Shown: in pieces, positions 1 through 64,000 of the stretch
How the letters are laid out: each line of letters starts with the position of its first letter
Position numbering within the stretch: the first letter of the stretch is position 1
Source of the DNA: an uncultured Chloroflexia bacterium
GTDB lineage: Bacteria; Chloroflexota; Limnocylindria; Limnocylindrales; CSP1-4
DNA: 64,000 nucleotides
Direction: 5' to 3'
NCBI GenBank assembly: GCA_963813535.1
Contig: CAWEZH010000002.1
Coordinates: 512,001-576,000 of the forward strand
Position numbers and translations under genes: made by a program
The notes under the pieces: generated by a model
What the model was told of the DNA's origin: nothing
Seen by the model: the letters and a program-made list of their open reading frames with translations, nothing else
The model's database searches: none

Positions 1-78
1 GCCGTGCCGGCCGGCGGTGGGGTCCGCCCGCAGCGGGCGCCCGCCGACGACACCGACCTCGACGACCTGCCGTTCTGA
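1..78 (+). CDS. ssb: 3' end of single-stranded DNA-binding protein (partial)
   Basis: Frame 1 reads AVPAGGGVRPQRAPADDTDLDDLPF*. DDLPF is the canonical SSB acidic tip, and the position upstream of rpsR fits the rpsF-ssb-rpsR order. Confidence 0.9.
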   Translation, partial: AVPAGGGVRPQRAPADDTDLDDLPF

Positions 79-95
79 CCGGAGATCCCTGACCT

Positions 96-362
96 ATGCC
101 GACCGCCCGCTCGCGCAAGCGCGACGACTTCTACCGCGACCGACGCCGCCGCAAGGTGTGCGCCTTCTGCGCGGACAAGACCGCCCAGATCGACTACAAG
201 GAGGTCAACCGCCTCCGTCGCTACCTCTCGGAGCGCGCCAAGATCGAGCCGCGCCGCAAGACCGGGACGTGCGCCGGCCACCAGCGCGAGCTGGCCGTGG
301 CCCTCAAGCGCGCCCGCCACGTGGCGCTGCTCCCGTACGCGCCCCAGCACCTGCGCCCCTAG
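96..362 (+). CDS. rpsR: 30S ribosomal protein S18 (zinc-ribbon type)
   Basis: [53 protein letters not shown]. Confidence 0.97.
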
Positions 363-389
363 GACGCACCGCAGCGCGACGTTCCTGAG

Positions 390-1157
390 GTGGAAGTCGG
401 GCTGTTGATGATCGCCGGCGGCGCGGCCGCCGGCATGTTCGGCTCCCTGCTGGGTCTCGGGGGCGGTGTCCTGATCGTCCCGCTGCTCACCCTCGTCTTC
501 GGGCTCGAGCTGCGCGAGGCCGTCGGCGTGTCGCTGGTCAGCGTGATCATGACCAGTAGCGTCGCGGCTGGGGTCTACCTCGAGCGCCACGTCGCGGACC
601 TCCGGCTCGGCATGCGGCTCGAGCTCTTCACGGCGATCGGCGCACTGGTCGGTGGTTCCATCGCCTTCCTCATCGACGAGCGGTGGCTGGCGCTCCTGTT
701 CGCCCTCCTGCTTGTCTACGTCGCCATCTCGATGCTGCGCGGCGGGGATCCGGTCGAGACTCCCGTGTCGGGGGAGATCCCGCCATACGAGGTGCGCAAC
801 CTTCCGATCGGCGTGGCGGGGGCGACCGGAGCCGGGGTCGTGTCGGCCATGGTCGGCGTCGGCGGAGGGATCATCAAGGTGCCGCTGATGCACCTGGCGA
901 TGGGCGTGCCGCTCCGGGTCTCGACGGCGACGAGCAACCTCATGGTCGGCATCACCGCGGCGGCCAGTGCGGTCATCTACGTGATCCACGGCGAGGTCGA
1001 TCCGTACGTCGCCGGTCCGACGGCGATCGGCGTCTTCCTTGGCGCGAGCGTGGGCTCGCGGATCGCGCATCGGATCGACATCCGGATCCTGCGGTGGCTG
1101 TTCGTGGTGGTCCTGCTCTACACGGCCGTGCAGATGCTCCTGCGGGTGGTCGGGTGA
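390..1157 (+). CDS. TauE/SafE family sulfite exporter-like membrane protein
   Basis: Duplicated GLGGG/GVGGG..VP motifs, multiple TM helices, ATSNLM motif. Confidence 0.88.
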   Translation: MEVGLLMIAGGAAAGMFGSLLGLGGGVLIVPLLTLVFGLELREAVGVSLVSVIMTSSVAAGVYLERHVADLRLGMRLELFTAIGALVGGSIAFLIDERWLALLFALLLVYVAISMLRGGDPVETPVSGEIPPYEVRNLPIGVAGATGAGVVSAMVGVGGGIIKVPLMHLAMGVPLRVSTATSNLMVGITAAASAVIYVIHGEVDPYVAGPTAIGVFLGASVGSRIAHRIDIRILRWLFVVVLLYTAVQMLLRVVG

Positions 1158-1498
1158 CGCCGTTCGACCGGGCCATCGGACGCTTGCTGATCGTCGTCAC
1201 CTACGTGGCGAGCGTGCTGTTGCTCATCGGCGTGACGCTGATGGTGGCGGGCGGGATCTCGCCGCTGAGCGGCGGCCCCGGACTGGACCCCAGCGCGCTC
1301 GCATCCGACCTGCGTTCGCTGCAGCCGGCCGGGTTCCTGTGGCTCGGGCTCATCGCGGTCATCGCCACCCCGATCAGCCGCGTGGTGGCCGCGGCGATCG
1401 CGTTCGGTCGCGCGGGGGACCGGCAGATGGTGGCCGTCGCCCTGGGCATCCTCGCGGTGATCGCCGTCAGCATCACGACGGCGCTGGTGGCCGGCTGA
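1154..1498 (+). CDS. DUF1634-like small membrane protein
   Basis: GTGA overlap with the TauE stop; 3 hydrophobic helices with a LGL..IATP..RV motif; the usual partner of TauE. Confidence 0.75.
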   Translation: MTPFDRAIGRLLIVVTYVASVLLLIGVTLMVAGGISPLSGGPGLDPSALASDLRSLQPAGFLWLGLIAVIATPISRVVAAAIAFGRAGDRQMVAVALGILAVIAVSITTALVAG

Positions 1499-1536
1499 GC
1501 ACGGCCTGCCAGTCGGGAGCACGCCGGAGCGCACGC

Positions 1537-1542
1537 TATACT
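1537..1542 (+). promoter_or_regulatory. putative sigma70-type -10 element (TATACT) for ilvE
   Basis: AT-rich hexamer in a GC-rich intergenic region, about 60 nt upstream of the ATG. Confidence 0.55.
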
Positions 1543-1604
1543 CGGCCGACCTTGCAAGGCCCCGCGCGAGCGCATCGCGCCCGTCACGCAGGAGCGCGCC
1601 GCAC

Positions 1605-2606
1605 ATGACGACGGAGACCACGGAGACCACGGTGGGTAGCGAGGCCGGGACGCCGGCTCCGGCGACCCACCACGCCCCGACACCGGGCAGCCTCGATGAC
1701 CTGATCTGCTATTTCGAGGGCGATTTCGTCCCGATGAAGGACGCCAAGGTCAGCATCATGACCCACGCGTTCATGTACGGGACCGCGACGTTCGAGGGGA
1801 TCCGGGCCTACTGGAACGAGGAGCAGGGCACGCTCTACGGTCTGAAGGTCCGCGAGCACGTCGAGCGCATCCGGCAGTCGTGTCGGATCCTGCTCATGAA
1901 GGACGTCCCGTCGGTCGACGAGCTGACCCGATTGATCGTCGAGACGGTGCGCCGGAACGGCTTCCGCGAGGATGTCTACATCCGCCCGTCGTTCTACAAG
2001 TCGACCAAGGCGATCGGCGTGCGCCTCCACGACCTCGACAACGAGCTGTACATCATCACGTTGCCGTTCGGGAACTACATCGACACCGCCAACGGGGTGC
2101 GCCTCATGACCTCGTCGTGGCGACGGAACGCCGATGAGGCACTGCCCGCTCGGGGCAAGATCGTCGGCGGCTACGTCAACATGGCGTTCCAGAAGTCGGA
2201 AGCCGAGCTCAACGGCTTCGACGAGGCGGTCGTGTTGACCGCCGGTGGTCATGTGAACGAATCGTCCGCCGCGAACATCTTCGTGATCCGCGACGGCGTG
2301 GCGCTGACCCCGCCCGTCAGCGACGACCTGCTCGAAGGCGTCACGCGCAAGGCCCTGATGGAGCTGATGCGGAACGAAGGCATCGAGACCGCCGAGCGGT
2401 CGATCGACCGGTCCGAGCTCTATGTCGCCGACGAGATCTTCGTCTGTGGCACGGGCGTGCAGGTGTCGCCGGTCGTCGAGGTCGACCATCGGCCCGTCGG
2501 GTCCGGCGAGGTCGGCCCGGTGGCCCGTCTCGTGCGCGACCGCTACTTCGATGCGGTTCGCGGCCGCCTGCCGGCGTACCGGCACTGGCTGACGCCGATC
2601 GAGTAG
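1605..2606 (+). CDS. ilvE: branched-chain amino acid aminotransferase (PLP fold IV)
   Basis: HAFMYGTATFEGIRAY, RGKIVGGY, ESSAANIF, LEGVTR, EIFVCGT. Confidence 0.93.
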   Translation: MTTETTETTVGSEAGTPAPATHHAPTPGSLDDLICYFEGDFVPMKDAKVSIMTHAFMYGTATFEGIRAYWNEEQGTLYGLKVREHVERIRQSCRILLMKDVPSVDELTRLIVETVRRNGFREDVYIRPSFYKSTKAIGVRLHDLDNELYIITLPFGNYIDTANGVRLMTSSWRRNADEALPARGKIVGGYVNMAFQKSEAELNGFDEAVVLTAGGHVNESSAANIFVIRDGVALTPPVSDDLLEGVTRKALMELMRNEGIETAERSIDRSELYVADEIFVCGTGVQVSPVVEVDHRPVGSGEVGPVARLVRDRYFDAVRGRLPAYRHWLTPIE

Positions 2607-2614
2607 AGGCGCCG

Positions 2615-4418
2615 TCAGGACGACGGCGGCGGCTCCAGCTCGGGTGTCGAGCGCCCGACTGGTGATCACGACCTCGACCGGGATGGCCGGGTCAGCCTTG
2701 GTCTTGACCTTCACGTCGAACCGCTTCTCGAGATAGGCGATCGTCGCCGGGATCTTGGTCTCCGCGCCGTTGTAGACCGTGATCACGGTCTTGGCCGGCA
2801 CCGAACCCTTCGGCTTGCCGCGCGGCGCCGAGGCGGCCAGGCCGTGGTACTCGAGGTAGCCGGCGATGCGGGCGCCACGGTTGGTCACCGACGTGCCGTT
2901 GAGGACCCACAGGTGGGCCCCTTCTGCGGCGAGCGCCTGGCGCAGGGCCTCGTCGCGTGGATCGCCCGAGAACGCGTTCTTCACCGCCTGCTTGATGCGC
3001 GTGATGTTCGGCAGCACGACGCAGCCGCGCGAGTCCTGACATGTGTCCTGCGAGTACAGCGGGGGCGCGAAGACGAAGGACCGGATGTTGGCCGTGTCGA
3101 CCGCGGAGGCGAGACCGAGCAGCTCGTCGAGCTGGTCGACCGGGATGTCGGTGCGGACGGCTGACTTGAGCGCGGCGACGAGCTCCGGCAGGCGCGGGAC
3201 GAGCGTCTGGGGGTCGGCCTGTTCGCGCAGCGAGAGGAGAACGCGCTGCTGACGGGCGCCGCGGTCGAAGTCGGTCGAGGTGTGCCGCGAACGCGCGTAG
3301 CGCAGGGCCTGCTCGCCGTCCATGTGCTGCAGACCGCTCGGGATGTAGAGGCGCTGGGTGCGCCCGGTCGTGCCGGGGAATTCGTCGTCGCTGACCGGGA
3401 CCTGCACGTTGATGGTCACGCCACCGACGGCGTCGACGACTTTCTTGAAGCCGTCGAAGTTGACCTCGACGAAGTAGCGGATCTTGAGGTCGTACAACTC
3501 CCCGAGGGTCGACTTGAGGGCGTTGTAGCCGCGCGTCCGGTCGTTGCCGGGCCACAGGTCCGACCGTCGCCGGTTCTGGGCGAAGAACGAGTTGATCTTG
3601 TTGCCGTACGAGCGACCCCACACGCGCTGGGCGGGGCCGGGCGGGACCGGCACATCGACCGTATCTCGCGGCAGGCTGAACATCGCGACCTGCTTCGAGA
3701 CGGGGTCGATGGACACGGTGATGAGGGTGTCCGTGTTATGGCCACCCCGCTGTTCGTCCGAACCGATGAGCAGGATGTTCAGCCGTTCTCGGCCGTCCCA
3801 TGGCGGGATCTCGACGCTCGGCACGGGTGTGCCCACCAACGTCGGGTCAGGGGTCGGGGGCTCGCTCGGTTCGATGGTCTCGTCGACAGGCCCGCTGTCG
3901 GCCGGCGTCGGGGAGGCCACCGGATCGCAATCTGTGGCGCTCGCTTCGCCGACGAAGACGCAGCTCGCGAAGTCCTGGGCCAGGAGGTCCCAGCGCGCGA
4001 CGACGACGTGGGCAGTCGCCATCACCAGCACGACCGCGGCCAGGCCCGCGATCGAGAGCGGGTTACGGGGCAGCCGGGCCCGGCCCAGGCGGCCGTCACC
4101 CGACGCGGCGTGGGCGTTGAGGTACTCGGTGACCCGGTACGCGTCGATGATCGCGACGAGCCGGTAGACCAGTGCGAGCAGGTTGAACACGAAGATCGCC
4201 CCGACGAGCTGGAGGAACACCTCCAGCAGCGCGAATCGATCCAGTCGGAGGACGATCCCGCCGGTCAGCGCCAGGAGCAGGATGGGTGGCGCAGCGAACA
4301 TCAGGGCGCGCGTCGGCGCACCCGCGTACAGGTGTCCGAGGCCGGGGAAGATCAGGGAGAGGAACGCCGCTGTGAAGGGCGACCGGGCGCGCGGTCGCGC
4401 CTCCTGCGGGTTCTGCAT
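2615..4418 (-). CDS. LCP (LytR-CpsA-Psr) family cell-wall ligase with N-terminal TM region and LytR_C domain; apparent 1-nt frameshift near 2660
   Basis: NILLIGSD, NTDT, SLPRD, KIN, YARSRH..DFDRGARQQ; LytR_C VLNGT...LEYHG. Removing one base at about 2660 gives ...EVVITVGRSTPELEPPPSS* ending at 2615, just past the ilvE stop. Confidence 0.85.
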
Positions 4419-4424
4419 CGCGCG

Positions 4425-4431
4425 TAGGATA
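4425..4431. promoter_or_regulatory. putative bidirectional -10 element (TAGGAT on +, TATCCT on -)
   Basis: TAGGATA between the divergent LCP gene and ileS; the minus hexamer lies about 8 nt from the LCP ATG. Confidence 0.5.
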
Positions 4432-4504
4432 CTCGGACTCGCTCGCGGGCCCCGCTCAGGCCGTGCCCGGGCCTTCGCCCTCGCCCGCCCATCGCCGGAG
4501 ATTC

Positions 4505-7500
4505 ATGTTCCGACCCGTCACCTCGAAGCCCGATCTGGTCGCCCAGGAACACGAGTTGCTCGAGACGTGGCGTGATCGCCGGACCTTCGCTCGACTGCGG
4601 GCGCAGAACGCGGGTGGACCGCGCTGGAGCTTTCTCGATGGGCCGATCACGGCCAACAATCCGATGGGGGTGCACCACGCCTGGGGCCGGGCCTACAAGG
4701 ACCTGTACCAGCGCTTCCACGCCATGCTCGGTGAGGACCAGCGCTACCAGAACGGGTTCGACTGCCAGGGCCTGTGGGTCGAGGTCAACGTCGAACGCGA
4801 CCTCGGCTTCACGTCGAAGCGCGATATCGAGGCGTTCGGTATCGACCGCTTCGTCACGCTCTGCAAACAACGCGTCCTGACCTACGCCGCACGCCAGACC
4901 GAGCAGTCGATCCGCCTCGGCATGTGGATGGACTGGAACGACCCCGACGAGCTGCGCCGGCTCAACGACCTTCTGGGCAGCGACCCCTCATCGATCACGA
5001 CCATCCAGGGCGCCGAGGGTCCTGTCACCGACACCGTGGAGATGCTGGTCGGCCGGCTCGGGATGCCCGAGACCGGCGGCAGCTACTTCACGTTCAGCAA
5101 TGAGAACAACGACCTGATCTGGGGATTCCTCGCGGAATGCCATCGGCGCGGCTGGCTGTACAAGGGCCACGACACGATGCCGTGGTGCGCCCGCTGCGGC
5201 ACCGGCCTGTCGCAGATGGAGATGAACGAGGGCTACCAGGACCGCGAGGATCCGGGCCTGACCATCAGACTCCCGCTCGTCGACCGGCCCGGCGAGGCTC
5301 TCCTCGTCTGGACGACGACGCCGTGGACCCTGACGTCGAACGTCGCGGCGGCCGTCGGCCCGAACCTGCGCTATGTGCGCGTGCGCCAGGGAGACGAGAC
5401 CTTCTGGTTGGGCAAGGGCACGCTCAAGACCGCGCTGGAGGGCGCGTTCGAGGTGGTCGATGAGCTCCCCGGCAGCGATCTCGTCGGCTGGCGCTACGAG
5501 GGACCGTTCGACGACCTGCCGGCCGTCCAGGACGCATTCCAGCCGAGCGGGTACGAGCACCGCGTCGTGCCCTGGGACGAGGTCGGCGAAGACGAAGGGA
5601 CGGGCATCGTCCACATCGCGCCGGGCTGCGGCGCGGAGGACTTCCAGCTCGGCAAGGCGCTTGGTCTGCCGGTCATCGCTCCGATCGATGAGTCCGGCAT
5701 CTTCGTGGACGGGTTCGGCCAGCTCAGCACCCGCGACGTCCGCGACGTGACCGAGCCGATCGTCGATCACCTGCGGCGCACGGACCGGTTCTACCGCCTC
5801 GAGCCGTACACGCACCGCTACCCGCACTGCTGGCGGTGTGGCACACCGCTCGTCTTCCGCCTCGTCGACGAGTGGTTCATCAGCATGGGCCCGGTGTATG
5901 ACCAGCCGCGCGACACGCTCACCGCCGACCAGCTCGACGGCAGCCTCCGATACCAGATCATGGAGGTGGTCGACCGGATTCGCTGGATCCCGGATTTCGG
6001 CTATGAGCGGGAGCTCGACTGGCTCCGGAACATGCACGACTGGATGATCAGCAAGAAGCGCTACTGGGGGCTGGCGCTGCCGATCTACGACTGCGGAGCG
6101 TGCGGCACGGTCGAGGTGATCGGTGGTCGCGAGGAACTGCGTGAACGTGCCGTCGAGGGTTGGGAGGCGTTCGACGGCCATACGCCACATCGACCGTGGG
6201 TCGACGAGGTCAGGATCGCCTGCCCGAAGTGCGGCGCCCCGGTCGAGCGGATCAAGGACGTCGGCAACCCCTGGCTCGATGCCGGGATCGTGCCGTTCTC
6301 GACGCTCCACCACCGCGAGGACCCGGACTACTGGGCGCAGTGGTTCCCGGCGGACTTCATCACCGAGAGCTTCCCGGGCCAGTTCCGGAACTGGTTCTAC
6401 TCGATGCTCGCGATGTCGACCGTCCTGCGTCGCGAGGAGCCGTTCAAGACGATCTTCGGGTACGCCCTCGTGTTCGGCGAGGACGGGCGCCCGATGCACA
6501 AGAGCTGGGGCAACGCGATCGACTTCGACGAAGCCGCCGAGCGGATGGGCGTCGACGTCATGCGCTGGATGTTCGCCAAGGCGCGGCCCGAGGAGAACAT
6601 CCTCTTCGGCTGGCATGCGGCCGACGAGGCCCGCCGCGAGCTGCTGGTCCTCTGGAACGTGTACGCCTTCCTCGTGACGTATGCGCGGCTGGCCGGATGG
6701 GCGCCCGCCGAGGACCAGGCCACTCCAAGCGCCGAGCCGAGCCCTCGGAGCACGAGCTCGCAGGGTCCGATCCTCGACCGTTGGATCCTGTCGCGGGCGG
6801 CCTGGCTCGCAGACGAGGTCGGTGCGCGATTGGCGGATTACGACGCCCTGGGTGCGAGCCGGGCGATCAGCACGTTCATCGACGACATCTCGACGTGGTA
6901 CCTGCGTCGATCCCGTGACCGGATGCGCCCCGGAGCCGAGCCACGTGCTCGCGACACGGCGTTCGCGACGCTGCACGCGGCCTTGGTCAGCCTGTCGCGG
7001 ACGCTCGCGCCGATCCTGCCATTCCTGTCCGAGACGATGTACCAGAACCTGGTCGTGTCGGTGGCCCCATCCCGGCCCGACAGCGTCCATCTGACGCGCT
7101 GGCCGGCCCCCGAGATCGCGGCGCACCGGGATGTCGAGATCGAGCGGGCGATGGCGACCGCCCGATCCGCCGTCGAGCTCGCGCGGACGCTGCGGGGCGC
7201 CAGTCGCCTCAAGACGCGCCAGCCATTGGCCAGGGCGTGGCTCGCGGTGCCCGGCGGTGACGGCGTCCTCGGGGCCGAGCTCCTCGACACCATCGCGTCC
7301 GAGATCAACGTGAAGGCCGTCGAACTGATCAAGGACGGATCGGAGCTCGTGGATCGCCGCGTCAAGGTGCTGCTGCCCAAGGTCGGAAAGCGGCTCGGCC
7401 CGGCCATCCCGGCCGTGATGGCGGCCGCGCGGGCCGGCGACGTCACGTTCCGCGACGACGGGTCGGTCACGATCGCCGGCGAGACGCTGGCGCCCGAGGA

Positions 7501-7846
7501 AGTCGAGATCCAGGCGACGCCGCGCCCGGGAACGGCCGTGGCGGAGGATGATGGACTGGTGATGGTGCTCGACACCGAGTTGACCGACGCGCTCCGTGCC
7601 GAGGGCGACGCACGGGAGCTCGCGCGCGCGGTGCAGGACCTGCGCCGCGAGGCCGGCCTGGAGCTCGACGACCGCATCGAGCTGTGGGTCCAGGGCGCCC
7701 CAGCGGCGGTGGCCGCGCACCTTCCAGGGGTCGCCGAGGACACGCTCGCGGAGCTGCGCGAGGGCGACATCCCTGTCGATGCCCAGCGGGCGACGGTCGA
7801 ACTCGACGGCGGTCCGGCGACGATCGCGCTCCGGAGGCTCGTTTGA
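4505..7846 (+). CDS. ileS: isoleucyl-tRNA synthetase, type 2
   Basis: DGPITANNPMGVHH, GFDCQGL, WTTTPWTL, GTGIVHIAP, DWMISKKRYWG, QFRNWF, PMHKS, and an IleRS2 C-terminal EG.ARE..R.VQ..R domain; start placed at ATG 4505 after GGAG. Confidence 0.96.
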   Translation: MFRPVTSKPDLVAQEHELLETWRDRRTFARLRAQNAGGPRWSFLDGPITANNPMGVHHAWGRAYKDLYQRFHAMLGEDQRYQNGFDCQGLWVEVNVERDLGFTSKRDIEAFGIDRFVTLCKQRVLTYAARQTEQSIRLGMWMDWNDPDELRRLNDLLGSDPSSITTIQGAEGPVTDTVEMLVGRLGMPETGGSYFTFSNENNDLIWGFLAECHRRGWLYKGHDTMPWCARCGTGLSQMEMNEGYQDREDPGLTIRLPLVDRPGEALLVWTTTPWTLTSNVAAAVGPNLRYVRVRQGDETFWLGKGTLKTALEGAFEVVDELPGSDLVGWRYEGPFDDLPAVQDAFQPSGYEHRVVPWDEVGEDEGTGIVHIAPGCGAEDFQLGKALGLPVIAPIDESGIFVDGFGQLSTRDVRDVTEPIVDHLRRTDRFYRLEPYTHRYPHCWRCGTPLVFRLVDEWFISMGPVYDQPRDTLTADQLDGSLRYQIMEVVDRIRWIPDFGYERELDWLRNMHDWMISKKRYWGLALPIYDCGACGTVEVIGGREELRERAVEGWEAFDGHTPHRPWVDEVRIACPKCGAPVERIKDVGNPWLDAGIVPFSTLHHREDPDYWAQWFPADFITESFPGQFRNWFYSMLAMSTVLRREEPFKTIFGYALVFGEDGRPMHKSWGNAIDFDEAAERMGVDVMRWMFAKARPEENILFGWHAADEARRELLVLWNVYAFLVTYARLAGWAPAEDQATPSAEPSPRSTSSQGPILDRWILSRAAWLADEVGARLADYDALGASRAISTFIDDISTWYLRRSRDRMRPGAEPRARDTAFATLHAALVSLSRTLAPILPFLSETMYQNLVVSVAPSRPDSVHLTRWPAPEIAAHRDVEIERAMATARSAVELARTLRGASRLKTRQPLARAWLAVPGGDGVLGAELLDTIASEINVKAVELIKDGSELVDRRVKVLLPKVGKRLGPAIPAVMAAARAGDVTFRDDGSVTIAGETLAPEEVEIQATPRPGTAVAEDDGLVMVLDTELTDALRAEGDARELARAVQDLRREAGLELDDRIELWVQGAPAAVAAHLPGVAEDTLAELREGDIPVDAQRATVELDGGPATIALRRLV

Positions 7847-7851
7847 GTGCG

Positions 7852-8379
7852 ATGACCGCCCAGACGGCGCGGGTCGCGACACAGGCCCGCGCCCGATGGC
7901 CGATCTTCCTGGGTCTGGCCGCGCTCGTCCTCGTCCTCGACCAGCTCACCAAAGCGTGGCTGGTCTCGTTCCTGGCGCCGGGCGAACGGGTCGAGGTGAT
8001 CGGCGACTACGTGCGGCTGATCCATTCGCAGAACAACGGCGCGCTCTTCGGGCTCTTCCGCGATCAGGCGCTGCTGTTCGCCGTCATCTCCATCGGTGTC
8101 GTCGGCGCGATCGTGTGGTTCCACCACACCTCGGGCCGGAATACGCTTCTCTCAGTGGCGCTCGGGCTGCTGCTCGGAGGCGCGCTCGGCAACATGGCCG
8201 ACCAATTCCGCATCGGCTACGTCGTCGACTTCGTGGATGTCGGTCTCGGCGATCTCCGGTTCTATACGTTCAACCTTGCCAATTCGGCGATCAGCCTCGC
8301 CATCCTGCTGTTGTTGATCAGTGCGTTCGTCACGAACCGTGACGAACGGCCACACGGCGCGGAGACGCCTGGTGGCTGA
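7852..8379 (+). CDS. lspA: lipoprotein signal peptidase II (FNxAD motif reads FNLAN)
   Basis: DQLTK, NNGALFG, GALGN, VVDF motifs; ileS-lspA-rluD synteny. Confidence 0.9.
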   Translation: MTAQTARVATQARARWPIFLGLAALVLVLDQLTKAWLVSFLAPGERVEVIGDYVRLIHSQNNGALFGLFRDQALLFAVISIGVVGAIVWFHHTSGRNTLLSVALGLLLGGALGNMADQFRIGYVVDFVDVGLGDLRFYTFNLANSAISLAILLLLISAFVTNRDERPHGAETPGG

Positions 8380-9331
8380 GGCCCCGATCGCCCCCGGCAT
8401 CCGGACCGTGCGGGTCCCCGACGGGATCGCCGGGCGGATCGACCGGTTCGTGGCCGACGCGACGGGCCTGTCCCGGAGCCACGTCCAGAAGCTCATCTCC
8501 GATGGACGGCTGACCGTCGATGGCATACCGGTTCGCGCGAATGCGCTTGTCGCGGCCGGGAGCGAGGTCCGGCTCGACGTCCCCGCGCCGATCGCCCTGG
8601 ATCTCGCTCCGGCGCCCGACATCCGGCTCGATGTCGTGTACGAGGACGACGACCTGCTGATCGTCGACAAGCCGGCCGGTCTGGTCGTCCATCCATCGCC
8701 AGGTCACCACGATGGCGACACGCTGGTGAATGCCCTCCTGGCGCGCGCGGGCGGCGCGGAGTACGGCGGCATCGCCGGAGTCGCGCGGCCGGGCATCGTC
8801 CACCGACTCGACCGGGACACGAGCGGGCTGCTGATGGTCGCCAAGCACGATGCCGCCCAGCATTCGCTGATGGCCCAGCTCAAAGCGCGTCGGATCCGCA
8901 AGACCTACCAGGCCCTGGTCGCCGGCAACGTGGCCGCCGCCGTCGGTCGCATCGAGGCGCCGATAGGTCGCGACCCGAAGCACCGGACGCGCATGGCGGT
9001 GGTGCCCGACGGACGCGCATCGGTCACCGGCTACCGCGTGCGTGAGCGGTTCGCGGGCTGGACGCTGCTGGAGCTTGACCTCGTCACCGGGCGGACGCAC
9101 CAGATCCGGGTCCACCTGGACGGCATCGGCCATCCGGTCGCCGGGGACCCGCTGTACGGGACCGGCACCTCCCGCCGCGGGCCGGATGGTCTCGAGCGGC
9201 TGTTCCTCCACGCCTGGCGGCTGGAGCTCGCGGCGCCGGGTGACGGCCACCTCATCCGAGCGACGGCGCCACTCCCAGATGCGCTCGAGTCGGTGCTCGA
9301 TGGGCTGCGCAGGGCCGAGACGGGCCGATGA
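8372..9331 (+). CDS. rluD: RluA/RluD family 23S rRNA pseudouridine synthase
   Basis: S4 domain RIDRF..SRS, DKPAGLVVHP, IVHRLDRDTSG, TGRTHQIRVH, GDPLYG. Confidence 0.92.
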   Translation: MAEAPIAPGIRTVRVPDGIAGRIDRFVADATGLSRSHVQKLISDGRLTVDGIPVRANALVAAGSEVRLDVPAPIALDLAPAPDIRLDVVYEDDDLLIVDKPAGLVVHPSPGHHDGDTLVNALLARAGGAEYGGIAGVARPGIVHRLDRDTSGLLMVAKHDAAQHSLMAQLKARRIRKTYQALVAGNVAAAVGRIEAPIGRDPKHRTRMAVVPDGRASVTGYRVRERFAGWTLLELDLVTGRTHQIRVHLDGIGHPVAGDPLYGTGTSRRGPDGLERLFLHAWRLELAAPGDGHLIRATAPLPDALESVLDGLRRAETGR

Positions 9332-10035
9332 CGCATCGCAGCGGCCGAGATCCGGAGCCGTCGGTGGTGGAGCCGCCGGACGTCACGCACGACCCGGGCC
9401 GACCGGACTTCGTCATCGAGGGTGCACCGGGGGCGATGCTCGTGATCATCTCGGGGCCGTCCGGTGTGGGCAAGGACACGATCATCGATGAGCTGCGCCG
9501 GCGGGAACTCGAGTCGGGACGCCAGGGCGAGCGCCATTACGTCGTGACCGTCACGACCCGAGCGCCGCGCGATGGTGAGATCGACAGGATCGACTACCAC
9601 TTCGTCGACCGCGACACCTTCATCCGGATGTGGCGTGCGCGCGGCTTCCTCGAGGCGAACGAGGTCCACGGCAACTACTACGGATCGCCGCGCGACCAGG
9701 TGCGCGAGGCGCTGCTGGCCGGCAAGGACGTGATCCTCAAGATCGACGTCCAGGGCGCCCAGATCGTAAAGGAGCAGGTGTCCGAGGCCCTGCTGATCTT
9801 CATCATCCCGCCCTCGCTCGAGACGCTGTTCGACCGACTGCGCGCACGCGCGACGGAGACCGCCGACGAGCTCGAGGTGCGCCAGCGCGACGCGGCGGTC
9901 GAGATCGCGCGGCAGGACGACTACGACCACGTCGTGGTGAACGAGACCGGCCAGGTCGAGCGCACCGCCGATCGGATCGAGGCGATCATCGCCGCGGAAC
10001 GCGCGGCGCACGCGGGCCGGCGGGTCCGCGTCTAG
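9328..10035 (+). CDS. gmk: guanylate kinase
   Basis: SGPSGVGKDT, TTRAPRDGE..DYHF, NYYGSP, IDVQGA. Confidence 0.96.
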   Translation: MTHRSGRDPEPSVVEPPDVTHDPGRPDFVIEGAPGAMLVIISGPSGVGKDTIIDELRRRELESGRQGERHYVVTVTTRAPRDGEIDRIDYHFVDRDTFIRMWRARGFLEANEVHGNYYGSPRDQVREALLAGKDVILKIDVQGAQIVKEQVSEALLIFIIPPSLETLFDRLRARATETADELEVRQRDAAVEIARQDDYDHVVVNETGQVERTADRIEAIIAAERAAHAGRRVRV

Positions 10036-10041
10036 ACCGGC

Positions 10042-12543
10042 GTGACCCTCGGGCTCGAGCCCGAGCGCGAGGCGCCCGGTGCCTCCGCGCGGGATCCCGA
10101 CGCCGGGGAGCGGTACGTCGAGGTCGCGATCGACGCTGCCGGCGCCGGCGGTAACCGCCCGTACACCTACGTCGTCCCGCCTCGCCTCGCGGACCTGCAG
10201 GATGGCGAGGCGGTCCTGGTCGAGTTCGGGCGGCGGCAGGCTCTCGGCGTCATCCTCGGCGCGGCCGAGGGTCGTCCCGCGGCCGGTACCGACATCAAGC
10301 CGATCGTCGACCGGGTCCGCGCCGACGGGCCGCTGCTCCCGCCGCTGACGCTCGCCCTCGCGCGCTGGATCGCGGCCCACTATCTCGCGCCGCCGGCGCT
10401 GGTCATCCGGTCGATGCTACCGCCGGGCCTGCTCGAACGGCTCGAGCTCGTGGCCGAGCGGACACCACTCCCCGCCGACCATGTGGCGACGGTCGACGAC
10501 GCGGTCGACCTGGACCTGCTCGAGCAGCTCTCGACCGGTGCCCGGCCGGCGCGCGACCTTGCCGCACCGGACGGTCGCGCCGGGCTTCTCCGCCGGTTGC
10601 GTGCCCTCGCGGATGCGGGGCTGATCGCGCTCGACTGGACGCTGCTCGGGGCATCCGCCGGGCCGCGCTACGAACGCTGGCTGCGCGCAACATCGGAGGG
10701 TCGCGATGTCGCGCGCGTCCTCGCCGAAGACGGCCGGCCGAGCGGCCGCCCGCTCGGGCCACGCCAGGTCGCCGCGCTCGGTGAGCTGGCAGGAGCACCC
10801 GACGGTGCGGCCGGCCCCGAGGTAGCCGGCCGGCACGGCACGGCGGCGATCGCCGGGCTCGTCCGACGTGGTCTGGTCGAGACCGAGACACGGGAACGAC
10901 CGCGCCGACCGCTCGCGGCGCGGCGCCCGGGTCTGCGGGGTGGCCGGCCTCCCGCCGCGGACCTGTCACCCGAGCAGTCGGAGGCCGTCGGCCGGGTCGC
11001 ACACGCCATCGAGACCCGTGCGTCGCGCCCGCTCCTCCTCGATGGCGTCACCGGCGGCGGCAAGACGGCCATCTACGTCGAGGCGATCTCGGCGTCGCTC
11101 GAGGCGGGTCGACCGGCGCTGGTCCTGGTCCCCGAGATCTCGATGGCGATGCCACTCGTCGACCGGCTGCGCGCCGACCTCGATGCCCGCGTGGCCTTGG
11201 TCCACTCCGGTCTGGGTGACGGCGAGCGGGCCGACGAATGGCGACGGATCCGGGCCGGCGACGTCGACATCGTCGTGGGCACACGGTTGGCGGTCGTCGC
11301 GCCACTGGCCGATGTCGGCGTCGTGATCGTCGACGAGGAGCACGACCCGGCCTACAAGAGCGACCGCACGCCCCGGCTGCAGGCGCGCGACGCCGCGATC
11401 CGGCTCGGCGAACGTGCCGGCGCAGCGGTGGTGCTCGGGTCGGCCACGCCGGCCGTCGAAAGCCTCGGCCGCGCGTTGGACGGCCGCTACGATCGAGTGG
11501 TCCTGCCGACCCGACCGACGGGTGTGGCGCCGCACGTCGAGGTCGCCGACATGCGCGCGGAGCTGGCGGAGGGCAACCGTGGCCTCCTGTCCCGCGCGCT
11601 CGACGACGCCCTGACCGCGCTCGATACGACGAGGGGCGACCAGGCCATCCTCGTCCTCAATCGACGCGGCACCGCCTCGGTCGTCCTATGCCGGGACTGC
11701 GGTCATGTCCAGGCATGCCCCGACTGTGAGCGACCGCTCGTCTACCACCAGGCCGGCACGACGCTGCGCTGCCACCACTGTGGCCGAGCCACGCCCCTCG
11801 CGACCCGATGCCCGGAGTGTCACTCACCGAGGATCCGCTACCTCGGGGGTGGTACCGAGCGCGTGGAACGCGAGGTCCGCGAGGCACACGCGTCCCTGCG
11901 CGTCGGGCGGCTCGATCGTGACGTCGCCGACCGACGCGGCGCCGCCGAGCGCGTCATCGATGCCTTCTCGGCGGGCGAGATCGACGTCCTCGTCGGCACC
12001 AGCCTCGTCGCAAAGGGTCTCGACGTGCCGAGCGTCATCCTGGTCGGGATCGTGTCCTCCGACGTCGCGCTGAACCTGCCCGACGAACGCGCCGCCGAAC
12101 GCACATATCAGCTCCTTCGCCAGGCGGTCGGGCGAGCTGGGCGCGGTGAGAGGCCCGGCCGAGCGATCGTCCAGACCTACCAGCCCGATCACCCGGTCAT
12201 CCGAGCCGTGGTGACCGGCGAGAGCGATGACTTCTACGCCGCGGAACTGGACCTGCGACGTCGTTTCGCGTCGCCGCCCTTCGGATCCATCGTGAAGCTG
12301 ACCGTCGCACTCCCCGAGCGAGACGCCGCGGAGCGGGTGGGGGAGGAGATGGCGGAACGCCTTCGAGCACGAGCCGTGGGCACGGCGACATCCGTCGTCG
12401 GACCGGCTCCCGCCTACATCGCCCGGCGCAACGACCGCTGGCGGTACCACGTCATCATCCGTGGGGACGATCCGCTGGCCGTGCTGGGCGGCGACCCGGG
12501 CCCGCCCTGGTCGGTCGACGTCGATCCCGACTCGCTGCTCTAG
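10042..12543 (+). CDS. priA: primosomal protein N' helicase
   Basis: GVTGGGKT, VLVPEI, VDEEHD, GSATP, four CxxC pairs, GRAGR, VDVDP C-terminus. Confidence 0.96.
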   Translation: MTLGLEPEREAPGASARDPDAGERYVEVAIDAAGAGGNRPYTYVVPPRLADLQDGEAVLVEFGRRQALGVILGAAEGRPAAGTDIKPIVDRVRADGPLLPPLTLALARWIAAHYLAPPALVIRSMLPPGLLERLELVAERTPLPADHVATVDDAVDLDLLEQLSTGARPARDLAAPDGRAGLLRRLRALADAGLIALDWTLLGASAGPRYERWLRATSEGRDVARVLAEDGRPSGRPLGPRQVAALGELAGAPDGAAGPEVAGRHGTAAIAGLVRRGLVETETRERPRRPLAARRPGLRGGRPPAADLSPEQSEAVGRVAHAIETRASRPLLLDGVTGGGKTAIYVEAISASLEAGRPALVLVPEISMAMPLVDRLRADLDARVALVHSGLGDGERADEWRRIRAGDVDIVVGTRLAVVAPLADVGVVIVDEEHDPAYKSDRTPRLQARDAAIRLGERAGAAVVLGSATPAVESLGRALDGRYDRVVLPTRPTGVAPHVEVADMRAELAEGNRGLLSRALDDALTALDTTRGDQAILVLNRRGTASVVLCRDCGHVQACPDCERPLVYHQAGTTLRCHHCGRATPLATRCPECHSPRIRYLGGGTERVEREVREAHASLRVGRLDRDVADRRGAAERVIDAFSAGEIDVLVGTSLVAKGLDVPSVILVGIVSSDVALNLPDERAAERTYQLLRQAVGRAGRGERPGRAIVQTYQPDHPVIRAVVTGESDDFYAAELDLRRRFASPPFGSIVKLTVALPERDAAERVGEEMAERLRARAVGTATSVVGPAPAYIARRNDRWRYHVIIRGDDPLAVLGGDPGPPWSVDVDPDSLL

Positions 12544-12546
12544 GCC

Positions 12547-12795
12547 TTAGTCGACCTTCAGGCGGTACGCGACGAGGACGCCGCCGACCATCCGCTCAAG
12601 ACCCTGCAGATATTCGAGCTGGCTGGCCTCGAGCTCGACGGGGGTCAGGCCGGCGCCGATCGTGTCGGGATCGACGGTGCCCCACGAGCTCGGCGCATAG
12701 GCCATGACGACATCGGTGTCGAGCGTCCGCTCGGCCTCATGGACCAGGTCGATCGCGGCCGGCTCGAGGTCGGCGAAACTCCATTCGATAGCCAT
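12547..12795 (-). CDS. small hypothetical protein (82 aa)
   Basis: GGAGG SD upstream of the MAIEWSF start; acidic globular-like sequence; minus-strand TATCAT at 12827-12832. Confidence 0.65.
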   Translation of the reverse strand: MAIEWSFADLEPAAIDLVHEAERTLDTDVVMAYAPSSWGTVDPDTIGAGLTPVELEASQLEYLQGLERMVGGVLVAYRLKVD

Positions 12796-12910
12796 CGGCG
12801 GACCTCCGTGCGTCTCTGCACCGCCGATGATACGTCCGGGACCATCGGCGCTCGTGTGCCCGAACGGCGTTCGTGCGAGGATGCGCTCCCACGACCCGGA
12901 GGACGCACCC

Positions 12911-13354
12911 ATGACCGACCCCTTCAACCCCAGCCATGATGAACCTGCCGAAGGCCCCCGCGACGCTGACTACTCGTCCGGGTCCGGAGCGGATACGGCG
13001 AAGGACGGCGCGGGCGATGCCGCGGCGAACGCCAGCGCCAAGGCCACGGAGGTCCTCGGCCAGATCCGTGTCGCGGTCGACGACTTGGCCGTGAAGGCCG
13101 CGCCGACCGTCCGCGAGTTCTCGGCCAAGGCCGCCGACCTCGTCGCCGTTGCCGCGGACAAGGCCGCGCCGTTCGCGCACAAGGCGGGCGAGGCTACGGC
13201 GGACGCGAGCAGCAAGCTGGCCGTGAAGTCGCGGAGCTGGGCCGCCGACATCCGCGAGCAGGTCATCGCCGCAGACAAGGGCGGCGCAGCCGACGTCGGA
13301 GATGCGGCCAAGGACGCCGCGCAGGACGCCGCCAAGAACGAGCCGCCGCTCTAG
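12911..13354 (+). CDS. Ala/Asp/Lys-rich hypothetical helical protein
   Basis: GGAGG SD before ATG 12911; GC3-rich codons; amphipathic A/K/D-rich helices. Confidence 0.7.
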   Translation: MTDPFNPSHDEPAEGPRDADYSSGSGADTAKDGAGDAAANASAKATEVLGQIRVAVDDLAVKAAPTVREFSAKAADLVAVAADKAAPFAHKAGEATADASSKLAVKSRSWAADIREQVIAADKGGAADVGDAAKDAAQDAAKNEPPL

Positions 13355-13404
13355 GTCCGGACGCGGCCAGCTCGACACGCTGGTCGCCCATATACTTCGC
13401 GCCG

Positions 13405-13920
13405 ATGTCCGTACGACCGATCGTCATGCTGGGCGATCCACGGCTGCGCCTGAAGGGCAAGCCCGTGGATTCGTTCGGCAAGTACCTCCACGAGCTCCTC
13501 GACGACCTGGCCCACACGATGCGTGATGCGCCGGGTGTGGGCCTTGCCGCGCCCCAGCTGGGCGAGGCGATGATGGCGTGTGTCATCGAAGTGGAGGACC
13601 ACCTCTACGAGCTGGTCAACCCGAGGATCATCCGGGCGACCGGGGACGATCGCGATCTCGAGGGCTGCCTGTCGATCCCGGGCTACGTCGCCTACGTGAA
13701 CCGACGGGAGAAGGTCTGGGTGGTCGCCCAGGACCGGCAGGGCAAGAAGTTCAAGGTCGCGGGATCCGGGCTCCTCGGGCGGGCGCTCCAGCACGAGCTG
13801 GATCACCTCGACGGCAAGCTCTACATCGACTATCTCGACTCGATGGATGAGCTGATTCCCGTCGGCCAGGGTGACGAGGACGACGCGGAGGTCCGCGAGG
13901 CGACGAGCGCCCTGGCGTGA
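13405..13920 (+). CDS. def: peptide deformylase
   Basis: GVGLAAPQ, EGCLS, QHELDH. Confidence 0.97.
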   Translation: MSVRPIVMLGDPRLRLKGKPVDSFGKYLHELLDDLAHTMRDAPGVGLAAPQLGEAMMACVIEVEDHLYELVNPRIIRATGDDRDLEGCLSIPGYVAYVNRREKVWVVAQDRQGKKFKVAGSGLLGRALQHELDHLDGKLYIDYLDSMDELIPVGQGDEDDAEVREATSALA

Positions 13921-14849
13921 CGGGAGGACGGGCACGCACCGTCTTCTTCGGCAGCGGCGGGTTCGGCCGCGAAACTCTGTGGCGGCTCGGCGAGCACCCG
14001 GACGTCGAGCTCGTCGGGGTCGTCACGGCCCCACCGCGACCGGCGGGCCGGGGCGGCCGTACGACCACCACGCCCATCCACGACGCTGCTCGGCACATCG
14101 AGGTCCGCCCGATCCTCACGCCAGATCGGTTGCGCGAAGCCGTTGCGATCGCGGAGATCGAGGCCCTCGCGCCGGACCTCATCGTCCTCGCCGATTACGG
14201 CCAGATCGTGCCCGCGGCGCTGCTCGACCGCCCACACGGTGCCCTCAACCTCCATCCCTCGCTCCTGCCGCGCTACCGGGGTGCGACGCCCATCCCGGCC
14301 GCCATCCTGGCCGGGGACACGGAGACTGGGGTCACCCTCATGCGCATGGACGCGGGACTCGACACCGGACCCATCGTGGCGCAGTCGCACGTCCGCCTCG
14401 TCGGCGACGAGACGACGCCGCTGCTCGAGGAGTCGCTCGAGCTGGAGGCCGCCGCCCTGATCACGAGGTACATCGGCCCATGGCTACGCGGCAAGGTCAT
14501 CGCCACGCCACAGCCCGACGAGGGCGCGACGGTGACCCGACCGTTGCACCGTGACGATGGACGCCTCGACCCGCGTCGACCGGCGATCGAGCTGGAGCGT
14601 CAGGTGCGTGCCTATCAGCCGTGGCCGGGCTCGTACGTGGAGACGCCCCTCGGTCGGCTGATCGTCTGGCGCGCCGACGTCGAGCCGAGTGGGCCACCCG
14701 TCGGGACGTTCGACAGCGAGGGATTGGGGACCGGCGACGGTGCCAGGCTGCGTCTCCGCGAGGTCCAACCGGCGGGCGGCACGCAGATGTCGTGGGATGC
14801 CTACGTCAGGGGCCGACCGGCGATCGTCGGCGGTAGCATCGTCCTGTGA
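13917..14849 (+). CDS. fmt: methionyl-tRNA formyltransferase
   Basis: NLHPSLLPRYRGATP, GVTLMRMDAGLDTG; def-fmt pair. Confidence 0.96.
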   Translation: MTGGRARTVFFGSGGFGRETLWRLGEHPDVELVGVVTAPPRPAGRGGRTTTTPIHDAARHIEVRPILTPDRLREAVAIAEIEALAPDLIVLADYGQIVPAALLDRPHGALNLHPSLLPRYRGATPIPAAILAGDTETGVTLMRMDAGLDTGPIVAQSHVRLVGDETTPLLEESLELEAAALITRYIGPWLRGKVIATPQPDEGATVTRPLHRDDGRLDPRRPAIELERQVRAYQPWPGSYVETPLGRLIVWRADVEPSGPPVGTFDSEGLGTGDGARLRLREVQPAGGTQMSWDAYVRGRPAIVGGSIVL

Positions 14850-16027
14850 CCACCGATCGCACGCCGGGCATCTCCGGCCTGACGCCGGACGAGCTGGCCG
14901 CGTGGGTGGCGGCGCGCGGCGAGCCCTCCTACCGGGCGCGCCAGATCGCCGACGCCGTCTGGAAGGATGGCGGTGTGACCGATCCGTCCGCCATCCGGAC
15001 GTTGCCGCCGCCGCTCCGCGACGGGCTCGCCGACGACTTCAGCTTCGACACGGTGGCCGACACGGAGATCCGCCTCGCCGACGGCGGCCAGACGGAAAAG
15101 GCGCTCCATCGGCTCGACGATGGGGCATTGATCGAGTCGGTGCTGATGCACTACCCGGCGCGCGGCGCTTCCCGCGAGCGACACACCCTGTGCATCTCGA
15201 GCCAGGCCGGTTGCGCCGTCGGTTGTCCGTTCTGCGCCACTGGCGAGCTCGGGGCCGGCCGAGACCTGGAGGTCGCCGAGATCGTCGACCAGGCCCGCCA
15301 CGCCCAGCGACGACTCACGGCCGAGGAGAGCCGGCTCACGAACGTCGTGTTCATGGGCATGGGCGAGCCGCTGCTCAACCTGGATCGGGTGTTGGGAGCC
15401 GTCGAGGCACTCAACGATGCGCGGCGGTTCGGGCTCGGCGCACGTCATATCACCGTGTCGACCTCGGGCGTCGTTCCCGGGATCCGGCGGCTCACGGCGC
15501 TCGGACCGCAGTTCACGCTCGCCATCTCGCTCCACGCTGCGCGCGACGCTTTGCGTGACGTGCTCGTGCCGTTGAACCGCCGCTGGCCCGTCGCCGAGGT
15601 GGTCGGGGCGGCCCGCGATCACGCCCGGGCGACCGGCCGGCGGATCACGTACGAGGCGACGATGATCGGCGGGGTCAACGACACCGACCTCGACGCCGGC
15701 TCGATGGCCGACCTGCTGCGCGGCGATCACGCGCACGTCAACCTGATCCCGATGAACCCCGTCGCGCATACCCCGTGGCAGGCCAGCCCGATGCCGGTCA
15801 TCGAGCGGTTCGCCGCGACCCTGCGCGAGGCGGGCATCTCGACGACGATCCGGCGCAATCGCGGCCAGGAGGTCGGTGCGGCCTGCGGTCAGCTCGCGGC
15901 GGAACGGACCGGCGAGCCAGCGGTCCCCGCCGTCGCCCGCCGGCGCGAGCGCCTGGAAGCCGAGAGTGCCGCAGCGTTGCGCGGGGAGCGCAGCCACGAG
16001 CCCGTTCCGGTCGGCGTGGGCGAATAG
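14846..16027 (+). CDS. rlmN: 23S rRNA m2A2503 / tRNA radical SAM methyltransferase
   Basis: CISSQAGCAVGCPFC, FMGMGEP, ISLHA, AACGQL. Confidence 0.93.
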   Translation: MTTDRTPGISGLTPDELAAWVAARGEPSYRARQIADAVWKDGGVTDPSAIRTLPPPLRDGLADDFSFDTVADTEIRLADGGQTEKALHRLDDGALIESVLMHYPARGASRERHTLCISSQAGCAVGCPFCATGELGAGRDLEVAEIVDQARHAQRRLTAEESRLTNVVFMGMGEPLLNLDRVLGAVEALNDARRFGLGARHITVSTSGVVPGIRRLTALGPQFTLAISLHAARDALRDVLVPLNRRWPVAEVVGAARDHARATGRRITYEATMIGGVNDTDLDAGSMADLLRGDHAHVNLIPMNPVAHTPWQASPMPVIERFAATLREAGISTTIRRNRGQEVGAACGQLAAERTGEPAVPAVARRRERLEAESAAALRGERSHEPVPVGVGE

Positions 16028-16028
16028 G

Positions 16029-16994
16029 GTGGCAAGTCGGGCCCGCATCGCGGCGTCCATCCTCGACGCCGACCTCGGCAATCTCGCGTACGCCGTCCGC
16101 CGTGTGGTCGCCGCCGGCGCCGACCGGGTCCATCTCGACGTGATGGATGGGCATTTCGTCCCGAACCTGACGTTCGGTCCCAAGACCATCAAGGCGCTCC
16201 GCCCTCGGACGACCCTCCCGTTCGATGCGCATCTCATGATCGCCGAGCCCGGTCGCTATATCGAGGAATACATCGATGCGGGCTGCGACTCGATCACGTT
16301 CCACGTCGAGATCGAGGAACCGATCGGGCCGACCCTGCAGGCGATCCGGGACGCGGGACGGGCGGTCGGCCTCGCCGTCAAGCCGGGGACGCCGGTATCC
16401 GCCCTCGAGCCCTACGCGGAGCTCCTCGACATCGTCCTGATCATGACCGTGGAGCCCGGTTTCGGCGGGCAACAGTTCATGAAGGACGTGCTTGCGGCCA
16501 AGACGTCCGGAGCGCGCGATGTGCTGCGCCACAAGCTGTACGGCGGCGAGATGCATGTCGACGGTGGCATCAACCGCGAGACGGCCGAGATCGCCGGTTC
16601 CCTCGGGGTCGATGTGTTCGTGGTCGGCTCAGCCCTGTTCGTCCGCGGCCGCGACATGGGCCGCGAGGTCCGGCTCATCCGAGCCCTTGCCGACGAGGGC
16701 TTCCAGTACGGCCCCAACGATGGCAAGCCGCCCATCCCGACCGACCAGATGACGCCGTTCACGTCGTTGCCGAAGCACCTCGCCCATCGCCTGATGGACG
16801 AGATCGAGGCGACCGGCATCCCCGTGATGATGTTGCGCGGCGACGGGCAGATCAATCCGGACGGCGTGCGTGACTACGACCTGCTCATCCCGGCGTCGGT
16901 CGAGGAGCACGTCATCGGCGCGCATGGTCCGTCACGGGATCGCTTCCAGGCCGAGGCGGACGCCTGGCGTGCCTCGTTCGCGACCAAGGCGTGA
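16029..16994 (+). CDS. rpe: ribulose-phosphate 3-epimerase with C-terminal extension
   Basis: HLDVMDGHFVPNLTFG, DAHLM, MTVEPGFGGQ, VDGGI; GTG start at 16029. Confidence 0.93.
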   Translation: MASRARIAASILDADLGNLAYAVRRVVAAGADRVHLDVMDGHFVPNLTFGPKTIKALRPRTTLPFDAHLMIAEPGRYIEEYIDAGCDSITFHVEIEEPIGPTLQAIRDAGRAVGLAVKPGTPVSALEPYAELLDIVLIMTVEPGFGGQQFMKDVLAAKTSGARDVLRHKLYGGEMHVDGGINRETAEIAGSLGVDVFVVGSALFVRGRDMGREVRLIRALADEGFQYGPNDGKPPIPTDQMTPFTSLPKHLAHRLMDEIEATGIPVMMLRGDGQINPDGVRDYDLLIPASVEEHVIGAHGPSRDRFQAEADAWRASFATKA

Positions 16995-17437
16995 GAGCCC
17001 TCCTGCAGCGGACGACCGGAGCGTCGGTCCGCGTCGGTGCGCAGGTCGTCGCGTCGATCGGGCAGGGGCTCGTGGTGCTGGTCGGTGTCGGCCACGATGA
17101 CGACGCGAGTGTGGCCGACGCCCTCGCACGCCGCGTGGCCGAGCTGCGAATCTTCCGCGACGAGGAAGGTCGGACCAACCGGTCGCTCGTCGACGTCCGC
17201 GGAGAGGCGCTGGTGGTGTCCCAGTTCACGCTCTTCGCGGACACGAGCCGCGGTCGCCGACCCGGGTTCACCGGCGCGGCCACGCCGGAGAAGGCCGATC
17301 GGCTCTACGAACGGTTCGCAGCCGCACTCCGCGAGCATGACGTGCGGGTCGAGACGGGCCGCTTCGGGGCCGAGATGGCGGTGGAGCTGGTGAACGATGG
17401 GCCGTTCACGATCTGGCTCGACAGCGCCGAGCGATAG
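16991..17437 (+). CDS. dtd: D-aminoacyl-tRNA deacylase
   Basis: SQFTL, GRRPGF, VNDGPFT. Confidence 0.96.
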   Translation: MRALLQRTTGASVRVGAQVVASIGQGLVVLVGVGHDDDASVADALARRVAELRIFRDEEGRTNRSLVDVRGEALVVSQFTLFADTSRGRRPGFTGAATPEKADRLYERFAAALREHDVRVETGRFGAEMAVELVNDGPFTIWLDSAER

Positions 17438-17457
17438 GGCGCCCGAGGGCGCGAGGC

Positions 17458-17655
17458 CTACTTCGAGGCCTTGAGCATCGTCCGTCGGCAGCGGGTGCAG
17501 ACGAGCGCCTTGACCGGCGACCCGTGGCGGTCTATGACGAGCGGCTGCAGGTTGGGTTGCATGCGACGGTGGGCTCGGACGCGGTTCGATCCCGACGACT
17601 GCGGGTTGAACCCGCCCATCGAGACCTTGCCGCAGATCGCACAGGAGCGAGCCAT
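17458..17655 (-). CDS. rpmB: 50S ribosomal protein L28
   Basis: MARSCAICGK...RRMQPNLQ...VCTRC; divergent from asp23-fakA, as in Firmicutes/Chloroflexota. Confidence 0.92.
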   Translation of the reverse strand: MARSCAICGKVSMGGFNPQSSGSNRVRAHRRMQPNLQPLVIDRHGSPVKALVCTRCRRTMLKASK

Positions 17656-17715
17656 GGGATCCTCAGGAAACGGTTCAAAAAAGAAGCGCTGGACCGACGG
17701 GTCCGAGCGGGGCGG

Positions 17716-17725
17716 TATGATAGCA
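17716..17725. promoter_or_regulatory. putative bidirectional -10 element (TATGAT on +, TG-C-TATCAT on -)
   Basis: TATGATAGCA between the divergent rpmB and asp23 genes. Confidence 0.55.
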
Positions 17726-17778
17726 CACGCTTTCGGCCACCCCGCCGCGAGAGCCCTCGAGGGAGGACCCCAGCCAGC

Positions 17779-18204
17779 GTGGCCATCCGTCCGACGCCCG
17801 GACGTTCACTCGTCACGGGCCGCGCGCTTCGCGATATCGTCCGGACGGCGACCCTCGGTTCGTACGGCGTCACCGGTTTCGCCGCAGGGCCGCTCGGTCG
17901 CCTGTTCGATCGCCTCGGGCTGGGCACGCCCGGCCTGGCGGTGCGCATGGACGATGGCATCGAGATCGAGCTCGACCTGACGGTCGCCCTGGGCGTCCCG
18001 GTCGCCGAGGTCGCCCGGCAGGTCGACTCCGCGATCCGCTACTCCGTTCGCCGTGCGCTCGATCAGGACGTCGGACGCATCACGATCCACGTCGGCGGTC
18101 TGCACGTGCCTGCCGGTGGCGCGCTTCCCCAGTCACCGACGGCACTGCCCGTCGGTAGCGTTCGGCCGCGCGACCTGGCCGACAGCGGGACGGACGTCGC
18201 CTAG
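17779..18204 (+). CDS. Asp23/Gls24 family protein (YloU-like)
   Basis: GGAGG SD; ATLGSYGVTG, V.LGVPVAEVARQV..AIRY; upstream of the DAK2 gene. Confidence 0.8.
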   Translation: MAIRPTPGRSLVTGRALRDIVRTATLGSYGVTGFAAGPLGRLFDRLGLGTPGLAVRMDDGIEIELDLTVALGVPVAEVARQVDSAIRYSVRRALDQDVGRITIHVGGLHVPAGGALPQSPTALPVGSVRPRDLADSGTDVA

Positions 18205-19920
18205 ATGGCCCGCCGCTCGTGTGACGGCAACGGGCTTCTCGAGGCATTCCGGGCGTCCGTCGCCAACCTCGAGGCGCACGTCGACGAGATCAACAGCCTC
18301 AACGTCTATCCCGTACCCGACGGCGACACGGGCTCGAACATGTTCGCGACGGTGAAGGCGGCGCTGGACGAAGCCGACGCCGTGGCCGGCCAGTCGGCCG
18401 ACCGGGTGGCCGCCGCGATCAGCTTCGGGGCGTTGATGGGGGCCCGGGGCAACTCCGGCGTGATCACGAGCCAGATCTTCCGGGGCATGGCCGAAGCGCT
18501 CGGCGGCAAGAAGCGCTTCAACGGGCTCGATCTCGCCCACGCGCTCAGCGAGGGCGCCAGGACGGCCTACGGCGCGGTCGCCAAACCCGTCGAGGGCACG
18601 ATCCTGACCGTGATCCGGGAGGCGGCGGCAGGTGCCGTCGAGGCGGCGGAGCATGACGACGACATCGAGACCGTGCTCGGCGCAACGCTGGCAGCGGCCG
18701 AGCGATCGGTCGCCAGGACACCGAGTCTGCTCGCCATCCTGCGCGAAGCGGGCGTCGTCGATTCGGGCGGGCAGGGTCTGTATCGGCTGTTCCAGGGCGC
18801 CCTGCTGCACCTGACCGGCAAGACGCCGGTAGGCGCCGCTCGCGGTCGCCGGAGCCAGGGCCCGAAGCCCAGCACGCTGGTCGCCCACGCGGACGAAGGG
18901 TTCGGCTACGAGACGATGTTCCTGCTGCGCGCACGCGGTCACGATCCGCTCGATGTCGATGCGATCCGCGACCATCTCGAGTCGATCGGCGAGTCCGTGC
19001 TCGTCGCGGGTGACGGCCGAGCCATCAAGGTCCACGTCCACAGCGAGCGTCCCGACCAGGTCATCGGCTTCGGCCTGTCGCTGGGCGACATGAGCCGGAT
19101 CACGGTGGAGAACCTCGACGATCAAGCCCGGGACGTCCGTGAGACCCGCGCTGCCGAGTTCACCGGAGCGCCGGCACCCGCACCGGCCGAGGCGGGCGAC
19201 GCGCCGGCAGGGCCGCGATCGGTCGCGGGGGAGGGGAACGGGACGGGACCGTCGAGCGCCTTGCCGAGCCTCGCCGTGATCGCGGTGACCGCCGGCGATG
19301 GTCTCGCGGCGATCTTCCGCGACTTCGGGGTGGCGTCAGTCGTCCAGGGCGGCCAGTCGGCCAATCCGAGCACCGGCGAGCTGCTCGAGGCCGTCGGCGC
19401 CGTCAAGGCCAGAGAGGTGCTGCTCCTCCCGAACAATCCGAACGTCGTCCTCGCTGCCCGCCAGGTCGCGTCCATGACGGATCGCGTGGTGCAGGTGGTC
19501 CCGACTCGCAACGCGGCCGAGGGCTTTGCGGCGCTGCTGGCTCTCGACCCAGGCATGGATGCGGAGTCCAATGTCGCCCCGATGACGGAGGCCGGCCGGG
19601 CGATCCAGTCGCTGGTCGTGACCGAGGCCGTGCGCGACGCGACGATCGGCGGCAAGAAGGTGAAGCGCGGTCAAACGATCGCGCTCGATCCGGACGACGG
19701 CCTCGTCGCGGTCGACGGCGATCGCGAGACGTGTGTTCGCAAGGCGATCGTGGCGCTGTCACCGGGCTTCGAGCTGGTCACGCTGTTCTACGGCGACGGC
19801 GCCGACCTGGCCGAGGCCGAGGCGATCGCCCGGTTGATCGGCACGGTCGTGCGCGGCGCCGAGATCGAGGTCCGGCACGGCGGCCAGCCCTACTACCGGT
19901 ACCTCATCTCGGCCGAGTAG
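18205..19920 (+). CDS. fakA: DAK2-domain fatty acid kinase subunit A (YloV)
   Basis: LNVYPVPDGDTGSNM, GARGNSG, GTILTV, VDSGGQG, GGQ.ANPS, GGQPYY. Confidence 0.93.
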   Translation: MARRSCDGNGLLEAFRASVANLEAHVDEINSLNVYPVPDGDTGSNMFATVKAALDEADAVAGQSADRVAAAISFGALMGARGNSGVITSQIFRGMAEALGGKKRFNGLDLAHALSEGARTAYGAVAKPVEGTILTVIREAAAGAVEAAEHDDDIETVLGATLAAAERSVARTPSLLAILREAGVVDSGGQGLYRLFQGALLHLTGKTPVGAARGRRSQGPKPSTLVAHADEGFGYETMFLLRARGHDPLDVDAIRDHLESIGESVLVAGDGRAIKVHVHSERPDQVIGFGLSLGDMSRITVENLDDQARDVRETRAAEFTGAPAPAPAEAGDAPAGPRSVAGEGNGTGPSSALPSLAVIAVTAGDGLAAIFRDFGVASVVQGGQSANPSTGELLEAVGAVKAREVLLLPNNPNVVLAARQVASMTDRVVQVVPTRNAAEGFAALLALDPGMDAESNVAPMTEAGRAIQSLVVTEAVRDATIGGKKVKRGQTIALDPDDGLVAVDGDRETCVRKAIVALSPGFELVTLFYGDGADLAEAEAIARLIGTVVRGAEIEVRHGGQPYYRYLISAE

Positions 19921-19927
19921 CGGCTGC

Positions 19928-22147
19928 ATGGCGCGGAGCCCCGCGGCGACGCGGGCGGCGAAGACACCACCGCCGCCGACCGACCCGGTCGAGCTGCTGG
20001 CGACGCCGCTCGCTCGGTCCGGTCTGGGCGCGGCAGCACTCCTGCGGCGGGCGGGCATCCGCCTCGGCTGGTACGACGTTCGTGACCTGCTGTTCCATCT
20101 TCCCCGGCGATACGACGACCTGCGCGAGCTCTCGCACCTCGGGGATCTCGTGTGGGCGGAGGAGGGGACCGTCGTGTCGGCCCGGGTGCGGGTCGAGAAC
20201 GTCCGCGTCGAGGCCTCGTGGCGACGTCGCGTCCAGCGGACGATCGCTCGCCTGAGCGACGAGACCGGTCAGATCGAGGCGACGTGGTTCGGTCGGCGGT
20301 TCATCGAGCGTCGCCTCCATGCGGGTCAGGAGATCGTGGTGTCGGGCCGGCTCAAGCGGTTCGGGCGCAACCTGACGATCGACAACCCGGAGTTCCAGGC
20401 CGTGGACGCCGACGGTGCGGTGCTCCACGCGGGCCGCATCGTGCCGGTCTACCGGTTGACGGCCGGTCTGACCGCGGCGCGGCTCCGGGTCGCCATCCGG
20501 GAGGCCCTCGACAAGGCCGGCCGCGCGTATCCCGAATACCTGCCCGCGGACCTGCGCCGCGACGAACACCTCATCGACGTCGCCGACGCACTCGAGTCGG
20601 CACACTATCCCGAGTCCTTCGAGGGCCGTGACGCGGCGCTGCAGCGGCTGGCATTCGATGAGTTGCTCGCCCTGCAGCTCGGGATGGTCGGGCGCCGCCG
20701 GGCACGTGGACGCGACCGATCGCCCGCCATCGAGATCGACGCGGCGACCGACCGTTCGATCCACACCGCCCTCATCGACGCCCTGACGACGAGAGTCGGG
20801 TTGCCTGTCGAGCTGACCCCGGATCAGGACGGCGCGATCGACGCGATACGCGCGGACCTCGGGCGTTCGACCCCGATGCTTCGGCTCCTCCAGGGCGATG
20901 TCGGCTCGGGCAAGACGGCGGTGGCGGCATATGCCCTCGCAGCGGCTGCCCGGGCCGGCTTCCAGGGTGCGCTGCTAGCACCGACCGATCTCCTCGCGCG
21001 GCAGCACCGCGACACGGTCGGGGCGCTGCTCGAAGGCGCCGGCGTGGGCGTCCTGCTGCTCACGGGATCGCTCAACGCTCGCGACCGGGCGCACGCGAAT
21101 GACCTCATCGCCTCCGGGCAGGCATCGGTGATCGTCGGCACGCACGCGCTGCTGAGCGAGTCGGTCGCATTCGCGCGCCTGGGGCTCGCGGTCATCGACG
21201 AGCAGCATCGATTCGGCGTCGAGCAACGCGGTCAGTTGGAGGCCAAAGCGGGTGGCGACGTCAGCCCGCACGTGCTGCTCATGACCGCGACACCGATCCC
21301 GAGGACGCTCGGGCAGGTGCTGTACGCCGACCTCGACGTGTCCGACCTGCGGACGCCGCCGGCGGGCCGGGTTCCGATCCGGACCGGCATCCGGACGGCG
21401 GATCGTCTCGACCCGACATGGCAGAAGGTGCGCGAGGAGGCAAGCGCCGGGCATCGGACCTTCGTGGTCGTGCCCCTCATCGAGGAGGGCACCGACGGGA
21501 TCGACGACGGCAGTACGGGCGGGGCCGTCGCCGCGGAATCCGAGGCGGAGCGGTTGCAGGAGCTCCTGGTCCCGCTGCGGGTCGGCCTCGTCCACGGCCG
21601 CATGAAGCCGGCCGACCGCGACGCCGAGATGTCGCGTTTCCGCGACGGCGAGATCGACGTCCTGGTCGGCACCACCGTCATCGAGGTGGGCGTGGACGTG
21701 CCTGAGGCGACGATGATGATCATCCAGAACGCCGACCGCTTCGGCCTCGCCCAGCTGCACCAGTTGCGCGGACGTGTCGGTCGCGGGACGGTGGAGTCCT
21801 ACTGCGTCCTCGTGTCCGATTCGACCGATGAGACCGCGGTCGCGCGGCTCAAGGCCGCGGCCGAGCTGAACGACGGCTTCGAGCTCGCGGAGCGCGACTT
21901 CGAGCTGCGCCGGGAGGGGGACGTCCTGGGCTTCGCGCAGAGCGGCCTGCCCGGCCTTCGCGTGGCGTCACTGGCGCGTGGCGATCACCGCGAGCTGGCC
22001 GTCCGCGCTCGTGCGGCCGCCGAGGGATTGCTCGACGAGGCTGGTTCCCTGGACCCGGCCCGGCCGGACCTCGCGCCATTCGCCCGCGAACTCGAGTCGG
22101 GCTGGCTCCGCCGGCTCGTGGCCGCGGATCCCGCGTCCGGCACATGA
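19928..22147 (+). CDS. recG: ATP-dependent DNA helicase RecG
   Basis: QGDVGSGKT, DEQHRFG, MTATPIPRTL, QLHQLRGRVGRG. Confidence 0.97.
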   Translation: MARSPAATRAAKTPPPPTDPVELLATPLARSGLGAAALLRRAGIRLGWYDVRDLLFHLPRRYDDLRELSHLGDLVWAEEGTVVSARVRVENVRVEASWRRRVQRTIARLSDETGQIEATWFGRRFIERRLHAGQEIVVSGRLKRFGRNLTIDNPEFQAVDADGAVLHAGRIVPVYRLTAGLTAARLRVAIREALDKAGRAYPEYLPADLRRDEHLIDVADALESAHYPESFEGRDAALQRLAFDELLALQLGMVGRRRARGRDRSPAIEIDAATDRSIHTALIDALTTRVGLPVELTPDQDGAIDAIRADLGRSTPMLRLLQGDVGSGKTAVAAYALAAAARAGFQGALLAPTDLLARQHRDTVGALLEGAGVGVLLLTGSLNARDRAHANDLIASGQASVIVGTHALLSESVAFARLGLAVIDEQHRFGVEQRGQLEAKAGGDVSPHVLLMTATPIPRTLGQVLYADLDVSDLRTPPAGRVPIRTGIRTADRLDPTWQKVREEASAGHRTFVVVPLIEEGTDGIDDGSTGGAVAAESEAERLQELLVPLRVGLVHGRMKPADRDAEMSRFRDGEIDVLVGTTVIEVGVDVPEATMMIIQNADRFGLAQLHQLRGRVGRGTVESYCVLVSDSTDETAVARLKAAAELNDGFELAERDFELRREGDVLGFAQSGLPGLRVASLARGDHRELAVRARAAAEGLLDEAGSLDPARPDLAPFARELESGWLRRLVAADPASGT

Positions 22148-22156
22148 CTCACCGCG

Positions 22157-22768
22157 ATGGCTGACGCGGGCCGGGTCATCGCCGGCAGCGCTCGGTCGAT
22201 CCGACTCGACGCCCCTGGTCCCGGGACGCGCCCGATGGCAGACCGTGTCAAGCAGACGCTCTTCGGGATCCTCGAACCGGACCTGCCGGAGGCCCGCTTC
22301 CTCGATCTCTTCGCCGGGAGTGGCGCGGGCGGGATCGAGGCGCTGTCGCGCGGAGCCAGCCACGCCACCTTCGTCGAGCGGGATGCCCGGGCCATCCGCA
22401 CGATCCGCGCCAACCTGGAGCGGACGGGGTTGGTCGCCGCAGATCGCGCGACCGTGGTCCGTGCCGACGTGCTGACCTGGCTGCGCGACCCGGCCCGCGC
22501 GTCGGCGGCGAGATACGACGTGGTGCTCGTGGATCCGCCGTACGACGACACGGCCGCTCTGACGGCGGCGCTCGAGGATCTCGGCCGGCAGGTGGCGGCG
22601 ACCGGCCGGGTCGTGGCCAAGCACTTCTGGCGGACGCCACCGCCGGCCACGGTCGGGCTGCTAGCATCCGATCGCGTGCGTCGCTTCGGCGACACGGCGC
22701 TGACCTTCTACCGCCTGCGCGACCCGACAGGGTCGGCGAGCGACGATGCCAGCACGGAGGACGGATGA
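22157..22768 (+). CDS. rsmD: 16S rRNA m2G966 methyltransferase
   Basis: RVIAG, TRP..DRVK, LDLFAGSG, DPPY. Confidence 0.94.
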   Translation: MADAGRVIAGSARSIRLDAPGPGTRPMADRVKQTLFGILEPDLPEARFLDLFAGSGAGGIEALSRGASHATFVERDARAIRTIRANLERTGLVAADRATVVRADVLTWLRDPARASAARYDVVLVDPPYDDTAALTAALEDLGRQVAATGRVVAKHFWRTPPPATVGLLASDRVRRFGDTALTFYRLRDPTGSASDDASTEDG

Positions 22769-23259
22769 GCGTCGCGGTCTACCCGGGCTCGTTCGACCCG
22801 ATCACGAACGGCCACCTCGACATCGTCGAGCGGGCCGCGAGCGTCTTCGACACCGTGGTCGTCGCCGTCCTGGCCAATCCGAAGAAGGCCCCGCTCCTAT
22901 CGGTCGAGGAGCGGATGGAGGTCATCCGCGCCGCCCTCGCCGCGCACGACGTGGCGGACGAGCGGATCGAGGTCACGTCCTTCGAGGGCCTCACGGTCGA
23001 GTTCGCCCGGGCACGTGGCGCCAGCGCGATCGTCCGCGGTCTCCGGGCGATCAGCGACTTCGAGTCGGAGATGCAGCTCGCCCACAACAATCGGGTCCTG
23101 GCGCCCGAGGTCGACACCATGTTCTTCATGACCTCGGCCGCCAACAGTTACGTCAGCTCGAGCCTGGTCAAGGAGATCGCCGCGTTCGGTGGCGATGTCT
23201 CGACCATGGTCCCGACCGCGGCCAGGGCGGCACTGGAGCGGGCGCTGGGGCGTCGCTGA
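22765..23259 (+). CDS. coaD: phosphopantetheine adenylyltransferase
   Basis: YPGSFDPITNGH, RGLR..SDFE.E, VSSSLVKE. Confidence 0.97.
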   Translation: MSVAVYPGSFDPITNGHLDIVERAASVFDTVVVAVLANPKKAPLLSVEERMEVIRAALAAHDVADERIEVTSFEGLTVEFARARGASAIVRGLRAISDFESEMQLAHNNRVLAPEVDTMFFMTSAANSYVSSSLVKEIAAFGGDVSTMVPTAARAALERALGRR

Positions 23260-23271
23260 CCGAGCGGCCCG

Positions 23272-23280
23272 TGCCATAAT
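23272..23280 (+). promoter_or_regulatory. putative extended -10 element TG-C-CATAAT
   Basis: Located between the coaD stop and the AGGAGG SD at 23290. Confidence 0.5.
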
Positions 23281-23304
23281 CGACGACGCAGGAGGGCCAT
23301 CGAC

Positions 23305-23871
23305 ATCGACATCATCTTCCTCGTGGAGCGCCTCGAGTCGCTGATCGCCAACGGCAAGAAGCTGCCGCTCACGACGAACGTGGTGGTCGACCAGAACGCG
23401 GCGCTGGGCCTCATCGACGAGCTCCGGGTGGCCGTGCCCGAGGAGGTCCGTGCGGCCAAGCGGATCAACTCCGAGGGTGAGCGCATCATCGAGAAGGCCC
23501 AGGAGGAGTCGGAGCGCATCGTCGGCCGAGCCCAGGAGCAGGCAGCCTTCCTGATCGACGAGCGTGGGCTCACGCAGGCGGCCGACGCCGAGAGCCGCCG
23601 CATCATCGAGGATGCCCACGCCGATGCCGACCGGATCCGCGCCGGCGCCGACGAGTACGCCGTGAGCGTCCTCGAGGGCCTCGAGACAGACGTCCACAAG
23701 ACCCTGCAGAGCATCGAGAAGGGTCTCAACCTGCTCGACGAGCGCCGCGCCACGTTGCTGGCGACGACCGCGCCGATCGATGACGAAGCGCTCCCGCCGG
23801 ACGGCGAGTTCGTCGAGGACGATCAGTTTCACGACGAGGCGGAGGACGCCGCAGCGCCCGCCCGGACTTGA
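23305..23871 (+). CDS. conserved coiled-coil protein between coaD and yceD (ATP synthase b/DivIVA-like); probable ATC start
   Basis: LVERLE.LI..GKKLPLT...L..IDELR.AVPEE, heptad repeats, GADEYA; AGGAGG 9 nt before ATC 23305. Confidence 0.8.
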   Translation: MDIIFLVERLESLIANGKKLPLTTNVVVDQNAALGLIDELRVAVPEEVRAAKRINSEGERIIEKAQEESERIVGRAQEQAAFLIDERGLTQAADAESRRIIEDAHADADRIRAGADEYAVSVLEGLETDVHKTLQSIEKGLNLLDERRATLLATTAPIDDEALPPDGEFVEDDQFHDEAEDAAAPART

Positions 23872-24425
23872 CCGCCGTGAGCGCCCCTTCGACCGACAGC
23901 CCGCTGACGTGGAACGTGGCGGGCCTCCTCTCGGATGGCGTCGGTGCCGACCGGTCGTATGACGTCTCTGACGTCTCGATCGACCTGCCCGACGACCTCC
24001 AGCTCGCCTCGCCGATCGCCGGCCAGGTGCGCGTCAGTCGAACCAATCGCGGCATCCTCGCCGACGCACGACTTTCGACGTCGCTCGCCGGCGAGTGCGC
24101 CCGCTGTCTGCGGCCGCTGACGACGCCGATCGACATCGTGCTGAGCGAGGAGTACCTGCCGTCGATCGACCTCGCGAGCGGCCGGCCGCTTGACACGGAG
24201 TCGGAGCCGGAGGTCCTTCGCCTCACCGATCACCACGAGGTGGATCTCGAACCGCCCGTGCGCGACGCGATCTCGCTTGCTGAGCCGATCGCCCCGCTCG
24301 ACCGGCCCGATTGCCCGGGTCTGTGCGCGGTCTGCGGTCTGCCACTCGACGAGGGCGAACACGACCATCCGGACGACGACATCGACCCTCGCCTCGAGGC
24401 CTTGAAGGCATTCAAGCCCGACTGA
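23868..24425 (+). CDS. yceD: YceD/DUF177 family protein
   Basis: ECARCL, C.GLC..CG, DPRLEALK; upstream of rpmF. Confidence 0.9.
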   Translation: MTAVSAPSTDSPLTWNVAGLLSDGVGADRSYDVSDVSIDLPDDLQLASPIAGQVRVSRTNRGILADARLSTSLAGECARCLRPLTTPIDIVLSEEYLPSIDLASGRPLDTESEPEVLRLTDHHEVDLEPPVRDAISLAEPIAPLDRPDCPGLCAVCGLPLDEGEHDHPDDDIDPRLEALKAFKPD

Positions 24426-24644
24426 AGCGATCGTGCGTGGCTTGCTCCCGCTGGCGGATCAGGAGTGCGCGCCGTCGGCGCACCCGAGCGGGATCGCCGG
24501 TCCAGGCGCCCGCCGACCGACCAAGGACGCTGACGGTCGAGCACGTTTCGCGGTAGACTCCGCCGTCGGCGCGAAGCGCGCTCCCATCCCGAGCGCCGCC
24601 CGTACCGAACCCGCACCACGAAACGAAGGAGCCCACGAGACCCC

Positions 24645-24857
24645 ATGGGTGTACCCAAGCGACGCGTCTCGCACGCGCGCCAGGGCGAGCGTCGCTCGCA
24701 CCTCGCCATCGACCTGCCCGACCTCGAGGAGTGTTCGCACTGCCACGAGATGAAGTTGCCGCACCGCGTCTGCCCGAATTGCGGGTACTACCAGGGCCGC
24801 CTGGCTGTGCCGCCCAAGCCGGTCAGCAGCAGCGGCGGCGACGACGCCTCGCGCTGA
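24645..24857 (+). CDS. rpmF: 50S ribosomal protein L32
   Basis: MGVPKRRVSHAR..RRSH, CSHC..LPHRVCPNCGYY. Confidence 0.96.
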   Translation: MGVPKRRVSHARQGERRSHLAIDLPDLEECSHCHEMKLPHRVCPNCGYYQGRLAVPPKPVSSSGGDDASR

Positions 24858-24861
24858 TCCG

Positions 24862-25896
24862 GTGGTCCGCGTCGCCTTCGACGCGATGGGCGGCGACCAC
24901 GGCCCGGCCGAGGTCGTCCCAGGTGTCCTCGACTACGCCCGCGCGCATCCAGACGTCGAGCTGATCCTCGTCGGCGACACCGACACCGTCCGTGGGATCG
25001 CCGGCCCGCTCCCCGACAACGTCCGCATCGTCCACGCCGGTTCCGTCGTCGGCATGGACGAGCACCCGGCGCAGGCGATCCGGGAGAAGAAGGACTCGTC
25101 GATCCTCGTGGCCACGCAGCTCGTCCGCGATGGCGAGGCTGACGCGGTCGTGACCGCCGGCCACACCGGTGCGGGGATGGCGGCCGGCATCCTCAAGCTC
25201 GGCCGGCTGCCGGGCGTCGACCGGCCCGGGCTGGCCGTCCAGATGGTGACGGACACGGGGCCGATGGTGCTCATCGACATCGGTGCCAACCCCGACTCGA
25301 CACCGGAGAACCTCGCCCAGTACGCGCGGATGGGCGCCATCTTCGCCGAGCGCGTCCTGGGTGTCGACACGCCGCGCGTCGCGTTGCTGAGCATCGGCGA
25401 GGAGAAGGGCAAGGGCGATGCGCGGATCCAGCGCGCGACCGATCTGCTAGACGCGTCGACGCTTCGGTTCGTCGGCAACGTCGAGGGCCGCGACCTGACC
25501 AAGCATCTCGCCGACGTCGTCGTGACCGACGCTGTCGCGGGCAATGTGGTGATCAAGTTCTTCGAGGGGCTCTCGAGCTTCATCTTCGACCTGTGGCGAG
25601 CCGAGTTCCGGCGGACGTGGCGAGGCCGGCTCGCGTACCTGTTGATGCGCCCGGGCATCACCCGCATCCGGTCGGCGTTCGACTACGAGATGCACGGCGG
25701 ATCCCCGTTGCTCGGGGTGAAGGGGACGGTCATCATCACCCACGGCAGCGCGAGGCGGCGGATGATCGGGTTCGCCTGCGACGTGGCCGCGCGGACAGCC
25801 GCCGCGAAGGTCCCGGAGCTCATCGCAGAGGCACTCGCCGCGGACAACGAACGGCTGGCCGGTGTTCCGGCGGCGAGCGAGGAGGTGGCGACGTGA
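24862..25896 (+). CDS. plsX: phosphate acyltransferase PlsX
   Basis: DAMGGDHGP, AGHTGA, DIGAN, GNVEG, LLGV, HGS. Confidence 0.96.
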   Translation: MVRVAFDAMGGDHGPAEVVPGVLDYARAHPDVELILVGDTDTVRGIAGPLPDNVRIVHAGSVVGMDEHPAQAIREKKDSSILVATQLVRDGEADAVVTAGHTGAGMAAGILKLGRLPGVDRPGLAVQMVTDTGPMVLIDIGANPDSTPENLAQYARMGAIFAERVLGVDTPRVALLSIGEEKGKGDARIQRATDLLDASTLRFVGNVEGRDLTKHLADVVVTDAVAGNVVIKFFEGLSSFIFDLWRAEFRRTWRGRLAYLLMRPGITRIRSAFDYEMHGGSPLLGVKGTVIITHGSARRRMIGFACDVAARTAAAKVPELIAEALAADNERLAGVPAASEEVAT

Positions 25897-26207
25897 CCGG
25901 TCCGGACCTGACGGTCGGCAAGGCCGTCATCGCCGAGCTCGTCAAGACCGCGGCCTTCGAGGTGCCGGGCGTCGCCCGTGTGGGTCACGGCGGCCCGACC
26001 TGGCGGGGCATGCTCGCCGGACCGGCCGTGCGCGTCCGCGTGGTCGACGACCGCGTCCTCGTGCGTCTGCGGATCGTCGCTCGGCCGGGTCATGCCCTCG
26101 GTCCGCTGACGGCCCAGGTCCGGACCGCGGTCGCCGCCACGGTCGAGCGGTTGCTCGGGCTCGACCTCGGTGCGGTGACGGTCATCGTGGATGGCGTCGG
26201 AGGCTGA
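25893..26207 (+). CDS. Asp23/Gls24 family protein (YqhY-like)
   Basis: VIAELVKTAAFEVPGV...QVR.AV...VE.LLGL....VTVIVDGV; upstream of nusB. Confidence 0.78.
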   Translation: MTGPDLTVGKAVIAELVKTAAFEVPGVARVGHGGPTWRGMLAGPAVRVRVVDDRVLVRLRIVARPGHALGPLTAQVRTAVAATVERLLGLDLGAVTVIVDGVGG

Positions 26208-26691
26208 CCGGCAGCGCGGACGGCGGACGGGACGTCGACTTGCGCTCGCCGCGATCTTCGAAGCCGACTTCGGGCAGCGCACCGCGGAAGCGATCCTCGA
26301 ACGCCATCTCGCCGACACGGAGCGGGACCCCGTGGCGGCCGAACTGGCCCGCGAACTGGTCGCCGCGGTGGTCCGCCACCGCGCCGAGATCGACGCCGTG
26401 ATCGACCGCGTGGCGCCCCGCTATCCCGTCACCAGCATGGCCAAGATGGACCGTGCCTTGCTCCGATCGGCCGTCGGTGAGGTGCTACACTCCGGCACGC
26501 CGGCCCGGGTGGCCATCGCCGAGTGGGTCGAGCTGGCACGCATCTACAGCGGAGAGCCGATGCGACGCCTGATGAACGGCGTTCTCGGGACGATCTCCCC
26601 AGACCCCAGCTCCGAGGAGGGAGTCAGTGGCCACAACGTACGACCGGCTCAAGAAGATCGTCGTCGAGCAACTCGGCGCCGACGAGGATGA
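26191..26691 (+). CDS. nusB: transcription antitermination factor NusB
   Basis: [40 protein letters not shown]. Confidence 0.88.
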
Positions 26692-26863
26692 GGTCAAGCC
26701 GGAGGCGTCGTTCGTCGACGACCTGAATGCGGACTCCCTCGACCTCGTCGAGTTGATCATGAGCCTGGAGGAAGAATTCGGGACGGAGATCTCGGACGAG
26801 GATGCCGAGAAGATCCGGACCGTCCAGGACGCCGTCGACTACATCGACGAGCACTCCTCCTAA
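26627..26863 (+). CDS. acpP: acyl carrier protein
   Basis: [14 protein letters not shown] phosphopantetheinylation motif. Confidence 0.97.
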
Positions 26864-26885
26864 CAGGTCGTTCGCCACGTCCGAG

Positions 26886-27683
26886 GTGCGTCCCGGACAG
26901 GCCGTCGCCGAGCGTCTCGGGCTCCCCGTCCGGGACCTGGACCTCATCGAACAGGCTCTGGTCCATTCCTCGTGGCTGCACGAGCATCCCGACGCCGCGC
27001 GAGGCCACAACGAACGGCTCGAATTCCTCGGTGATGCCGTCGTGAACCTGATGATCTCGGAGGCGTTGTACGCGCGGCACCCGGAGGACGACGAGGGCGC
27101 GTTGTCGGCGCGTCGCGCCGCCATCGTCTCGACCACCGGTCTCTCGCGTCTCGCGGGTCGGATCGAGCTCGGCCGGTATCTGCTCCTCGGGGAGGGGGAG
27201 TCGCAGCGGAGCGGCAGACGTCGGCCGTCGCTCCTGGCCTCCTCGTTCGAAGCGCTTGCCGGGGCGCTGTACCTGGACCTCGGCTACGACGTCGTCAGTC
27301 GCTGGCTGGAGGCCCTCGCCGACCCTGAACTGGCGCTCGAGGCGCCGGTCCTGTCACTCAAGAGCCCGAAGTCGCGTTTGCAGGAATACACACAACGGCG
27401 GTCGGGCGAGCGACCGGACTACCGGCTCATCGAGGCGTCCGGGCCCGACCACGAGAAGTCGTTCCGGATCGAGGTCTGGGTCGACGGAGAGTTGCTCGGT
27501 GCGGGTGAGGGCCCGTCGCGACGGACCGCGGAGACCTCCGCGGCCGCCCAGGCGATCGAGCGCATCCGCGCCGAGCGAGCTGCCGGGCAGCAGGCGGTCA
27601 AGAGCGATGCCGCACCGACGCCGGGACGTCGCGGGACGAGCGTTCGCCGCCAGACGCCCGAGCGGCAGCGACGGCCGGCCTGA
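26886..27683 (+). CDS. rnc: ribonuclease III (start approximate)
   Basis: HNERLEFLGDAV, FEALAGALYLD, dsRBD PKSRLQE..GPDH. Confidence 0.95.
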   Translation: MRPGQAVAERLGLPVRDLDLIEQALVHSSWLHEHPDAARGHNERLEFLGDAVVNLMISEALYARHPEDDEGALSARRAAIVSTTGLSRLAGRIELGRYLLLGEGESQRSGRRRPSLLASSFEALAGALYLDLGYDVVSRWLEALADPELALEAPVLSLKSPKSRLQEYTQRRSGERPDYRLIEASGPDHEKSFRIEVWVDGELLGAGEGPSRRTAETSAAAQAIERIRAERAAGQQAVKSDAAPTPGRRGTSVRRQTPERQRRPA

Positions 27684-30600
27684 TGGCATCGACGCCGGCA
27701 CCGCCCCGCCTGCTTGCCCTTCGCGTCCAGGGCTTCAAGTCGTTCGCCGAGCGGACCAACGTCGAGTTCGGCGGGGGCATCAGCGCGGTCGTCGGGCCGA
27801 ACGGGTCGGGCAAGAGCAACCTTGCGGATGCGCTGCGCTGGGCGCTCGGTGAGCAGGGTCGAGCCCTCCGGTCGCGCAAGTCCGAGGACGTGATCTGGGC
27901 CGGCTCCGAGAAACGCACTGCCCAGGGCATGGCCGACGTCACGCTCACCCTCGACAACGCCGACGCACTCCTCCCGGTCGACTTCCAGGTGATCGAGTTC
28001 GGACGGCGGCTGTATCGCAGCGGCGAGAACGAATACCTGCTCAACAAGCAGCGCGTCCGGCTGCGTGACCTCATCGACCTGCTGGACGCCGCACATCTCG
28101 CCGACAACGCCTTCCTGTTCATCGGCCAGGGGATGGTCGACCAGGCGCTGGCGCTCCGGCCCGAGGAACGGCGGCCGTTGTTCGAAGAGGTCGCCGGCGT
28201 CCGGCGCCACGAACGTCGCCGGCGCAAGGCCGAGGATCAGCTCGCCGAGTCCGAAGCGAACCTCAGCCGGGTCGACGACATCCTGGCGGAGCTCAGGCCG
28301 CAGGCGCGTCGCCTGGCCGCCCAGGCCGAGCAGCAGACGGCGCGCTCGTCGATCGCCGATGAGCTCGCCTCCGCATTGCTCGCCTCGACCCACGCCCGCT
28401 GGCACGAGGCAGCCGCCCGGCTCGCGGCGGCCACCGAGCGCCGAACCTCCGCGGAGGCCGATACGGCCCGGGCGATGGCCGAGCTCGAGGAGGCCGAAGC
28501 GGTTGCGGCGGGCCTGGCAGGCGAGCTGTCTACGCGTGCCGACGCCGAGCGCGACCGACGCGAGGCCCATGAGACCGCTCGAGTCGCGCTCACCGAGCTG
28601 CAGCTCCGGGACGGCCGGCTTGGGTCGGAGCTCGACGCGATCGAGCGGGACCGGACACGCCTCGCTGACGAGCGGGCCGCCGCCGAGGCGGAGCTCACGC
28701 TCCACCGTCGGGCGATCGCGGCCCCGGTCCCGGCGCGCGACCTCGATCTCGAAGCTGCCGTGACGGCGGCAGAGCGGGAGCTGGCCGATGCCTTGGCCGA
28801 GCTCGCGACGCTCCGGTCCCGGTCGACGGCCCGTGGCGAGGAGCTGGCGGCCGTCCGACGCGCCGAGGCGGCGAAAACCGCCGAGGAGGAGACCACTCGC
28901 CGCCGCCTGGCCGAGGCGGAACGGCAAGCTGCCACGGAACGGTCGGCGGCCGAGGCCTCCGCTGCTCGCCGAGACGAAGCGACCGCCCGATCCGAGACGG
29001 CACGGCGGGCGCTCGAGTTCGCACTCGGGGCCGAGCGATCGGCACAGGCCGCGGTCGAGACCACACGCGCGGCCCTGGAGACCGCCGTGGCGGAACGGGC
29101 TGCTGCGGCGGAACGACTCGCATCGGCGTCGAGCGCCGCCGCGGCGCTTCGGGGTCGGGTGGAGTCGCTCGCGTCGCAGCTCGACGAGGATGAGCGGCGG
29201 CCGATCGCTCGAGCGGCGCGGAAGAGCGGCGGCCGTCGTCTCGATGAGGACCTGGTGGTCGACCCGGATCTACGGGCCGCCGTGGAGGCGGCGCTCGCCG
29301 ATCGTGCTCGTGCATACCTCGTGCGAGCGGCGGCCGTGACGGATCTGACGGGTGAGCGCGGACGGCTCGTGGTCGAGGAGCGACTGACCGCGGGCAGCGG
29401 CGCGCAGGATGCCGCCACTCGCCGGTGGCTCGACAGCGTGGCAGGGGCCGGTGGCGGTCGCCTTGCCGATGCGGTCCGGCGAGATGCGGCCGGCGGCGTG
29501 CGTCGGCTGCTCGACCGCGTCGTCTGGCTGCCGGACCTGGCGACCTGCCTCGACCTGCAGCACGTCATGCCGGCCGGCTGGCTGGCGGTCGCACGTGATG
29601 GCTCCGCGGTCGTGGACGACACCGGCGTCGCGCTCGGCGCGCCTGATGGCGCCCTCGAGCGTCGCGCCGACCACGTCCGCCTGGCGACCGATCTCGAGCG
29701 GATCGATGCGGAGCTCGACGACCTTCGCACGATGGCGGACGCGACGGCAGGGACCACGACGCGCGCTCGATCGGCATTCGACGCCGCGCGAGCCGAGCTG
29801 GCACGCCTCGCTGGCGAGCGACGTCGCAGCGAGGAAGGTGAGCGGTCGGACGTCCGCGACACCGAGACCGCCACCCGCGAGGCCGCATGGCACGCAGCAC
29901 AACACGAGCGACTCGAGGCGGATGTCGCCCGGCTCCGTGCGGAGGTGCCGGTCGCTTCGGACGAGGTCGCGGGCGCAGACGCGGGCGGCTCCGACGAGGA
30001 CGGCAGTGCGACCGCCGCGTGGGAAGCGCGCGCGACCGAGCTCCGCGACCGACGCGACCGGCTTGCGGCGCGACTCGGGGCGAACGATGGCGCACGCCGC
30101 GACGCCGAGCACGCCCGAGCGCGGGCGGAGGCGTCGAGCTCGATCGCTGAGGAGCGGATCGGCCGGGCGGACCGTGAGTCGACGGCCCTCGTCGACCGCG
30201 AGACGAGCCTCGCCGCGGACCATGACCGGATCCGTGGCGAACTGGCGACCGCCACGACACGCGAGCGAGAGGCCCGCGAGGCGCTGGCGTCATTGCACTC
30301 GGCGGATGCCGCCGACCGCTCCCTCCTGGCCGACGCCGAACGCGCCGCATCCACGGCCCGGGACAAGCTCCGATCCGCTGACGACCGGGCGCGTGCCGCC
30401 GACCACGCGGAGCTCGAGGCACGGCTGGGCCTCGAATCACTGAAGGAAGGCGTCCTCGTCGAGCTCGCTGGGCTCGGTGATCTCGGCTTCGCCAGCCTCG
30501 GGATCACGCGCCCTGAGCCGCCGCCAGCGCCCGATCCCCCTTCGGTCGATGAAGTTCGGGTCGAGGATGCCGACGCTGCCGACGCCGATGGACCGGAAGC

Positions 30601-31384
30601 CGACGCTGAGTCGCCTGACGACACCTCGGCGCTCGAGGCCGCTTTGGCGGCCGTCGCGCTCCGCTGGGAGAGCGAGGCTCCACCGGCCGAGGCACCGTCA
30701 GCCGGCCGGCTCGGGCAGCTCCGGCGCCGATATCACGAGCTGGGTGCATCGAATCCGTTCGCCGTCGAGGAGTACGCGGAGCTCAAGACTCGCCTCGAGT
30801 CGCTCGAGACGCAGGGCGACGACCTCCGAGAGGCGATCTCGAAGACCCGCGAGCTCATCGGCGAGCTCGACGAGATGATCGCAAGTCAGTTCCGGACGAC
30901 CTTCGCAGCGCTCGAGACGGCCTTCGAGCGACGGTTCGAGCAGTTGTTCGGCGGCGGGTTCGCCAAGCTCTCGCTCACGGACCCGAGCGATCTCGGCTCG
31001 ACCGGTGTCGAGATCGTGGCGCGACCGCCGGGCAAGAAGCCGCAGGCCCTGGCCATGCTGTCCGGAGGTGAGCGCGCGCTGACGGCCGTCGCCCTGCTGT
31101 TCGCCATGCTCGAGGTGCGACCCGTGCCGTTCTGCGTCCTGGACGAGGTGGACGCCGCGCTCGATGAGGCCAACATCGGCCGCTTCGCGGAGGCGCTGCG
31201 ATCGCTGGCCGACCAGACCCAGTTCATCGTCATCACCCACAACCGCGGCACCATCGAGGCTGCCGATGCGCTGTACGGCGTGACGGTCGGTGACGACTCG
31301 GTGTCGCGGGTGATCAGCCTGCGTCTCGACGAGGCGCAGGCGCTGGCGTCGGAGCATCGCGGCGAGCTGACCGCGGCAGGCTGA
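27683..31384 (+). CDS. smc: chromosome partition protein SMC
   Basis: GFKSFA, GPNGSGKSN, long coiled coils, LSGGE, LDEVDAALD, ITH; rnc-smc-ftsY order. Confidence 0.95.
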   Translation: MASTPAPPRLLALRVQGFKSFAERTNVEFGGGISAVVGPNGSGKSNLADALRWALGEQGRALRSRKSEDVIWAGSEKRTAQGMADVTLTLDNADALLPVDFQVIEFGRRLYRSGENEYLLNKQRVRLRDLIDLLDAAHLADNAFLFIGQGMVDQALALRPEERRPLFEEVAGVRRHERRRRKAEDQLAESEANLSRVDDILAELRPQARRLAAQAEQQTARSSIADELASALLASTHARWHEAAARLAAATERRTSAEADTARAMAELEEAEAVAAGLAGELSTRADAERDRREAHETARVALTELQLRDGRLGSELDAIERDRTRLADERAAAEAELTLHRRAIAAPVPARDLDLEAAVTAAERELADALAELATLRSRSTARGEELAAVRRAEAAKTAEEETTRRRLAEAERQAATERSAAEASAARRDEATARSETARRALEFALGAERSAQAAVETTRAALETAVAERAAAAERLASASSAAAALRGRVESLASQLDEDERRPIARAARKSGGRRLDEDLVVDPDLRAAVEAALADRARAYLVRAAAVTDLTGERGRLVVEERLTAGSGAQDAATRRWLDSVAGAGGGRLADAVRRDAAGGVRRLLDRVVWLPDLATCLDLQHVMPAGWLAVARDGSAVVDDTGVALGAPDGALERRADHVRLATDLERIDAELDDLRTMADATAGTTTRARSAFDAARAELARLAGERRRSEEGERSDVRDTETATREAAWHAAQHERLEADVARLRAEVPVASDEVAGADAGGSDEDGSATAAWEARATELRDRRDRLAARLGANDGARRDAEHARARAEASSSIAEERIGRADRESTALVDRETSLAADHDRIRGELATATTREREAREALASLHSADAADRSLLADAERAASTARDKLRSADDRARAADHAELEARLGLESLKEGVLVELAGLGDLGFASLGITRPEPPPAPDPPSVDEVRVEDADAADADGPEADAESPDDTSALEAALAAVALRWESEAPPAEAPSAGRLGQLRRRYHELGASNPFAVEEYAELKTRLESLETQGDDLREAISKTRELIGELDEMIASQFRTTFAALETAFERRFEQLFGGGFAKLSLTDPSDLGSTGVEIVARPPGKKPQALAMLSGGERALTAVALLFAMLEVRPVPFCVLDEVDAALDEANIGRFAEALRSLADQTQFIVITHNRGTIEAADALYGVTVGDDSVSRVISLRLDEAQALASEHRGELTAAG

Positions 31385-32495
31385 TGGCGTTCTGGCGACG
31401 CCGGCGAGAGGAGCCGGATACGGCGGCACCGGCGCCGGATGCATCGGATCCGGCCGATCCGACGACTGGGCCGCCCCTCGAGCAGAGCGCCGCGCCATCC
31501 GACGAGCAGCCGGACACGGAACCCACGATAGCCCGACGTGCCCGCGTACGCGCCGTTCGACCCGACCGCGTTCCTCGCGGTCGCGCCGGCCCACACGCTC
31601 GACGAAGGGCTCGAGAAGACCCGTGGCACCTTCATGATCGCAGCTCCGCGGCTACCTCGGGGCCGTCGACGGCCCTGCCTGGGATGAGGTCGAGGAGACG
31701 CTGATCGCCGGTGATGTCGGTGCAGCGCTGGCCATCGATCTCGTCGATCGAGCACGCGCCCGGCGTCATCCCGACGGCCCCGAGGGCGCGATCCGCGAAG
31801 AGCTGACGGCGCTCCTGGTCGAGCGCGATCCGGACTGGTCACCGCAGCCCCCGGCGAGCGGCGGGCCGGCGGTCGTGCTGGTGGTCGGCGTGAACGGGAC
31901 GGGCAAGACGACCACGATCGGCAAGCTCGCCGCGCGCTACATCGGGGAGGGGCGGTCGATCATCCTCGCCGCCGCGGACACCTTCCGAGCCGCGGCCATC
32001 GACCAGCTGCGGATCTGGGCCGACCGCGCCGGGGTGCCGGTCGTCGCCCACGCACCGGGCGCCGACCCGGGCGCCGTCGTCTACGACGCCCTCGATGCCG
32101 CGGTCGCCCGCAACGCCGACCTGGTCATCGCCGACACGGCCGGGCGGCTGCACACGAAGTCGAACCTCATGGACGAGCTGATCAAGGTCCGCCGGATCGT
32201 CGACAAGCGGCTGCCCGACGCGCAGCCGGAGACGCTGTTCGTCCTCGATGCCACGACCGGCCAGAACGGCCTCGCGCAGGCGAAGGCCTTCCACGAGGCC
32301 GTCGGTCTCACCGGGATCGTGCTCACGAAGCTCGACTCGACGGCCAAGGGCGGCATCGTCTTCGCGATCGAGGACGGGCTGAAGGTGCCGGTCCGGTTCG
32401 TCGGGGTGGGGGAGGGGATCAACGACCTCCTGCCGTTCGACCCGGAGGCGTTCGTCGCGGCCCTGTTCGGGGAGGCTCAGGCGCCCACCGGCTGA
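31384..32495 (+). CDS. ftsY: SRP receptor FtsY, split by two apparent single-base insertions (about 31530 and 31637)
   Basis: Reconstructed N domain [15 protein letters not shown]...[14 protein letters not shown]; G domain [32 protein letters not shown]. Confidence 0.9.
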
Positions 32496-33787
32496 TCGCG
32501 CTCCACGTCGAGTGCCACCTCGGCCGGCGTGCGCCGATCCATCGATGGCAGCTCACGGAGGGAGCGTACCGGCGACCAGTACAGGATCGCTGCGGCAAGC
32601 AGACCGCCGAGCGGCGCGAGGAACGACGTCAGCCGCAGGCCGATCACCTCGGCGAGGAGGCCCGCTCCGATCGTCGCGACGAGTTGTGCGCCAGCCGAGG
32701 CCACCTGGAATGTGGAGGTGACCCGGCCAAGCTCCCTGTCAGGCACGAGCGACTGGCGGACGGAGGTCTCGGTCACGTCATAGACGGTGATCGCCGAGTC
32801 CGCGACGAGCTGCTGCCCGAGCAGGAACGCGAGGGCCACCAACGGCAGACCGGCCGGCGCCAGCGGGATGAGCAGGTTGCCCAGCGCGGCGAGCAGCATC
32901 GCCCCGATCGCGACCGGGCCGACGCCCCAGCGCTTCGTCGAACGCGTCGCCACGAGCGCGCCGATGAACGACGACGCGCCGCCCACGCCCGCGATGATGC
33001 CGATCTGCGCCGGCGTCACACTGAGCTCCTCGAGCGCGAAGAGGAACCACGTCGCGCCGAACACGCCCCATAGCATCGACATGAGCATCTGGGCCCCGAC
33101 GAACGCCCGGAGCACCGGGCTGGCGCGGACCACCCGCAGGCCGTGGCGGATCTCGTCGAGGACCGGCTCGCGTTCGGAGTGGGGCGGTGGCGGCGCCTCG
33201 GGCGTGCGCACCGTCAGCAGGAGGACCGCGGAGATCAGGTAGGTGACCGCGTTGATGACGATCGTGATCGGGCCGGTCAGGAGCTGGACGAGGAACCCAG
33301 CGATGCCGAACCCGGCGAACTCCGCCACCGACCCGCTGGCGGCCAGGGCGCTGTTCGCCTCGACCAGCCGCTGTCGCTCCACGATGGTCGGGAGGTACGC
33401 GTTGTCGGCCGCATCGAAGAACGTCGTCAGCACGGCGGCGAGACCCGCGACGGCGATGAGCTGCCACAGCTGGAGCGTCCCCAGCACGAACGAGATCGGG
33501 ATCGATCCGAGGAGCACGGCTCGACCGAGATCGGCCCAGATGAGCACCGGGCGCCGGCGCAAGCGATCGACCCAGGCGCCGGCCACCAGCCCGACGACGA
33601 GTGCCGCGGCGACGTCCATGCTGCGCAGGACCGCGACCTCGATGGCCCCGGCTCCCAGTATGAGGATCGCGACCAGCGGTAGTGCGATGCGGGTGATGAG
33701 CGACCCGAAGATCGAGATGCTGGCGGCAGCCCAGACCCGGACGAAGGCGTGGTTGCTCCAGAGGGGCGAGGCGAAGGGATTTCGCAC
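32477..33787 (-). CDS. MFS transporter (DHA3/MFS_3-like)
   Basis: About 12 TM helices; GAWVDRLRRRP motif A; RQ..VP..ELGRV. Confidence 0.9.
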   Translation of the reverse strand: MRNPFASPLWSNHAFVRVWAAASISIFGSLITRIALPLVAILILGAGAIEVAVLRSMDVAAALVVGLVAGAWVDRLRRRPVLIWADLGRAVLLGSIPISFVLGTLQLWQLIAVAGLAAVLTTFFDAADNAYLPTIVERQRLVEANSALAASGSVAEFAGFGIAGFLVQLLTGPITIVINAVTYLISAVLLLTVRTPEAPPPPHSEREPVLDEIRHGLRVVRASPVLRAFVGAQMLMSMLWGVFGATWFLFALEELSVTPAQIGIIAGVGGASSFIGALVATRSTKRWGVGPVAIGAMLLAALGNLLIPLAPAGLPLVALAFLLGQQLVADSAITVYDVTETSVRQSLVPDRELGRVTSTFQVASAGAQLVATIGAGLLAEVIGLRLTSFLAPLGGLLAAAILYWSPVRSLRELPSMDRRTPAEVALDVERDQPVGA

Positions 33788-33998
33788 GAGCGCGCAGCAT
33801 AGCGGTGCGCCCGTCTGACCCGCGTCGTGGTGCGTTGGCGCCCACGTCCGGGACCATCGTCCCGGGCGCGTCCCAGCCGACCCTGCGTTACACTGCGCCC
33901 GCCTCGGTGCGTCAGAACTCGCGCACCACCCGACGCGCCGTCGCAGACCTGCGGTCGACGCGGCGGTCCATCACCTGCACCGGAGTCCCGATCCGACC

Positions 33999-35333
<1,335 letters not shown>

Positions 35334-35352
35334 TGCCGGGGGAGACCACGCG

Positions 35353-37218
35353 ATGACCGATCCCAACCGCCCCACGACCGATCCCGGGGCGACACCACCT
35401 CCTACCGCGCCGGCGCCTGGGCCAGCCCCGGACACCGACACCACGGCGGTACCGGTGCCGACCTCCGCCATCCGGCCGCCGCCCGCCTCGGGCACGCCAC
35501 GACCGAGTCGGGTGCGCTGGGTCGCCGCCGGCGTGTTGATCGCCCTTGTGATCGGGATCACTGGGCTCGCGACGCTGGTGCTCACCAGCTCGCAGACCTC
35601 GTCGGTCGTGCTCGGGTACGTCCCGACGGACAGCGTCGCCTTCGGCGAGCTCCGCCTGGACCTGCCCGGCGACCAGCGCCAGGAGGTCGGCGAGTTCCTG
35701 TCGAAGTTCCCGGGCTTCGCCGATCAGGCGGCGCTCGAGTCCAAGCTCGACGAGGTCCTCGATCGCCTCGTCTCGCAGGGGACCGACGGAAAGCAGACGT
35801 TCACCAAGGACATCAAGCCGTGGTTCGGCGGCCAGCTCGGGTTCGCGGTCGGACCGATCCCGGCCGGCGGCGCCCAGGGAGCCTCAGCGGGTGACGCTCG
35901 TGCGCTGATGATGCTGTCCGTCAAGGACGCGGCACTCGCGCAGGCGTGGTTCACCTCGACCATGCAGCAGGCCGGCGTGACCGCCACGACCGAGACGTAC
36001 AACGGCGCCACGCTCACCGTGTTCACGGACGCGAAGGTCGTCGATGAGCAGGCAGCATTCACCATCGTCGACGGCAAGGTCGCGCTGGCGGGCGACATCG
36101 CGTCCGTCAAGGCCGCGGTCGATACCAAGGGCAGTAGCGCCCTCGCGAAGAGCGACGCGGTGACCACGGCGCAGGCGGCCCTGCCCGGGGACGACATCGG
36201 CTCCATGTTCCTCGACGTCAAGGCGCTCTTCGAGGCCACGACCGAGGTGGTCGGCTCGGCCGCGTCGGTACCCCCGCTGGCCGACACGATCTCGGTCGTC
36301 CTGCCCGACTGGACGGCGATGCGCGTCCGCGTCGAGGGTGACGCCCTCCGGCTCGATGCGGTCAGCCAGCACAAGGCAGAGATGCCCGGACCCGATCAGA
36401 ACCGCGCGAACGGCGTGGCGGGCTTCGCGCCGCCATCGACCGTCGCACTGGTGGCCGGCAACGACCTCGGCACGACCCTGAAGGAGTGGATCGCCCTGTA
36501 TCGGGACGACCCCAGCCTCGCGGACACCTTCACCCAGCTCGACCAGGCCGCCGGCATGCTCGGCGGGCTCGACGCCCTGCTCGGCTGGATGGGCGATACG
36601 GGCGTGGTCATCGCCCCGAGTGGCGACACCGTCGAGGGCGGCGTCGTGTCGATCCCCGCGGACGCAGCGGCCGCCAAGCAGCTGCTGACGACGATCCGCA
36701 GCTTCCTCCAGTTCGGCGGTGCCCAGGGTGGCATCACCATCACCGACGAGCAGTACAACGGTCAGACCATCACGGTCATCGACCTCGGCGACCTGAGCGG
36801 GCTCGCGGGGATGGCCGGTGCACTCGGTGGCGGGGTGCTCCCCACGCCGCCATCCGGCATGCCGACGACGAACGTCCAGCTGGCCTATGTCGCCACCGAC
36901 GAGGTGATCGCCATCGGCAGCTCGCCCGACTTCATCAAGCATGTGCTCGATGCCGGCGCGGGTGCCTCGCTCGCCGACGACGCCCGCTACACCGACCTGC
37001 TCGGGCGGGTCGATGCCAGCCACAGCGGTGTCAGCTTCCTCGACCTGGCCGCGACCCGCGGGCTGATCGAGAGCAAGATGGCGACCGCATCGGCCGCCGA
37101 GAAGGCGGAGTACGAGGAGTCGATCAAGCCGTTCCTCGAACCACTCGATGCGCTCATGTCGACGGCGACCGTCGGCGGGAGCACCGACCAGACGCACACG
37201 ATCATCACGGTCAAGTGA
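35353..37218 (+). CDS. membrane-anchored DUF3352-like protein
   Basis: Pro-rich N-terminus, single TM helix, F.KDIKPWFGG motif, two repeated beta-rich modules (ETYNG/EQYNG). Confidence 0.7.
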   Translation: MTDPNRPTTDPGATPPPTAPAPGPAPDTDTTAVPVPTSAIRPPPASGTPRPSRVRWVAAGVLIALVIGITGLATLVLTSSQTSSVVLGYVPTDSVAFGELRLDLPGDQRQEVGEFLSKFPGFADQAALESKLDEVLDRLVSQGTDGKQTFTKDIKPWFGGQLGFAVGPIPAGGAQGASAGDARALMMLSVKDAALAQAWFTSTMQQAGVTATTETYNGATLTVFTDAKVVDEQAAFTIVDGKVALAGDIASVKAAVDTKGSSALAKSDAVTTAQAALPGDDIGSMFLDVKALFEATTEVVGSAASVPPLADTISVVLPDWTAMRVRVEGDALRLDAVSQHKAEMPGPDQNRANGVAGFAPPSTVALVAGNDLGTTLKEWIALYRDDPSLADTFTQLDQAAGMLGGLDALLGWMGDTGVVIAPSGDTVEGGVVSIPADAAAAKQLLTTIRSFLQFGGAQGGITITDEQYNGQTITVIDLGDLSGLAGMAGALGGGVLPTPPSGMPTTNVQLAYVATDEVIAIGSSPDFIKHVLDAGAGASLADDARYTDLLGRVDASHSGVSFLDLAATRGLIESKMATASAAEKAEYEESIKPFLEPLDALMSTATVGGSTDQTHTIITVK

Positions 37219-37266
37219 GACGAGGTCCCCAGCCTCCTCGATAGTCCAAGGAGGGACGACGCACCC

Positions 37267-37521
37267 ATGGCAGTCCGCATCCGCCTGACGCGGGTCGGCG
37301 CGACCAAGCAGCCGAGTTACCGGCTCGTGGTCGCCGACGCCCGCAGCGCGCGTGACAGTCGCGCGATCGACACGATCGGGCACTACAACCCGCGCACCGA
37401 CCCGATCGAGCTCAACGTCGACGAAGACAAGGCCAAGGCGTGGCTCGCGAAGGGCGCCCAGCCCTCCGACACCGTCACCCGCCTGTTCAAGCGGGCGGGC
37501 ATCCTGCCCGCCGGCAAGTAG
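37267..37521 (+). CDS. rpsP: 30S ribosomal protein S16
   Basis: MAVRIRLTRVG..KQPSYRLVVAD...GHYNP...GAQPSDTV. Confidence 0.97.
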   Translation: MAVRIRLTRVGATKQPSYRLVVADARSARDSRAIDTIGHYNPRTDPIELNVDEDKAKAWLAKGAQPSDTVTRLFKRAGILPAGK

Positions 37522-37530
37522 GAGCACCCG

Positions 37531-37764
37531 ATGGCAGCCAAGGATCTGGTCGAGTACGTCGCGAAGTCGCTGGTCGACGATCCCGACGCCGTCAAGGTCG
37601 ACGTCATCGAGGAGGACGGCGCGACCGTCATCGAGCTCCACGTCGCCGACGACGACATGGGCAAGGTCATCGGGCGGAACGGCAGCGTCGCCAAGGCGCT
37701 CCGCACCCTGCTCAAGGTGACGGCCGCCAGGGACGGCGAACCCGTCCAGCTCGAGATCGTCTGA
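37531..37764 (+). CDS. khpA: KH-domain RNA-binding protein KhpA
   Basis: LVDDPD.V, DMGKVIGRNG; rpsP-khpA-rimM order. Confidence 0.92.
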   Translation: MAAKDLVEYVAKSLVDDPDAVKVDVIEEDGATVIELHVADDDMGKVIGRNGSVAKALRTLLKVTAARDGEPVQLEIV

Positions 37765-37777
37765 CCGGACGGCCCTC

Positions 37778-38398
37778 GTGGCTGAGGACCAGCCCGCGTC
37801 GGCCCAGCGCCTGGTCGTCGCGCTGGTCCGCGGGCTGCATGGCCTGCGCGGCGCCGTCCGGGTGGAGGTCCTGACCGACCGACCCGAGGACCGCTTTCGC
37901 CCGGATGTCGTGCTCTACCGCGAAACGTCCGACGAGCCGCTCACGATCGCATCGGCCGAGCCCGTCGCCGACGGGCCAGGCTGGCGACTGCGGTTCCGTG
38001 AGATCGCGACGCGCGAGGAGGCGGACGGACTCCGCGACGCCTACCTCGAGACGGTGGTCCATCCGGTCGCGGATCTCACCCGCGGCGAGGTCTACTGGCA
38101 CGAGGTGCTCGGCGTGACCGTGCGGGGCCTGGATGACACCGAGTTGGGCGTCGTCGAGGACATCTATCGGGTCGGCGAGAACGAGGTCTACGTCGTTCGC
38201 GGCGAACCGTTCGGCACCTTCGACCTGCCTGCTGTGCGCGCCTTCATCCGCATCTTTGCCCCGCGGAGGGGCGAGATCGTGGTCGATGTCGACGCGCTCG
38301 ACCTCAAGCCGCCGAAACGGAGGCCGCCGCCCGGTGAACGGCCGCGGGCACCGCGGCGGGCGACGCGTCGGCCTCGACCGCCGGAGGGCGTGGCGTGA
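37778..38398 (+). CDS. rimM: ribosome maturation factor RimM
   Basis: [28 protein letters not shown] barrel. Confidence 0.92.
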
Positions 38399-39069
38399 CC
38401 CTCGAGATCGACGTCCTGGCCCTGTTCCCGTCGATGGTGTCCGGGCCGTTGTCCGAGAGCATCCCCGGCCGGATCCTGGAACGGGGTGTCGCGACGGTCC
38501 GGGTCCACGATCTGCGCGAGTTCGGCCTGGGTCGTCATCGATCGGTCGACGACACGCCGTACGGCGGTGGCGCCGGGATGGTCATGCGGGTCGAGCCGGT
38601 CGTGGCGGCGATCGAGTCGGTCCGCCGGTCCGAGTCGCTGGTCATCCTCCTCGACCCGGGTGGCGAGGTGTTCGGCCAGACCCGGGCATCCGACCTTGCG
38701 ACCCGCGAGCACCTCGTCTTCGTCTGTCCGCGCTACGAGGGGGTCGACGAACGGATCCGCGCATTCGTCGATCTCGAGCTGTCGATCGGCGACTACGTGT
38801 TGACGGGCGGGGAGCTGCCGGCGGTCGTCGTGATCGACGCCGTGCTGCGGCTGTTGCCCGGAGCGATCGACGAGGCGTCGACGGACGAGGAGTCCTTCAG
38901 CGGAGGGCTGCTGGAATACCCGCAGTACACGCGTCCGCCGTCGTTCCGAGGGATGGAGGTCCCGCCGATCCTCACGTCGGGCGACCACGGTGCCGTCGCG
39001 GCGTGGCGCCGGGAGCGATCGATCGAGCGGACACGAGCCCGCCGCCCGGACCTGCTGCCCGAGGACTGA
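38395..39069 (+). CDS. trmD: tRNA (guanine37-N1)-methyltransferase
   Basis: [40 protein letters not shown]. Confidence 0.97.
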
Positions 39070-39092
39070 CCAGCGGCCGCGCGTCCGACGCG

Positions 39093-39101
39093 TGGTATAC
39101 T
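39093..39101 (+). promoter_or_regulatory. putative extended -10 element TG-G-TATACT for rplS
   Basis: Near-consensus element in the trmD-rplS spacer. Confidence 0.6.
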
Positions 39102-39182
39102 CCGCCGCCGGTCGCCCACCACGCGGCCCTTCCCATCGCCCGACCCGCAGCTTCGGCTGCCCATCATTCAAGGAACCGCCGC

Positions 39183-39527
39183 GTGAACGTGCTCGACGAG
39201 ATCGTCCAGGACCAGCTCCGTACCGACCTGCCCGAGCTTGCGACGGGTGACACGGTCAAGGTGTCCGCCAAGGTCGTCGAGGGTAACCGCGAGCGCATCC
39301 AGGTCTTCGAGGGGATAGTCATGCGCCTGCGTGGTGGCGGCATCACGCGGTCGATCACGGTCCGGCGCATCGCGTCCGGCGTCGGTGTCGAGCGGACGTT
39401 CAAGATCCATAGCCCGCGCATCGACAAGATCGAGGTGCTGCGCCACGGCGAAGTCCGCCGCGCGCAGCTGTACTTCCTCCGCAAGCGCGTCGGCAAGGCC
39501 GCCACCCTGCGCGAGCGCCGCAGCTAG
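39183..39527 (+). CDS. rplS: 50S ribosomal protein L19
   Basis: [38 protein letters not shown]; GTG start after AGGAA. Confidence 0.96.
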
Positions 39528-39587
39528 TCGCCCCGCCTGGCTGATGACCGCGACCGCAGGTCGCGACCCGCGGTACCCTGATGGCCG

Positions 39588-40361
39588 ATGGCCGTCATCG
39601 TCCCGACCCTCCGCCACGAACGCCGTCTCTGGAACGCGGGTCTGACCCGCGTCGTCGGGGTCGATGAGGTCGGTGTCGCTCCGACGTGTGGCGCTGTCGT
39701 CGCCGCGGCCGTGATCATGAAGCCCGGCTGCCATCGGATCCCGGGCGTCCGCGACTCGAAGACGCTGTCGATGCAGCAGCGCGACCGACTCGCACCTATC
39801 ATCCGCAAGCGCGCCGTGGCGATCGGCGTCGGTGCGGCCTCGGTCCGCGAGATCGACCAGCTCAACATCTATCACGCGACCCATCTCGCCATGCGCCGGG
39901 CGATCGCGCGCGTCGGCGACCACGAGCATGTCATCGTCGATGGCAACCGGATCGTCGGCTTCGAGCAGCAGGTCGGGCCGTACTCGAACGTCATCGACGG
40001 AGACGCCAAGGTGTATTCGATCGCATGCGCGTCGATCGTGGCCAAGGTGGTACGGGACCGGATGATGATCAAGCTGGCCGCCCGGTACCCGGGCTACGGC
40101 TGGGAGCACAACCAGGGCTACGCCACGCGGGACCATCGCGACGCCATCCGCGCCCTCGGGCTGACGCCCTTCCATCGGCGCTCGTTCCTGGCCCTCCAGC
40201 GAACGCTGGCGGGCGATCAGCTCGACTTCGACCTGCTCGGGGATCCCGCGGCGTCCCCCGAGCTCCACGAGATGCTCGACCGCGAGCTCGTGCCGGTGAT
40301 GGCCGATGACGCGGCCCTCGATGCCGACGATCTCCTGGCCCTCGAGGCCGCATCCGCCTGA
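39588..40361 (+). CDS. rnhB: ribonuclease HII (divergent GRG motif)
   Basis: GVDEVG, DSKTL, IVDG, GDAK..SIACASIVAKV.RD, GY.T..H, HRRSF. Confidence 0.92.
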   Translation: MAVIVPTLRHERRLWNAGLTRVVGVDEVGVAPTCGAVVAAAVIMKPGCHRIPGVRDSKTLSMQQRDRLAPIIRKRAVAIGVGAASVREIDQLNIYHATHLAMRRAIARVGDHEHVIVDGNRIVGFEQQVGPYSNVIDGDAKVYSIACASIVAKVVRDRMMIKLAARYPGYGWEHNQGYATRDHRDAIRALGLTPFHRRSFLALQRTLAGDQLDFDLLGDPAASPELHEMLDRELVPVMADDAALDADDLLALEAASA

Positions 40362-40411
40362 CATAAGCGCGAGCGAAGTCGGCGATACGTGACGGTCGAC
40401 CGGCGCTCGTC

Positions 40412-40837
40412 ATGATGCGGGGCATGGAAGAGTCGACCGTCTCGCCGACGCGGACCGCTGCTCAGCAGGCAGGTGACACCGCCGAATCGCTGGTCCTGGT
40501 CCGCCTCCTCGACGCCGGTTGGACCATCCTGGCCCGGAACGTCCATGTCGGCCGTCATGAGCTCGATCTCGTGGCGGTCGACCCGGGTCCTCCGACGACC
40601 CTCGTGATCGTCGAAGTGCGCTGGCGCGCGTCGCGCGGCTTCGGATTGCCCGAGGAGACGGTCGACCATCGCAAGCGCAGACACGTCCGGATGGCGACAT
40701 ACGGCCTGCGAGATCGTGGCGTGCTGCCGGACGGGAGCCCGCTACCACGCTTGCCCGTGCGGTTCGACCTCGTGGTGGTCGAGCCGGCGACGAGGGGAGG
40801 GGACCCGACCGTCCGCCACCACCGCGCGGCGTTCTAG
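40412..40837 (+). CDS. YraN (UPF0102) family nuclease (start may be 40424)
   Basis: G..AE, ILARN..GRHELDLVA, VEVR.R, RFDLV. Confidence 0.88.
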   Translation: MMRGMEESTVSPTRTAAQQAGDTAESLVLVRLLDAGWTILARNVHVGRHELDLVAVDPGPPTTLVIVEVRWRASRGFGLPEETVDHRKRRHVRMATYGLRDRGVLPDGSPLPRLPVRFDLVVVEPATRGGDPTVRHHRAAF

Positions 40838-40885
40838 GGTCACACCGGCGGCCTCCTGACCAGCCGCCAGGGGTCGGCGAGACCC

Positions 40886-40896
40886 TGTGCTACACT
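40886..40896 (+). promoter_or_regulatory. extended -10 promoter TGTGCTACACT of rpsB-tsf
   Basis: TGTG-n-TAnnnT followed by a GC-rich discriminator, as in known rpsB promoters. Confidence 0.65.
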
Positions 40897-40965
40897 CCGC
40901 GCCGGTCCGGCCCAGCACCGGTCCAAGCACACACGATCGCCCGCCGGCCACGGCCGAGCGGAGCT

Positions 40966-41052
40966 CACACGCGGACCGTTCCCACCGAGGCGGTGCCGGC
41001 CGATCCACGGCCGGTCCCCGGCGAGCAGCGAGGGTCCGCGGAGGAACCAACC
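40966..41052 (+). ncRNA. rpsB leader (t44 / S2 autoregulatory RNA)
   Basis: CACAC-GCGGACC...CGGTGCC...GGTCCGC-GGAGG-AACCAACC: paired stem and flanks resemble t44. Confidence 0.65.
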
Positions 41053-41070
41053 GACAGGAGGTCGCCCATC

Positions 41071-42045
41071 ATGCCGTCCGTCTCCATGCGGCAACTGCTC
41101 GAGGCCGGAGTCCACTTCGGCCACCAGACCCGCCGCTGGAACCCCAAGATGCGCCCGTACATCTTCGCGGAGCGCAACGGGATCCACATCATCGACCTTG
41201 CCCAGACGGTGCAGCGCCTCGACGTGGCGCTCGAAGCGGTGCGCGAGACCGTGGCTCGTGGCGAGCAGGTGCTGTTCGTCGGCACGAAGAAGCAAGCCCA
41301 GGAGCCCATCGTCGCCGAGGCGACACGCGCCAACCAGCCGTATGTCAACAAGCGCTGGCTCGGCGGGATGCTGACCAACTTCACGACCATCAAGAAGCGC
41401 ATCGGCCTGCTCGAGCAGCTCGAGGCCCGCCAGGGTGCCGGCGACTTCGAGCGGATGACCAAGAAGGAAGCCGCCAAGCTGACCGAGGAGATGACCAAGC
41501 TCCAGGGCACCGTGGGCGGCATGCGCAAGATGAAGCGGCTGCCCGGCGCGATCTTCGTGATCGACCCGCATCGCGAGCGCATCGCGGTGACCGAGGCCAA
41601 CAAGCTCGAGATCCCGGTGGTCGGGACGGGCGACACCAACGTCGACCCCGACGAGCTCGACTTCATCATCCCGGCAAACGACGACGCCATCCGCGCGATC
41701 CGGCTGCTCTGCACGCTCGTCGCCGAGGCCGCCATCGAGGGTGCCGAGGAGCGCGCGACCCGCGCCGTCACCGAGCCGGAGATCATCGAGCCGGCTGCGA
41801 TGGCAGACGGCGAGGAAGAAGCGCCGGGCGCCAGCGACGAGCTCGTCGCCGCCCTCGCGGGGGGTGCCGCGCTCACGTTCGAGCCGGACGCCGACGAGGA
41901 CGACCTGCTGCCGGGCGACCGAGTCGCTCGTGCCGAGGCCGCGGTGGCCGAGGCAGCGGAGGCGGCCGAGGCGACTCCCGAGGAGATCGCCGCGGAGCTC
42001 GCGCGCGAGGCGGCCGAGAAGGCCGAGACCGACAACCCGGCCTGA
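41071..42045 (+). CDS. rpsB: 30S ribosomal protein S2 with long acidic C-terminal tail
   Basis: LLEAGVHFGHQTRRWNPKM, RWLGGMLTN, IPANDDAIRAI. Confidence 0.97.
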   Translation: MPSVSMRQLLEAGVHFGHQTRRWNPKMRPYIFAERNGIHIIDLAQTVQRLDVALEAVRETVARGEQVLFVGTKKQAQEPIVAEATRANQPYVNKRWLGGMLTNFTTIKKRIGLLEQLEARQGAGDFERMTKKEAAKLTEEMTKLQGTVGGMRKMKRLPGAIFVIDPHRERIAVTEANKLEIPVVGTGDTNVDPDELDFIIPANDDAIRAIRLLCTLVAEAAIEGAEERATRAVTEPEIIEPAAMADGEEEAPGASDELVAALAGGAALTFEPDADEDDLLPGDRVARAEAAVAEAAEAAEATPEEIAAELAREAAEKAETDNPA

Positions 42046-42080
42046 TCCGATGACGGCCGCCTCGCGGCCGCCGATCAGGC
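42040..42080 (+). terminator. GC-rich hairpin between rpsB and tsf
   Basis: GCCTGATC...CGGCCGC-CTC-GCGGCCG..GATCAGGC inverted repeat with no U tail. Confidence 0.4.
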
Positions 42081-42149
42081 ACGAACGACGACCATCACTG
42101 CGGCGCCCCGAGGCGCCCGCACCTCACCAGGACAGGAGCACACCCACCC

Positions 42150-42749
42150 ATGGCGGACATCTCGGCCGAGCTGGTCAAGGAACTGCGCGACCGCACCGGT
42201 GCCGGGTTCATGGATTGCAAGAAGGCCCTCACCGAGGCCGACGGCGATCTCGAGAAGGCGACCACCATCCTCCGCGAGCGCGGCCTGGCGGCCGCGGCCA
42301 AGAAGTCGGGCCGTGAGGCTCGCGAAGGCCTGGTCTCGAGCTACATCCATACCGGCGGTCGTGTCGGCGTGCTCATCGAGGTCAATTGCGAGACGGACTT
42401 CGTCGCCCGCACGGACGAGTTCCAGCGGCTGGTCAAGGACCTCGCGGTCCAGGTCGCCGGGCTCGCGCCGCTCTATGTCGACCGCGACGCGATCCCGCCG
42501 TCCGAGGTCCAGGCCAGGAAGGCCGAGTTGCTCGCCGACGAGTCGGTGCAGAAGAAGCCCGAAAGCATCCGTGGGCAGATCGTCGAGGGCCAGCTCAACA
42601 AGTGGTATGCCCAGGTGTGCCTGGTCGACCAGCCATTCCGCGATGAGGAGCGGTCCGTGGGCGAGCTGATCACGGATCGGATCGCCACGATCGGCGAGAA
42701 CATCGTCGTCCGACGGTTCACGCGCTACGCCCTCGGGGAGGACCTGTGA
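42150..42749 (+). CDS. tsf: elongation factor Ts (short form)
   Basis: [29 protein letters not shown]. Confidence 0.97.
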
Positions 42750-43510
42750 GCGATACGGCACCCGCCATGGTGGCCGACGGCCGCGGTGTCGGGTTCCGCC
42801 GGATCCTGCTCAAGCTCTCCGGCGAGGCACTGCTGGGCGATCGGCCGTACGGTGTCGATCCCGCGTTCTGCGCGTTCATCGCGGACCAGGTGAAGCACGT
42901 CCACGATCAGGGCGTCCAGGTCGGCATCGTGGTCGGCGGTGGCAACATCTTCCGCGGTCTGGCCGCCGCGGCGCGCGGCATGGACCGTGCCACCGGCGAC
43001 TACATCGGCATGCTCGCGACGGTCATGAACGGGCTCGCGCTACAGGACGCCCTCGAGAAGGCAAGTGTCCCGACCCGGGTGATGACCGCCATCGCGATGA
43101 ACGAGGTGGCAGAGCCGTATATCCGGCGTCGTGCGATCCGTCACCTCGAGAAGGGCCGCGTCGCGATCTTCGTGGCGGGCACCGGCAATCCGTACTTCAC
43201 CACCGACACGGCTGCTGCGTTGCGGGCCGTCGAGATCAACGCCGAGGTGCTGCTCAAGGCCACCAAGGTCGATGGCGTCTACGACAAGGACCCGATGACG
43301 AACGACGGAGCCCGCAGGTACGCTCGTCTCGACTACGCCGATCTGCTGCGCGACCAGCTCAAGGTCATGGACGCGGCGGCGATCAGCCTGTGCATGGAGA
43401 ACGACCTCCCGATCATCGTCTTCGACCTCAATCAGCCCGACAACATCACGAAGGTCGCGACCGGCGAACCGGTCGGGACGCTCATCACGAGCGGAGGACC
43501 GACTGCATGA
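42746..43510 (+). CDS. pyrH: UMP kinase
   Basis: [27 protein letters not shown]. Confidence 0.97.
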
Positions 43511-44064
43511 GCACCGAGATCCTCACCGACGCCGATCAGAAGATGACCCGCGCGATCGACGCCATGGAGCGGGATTTCCAGGCGGTCCGGACGGGTCGTG
43601 CGTCGACCGCGCTCGTCGAGCGCATCCTGGTCGACTACTACGGCACCCAGACGCCGCTCAACCAGCTGGCCGGCATCAGCGTCCCGGAACCGCACCAGAT
43701 CGTCATCCAGCCATGGGACCGCAGCGTCCTCGGCGCCATCGAGAAGGCGATCACCAAGAGCGACATCGGACTCACGCCGAACGTCGACGGCGCCGTCGTC
43801 CGGCTGAACATCCCGCCCCTGACCGAGGAACGTCGCAAGGAGCTGGTCCGGGTCGTCCACAAGCGCATGGAGGAGGCGCGCGTCGAGATCCGGAACATCC
43901 GACGGGACGCCAACGACCACCTCAAGCGCGAGGAGCGTGACGGCGGCGTGGGCACCGACGAATCGCACCGCCAGACCGACACCCTCCAGAAGACGACCGA
44001 CCGGCACATCGCCGAGGTCGACCGGCGTGGCGCGGCCAAGGAGCAGGAGGTCCTCGAGGTCTAA
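43507..44064 (+). CDS. frr: ribosome recycling factor
   Basis: [30 protein letters not shown]. Confidence 0.97.
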
Positions 44065-44832
44065 GTGGCGCGCGCACCCCTCGCCCGGCCGACCGACGCT
44101 CCGCCGATCGCGCACGAGCCGGTCGAGGACGATCCGTTCCTGCCGGCCGAAGACCTGCCGCGGCACGTCGCGATCATCATGGACGGCAACCGCCGGTGGG
44201 CCCGCCTCCACGACAAGCCGGAGATCGAAGGGCACGCGGCCGGTGTCGAGGCCATCAGGGAGCTCCTCAAGCACGCTGTCCACCGTGGCGTCCCGGTCAT
44301 GACGCTGTATGCCTTCAGCCGCGAGAACTGGGCACGCTCCGACGACGAGGTGACCGGTCTGTTCGGTCTGCTCGAGGCGGCGGTCCGGAGCGAGACCGAT
44401 GAACTGCGCAGGCAGGGCGTCCAGGTCCGCCTGCTCGGTCGGCTCGATGAGCTGCCCGAGGCGACCCGCCAGTCGATCGGCGAGGCCCTCGATGCCACGG
44501 CCAGCGGCGAGCGGATGACCCTCAACATCGCCTTCAACTACGCCGGTCGGACCGAGCTCGTCGACGCGGTCCGGCGGCTGGTCGCCGCCGGTACGACGCC
44601 CGAGTCCATCGATGAGGCCACCGTCGGGGCCGCCCTGTACACGGCCGGCCTGCCCGACCCCGATCTCGTGATCCGGACCGGTGGTGAGCAGCGCCTCTCG
44701 AACTTCCTCATCTGGCAGTCGGCGTACGCGGAGTTCTACTTCTGCGACGACCTGTGGCCCGATTTCGGGGCTTCGGCGTTCGACCAGGCGCTGCTCGAGT
44801 TCGCCCGCCGGCATCGCCGCTTCGGGCGGTAG
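44065..44832 (+). CDS. uppS: undecaprenyl diphosphate synthase
   Basis: HVAIIMDGNRRWA, YAFSRENW, RTGGEQRLSNFL. Confidence 0.96.
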   Translation: MARAPLARPTDAPPIAHEPVEDDPFLPAEDLPRHVAIIMDGNRRWARLHDKPEIEGHAAGVEAIRELLKHAVHRGVPVMTLYAFSRENWARSDDEVTGLFGLLEAAVRSETDELRRQGVQVRLLGRLDELPEATRQSIGEALDATASGERMTLNIAFNYAGRTELVDAVRRLVAAGTTPESIDEATVGAALYTAGLPDPDLVIRTGGEQRLSNFLIWQSAYAEFYFCDDLWPDFGASAFDQALLEFARRHRRFGR

Positions 44833-44838
44833 GCCGGA

Positions 44839-45666
44839 GTGCGCCAGCGCGCGACCAGCGCCGCCCTCCTGGTCCCGCTGCTCCTCATCGTCATCGCGCT
44901 CGGTGGCATCGCGCTGTCGGTCGCCATCGCCGCGATCACGCTTCTCGCAGCTCGCGAGGTGTTCGCCCTGCTACGCACGGCAGGTCAGCCGGCGCTCTCG
45001 ATCCTCGGTTCGGCACTCGCCGTCAGCGTCGTCCTCGACGCGGCGTTCCCGGAGGTGCTCGAGGGGAGCGGGTTGTTGCTCATCGCCATCGGGGTCGTCC
45101 TGACGGCGGTCGCGGCGTTCACCCGGCCCGACCCGCGCGATGGCCTTGCCACCTGGATGGCGACCGTCTTCGGGGCGCTCTACGTCAGCTTGCTTGCGTT
45201 CGTCGTCCGCCTCGGGCACGCAGGACCGCCGATCCCCGATGGCGCCCCGCTCGAGATCCTCGGACCGGAGCGCGGCTGGATCGTGCTGCTGATCCTGGCC
45301 GTGTGGTCCTACGACACCGGCGCGTACCTGGCCGGCAAGCGCTTCGGGCGCGAGCGGTTCCTGAGCCATATCTCGCCCTCGAAGACCTATGCCGGGCTGA
45401 TCGGTGGCGTCATCGCGACCACGATCGTGGTCGGACTGCTGCTGTTCGGGCTCGGCCAGCCGCCTGTGCATGCGCTCCTGCTCGGTCCGCTGACGGCCCT
45501 CGCGGCACAGGCCGGTGACCTGGCGGAATCGATGCTCAAGCGTGCCGCGAACGCCAAGGATTCCGGCACGTTGATCCCGGGCCACGGCGGGATGCTGGAC
45601 CGCGTCGATTCGTTCCTCTTCGCCGCTCCCGTCGTGACGTTGTATGTCGTCGCCCTCATCGCCTGA
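44839..45666 (+). CDS. cdsA: phosphatidate cytidylyltransferase
   Basis: [38 protein letters not shown]. Confidence 0.96.
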
Positions 45667-46819
45667 GCCCCGCGGCGTCGTGCTCCTCGGATCGACGGGC
45701 TCCATCGGGAGCCAGGCCGTCGAGGTGCTGGCGGCGCATCCGGAGCTGTTTCGCGTCGTCGCCCTGGCCACCGGCTCCAACCAGAGGGCGCTCGACGAGC
45801 AAGTCACGCGACTCCGACCGGCCGTCGCGACCGTGGCGCCGTCCGACACGACCCTCGTCGAACTGGCCACACGGGACGACGTGGATCTCGTCGTGGTCGC
45901 GACCGGCGGCATCGTCAGCCTGCGTCCGGTCATGGCCGCGCTCCAGGCTGGCAAGGTCGTCGCGACGGCGAACAAGGAGACGCTGGTGGCCGGCGGTCAC
46001 CTCGTGATGCCCGAAGCGCGGCGCCTGGCCGCCGCGGTCGCTGCGGATCGGCCGATGGATCCGTTCGCCAGCCCGCTGGCCTGGCTCCGGCCGATCGACT
46101 CGGAGCACTCCGCGTTGTGGCAGTGCCTGCTGGGCGAATCGATGGCGTCCGTGGCCGCCTTGATCCTCACTGCCTCCGGTGGGCCCTTCCTCAGCGCCGG
46201 CCTCGATGAGCTTGCCCTGGTGACGCCCGACCAGGCGCTCCGCCACCCGACCTGGTCGATGGGCGCCAAGATCACCATCGACTCCGCCACGCTCGCGAAC
46301 AAGGGGCTGGAGGTCATCGAAGCCCACTGGCTGTACGATGTCGACTACGACGCGATCGAGGTGGTCATCCATCCGCAGAGCGTCGTCCACTCCGCCGTCC
46401 GCTTCGTCGACGGCTCCCTCAAGGCCCAGATGGGCACCCCCGATATGCGACTACCGATCCAGTACGCCATGACCTATCCGCACCGGCGCCCCTCGCCGGC
46501 CTCGCCGCCAGACCTCATCGCCACGGCGCGCCTCGACTTCCGCGAGCCGGATGTCGGGCGGTTCCCTGCACTCCGCATCGCCCGCGATGCGGGGATGGCG
46601 GGCCCATGGGCATCGGCCGCATTGATCGCCGCCGACGATGTCGCGGTCGCGCGGTTCCTCGAGGGGTCACTCGACTTCCTCGGCATCCCACGGTTGCTCG
46701 AGACCGCCGTCGAGCGTTTCGGCGCCGGACCCGGTGAGCCCGACGTCGACGCGCTGATCGCTCTCGATGCCGACATCCGGGCGACGTACGCGAGCGGCGC
46801 GATCGGAGACACGGTATGA
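45644..46819 (+). CDS. dxr: 1-deoxy-D-xylulose 5-phosphate reductoisomerase
   Basis: [42 protein letters not shown]. Confidence 0.96.
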
Positions 46820-47925
46820 CCGAGTTCCTGCAGACCGTGGTCACGATCGTCCTCTTCTTCGGCATCCTCGGCACGCTGGTGGTGATCCATGAGCTCGGGC
46901 ACTTCCTCGCCGCTCGGCTGGCGGGTGTCCGCGTCCTCGAGTTCGGGGTCGGCTTCCCGCCGCGCGCCAAGGTGCTGCGCTCGAAGGGCGAGACCCTCTA
47001 CACCCTCAACTGGCTGCCCATCGGCGGCTTCGTGAAGCTCGAAGGGGAAGACGGTGACCACGCGGGCGACCCGCGGGCGTTCTCGTCGAAGAGCCTGCCG
47101 GTCCGGCTGTTCATCCTGGTCTCCGGCGTCGTGATGAACATCCTGCTGGCGTTCGCCATCTTCACCGCCATCGTCTGGCTTGCGTCGCCACACGTCGGGG
47201 CGACATTCGAGGAGGTCCAGCCGGATTCGCCGGCTGCGGCGGCCGGCATCCAGCCCGGCGAGACCATCGTGGCCATCAACGGCGAGCGCTTCCAGGTCTT
47301 CGTCGGCCAGGACATCGTCGACGTGCTGCGCGCGAACGCCGGGCAGGCGGTCGCGATGACGATCGTCGGGACGAGCGGCGCCACGCGCGACGTGCAGGTC
47401 ACGCTGCGTGATCCGTCGGAGATCGACGCCAACCACGGTGCCCTCGGCATCGCCGGGATCGAGTACGCGTACGACGGCTCGACGGCGACCAACGACCTTG
47501 GGACCGCCATCGCTGTCGGGGCACAGCAGACGGTCCGTTGGATGGGTCTTATCGTCGGTGGCCTCGGCTCCTTGGTGAATGCCATCGTCACGGACCCGAC
47601 GGCCGCGCCGCCCGTGTCGGGCCCGATCGGCATCGCGACGCAGATCGGCGATGTGTTCTTCACCGCCGGGCCGATCTTCACGTTGTTCGTGGCGGGCATC
47701 CTGTCGGCCAACCTGGCCGTCGTGAACATCCTGCCCTTCCCCCCGCTCGATGGTGGCCGGATGCTGATGATCACACTCAAGCGGGTCTTCGGGACGCGGA
47801 TCAGCGTGCGAGCCGAGCAGCTGACCTACCTGGTCGGATTCGTGTTCCTCTTCGCGTTCATCATCTGGGTGTCCGGCTTCGACATCATCCGGAGCCTGGG
47901 TGGAGCGCCGCCACCGGCCCCATGA
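46816..47925 (+). CDS. rseP: M50 intramembrane zinc metalloprotease with PDZ domain
   Basis: [34 protein letters not shown]. Confidence 0.94.
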
Positions 47926-49157
47926 GCGTCGCGCCCGAGGCCGCCACCGGTCGACGACGCACCGTCACGGTCGACGTCGCGGGGGTGCCCGTCGGCGGTG
48001 GCCACCCGATCGTCGTCCAGTCGATGACCAACACCGACACGGCCGATCCCGACGCGACGGCCATCCAGGTCGCCCGGCTCGCCCATGCCGGTTCCGAGCT
48101 CGTCCGGGTCACCGTGAACACCGAGGAGGCGGCCGCAGCCGTCCCGGAGATGGTGCGCAAGGTGCGTGGGCTCGGTGTCGACGTGCCGATCATCGGCGAC
48201 TTCCACTACAACGGGCACAAGCTCCTCGTGGAGTTTCCCGAGACGGCGGCCGCCCTCGCGAAGTACCGCATCAACCCGGGCAACGTCGGCGCCAAGCGCC
48301 ATGACGAGCACTTCGCGACGATCGTCAAGGTCGCCATCGACAACGACAAGCCGGTCCGCATCGGGGTCAACTGGGGGTCGCTCGATCAGGCGATCCTGAC
48401 CGAGCTCATGGACGCGAACGCCCGCCTCGCGGAGCCGCGCGATTCGCGCGACGTGATGATCGACGCGATGCTCGAGTCGGCGCTGCGTTCCGCGGAACTG
48501 GCCGAGGCGACCGGGCTCGGACACGACCGCATCATCATCAGCGCGAAGGTCAGCGGCGTGCGTGACCTCGTCGATGTCTACCGGCTGCTCGCGGCCCGCT
48601 GTGATTTCCCGTTGCACCTCGGTCTGACCGAGGCCGGCATGGGCGACAAGGGCATCGTCGCCTCGACCGCCGGGCTGGCGATCCTCCTGAACGAGGGCAT
48701 CGGCGACACGATCCGGGTCTCGCTGACGCCGGAACCGGGCGCACCGCGCGAGCGCGAGGTCGAGGTCGCCCAGCAGGTCCTGCAGTCGATGGGCTTTCGC
48801 TCATTCCTGCCCCAGGTCTCCGCGTGTCCCGGCTGCGGGCGGACGACGTCGACGTTCTTCCAGGAGATGGCGCAGCAGATCCAGGCCTACCTGAAGGACC
48901 GGATGCCGGAATGGAAGGAGAGCCACCCCGGCGCCGAGGACCTGCGGGTCGCGGTCATGGGCTGCGTGGTGAACGGGCCCGGTGAGTCGAAGCACGCCGA
49001 TATCGGCATCAGCCTGCCGGGCACGTTCGAGGAGCCGGTCGCGCCCGTCTTCATCGACGGTCGCCTCGATCGCACGCTCCGCGGCGACGGCCTCGTGCGC
49101 GAATTCATCGACATCCTCGAGGACTACGTCGCCCGTCGATTCCCGACGCCCGTTTGA
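47922..49157 (+). CDS. ispG: 4-hydroxy-3-methylbut-2-en-1-yl diphosphate synthase
   Basis: [46 protein letters not shown]. Confidence 0.96.
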
Positions 49158-49177
49158 GGGGTCCACCCGTCCGGGTG

Positions 49178-49236
49178 TATAGTTCGTGCAACTGAACGGC
49201 CGCTCCGTTACGTGGGTGACCCCCACGTATTTTTTT
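49178..49236 (+). promoter_or_regulatory. nusA operon promoter (TATAGT) followed by a leader terminator/attenuator hairpin
   Basis: TATAGT at 49178-49183; TACGTGGG-TGACC-CCCACGTA-T7 at 49209-49236. Confidence 0.7.
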
Positions 49237-49279
49237 CGGACCGGTCGTTGCTTGGGTTGTGCGTGAGAAGGAGGCGATG

Positions 49280-50761
49280 ATGAGTCGAGACTTCGTTGGC
49301 GCCCTCCTTCAACTGAACGCCGAGAAGCAGGTTTCGCGAGAGCAGCTCATCGGAGCGGTCGAGGACGGCATCCAGTCGGCCTACCGGCGCGTCGCGGGTG
49401 ACGAGGACATCCACGTCCGGATCGATGCCGAGTCAGGTCGGATCCGCGTCTTCCGTGCGCGCCTGGTCGTCGAGGAGATCGAGGACGAGCTGACGCAGAT
49501 CACGGTCGACGACGCTCGCAAGCACGACCCCAACGCCAAGCCGGGTGACATGGTCGAGACCGAGCAGCTCGACGGCGACGTGTTCGGGCGCATCGGCGCC
49601 CAGACCGCCAAGCAGATCGTCCTCCAGCGCATCCGCGAGGTCGAGCGGGACCAGGTCTTCGACCAGTTCGCGAGCCGCGAGGGCGAGTTGATCACGGGCA
49701 CCGTCAACCGCGTCGAACCGCGCGCGATCATCCTCGACGTCGGCAAGAACACCGAGGCCATCCTCGCCACCACCGAGCAGAGCGCGTTGGAGCACTACCG
49801 CATCGGCCAGAACGTCAAGGCGTTCGTGCTCGAGGTCCGGCGCTCCGTGCGTGGGCCGCAGATCTTCGTGAGCCGGACCCACAAGGGCTTCCTCCGCCGC
49901 CTGTTCGAGCTGGAGGTGCCCGAGATCCACAGCGGGACCGTCGAGATCAAGGCCATCGCCCGTGAGGCCGGCAGCCGCTCGAAGGTGGCCGTGAACTCCC
50001 GACAGGATGGGCTCGACCCGGTCGGCGCGACCGTCGGCCAGCGTGGCGCGCGCGTCCAGGCCGTCGTGGCCGAGCTCGCCGGCGAGAAGATCGACGTGAT
50101 CCCGTGGAACGACGATCCGGCGGTGTTTGTGGCGAACGCCCTGAGCCCCGCGCAGGTGCTGTCCGTCGACATCGACGAGGAGAAGCGGATCGCCTCGGTC
50201 ACCGTCCCCGAGCGCATGCTGTCGCTGGCCATCGGCCGCGAAGGCCAGAACGCCCGCCTGGCGGCACGGCTGACCGGCTGGCGGATCGATATCCGAAGCG
50301 ACGTCTCCGTCGCCGAGGCCAAGGCGGCCGCCGAATCGGAGGCTGCCCAGGGCGACGCGGTCGCCGCAGACTCCGGCGAGACCCCGGCTGAAGCCCCCGG
50401 CACCGCTGCCGAGCAACCCGCCGCAACGGCAGGGGAGACGACGGACGTCTCCGCAGCGCCAGCCAAACCCAAGCGCACGACCAAGAAGGCGGCTGCCGCA
50501 GCGGCTCAGGACACCGCGGCGAAGTCGGAGACCGAGGCCGCTACGAAGGCGCCCGCCAAGCCCAAGCGGACGACCAACAAGACGGCGGCAGCGGACGCGA
50601 AGAACGGCGTCGAGACGGCCGCGGACGCCGACGACACGGCAACCGCCCCAGCAAAGCCCAAGCGAGCGACGAAGAAGGCGACAGCCGCCGCGACGACGGA
50701 CGGCAGCGATACGCCGGCCGAGGTAGCGGTCGCGGAGCCCACCGAGGAGGTGGCGACGTAG
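49280..50761 (+). CDS. nusA: transcription termination/antitermination factor NusA with repetitive C-terminal tail
   Basis: FGRIGAQTAKQ, S1 domain, LFELEVPEI, AREAGSRSK, LAIGREGQNARLA. Confidence 0.96.
   Translation: MSRDFVGALLQLNAEKQVSREQLIGAVEDGIQSAYRRVAGDEDIHVRIDAESGRIRVFRARLVVEEIEDELTQITVDDARKHDPNAKPGDMVETEQLDGDVFGRIGAQTAKQIVLQRIREVERDQVFDQFASREGELITGTVNRVEPRAIILDVGKNTEAILATTEQSALEHYRIGQNVKAFVLEVRRSVRGPQIFVSRTHKGFLRRLFELEVPEIHSGTVEIKAIAREAGSRSKVAVNSRQDGLDPVGATVGQRGARVQAVVAELAGEKIDVIPWNDDPAVFVANALSPAQVLSVDIDEEKRIASVTVPERMLSLAIGREGQNARLAARLTGWRIDIRSDVSVAEAKAAAESEAAQGDAVAADSGETPAEAPGTAAEQPAATAGETTDVSAAPAKPKRTTKKAAAAAAQDTAAKSETEAATKAPAKPKRTTNKTAAADAKNGVETAADADDTATAPAKPKRATKKATAAATTDGSDTPAEVAVAEPTEEVAT
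50455..50690 (+). repeat. three imperfect coding repeats APAKPKR(T/A)T(K/N)K in the NusA tail
   Basis: Copies near 50456, 50549 and 50645. Confidence 0.8.
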
Positions 50762-51081
50762 CCGCGGCCAGGCCGAACGCCACGCCGACGGCACCACGCC
50801 GCGTCCCGACACGGACGTGCGTGGCCTGTCGGACGCCGCGTGCCAAGCGTGACCTGCGGCGCGTCGTGCGGACGCCGACGGGGGACGTCACGTTCGACGC
50901 CACGGGGCGACTCGCCGGGCGAGGCGCCTACGTGTGCCAGGACGGCGACTGCCTGTCGAATGCCATCAAGAAGGGCGCCCTTAGCCGGGCGCTCGAGATC
51001 CCGCTCCCAGCGACGTTCCTTGCGAGCGTCGATCCGGGAGCCATCCCCACGCTGACCACCGAAGGAGGAGCCCGTGGCTAG
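50758..51081 (+). CDS. ylxR: YlxR/DUF448 RNA-binding protein; probable GTA start
   Basis: RRVPTRTCVACR...K.DL.RVVR...GRGAYVC; the conserved P.RTC lies upstream of the first GTG (50821). Confidence 0.85.
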   Translation, partial: VAAARPNATPTAPRRVPTRTCVACRTPRAKRDLRRVVRTPTGDVTFDATGRLAGRGAYVCQDGDCLSNAIKKGALSRALEIPLPATFLASVDPGAIPTLTTEGGARG

Positions 51082-52981
51082 GAGTAGGAGCGGTACCCGC
51101 GGCCGACGCGGGCCCCGCAAGCCACCGCGTCGAGACAACGCGTTCGCATCGCAAGTCCAGGTCGTCGATCCCCGCGAACGCGGAGCGATCGAGCTGCCCG
51201 GCACCATCACCGTCAAGGAGCTCGCCGACCTGCTCGCGGTCAACGTCGCCGACGTGATCCGTGAGCTGATCAAGAGCGGGATCTTCGCGACGATCAATCA
51301 GCTGATCGACCGTGACACGGCGTCGCTCGTGGCGTCCGAGCTCGGCTACGAGGTCGCGGAGACCGTCGCGGCATCGACGAACGGGACCGGGCCCGACACC
51401 GAGACCGACGGTGCAGCGCCTGAGGCCGCCAAGGAGGTCCTCTTCGAGGAGGACGATCCCAAGCAGCTCCAGCCGCGGGCCCCGATCGTGACCGTCATGG
51501 GTCACGTCGACCACGGCAAGACGAGCCTGCTCGACGCCCTCCGCTCGACGGAAGTCGCGGCCGGCGAGCGCGGCGGTATCACCCAGCACATCGGTGCGTC
51601 CGAGGTGGTCCACGACGGCAAGCGCGTGGTGTTCCTCGACACCCCGGGTCACGAGGCGTTCACGGCCATGCGGGCTCGTGGTGCGCGCGTCACGGATATC
51701 GCGATCATCGTGGTCGCGGCTGACGACGGCGTGATGCCCCAGACCCTGGAGGCCATCAGCCACGCGAAGGCGGCCAAAGTCCCGATCATCATCGCGCTCA
51801 ACAAGATCGACAAGCCCGACGCGGACGCGACCCGGGTCAAGACCGAGCTGACCGAGGCCGGGATCGTCATCGAGGAGTACGGCGGCGAGGTGCCGCTCGT
51901 CGCGGTCTCGGCCAAGAGCGGTCAGGGCCTCGACGAGCTCATCGAGATGGTCCTGCTCGTCTCCGACCTGCAGGAGCTCACGGCCAATCCGGATCGCCCG
52001 GCGATCGGGACGATCGTCGAAGCGCAGCTCGAGAAGAACCGCGGCGCCATCGCGACCGCGCTGATCCAGACAGGCACGCTCAACGTCGGCGACATCATCG
52101 TCGTCGGGGAGACGTTCGGTCGGGTGCGCGCACTCGAGAACGACCGTGGCAAGCGGGTCAAGCATGCCGGCCCGGCGAGTGCCGTCGTGGTCCTCGGCCT
52201 GTCCGAGGTGCCCGAGGCCGGCGACATCCTGCGGGTCGTCGCCGACGACAAGGCCGCTCGCACGGCCGTCGAGCAGCGCAAGGCCGAAGTCGCCGCGAAG
52301 GGCGGCGACGGCAGCGGTCGCGCCACCCTCGAAGACCTCTACCGGCAGATCCAGGCCGGCCAGGCCAAGGAGCTCCGGATCATCCTCAAGGCCGACGTCT
52401 CCGGATCGATGGGTGCCATCACCCACGCCCTGGAGCAGCTCGATCAGGACGAGGTCCGGATCAACGTCCTGCACGAGGCGGCCGGTGACATCACCGACAA
52501 CGACATCATGCTCGCAGCCGCGTCGGACGCGATCGTGGTCGGCTTCAGTACGTCGATCACCGACACGGCACGTCGTGCCGCCGAGGCCGAAGGCGTCGAT
52601 GTCCGCCTCTACGACATCATCTACAAGCTCACCGACGACATCGATGCGGCGCTCAAGGGCCTCCTCGAGCCGGAGGAAGTGGAGGTCGTCGAGGGTCGCG
52701 CCGAGGTGCGCCAGGTCATCCGCGTCGGCAAGAACACGGTGATCGCCGGCTCGTACGTCACCGACGGGCGGATCGTCCGCGGTGGTGCACGGGTCTGGCG
52801 CGGTGGCAAGGTCATCGCGACCGACCGGATCGAGTCGCTGCGCCGCTTCCGCGACGACGTTCGCGAGGTGCAGGTGAACTACGAATGCGGCATCGGCCTC
52901 GCGTCCTTTACGGATCTCGAAGAGGGTGACGTCATCGAGTGCTTCACCACCCAGACCGTCAGTCGCATCGCAACGGCCTAG
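51074..52981 (+). CDS. infB: translation initiation factor IF-2
   Basis: [34 protein letters not shown]. Confidence 0.98.
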
Positions 52982-53139
52982 GCTACGGCCACTCGACCGA
53001 TGTCTGAACTGCCTTGCCGCCCCGCGGGCGGCCGAGGCCAAGGCGCCGATGAGCACCGGAGCGAGCGCACTTCGAAGTGCGTGAGCGACGGCGCGCAGTC
53101 GGCAACGCCGGCATCGGGCGCTCGCGTGGCGGCCGACGT

Positions 53140-53649
53140 ATGACCGCACGGACCGACCGGATCGATCAGCTGTTGCGTGAGGAGATCGGCTCGATCGTGG
53201 CGCGGGACGTGGCGGATCCACGGATCGGGTTCGCCACGATCACCAAGGTCGAGACGACCCCGGACTTGCGGCATGCCAGGGTGTGGGTGAGCGTCATCGG
53301 GCAGCCGAAGGAACGCTCGCAGACCATCGCGGCACTCGGCCGCGCCATGCCGTTCGTCCGCCACGAGCTCGGCAGGACGCTGCGCCTGAAGCGGATCCCC
53401 GATCTCCACGTGGAGCTCGACGACACCGCCGAACGGGGGACACGCGTGATGCATCTCCTCGACGAGCTTCGGGAGGGGAGCGCGCCCGAGGAGGACCTGC
53501 CGCTCGGCGAGACATTGCCGACGCCGGTCCCCCGGGTCCAACACGACGGCGATACGACCGAGGAGCCACCCTCCGCGGTGATCCCGCCCAAGCCGCGCAA
53601 GCGCCGCGGCCGGGCACTCGTCCAGCGCACGAGCCGGCGGCAGCGATGA
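53140..53649 (+). CDS. rbfA: ribosome-binding factor A
   Basis: RTDRIDQLLREEI, DPRI, V.TTPDLRHARV, LRLKRIP.L. Confidence 0.93.
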   Translation: MTARTDRIDQLLREEIGSIVARDVADPRIGFATITKVETTPDLRHARVWVSVIGQPKERSQTIAALGRAMPFVRHELGRTLRLKRIPDLHVELDDTAERGTRVMHLLDELREGSAPEEDLPLGETLPTPVPRVQHDGDTTEEPPSAVIPPKPRKRRGRALVQRTSRRQR

Positions 53650-54662
53650 CGGTGGATCTCACGCCCTTCCTCGGTACCGTGCCGGACGTCGTCGTCGAGC
53701 GGATCCGCACCGCCAAGCGCGTGCTGGCCGTCGGTCACGAGAACCCCGATGCGGACACGGTCGGGGCAAGCCTCAGCGTCGTCCGCATCATCGAGCGGTT
53801 CGGTGGCACGGCGGATCCTGTCTGCAGCGACCCCGTGCCGCCGCATTACGACTTCCTCGAGGGCGTGGAACGGTTCCGGACGGACCCGGACCCGGACGCC
53901 GACTACGACCTGCTCGTTGTCTCCGATTGCGCTACGTTCGATCGCGTCGGGGCCGTGGGCGAGCGTCACCGCGACCTGTTCGACCGCCTGCCGCGCGTCG
54001 TCATCGACCACCACGCGTCGAACGAGGCACTCGCCGAAGCCGACTGGATCGAGCCGGACGCCGCGGCGACCTGCGAGATGGTGGCGCTGCTGGCGACGTG
54101 TCTCGGCATCCCGCTCGAATCGGAACCGGGGCTCGCGACCGCGTTGATGGCCGGCATCGTGATGGACACCGCGACCTTCGCGCATCCGAACGCGACGCCG
54201 CGGACACTGGCGGTCTCGGCGGCCCTTCTGGAGGCCGGTGCGCCGCTCTCCGAGATCTCCCGTCGCCTGTATCGCTCGAAGCCGGCCGAGCAACTGCGTC
54301 TCTTCGGACGGGTCCTCGATCGGATGGAGACCTTCGACGAGGGGCGGGTCGTCGCCTCGACGCTGTTCGATTCCGACGTCAAGGCGGTCGGGGCCGCGCC
54401 GCCGCACTCGGAAGGGATCATCGACATGCTGGCGCAGGCGGATGGCGCCGAGGTGGCGATCCTGTTCAAGGAGGCGGGCGAGGCGACTCGCATCAGCGTC
54501 CGGACCAAGCCCGGTGGCGTCGATGCGACCGTCCTCACCGGGCTGTTCGGCGGCGGCGGGCATGCACGGGCGTCGGGTGCGACCGTGCAGCTTCCGATCG
54601 ATCGGGCGCACGACGCCGTGCTTGCCGAGGCTCGAAAGGCCGCGGCGGCCGTCGCGCGCTGA
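53646..54662 (+). CDS. nrnA: DHH/DHHA1 family nanoRNase/pAp phosphatase
   Basis: HENPDAD, IDHH, MDT, GGGGHARASG. Confidence 0.9.
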   Translation: MTVDLTPFLGTVPDVVVERIRTAKRVLAVGHENPDADTVGASLSVVRIIERFGGTADPVCSDPVPPHYDFLEGVERFRTDPDPDADYDLLVVSDCATFDRVGAVGERHRDLFDRLPRVVIDHHASNEALAEADWIEPDAAATCEMVALLATCLGIPLESEPGLATALMAGIVMDTATFAHPNATPRTLAVSAALLEAGAPLSEISRRLYRSKPAEQLRLFGRVLDRMETFDEGRVVASTLFDSDVKAVGAAPPHSEGIIDMLAQADGAEVAILFKEAGEATRISVRTKPGGVDATVLTGLFGGGGHARASGATVQLPIDRAHDAVLAEARKAAAAVAR

Positions 54663-54663
54663 C

Positions 54664-55623
54664 GTGGCCCGCGCGTCGCTCGGGCCGGGGCTGGACGGCA
54701 TCCTCATCGTCGACAAGCCGATCGGTCCGACATCCCACGACATCGTCGGCCTGATCCGACGGCTCGCGGCGACGAAGCGCGTGGGTCATGGCGGCACGCT
54801 GGATCCGTTCGCCTCCGGGGTCCTGCCGGTGTTCCTGGGCCGGGCGACCCGCGTCGTCGAGTTCCACCTCGGCGATCGGAAGGCGTACCGGGCGACGATC
54901 TGCTTCGGCGCCGCATCGACCACGGATGACCTGGAGGGCGAGCTGACGCCGGCCGAGGGTCCGGCTCCGGGCCGTGACCGCGTCGAGGCGGCGCTCGCTA
55001 GGTTCATCGGCACGCTCGCACAGCGACCGCCCGCGTACTCCGCGATCAAGGTCGGCGGGCGGCGGGCATACGCGATGGCCCGCGCGGGCGAGGCGGTCAC
55101 GCTCAAGGACCGTCAGGTCACGATCGACGCGCTCTCGCTCGTGACGTGGGACGACACGGATCCGGAGCGACCGATCGCCATCGTGGACGTGGTCTGCTCC
55201 GCGGGGACGTATGTCCGAGCGCTTGCGCGCGACCTGGGTGAACGGGTCGGCAACGCGGGCTACCTCGGTGCCCTGCGGCGGACGGCAGCCGGACCGTTCG
55301 CCCTCGACGATGCCGTCTCACTCGACGCGGTCCGCGCCGCGGCGGCCGATGGTCCGGAGGGGCTGGACGCCGTGCTCCGTCCGATCGATGAGGGCCTCGA
55401 GCGATTCCCGATCGTCGAGCTCGATGCCCCTGAGGTCGACGCCGTCGCCCATGGGCAGTACGTCAGGCCCGCGGCGGGGATCCCGGCGCCGGCGGACCAC
55501 TATCGACTGCGTTCGCCCGACGGTGTCCTTGTGGCGATCGCCGTTCCGGTCGACGGCGGACGATTGGCACCCGACAAGGTCCTCGTGCCGGCGGGCCCCG
55601 AACCTGCCGGAGCCCGCGCGTGA
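54664..55623 (+). CDS. truB: tRNA pseudouridine55 synthase
   Basis: DKP.GPTSHD, GHGGTLDP, PPAYSAIK, GTYVRALARD. Confidence 0.96.
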   Translation: MARASLGPGLDGILIVDKPIGPTSHDIVGLIRRLAATKRVGHGGTLDPFASGVLPVFLGRATRVVEFHLGDRKAYRATICFGAASTTDDLEGELTPAEGPAPGRDRVEAALARFIGTLAQRPPAYSAIKVGGRRAYAMARAGEAVTLKDRQVTIDALSLVTWDDTDPERPIAIVDVVCSAGTYVRALARDLGERVGNAGYLGALRRTAAGPFALDDAVSLDAVRAAAADGPEGLDAVLRPIDEGLERFPIVELDAPEVDAVAHGQYVRPAAGIPAPADHYRLRSPDGVLVAIAVPVDGGRLAPDKVLVPAGPEPAGARA

Positions 55624-56363
55624 TGGACGTGGTCGCCGGCGTCACGGGGCTGCGGCCGGAGCAAGGACCCATCTTCACGGTCATCGGCGTCTTCGATGGG
55701 CTGCATCGAGGCCATGCCTACCTCCTGGATCGCCTCGTCCAGGAGGCCCGTACCCGCGACGCCCGTCCGTGCGTGATCACGTTCGACCATCATCCCGACG
55801 AGGTGCTCACCGGTTCGGCTCCGCCACTCCTGCTCGACCCCGACGAGCGGATCGAGCGATTGGCCGCCGCGGGTGTCGCGGTGGCGGTCGTCCAACCGTT
55901 CGACGACGTGGTCAGACAGACCTCGTACGAGGACTTCGTCGATCTCATCCGGAGGAACACGGAGTTCCGTGGGTTGGTGATGACACCGGACGCGGCCTTC
56001 GGCTATCAGCGGCAGGGGACACCCGAGGCGCTCCAGACGCTCGGCGCGCGCCTCGGCTTCGACGTCGTCGTGATCGAACCGCTGGTGATCGACGGCGGTC
56101 CAGTCCGTAGCACCGAGATCCGCACGGCCATCGAACGTGGTGACCTGGCCGGCGCCAGTCGGCTGCTCGGCCGGCCGGTGGGCCTTCGAGGTCAGTCCCG
56201 GGACGGCCGGATCAGCTTCGCCTGGCCCATGGCCCTGCCACCGGACGGCGAGTACCGCTGCCGGCTCGACGGTCGGGACGGCATCGCCACGGTGACGGGT
56301 GGTACCGTCCGCGTCCCCGACGGGATCGCCGACGGACCCGTTCGACTGGAGTTCATCACGTGA
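55620..56363 (+). CDS. ribF: FAD synthetase (RibF-like) with degenerate/truncated riboflavin kinase domain
   Basis: IGVFDGLHRGH, TFDHHP, VRSTEIR, LLGRP; no GFPTAN motif; 247 aa. Confidence 0.8.
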   Translation: MMDVVAGVTGLRPEQGPIFTVIGVFDGLHRGHAYLLDRLVQEARTRDARPCVITFDHHPDEVLTGSAPPLLLDPDERIERLAAAGVAVAVVQPFDDVVRQTSYEDFVDLIRRNTEFRGLVMTPDAAFGYQRQGTPEALQTLGARLGFDVVVIEPLVIDGGPVRSTEIRTAIERGDLAGASRLLGRPVGLRGQSRDGRISFAWPMALPPDGEYRCRLDGRDGIATVTGGTVRVPDGIADGPVRLEFIT

Positions 56364-56875
56364 CCGATACGCGCTGGCACCTCGCGCAGCTCAACGTGGG
56401 CCGCCTGGTCGCCCCGGTCGGATCAGCCGTGATCGAGGGCTTCCGGGTCCAGCTCGAGCCGATCAACGCCCTGGCCGACACCCATCCCGGGTTCGTATGG
56501 CGCCTCCAGACCGACGCCGGCGACGCCACCTCGATCCGCCCGACCGAGGACGACCTGTTCCTCATCAACATGAGCGTGTGGACGTCGCTCGAGGCACTCC
56601 GCGCGTTCACCTACACGACGGACCATGTCCAGGTGCTGCGCCAGCGCCGGTCCTGGTTCGAGCAGCTCGCCTCGGCGCACCTGGTCCTGTGGTGGGTGCC
56701 GGCCGGCCATATCCCGACCGTCGATGAGGCGATGGAGCGGCTGGATCGAATCCGTCGCGACGGACCGACACCCGCCGGATTCACGTTCCGCTCACCATTC
56801 GCGCCCGAGGCGGATCACCCGGGCGAGTCACTTGTCGACGCGGAGTTCTGCTGGCCCGAGCTCGCGGCGTCCTGA
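56360..56875 (+). CDS. DUF3291 family protein
   Basis: HLAQLN, INALA...PGFVWRL, NMSVW, RR.WF, VLWWV..GH.P, GPT..FTF. Confidence 0.85.
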   Translation: MTDTRWHLAQLNVGRLVAPVGSAVIEGFRVQLEPINALADTHPGFVWRLQTDAGDATSIRPTEDDLFLINMSVWTSLEALRAFTYTTDHVQVLRQRRSWFEQLASAHLVLWWVPAGHIPTVDEAMERLDRIRRDGPTPAGFTFRSPFAPEADHPGESLVDAEFCWPELAAS

Positions 56876-56880
56876 GCGGC

Positions 56881-57444
56881 CTACAGCCCCGGCTGCCAGA
56901 GGGGCTCGTCGATGCCACGTTCGAGGTTCTCGTAGCGCGCCATGACGAAGAGCGCGTCCGACAGGCGGTTGAGATAGGGCAGGACAAGCTTGCCGATCGC
57001 CTCCTCGCGCGCCAACGTGATGGTCTCGCGTTCCGCTCGCCGGCAGATGGTCCGAGCCACATGGAGTTGTGCCGCGCCTGGGGCGCCGCCCGGCAGCAGG
57101 AAGTTCGTCAACGGTCCGACGCGCTCGTTCAGCTCGTCGATGAGCCCTTCCAGCCGCTCGACGTGCCGCGGTTGGACGGTCGGGATCCGGGCGCGCCGGC
57201 CGTCATCGTTCGGCCAGCACAGGTCCGATCCGAGGTCGAACAGCTCGTTCTGGATGCCCGCGAGCTCCGTCGCGAGCCGTTCCGAGAGGCCCAGCGCCAG
57301 CGCGACGCCGATGGCCGAGTTCAGCTCATCCACCGTCCCGTATGCACGGACCCGCGCCGAATCCTTCGGTACGCGCCGCCCGCCACCGAGCCCGGTCAGC
57401 CCTTCGTCGCCGGTCTTCGTGTAGATCTTGGTGAGCCGCGGCAT
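56881..57444 (-). CDS. pduO: PduO-type cob(I)alamin adenosyltransferase
   Basis: [41 protein letters not shown]. Confidence 0.93.
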
Positions 57445-57509
57445 GACCGCAGGATAGTCGAGCGTGCGGGCGACACGGGTCCGCGCGCGTGGCGCGTTCC
57501 GGGTCGCTC

Positions 57510-57518
57510 TGCTACCAT
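57510..57518 (+). promoter_or_regulatory. putative extended -10 element TG-C-TACCAT for rpsO-pnp
   Basis: About 50 nt upstream of the rpsO start. Confidence 0.5.
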
Positions 57519-57568
57519 CCGCCGGTCATAGAGGTAGAAAGAAGCAACAGTTCGTGTCGGAGGACCGA

Positions 57569-57838
57569 GTGCCGCTCGCGCGGGAACAGAAGCAGGAGAT
57601 CATCGTCGGGTACGCCACAAAGGATGGCGATACCGGCTCGCCGGAGGTCCAGATCGCGCTCTTGACCGAGCGCATCAAGGAGCTCACGGACCATCTTCGA
57701 CGCTTCCCCAAGGACAACCATTCGCGTCGCGGCCTCCTCAAGCTCGTCGGCCAGCGCCGCCGCCTTCTCGCGTATCTCATGAAGAAGGACAGCGCGCGCT
57801 ACCGGACCGTCATCGGACGGCTCGGACTCCGCCGCTAG
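57569..57838 (+). CDS. rpsO: 30S ribosomal protein S15
   Basis: [32 protein letters not shown]; GGAGG SD before GTG 57569. Confidence 0.97.
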
Positions 57839-57959
57839 GTCGCCGCTCACGGATCTCGGGCCGATCGCCCGGGGTCCTCGCACACACGGCGCCAGCTGCG
57901 AAGCAGGCTGACCCGCCCGCGGGTCGTTCACTCCTCCACGACAAGGAGGATCGTTTCCC

Positions 57960-60548
57960 TTGTCTCAGACATTCGAGACACAGCTCGGTGGTCGCACGCT
58001 GACCATCGAGACCGGCAAGCTCGCACGGCTCGCCGGCGGCTCCGTCACCGTCCGCTACGGCGACACCATGGTGCTCGGCACCGCCAACCGCTCCGAGCCG
58101 CGGCCCGGGCTCGACTTCTTCCCGCTCACCGTCGATTTCGAGGAGCGCATGTACGCCGCGGGCAAGATCCCGGGCGGCTTCATCAAGCGCGAGGCCCGTC
58201 CATCGGAGAACGCGATCCTCGCGGCCCGACAGACGGACCGGCCCATCCGCCCGCTCTTCCCCGAGGGCTACAAGGACGATGTCCAGCTGGTCATCACGGT
58301 CCTGTCGACCGACCAGGAGAATCTCCCTGACGTCATCGGCACGATCGCGGCATCGACGGCGCTGACCATCAGCGAGATCCCGTTCAACGGCCCCGTCGCA
58401 TCGGTCCGCGTGGGCCGCATCGACGGCGAGTTCGTCGTCAACCCGGTCTTCAGCCAGCTCGCCGATTCGGAGCTGGACCTGATCGTCGCCGGCACGCGCG
58501 ACGCGATCATGATGGTCGAGGCCGGCGCCAAGCTCCTGCCCGAGGACGTGATGGCCGAGGCCATCCTGTTCGGGCATCGCGCCCTGCAGCCGATCGTCGA
58601 TCTCCAGGAGGAGATCCAGAAGGCCGTCGGCAAGGCCAAGCGCATCCCGTACCTCGAGCCGACGACAGGTTCCGTGCTCGAATTCGCCTCCGCGACGGAC
58701 GCGAAGCGAGAACTCGTCGTCATCGACACCGAGACGACGGGCACCGATCCCAAGATGTCCGACCTGCTCGAGGTCGCCGCGGTGAAGGTCAAGGGCACCG
58801 AGATCGTCGATCGCTGGTCGACCTTCGTGAACCCGGGCCGGCCCATCGTCGGCAACCAGATGCACGGCATCACCGACAAGGACGTCCAGGGCGCACCGAG
58901 CCCGCGCGAGGCCGCGGATCAGCTGCTTGCCTTCGTGGGCGAGGCGAAGATCGTCGGCCACAACGTGGGCTTCGACCTCGGCTTCATCGAGGAGGCCAAG
59001 GGCGACGGGTTCCGGTTCCAGCCCGGCACCTACCTCGACACCCTGACCATCGCCCGCGAGGGCTATCCCGGGGCCGAGTCGTACAAGCTCGGTGACCTGG
59101 CGCGCTTCTTCGGCGTCGAACTGAGCCAGGGCCATCGGGCGCTGCCGGATGCCGAGGCGACCGCGAGCCTCCTGATCTGGTTCGCGAACGATCTGCCCGG
59201 CCGGATCTCGACCCTCCGGACGGCCATCGCCGACGCGGTCCGCGCCCAGCGCTCGGGTGGCGATACGACCAGCCTGCTCGAATCGGCGCGCCGCGATGCA
59301 CGCGTGAGCAAGAGCCTGTTCAGCCTCATCCAGAAGAAGACGGTCCGTCAGCTCGTCCTCGACGAGGGCATCCGCATCGACGGGCGCGGTCTCACCGAGA
59401 TCCGGCCCATCAGCGTCGAAGTCGGGCTCGTCCCGCGCGCCCATGGCTCGGGCCTGTTCACGCGTGGTGAGACGCAGGCGCTGACGGTCGCCACGCTCGG
59501 CTCGTCCTCGGACGTGCAGCGGATCGACACGATCAGCCCGGAGACCGAGAAGCGCTACCTCCACCACTACAACTTCCCGCCGTACAGCACGGGCGAGAAC
59601 AAGATGATGCGCGGGCCCAGCCGGCGTGACATCGGCCACGGCCATCTCGCCGAGCGTGCGCTCGTGCCGGTCCTTCCGGACCACGACGAGTTCCCGTACG
59701 TGATCCGTCTCGTCAGCGAGTGCGTGACCTCGAACGGCTCGACCTCGATGGCCTCGACCTGCGGATCGACCCTCGCACTCATGGATGCCGGCGTGCCGAT
59801 CAAGGCACCGGTGGCCGGCGCGGCGATGGGTCTCATCAGCGAGCCCGACGGCCGGTACGTCGTCATGACCGACATCCTCGGCAAGGAGGACTCGATCGGC
59901 GACATGGACTTCAAGGTGACCGGAACACGGGACGGCGTGACCGCCCTGCAGATGGACATCAAGGTCCAGGGCATCAGCGAGGCGATCATCCGCGATGGCC
60001 TCAAGCAGGCCCTCGCGGCTCGGCTCGAGATCCTCGACAAGATGACGGCCGTCCTGCCCGAGTCGCGCGAGGAGATGAGCGACTTCGCACCGCGCATCAT
60101 CACGATCAAGATCAACCCGGAGAAGATCCGCGACATCATCGGCAAGGGCGGCTCCATGATCCGCAAGATCCAGGAGGAGACCCAGACCGAGATCAACGTC
60201 GAGGACGACGGGACGGTCGAGATCGCCGCGGTGTCGGGTGAGAACTCGCGCAAGGCGATCCAGTGGATCGAGAGCCTGACCCGCGAGGTCGAGATCGGTG
60301 CGCTGTACCTCGGCAAGGTCACCCGGATCATGGGTTTCGGGGCCTTCGTCGAGATCCTGCCCGGCAAGGAAGGCCTGGTCCGCATCGGCGAGCTGGCCGA
60401 CTACCACGTGCCCACTGTCGAGGACGTCGTGTCCGTCGGCGATGAGGTGATGGTCGTCGTGACCGAGATCGACCGACAGGGCCGCGTCAACCTGTCGCGC
60501 AAGGCCGCGATGCAGCGCCACCTGGCAAAGGAGCCCGTCGAGGCGTGA
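57960..60548 (+). CDS. pnp: polyribonucleotide nucleotidyltransferase (PNPase) with inserted DEDDh 3'-5' exonuclease domain
   Basis: RPH1 ([27 protein letters not shown]), DEDDh insert, RPH2 ([39 protein letters not shown]), KH (IIGKGG), S1 (FGAFVE). Confidence 0.96.
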
Positions 60549-60552
60549 CGTT

Positions 60553-60590
60553 CCGGCGTCGGGGACCAGCCGGGCTGGTCTCCACGCCGG
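60553..60590 (+). terminator. long GC-rich hairpin after pnp
   Basis: CCGGCGT-C-GGGGACCAGCC-G-GGCTGGTCTCC-ACGCCGG, with no U tail. Confidence 0.5.
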
Positions 60591-60657
60591 TCCCGGCTTG
60601 CGGGGCCCTCGTGCTGGGGCCGCGTCTGCCAGCCCGTCCGGAGCCGTCGGGACCCGC

Positions 60658-60666
60658 TGCTATACT
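60658..60666 (+). promoter_or_regulatory. putative extended -10 element TG-C-TATACT for asd
   Basis: Near-consensus element about 40 nt upstream of the ATG. Confidence 0.6.
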
Positions 60667-60704
60667 CCCGCCGTGCCCGACCTGATCAAGACCACAGCGG
60701 AGCC

Positions 60705-61778
60705 ATGCCCAACGTGACCAGCAAACCTCTCACGGTCGCGATCGTCGGCGCTACCGGGGTCGTCGGCGGGACGATGATCCGGATGCTGCTCGAGCGCGAG
60801 TTCCCGTTCGGGGAACTGCGCCTGCTGGCCAGCGCACGCAGCGCCGGCACCGAGGTCGACGTGGCCGGCACGAGACACACCGTGCAGGAAGCGACGCCCG
60901 ACGCCTTCGAGGGCGTCGACATCGCGCTGTTCAGCGCCGGTGGCGATACGTCCAAGGCGCTCGCGCCCGAGGCGGCCAGGCGCGGCACGACCGTGATCGA
61001 CAACTCGAGCGCATGGCGGATGGACCCGACCGTGCCGCTCGTGGTCAGCCAGGTCAACCCGGATGACCTCGGATGGCACGAGGGCATCGTCGCCAACCCG
61101 AACTGCTCGACGATGCAGCTCGTGCCGGTCCTGATGGCGCTGCGCGATGCCGTCGGGCTCGAGCGCGTCGTCATCGACACATACCAGGCGGTCTCGGGAA
61201 CCGGTGGCAAGGCCATCACCGAGCTCCAGCGCCAGGTCGAGGCACACGTCAACGACGAGCCCCTGAGCGCGACGGTCTACCCGCACCAGATCGCGTTCAA
61301 CGCCCTGCCGCAGGTCGATGTCTTCCTCGACAACGGCTACACCAAGGAGGAGTGGAAGGTCGTCACGGAGAGCCGCAAGATCCTGCACCTGCCGGACCTG
61401 CGCATCTCGTGCACAGCCGTTCGTGTCCCCGTCTTCGTCGCTCACTCCGAGGCCGTCCACGTCGAGACCATCGACCCGATCACGCCCGAGCGCGCACGCA
61501 CGCTGTTCGCGGCCGTGCCTGGCGTCGTCGTCCAGGACGATCCAGGCACCTCGACGTACCCGCTCGCGACGCAGGCCGCCGGGAGCGACGAGGTCTACGT
61601 CGGTCGGGTTCGCCAGGACGCGTCGATCCCCGCGGGCCGCGGCCTTGCCTTCTGGGTCGTCAGCGACAACCTGCGCAAGGGCGCCGCCACGAACGCCGTC
61701 GAACTTGCCGAGATCTTGGTCGACCGCGGGTGGGTCAAGGCCGCCGCGACACGGGACGCGGCCGGATCCCCGGCGTGA
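60705..61778 (+). CDS. asd: aspartate-semialdehyde dehydrogenase
   Basis: VGATGVVG, IDNSSAWRM, ANPNCST, TYQAVSG, DNLRKGAATNA. Confidence 0.97.
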   Translation: MPNVTSKPLTVAIVGATGVVGGTMIRMLLEREFPFGELRLLASARSAGTEVDVAGTRHTVQEATPDAFEGVDIALFSAGGDTSKALAPEAARRGTTVIDNSSAWRMDPTVPLVVSQVNPDDLGWHEGIVANPNCSTMQLVPVLMALRDAVGLERVVIDTYQAVSGTGGKAITELQRQVEAHVNDEPLSATVYPHQIAFNALPQVDVFLDNGYTKEEWKVVTESRKILHLPDLRISCTAVRVPVFVAHSEAVHVETIDPITPERARTLFAAVPGVVVQDDPGTSTYPLATQAAGSDEVYVGRVRQDASIPAGRGLAFWVVSDNLRKGAATNAVELAEILVDRGWVKAAATRDAAGSPA

Positions 61779-62509
61779 CCGACGCCGAGCGCCGTGCGGC
61801 GCTCGAGGCGATCGCCGCGGAGGTCCGCGATTGCACCCGCTGCCGACTCCACGAGACGCGGACGCACGCGGTGCCTGGCGAGGGCGACCCGTCGACCGAG
61901 GTCGTGTGCGTCGGTGAGGGCCCCGGTCAGAACGAGGACCGGGAGGGCCGACCGTTCGTGGGTCGCGCCGGTGGCCTGCTCGTGAACCTCCTCGGGCACA
62001 TCGGCTGGACGCGCGACGACGTGTTCATCACGAACATCGTCAAGTGCCGCCCGCCCGGCAACCGCGACCCGGAACCCGACGAGGTCGCCGCCTGCGCGCC
62101 GTACCTCCGCCGCCAGCTCGAAGTGCTCGACCCGGCCGTCGTGGTGACCCTCGGTCGCCATTCGATGGGCCGCTTCATGCCGGGCGCCCGCATCTCGCAG
62201 GCGCACGGCACGACCCGACCTGCCGATCCGGCGACGGGTGCCCCCGATGCCACGGTCTTCGCCATGTACCACCCGGCCGCGGCCCTGCGCACGCCGGCGA
62301 TCGAGCGAGAGTCGTACGAGGATGTCGCCCGCATCCCTGGCGTCCTGATCGAAGCGCGGGAGCGCCGCCGCGAGCACCGTTCGGCCGCCCGGGACGCCGC
62401 CCGTGCCGCTGCCGAGGGAGCGGGTGCGGCGCCTCGGACCGCAGCGACCATGGCGAGGGTCGCCGGCGCCGACCCGGACGACACGACCGACCAACTCACC
62501 ATCTTCTGA
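61775..62509 (+). CDS. uracil-DNA glycosylase family 4 ([4Fe-4S])
   Basis: CTRCRL, GEGPG..ED..GRPFVG, NIVKCRPP.NR.P, YHPAA. Confidence 0.93.
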   Translation: MTDAERRAALEAIAAEVRDCTRCRLHETRTHAVPGEGDPSTEVVCVGEGPGQNEDREGRPFVGRAGGLLVNLLGHIGWTRDDVFITNIVKCRPPGNRDPEPDEVAACAPYLRRQLEVLDPAVVVTLGRHSMGRFMPGARISQAHGTTRPADPATGAPDATVFAMYHPAAALRTPAIERESYEDVARIPGVLIEARERRREHRSAARDAARAAAEGAGAAPRTAATMARVAGADPDDTTDQLTIF

Positions 62510-62528
62510 CACACACGACAAGGATTTC

Positions 62529-64000
62529 ATGACCACAGACCTCGACACGCCGCTCCGCATCATCCCGCTCGGCGGGGTGGGGGAGATCGGCAAGAACATG
62601 TACGTCTTCGAGTACGGCGATGACATCGTCGTGATCGACTGCGGCCTGATGTTTCCCGACGAGGAGATGTTCGGCATCGACCTTGTCATCCCCGACGTCA
62701 CCTATCTCAAGGAGAACCGCGAGAAGGTCAGGGCGTTCCTGATCACGCACGCGCACGAGGATCACGTCGGGGCGCTGCCCTACGTGTTGCCCGAATTCCC
62801 CGGCGTGCCGATCTACGCCAGCACGCTGGCGCGCGGCCTGCTCGGGAGCAAGATCAAGGAGCACAAGCTCAACAACAACCCGGTCCTGTCGCTCGACCCC
62901 GGCGACGAGATCGACGTCGGTCCGTTCCGCGTCATCCCGTTCCGCGTCGGTCATTCGATCCCCGACGCCATGGGCATCGCGCTCAGGACCCCGGTCGGCA
63001 CGATCGTCCACACCGGTGACTTCAAGTTCGACCACACGCCGGTCGACGGCAAGCTTTCCGACTTCGCGATCCTCGCCCGGATGGGCGCGGAGGGCGTCGT
63101 GTGCCTCCTGTCCGACTCGACCAGGGCCGAGAACCCGGGCTACACGCCGTCGGAACGCACCGTCGGTGAGGCCTTCCGCGAGATCATGGAGCCGCTCGAC
63201 GGCCGGGTGATCGTGGCGACATTCGCGAGCAATATCGCGCGCATCCAGCAGGTCCTCGACGCCTCTGCCGAGATGGGCCGCGACGTGTCGGTCATCGGAC
63301 GCTCGATGGAGCAGAACTTCCGCATCGCAACCGACCTCGGATACCTCAAGTACGACCCATCGAGCATCGTCTCGAAGGACAAGATCAAGGACTACGACAA
63401 CGGCAAGCTCACGATCGCCACGACGGGCGCCCAGGGCGAGCCGATGGCCGGTCTGGCGCGCATGGCGAACCGCGACCACCGGTTCGTCGAGATCCAACCG
63501 GGCGACACCGTGATCGTCAGCGCCAGCCCGATCCCGGGCAACGAGGAGTACGTCTCCCGGACCATCGACAATCTGTTCAAGGCCGGCGCGAACGTGTACT
63601 ACCACACGATCAAGCGTGCGCACGTCTCCGGGCACGCGAGTCAGGAGGAGCTCAAGCTCATGCTCGGCCTGACGAAGCCGAAGTACTTCATCCCGATCCA
63701 TGGCGAGTTCCGGATGCAGGTGCAACACGGCCGCCTGGCCACCGAGACCGGCGTCGACCCGTCGAACGTGTTCATCATCGAGAACGGGACGCCGATCGAG
63801 CTGTTCGCCGACGGGTCGGCCCGCCGCGGGAGCCCCGTCACGGCCGGGTACGTGTTCGTCGACGGCCTGTCGGTCGGCGAAGTCGGCGAGGTCGTCCTGC
63901 GCGACCGACGCAGTCTCGCGAACGACGGCATCTTCATGATCGTCGTGACCGTCGACAAGCAGACAGGCTCGGTGGTCGGTCGACCCGAGATCGTCACGCG
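62529..64000 (+). CDS. rnj: ribonuclease J (runs off the window end)
   Basis: Translated from ATG 62529: LRIIPLGGVGEIGKNM, THAHEDHVG, HSIPD, HTGDFK, DST.AE, HVSGH, PIHGE. Confidence 0.96.
   Translation, partial: MTTDLDTPLRIIPLGGVGEIGKNMYVFEYGDDIVVIDCGLMFPDEEMFGIDLVIPDVTYLKENREKVRAFLITHAHEDHVGALPYVLPEFPGVPIYASTLARGLLGSKIKEHKLNNNPVLSLDPGDEIDVGPFRVIPFRVGHSIPDAMGIALRTPVGTIVHTGDFKFDHTPVDGKLSDFAILARMGAEGVVCLLSDSTRAENPGYTPSERTVGEAFREIMEPLDGRVIVATFASNIARIQQVLDASAEMGRDVSVIGRSMEQNFRIATDLGYLKYDPSSIVSKDKIKDYDNGKLTIATTGAQGEPMAGLARMANRDHRFVEIQPGDTVIVSASPIPGNEEYVSRTIDNLFKAGANVYYHTIKRAHVSGHASQEELKLMLGLTKPKYFIPIHGEFRMQVQHGRLATETGVDPSNVFIIENGTPIELFADGSARRGSPVTAGYVFVDGLSVGEVGEVVLRDRRSLANDGIFMIVVTVDKQTGSVVGRPEIVT

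Follow-up and report, generated by a model that had tools for sequence, protein, structure and literature searches.

Few RNA enzymes are as conserved and as well studied as polynucleotide phosphorylase (PNPase), and the part of it that is least understood is the helical domain between the two RNase PH halves. The pnp gene of the window (the whole 64,000-nucleotide stretch of DNA analysed here) raises the question of what such an enzyme can carry in this place. In its product, 243 residues separate VGKAKR (residues 223-228, ending at 58643) from RIDGR (residues 472-476, starting at 59373), while an all-helical linker of about 75-80 residues is expected of a PNPase, and about 75 residues lie between the halves in the aligned canonical PNPases of the same class (family f4) and of the phylum. 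The initial annotation of this DNA had read the stretch as a motif-complete exonuclease domain in an otherwise intact PNPase. The 862-aa pnp, the 243 residues and all the motifs quoted there are indeed present in the translation; the supposition of an isolated case has to be corrected, as the insert is fixed in three families and is already in public databases, unremarked. The features, all on the + strand, are as follows.

57464..57838, +, rpsO (ribosomal protein S15, read from the translation), the frame directly upstream of pnp
57960..60548, +, pnp, 862 aa plus stop, TTG start (translation, Pfam, NCBIfam)
57960..58643, +, first RNase PH half (RNase_PH and RNase_PH_C), residues 1-228, with VGKAKR as its C-terminal end (Pfam; TIGR03591 profile 2-229)
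58644..58715, +, a loop and a single helix (model residues 237-247) before the exonuclease, residues 229-252 (DSSP of models)
58716..59171, +, DEDDh (DnaQ-like, PF00929) 3'-5' exonuclease domain, residues 253-404 (Pfam, PDB sequence matches, Foldseek)
58716..58742, +, ExoI motif VVIDTETTG, residues 253-261; D256 and E258 invariant 44/44 (translation, alignment)
58953..58976, +, ExoII motif VGHNVGFD, residues 332-339; H334, F338 and D339 invariant 44/44 (translation, alignment)
59133..59153, +, ExoIII motif HRALPDA, residues 392-398; H392, R393 and D397 invariant 44/44 (translation, alignment)
59139..59366, +, three linker helices (394-431, 436-447 and 451-469 in the model; DSSP, pLDDT about 85-95)
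59289..59387, +, what is left of the helical domain of canonical PNPase, residues 444-476 (PF03726)
59397..60059, +, second RNase PH half with the phosphorolytic site (Pfam best stretch 480-613)
59730-59747, +, SNGSTS, residues 591-596, in the second RNase PH half (translation)
59886-59915, +, ten-residue phosphorolytic-site motif, residues 643-652 (translation)
60099..60272, +, KH domain (KH_1), residues 714-771 (Pfam)
60288..60503, +, S1 domain, residues 777-848 (Pfam)

The host protein is a PNPase

The frame at 57960..60548 is the sole pnp of the source genome (3.28 Mb, 92.9% complete), and its product reaches 949.4 bits with the PNPase equivalog TIGR03591 of NCBIfam, whose cut-off is 525.05, in two stretches covering profile positions 2-229 and 280-688. 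In Pfam, RNase_PH (E 3.1e-52) and RNase_PH_C are each matched in two stretches of the 862-aa protein, followed by KH_1 and S1, which is the domain order of a PNPase; with the insert included the scan reads RNase_PH + PF00929 + RNase_PH + KH + S1, as had been anticipated. Invariant in 44 of the 44 aligned proteins are N592, G593, S594, T595, S596, D644, D648, D650, K652, R555, R556 and H560, which we take to be the equivalents of the E. coli catalytic residues at the phosphate and metal sites of the second PH half. The Pfam matches and these active-site motifs show the PNPase, KH and S1 parts to be intact, as claimed at the outset.

On the whole, the protein shares with canonical PNPase (TIGR03591), for which structures have been solved from E. 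coli, Caulobacter, Streptomyces, Coxiella and M. tuberculosis, the two RNase PH halves, KH, S1, the invariant phosphate- and metal-site motifs and the rpsO-pnp gene pair. It differs in that its helical domain houses what appears to be another whole catalytic domain, and in that the Arg/Gly-rich tail found at the C-terminus of canonical Chloroflexota PNPases is missing. Because its linker is not the short helical one, we file it as a PNPase variant. The full-length model is moderate (pLDDT 71.2), with top Foldseek matches that are all PNPases (TMt 0.66-0.85). The gene belongs to an ordinary nusA-infB-truB-ribF-rpsO-pnp translation and RNA cluster, and no repair-specific genes are seen around it in the gene context.

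The insert is a DEDDh exonuclease domain

Within the helical domain the extra domain adds about 165-170 residues. PF00929 (RNase_T) matches residues 253-404 over nearly the whole profile (1-163 of 164) with E 1e-28 and 101 bits (cut-off 24), and the DEDDh set claimed by the initial annotation is complete, with D-x-E in ExoI, D in ExoII and H-x4-D in ExoIII, namely D256, E258, D339, H392 and D397, all invariant 44/44. T259 and T260 are likewise invariant 44/44 across the three families, and the catalytic residues stay so in family f3, where the identity of the insert drops to 38-44%. Further motifs of the insert in the translation are FVNP (289-292), HGIT (302-305), LDTL..AR (359-366) and YKLGDLA (375-381). 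The source genome has no other PF00929 domain.

Modelled alone, the insert gives pLDDT 92.8 and pTM 0.89, and its RNase H-like alpha/beta fold is matched by stand-alone exonuclease domains in Foldseek with TMt 0.72-0.83. The top matches are S. aureus DinG (8zef, 9ii8), then PolC and DnaQ-type domains; the superposition on PolC 9qrn has an rmsd of 2.1 over 169 columns, and TMt is 0.83 for a DnaQ domain and 0.77 for epsilon. By sequence, the PDB search ranks the PolC exonuclease (E 2e-22) and DinG (E 8.5e-19). The Orn/RNase T branch gives no family-level match: RNase T reaches only E 4e-4, Orn is absent from the 12 PDB matches, and neither family is among the best 25 NCBIfam matches of the protein.

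The flanks suggest how the two enzymes are joined. In the model, the helix in residues 229-252 may be the first helix of the PNPase helical domain. On the other side, the first linker helix continues the ExoIII helix, basic residues of the linker are invariant in the alignment of 44 (R428, R444, R445, K459 and R463), and PF03726, the PNPase helical domain, is matched at its C-terminal part only (profile 48-80 of 81). A complete DinG/PolC-type DEDDh exonuclease would thus be grafted into the helical linker domain after its first helix, with the ExoIII helix running on into a 38-residue helix and then into the remaining helices. Against the closest relative, the exonuclease has a dN/dS of 0.17 and the PNPase core one of 0.07-0.09, and the rate of evolution in exonuclease and linker is roughly double that of the core; only this closest pair is used, as dS of the deeper pairs stays at about 0.5 under strong G+C codon bias, which makes their dN/dS unreliable.

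We estimate, with a probability of about 85%, that the hybrid is real and catalytically competent. The protein would be a 3'-to-5' exonuclease of two chemistries, the phosphorolytic one of PNPase and a hydrolytic one of the DEDDh domain.

The best structural match of the insert, the N-terminal DEDD exonuclease of DinG (S. aureus 8zef/9ii8; B. subtilis), belongs to a protein that also has a helicase, while here the exonuclease is internal, in an RNA phosphorylase. The DinG family NF005981 is matched with E 1e-38, but the scores of 129-133 bits for NF005981 and TIGR01407 stay far under their cut-offs of 548-789, and no helicase domain (PF13307, DEAD) is found in the 862-aa protein with Pfam. The hybrid and DinG are related in their exonuclease domains and not beyond them. 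PolC (PDB 2p1j, 9qpc) and DnaQ/epsilon share the fold and the DEDDh motifs, and in PolC, as in P0225, the exonuclease is likewise inserted in another domain (PHP); unlike them, the hybrid is without a polymerase context.

Distribution and reality of the architecture

The architecture was followed in 121 genomes of the class, from families f1, f2, f3, f4 and f83, and in a phylum sample of 401 genomes. The full insert (query 1, 2 or 3 to 242 or 243) lies inside pnp frames in 36/36 genomes of f1, 5/5 of f2 and 39/40 of f3, the last figure counting one match that ends early, at residue 165 (G460), while in f4 and f83 the exonuclease core alone is matched. The insert-bearing frames are about 830-1050 aa long, with one of 1265 aa, and the 44 proteins extracted from them are all full PNPases, 61-92% identical overall. 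Even the f2 genomes, which have only 1.0-1.4 Mb, keep the insert. Unpublished genomes stand within the tallies, both of the phylum sample (G344, G173, G272, G227, G145) and of the class (G427, G442, G446, G451, G461, G467); with these left out, the insert search gives 37/38 in f3 and 33/35 in f4, the count of PF13307 in f4 becomes 34/35, and the conclusions are the same.

In public records the picture is similar. Over the insert and flanking PNPase residues, identity is 71-97% in the 80 best-matching loci of species-representative genomes, and 120 of 120 database proteins among the matches listed have the architecture. The carriers, which are not rare, have record titles of Candidatus Limnocylindrales/Limnocylindria and of uncultured Chloroflexia/Chloroflexota assembled from metagenomes; their proteins have been named automatically, either as PNPase or as 'DNA polymerase III epsilon subunit family exonuclease', the latter a misleading name that many such genes have received. 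The lineage is styled one of soil and freshwater Chloroflexota; the contig matches carry no conclusion on habitat.

Outside the lineage, the architecture is seen neither in the best 150 of 31,784 matches from a library of 1.84 billion representatives (Pfam was run on ten of these 150) nor in the 150 matches listed for the 401-genome phylum sample; a fusion that arose independently with a distant DEDD domain would score too low to enter such lists. The nearest ESM Atlas clusters are all Chloroflexota. A literature search found no description of a PNPase with an internal DEDDh exonuclease, so far upholding the statement of the initial annotation that none had been described. The hybrid is undescribed yet lineage-wide, being fixed in three families of the class.

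These data also bear on whether the gene is a chimeric misassembly or an annotation artefact, an explanation to which we give practically no weight. Contigs from the independent run X3 (records 26 and 32) bridge both junctions, and the architecture recurs in 80/82 genomes of f1-f3 as well as in the database proteins, which on these data rules the artefact out; the reading frame stays open, its dN/dS is 0.17, and G+C across the insert is 0.65-0.70, in line with the rest of pnp. A recent foreign insertion is rejected too, by the lack of a G+C break and by the presence of the insert in three families. Among the contigs listed none covers all 1201 bases, and in run X2 some bins are without cover. 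Contigs of RNA libraries (X1, X15) match parts of the exonuclease and its flanks, which is no proof of transcription.

Origin of the insert and its complementarity with DinG

In two trees the inserts form one clade (SH-aLRT 94 and 95), which lies within the DinG-type exonucleases, and PolC-type domains fall outside the DinG-type group that holds them. The presence of DinG itself shows the reverse pattern. PF13307, the DinG helicase, is found in 38/39 genomes of f4 and 1/1 of f83, but in 1/36 of f1 (G000 included), 0/5 of f2 and 1/40 of f3, i.e. in 39/40 of f4 and f83 against 2/82 of f1-f3, both of the latter being atypical; the profile search gives no PF13307 match in the source genome. Most class genomes have exactly one PF00929 match, and in f4 this only domain sits on DinG. 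Our analysis therefore shows a DinG-type ancestry of the insert and a phyletic complementarity with DinG, the latter being a single, unreplicated evolutionary event (one clade against its sisters).

The insert did not simply move from the DinG of the class itself: a tree with the two as sisters is rejected (delta lnL 47.5, p-AU 0.0016; 57 rows, LG+G4 only, a model that can wrongly reject some true clades), which speaks against a simple relocation within the genome. The nearest DinG-like proteins, P0205 and P0269, have relatives named Actinomycetota/Coriobacteriia.

Possible functions of the hybrid

Since the helical domain of solved PNPases faces away from KH and S1, a trimer of the hybrid would carry three hydrolytic heads on the ring face opposite KH/S1. 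This placement, already proposed in the initial annotation, is supported by a report on E. coli PNPase (PMC2723993), in which the helical domain lies on that face and lines a side pore to the active site. The reading that we slightly favour, on grounds of ancestry and distribution, is that the insert replaces in this lineage the exonuclease module of the absent DinG-type exonuclease-helicase, so that the hydrolytic head would take over from DinG, presumably with its substrates. The action on ssDNA in repair suggested earlier gains support from the same two observations.

A pure RNA-decay helper without any link to DinG is a weaker candidate, though one with a real chance. The head would finish the short oligonucleotides left by PNPase, or back up 3' trimming at low phosphate, as a fused version of the division of labour between PNPase and Orn or REXO2. 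The fusion partner is an RNA exonuclease itself, the head would sit beside the active-site pore, and the source genome is without PF01612 and without a second PF00929. Phosphorolytic and DEDD enzymes do work in one pathway in E. coli (PNPase and Orn), in human (PNPase, then the DEDDh enzyme REXO2, in sequence; PMC7261184) and in the Caulobacter degradosome with RNase D (PMC4245959), but these are separate proteins from other DEDD branches, while the insert is of the DinG/PolC type and not of the Orn/RNase T one. RNase II/R (PF00773) is found in 0/121 class genomes, which fits a need for such a helper; however, its absence does not separate the genomes with and without the insert, and compensation for it is rejected as the factor, f4 having the same gaps yet a canonical PNPase. 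The filling of a missing nanoRNase fares no better in telling the groups apart: the window has an NrnA-like DHH/DHHA1 gene at 53283-54659, and all 121/121 class genomes give DHH matches (two in most, in a few one or at least three), with and without insert, so that the finishing of short oligonucleotides, as suggested at first, has no specific support.

Two readings that give the fold another use have still less in their favour. A non-catalytic domain, which binds nucleic acid, gates the side pore or serves as a docking platform, would agree with the faster evolution of the insert, with the absence of the Arg/Gly-rich tail, which could mean rewired interactions, and with the reported view (PMC2723993) that the helical domain influences how NDP and phosphate reach the active site. 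It is improbable in that the five catalytic residues and T259, T260, H334, F338 and R393 are invariant 44/44 despite an insert identity of about 40%. Inactive DEDD domains usually lose their catalytic residues. An epsilon-type replication proofreader, to which the only PF00929 match of the genome and the PolC and epsilon neighbours in structure might point, seems very improbable for a domain covalently fixed inside a presumably trimeric RNA enzyme, the more so as f4 has its only PF00929 domain on DinG rather than on a polymerase partner. In many bacteria the PHP domain of DnaE does the proofreading.

Returning to the replacement of the DinG module, work in B. subtilis puts both partners at RNA:DNA hybrids, which makes a link between PNPase and DinG-type exonucleases testable. 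The DEDD domain of DinG is reported to degrade ssDNA and the RNA of RNA:DNA hybrids (PMC12525004), and PNPase to degrade RNA in such hybrids (PMC13251995, a preprint) as well as ssDNA (PMC2709576, PMC3241651). Tentatively, the fusion may be a 'Rosetta stone', in which PNPase and the DinG-type exonuclease share substrates where replication and transcription collide, namely ssDNA ends and the 3' ends of RNA held in R-loops or RNA:DNA hybrids, the helicase having been discarded and the nuclease grafted onto the PNPase ring; with both chemistries active, it would match in a single bacterial chain the exosome's pairing of a PH ring with a DEDD hydrolase. In the source genome one match is RNase HI-like (32.7 bits) and another is to RNase HII, so that no R-loop gap is obvious.

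A helical domain that hosts a second, apparently active nuclease is a natural experiment on the side pore of the ring, and offers a bacterial parallel to the exosome. The eukaryotic RNA exosome likewise combines an RNase PH-like ring with the DEDD-superfamily hydrolase Rrp6, plus Rrp44. Its ring is catalytically dead and its hydrolases are separate subunits, whereas the ring of the hybrid keeps the phosphorolytic residues and has the hydrolase fused in cis.

Domain architecture of the PNPase

The pnp gene is one long open reading frame (57960-60548, plus strand, TTG start) of 862 aa, with Pfam matches to RNase_PH (two), RNase_PH_C (two), KH_1 and S1. A match to the exonuclease family RNase_T (PF00929; residues 253-404, E 1e-28) lies between the PH halves and spans 163 of the profile's 164 positions. 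This order, PH halves flanking PF00929 and then KH_1 and S1, is the one that the initial annotation expected of a domain scan, and the coordinates and motifs it gave all agree with the translation. The PNPase equivalog TIGR03591 matches at 949 bits (cut-off 525 bits) in two stretches, profile positions 2-229 and 280-688, showing that about 50 profile positions are replaced by about 210 residues, while the helical-domain model PF03726 covers only positions 48-80 of 81, at residues 444-476. The G+C content across the insert is 0.65-0.70 with no step. In the window's genome (3.28 Mb in three contigs, 92.9% complete), pnp is the sole PNPase. Opposite to it lies one further frame:

57810-60521, minus strand: antisense ORF of 903 aa

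which we take as a stop-poor shadow frame, usual in DNA of 68% G+C, and not as a gene.

Distribution of the insert

The insert-bearing PNPase is real and not an artefact. Both junctions, which the initial annotation proposed to check in reads, are bridged by contigs of the independent sequencing run X3, the upstream one by the contig of record 26 (58499-58818, 16 differing letters) and the downstream one by that of record 32 (59066-59500, 13 differing letters). A search of 5.8 billion proteins by word index, with residues 225-480 as query, scored 8000 candidates, of which 1563 were matches; each of the 120 matches listed has both PF00929 and PF01138, with 83-100% identity to the query, and these are mostly of about 860 aa with a few truncated, and come from many source assemblies. 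In a sample of 121 genomes of the host class, the insert is present over essentially its full 243 residues in 36 of 36 genomes of family f1 (the window's genome counted), 5 of 5 of f2 and 39 of 40 of f3, where G422 is the miss and G460 is counted though its match, in a frame of 410 aa, ends at residue 165. The open frames holding it are of about 830-1050 aa, with one of 1265 aa, and the f2 genomes keep it at sizes of 1.0-1.4 Mb. All 44 genes extracted are full-length PNPases, with overall identity of 61-92%. In addition, a pattern scan of species-representative genomes, with a 253-residue query of the insert and flanking PNPase residues, found 354 relatives; the best 80 of them have 71-97% identity with at least 237 residues matched, and are labelled uncultured Chloroflexia, Candidatus Limnocylindrales/Limnocylindria or Chloroflexota bacterium. 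Three loci labelled Anaerolineaceae (L097), Candidatus Eisenbacteria (L131) and Candidatus Dormiibacterota (L140) have inserts 81-87% identical to that of the window, for which wrong labels or mis-binning seem likelier than gene transfer. Four f2 genomes (G133, G309, G357 and G459) have a second small PF00929 gene beside the pnp insert, in frames of 206-246 aa with E 1e-15 to 1e-17, which is absent from most f1 and f3 genomes.

In the other two families, 37 of 39 genomes of f4 and the one of f83 have a match limited to the exonuclease core, roughly insert residues 15-195. The two f4 genomes examined have a canonical PNPase of about 737 aa with a single TIGR03591 stretch (2-688), and in them the exonuclease match falls on the N-terminus of a DinG-like protein (PF00929, DEAD and Helicase_C_2). 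Likewise, in a 401-genome sample of the phylum, the exonuclease core alone is covered among the 150 matches listed outside f1-f3, and of the two loci scanned with Pfam one is DinG-like (L040) and the other an exonuclease-GIY-YIG-UVR protein (L039). Run with residues 200-500 over all of 1.84 billion representatives, a HMMER search found 31,784 hits, 63 of them with E at most 1e-30; among those reaching into the PNPase flanks, P0123 is a PNPase with PF00929 by Pfam. The nine other hits scanned comprise one exonuclease-GIY-YIG protein, one DinG-like, two PolC, three fused to BRCT, one fused to FAN1/VRR-NUC and one with a partial PF00929 only. Among the nearest non-PNPase hits, P0169, P0176 and P0244 have two DEDDh domains with BRCT, P0199 has FAN1-HTH, VRR-NUC and DEDDh, and P0148 (1045 aa) has three tandem DEDDh domains with GIY-YIG and UVR. 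The nearest ESM Atlas clusters with RNase_PH and RNase_T are all commonest in Chloroflexota. From these searches we see one origin of the PNPase insert, in the ancestor of f1, f2 and f3, on lists that would miss a separate fusion with a distant DEDD domain.

The two catalytic modules are well known, and their arrangement is conserved and undescribed: no PNPase with a DEDD-type insert was found in full-text searches of a mostly open-access literature, in accordance with the initial annotation, which knew of none. In public records, automatic annotation names these proteins either PNPase or 'DNA polymerase III epsilon subunit family exonuclease'.

Structure and catalytic residues

The insert modelled alone has pLDDT 92.8 and pTM 0.89. 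The structures most similar to it are those of S. aureus DinG (8zef, 9ii8), PolC (rmsd 2.1 over 169 columns), a DnaQ domain (TMt 0.83), epsilon (TMt 0.77), ExoX and RNase T. In the sequence search of PDB chains, PolC exonuclease comes first with E 2e-22 and DinG second with 8.5e-19, with DnaQ and epsilon next at about 1e-10 to 1e-12 and then RNase T at 4e-4. Confidence in the full-length model is moderate (pLDDT 71.2, pTM 0.70), and it is low in core loops and S1. Both models have the following elements:

residues 237-247: helix ahead of the exonuclease
residues 251 to about 393: exonuclease fold
residues 394-431: 38-residue helix, an unbroken extension of the ExoIII helix
residues 436-447 and 451-469: two further helices before the second PH half

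We read the models as an exonuclease that was inserted into the old helical domain, after its first helix and before its second. In E. coli PNPase, the helical domain is reported to top the torus with S1/KH at the bottom, to contribute to a pore that offers a second route to the active site, and possibly to affect NDP and phosphate access (PMC2723993); in human PNPase, a helical-domain lysine is reported to contact RNA near the active site (PMC12685370). Given these positions, it is reasonable that three heads would sit on the ring face opposite KH/S1, as first pictured in the initial annotation.

In the 44-sequence alignment, the catalytic residues D256, E258, D339, H392 and D397 are invariant, as are T259, T260, H334, F338 and R393 and the motifs of the PNPase site, and the invariance of the catalytic residues persists with insert identity down to 38-44% in f3. 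The basic residues R428, R444, R445, K459 and R463 of the linker helices are also invariant and could line a nucleic-acid path. Between the window's pnp and its closest relative, dN/dS is 0.17 in the exonuclease, 0.23 in the linker helices and 0.07-0.09 in the core (deeper pairs are unreliable due to dS saturation under G+C codon bias). Exonuclease and linker are thus under purifying selection, about twofold more relaxed than the core. A head serving in some non-catalytic role is unlikely, since the catalytic set is invariant; most likely, as the residues suggest, it is an active hydrolytic 3'-5' exonuclease.

Origin of the exonuclease domain

Two exonuclease trees were built, one of 128 rows under a PMSF mixture and one of 57 rows under LG+G4, with PolC/GIY-YIG/VRR-NUC exonucleases as outgroup. 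The PNPase inserts form a single clade in both (SH-aLRT 94 and 95), with P0205, P0269 and P0218 as sister (support 90 and 82). P0205 and P0269 are DinG-like by Pfam, P0218 (349 aa) has the exonuclease domain only, and P0205 has relatives labelled Actinomycetota or Coriobacteriia. In the group enclosing the inserts, all eight full-length members scanned are DinG-like (P0205, P0269, P0270, P0262, P0226, P0214, L037 and L038), so that the tree which the initial annotation called for nests the inserts among DinG-like proteins. The f4/f83 DinG exonucleases form a clade apart, and a tree constrained to unite them with the inserts is worse by 47.5 lnL units (p-AU 0.0016). The placement and the AU test indicate a head of DinG type, which probably did not arise by simple relocation from the resident DinG gene. 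P0170, an apparent stand-alone exonuclease of 273 aa, falls with the inserts in both trees; it has 45% identity to the insert, the start of the post-ExoIII helix included, while its last ~90 residues resemble an out-of-frame read. P0170 may derive from a broken gene or be a free-standing relative.

The DinG helicase domain Helicase_C_2 (PF13307) is found in 38 of 39 f4 genomes and the one of f83, and in 1 of 36 of f1 (a 2041-aa frame), 0 of 5 of f2 and 1 of 40 of f3 (a 107-aa fragment at a contig end). PF00929 matches exactly once in most genomes of the class, and in the window's genome this match is the pnp insert. Each lineage has thus retained a single DnaQ-like exonuclease, placed either with the DinG helicase or within PNPase; the pattern is suggestive but not statistical, for it reflects one evolutionary event.

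Possible function

Most likely, the head is an active hydrolytic 3'-5' exonuclease and would have taken over the job of DinG's exonuclease on a new scaffold. In B. subtilis, DinG and PNPase reportedly share substrates: the DEDD domain of DinG is reported to degrade ssDNA and also the RNA in RNA:DNA hybrids (PMC12525004). S. aureus DinG reportedly prefers ssRNA (PMC12525004). B. subtilis PNPase is reported to bind RNA:DNA hybrids, digest their RNA and lower R-loops (PMC13251995, preprint), and also to degrade ssDNA in double-strand-break repair (PMC2709576, PMC3241651).

The head might instead be a pure finisher of RNA decay. The known 3' exoribonucleases of these bacteria seem to be very few: the RNase II/R domain (PF00773) was found in none of the 121 class genomes by profile search, nor PF01612 (RNase D / Pol A exonuclease type) in the window's genome. 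However, the presumed triggers fail to distinguish genomes with the insert from those without it: RNase II/R was found in neither, and NrnA-like DHH genes occur in both, most of the 121 genomes having two DHH matches, one RecJ-sized and one NrnA-sized. Furthermore, the head falls outside the Orn/RNase T branch, so the finisher reading is weakened. Gene context favours neither this nor the succession to DinG, pnp lying in an ordinary nusA-infB-(NrnA-like)-truB-ribF-rpsO-pnp cluster with these genes in and beside it:

53283-54659, plus strand: DHH and DHHA1 gene, NrnA-like, inside the cluster
56360-56875, plus strand: DUF3291 gene, between ribF and rpsO
56881-57444, minus strand: ORF between ribF and rpsO, read from its sequence as a putative PduO-type cobalamin adenosyltransferase
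60705-61778: asd, downstream of pnp
61073-62509, C-terminal part of the frame: family-4-like uracil-DNA glycosylase, downstream of pnp

The two kinds of PNPase also differ at their ends. Canonical PNPases of f4 and another Chloroflexota family (L056:1474-3684, L057:1360-3570, L058:1417-3705) have an Arg/Gly-rich tail of about 40-60 residues, whereas the three insert-bearing ones in alignment A2, which joins both kinds (window 60504-60548, L031 and L036), lack it and end soon after S1.
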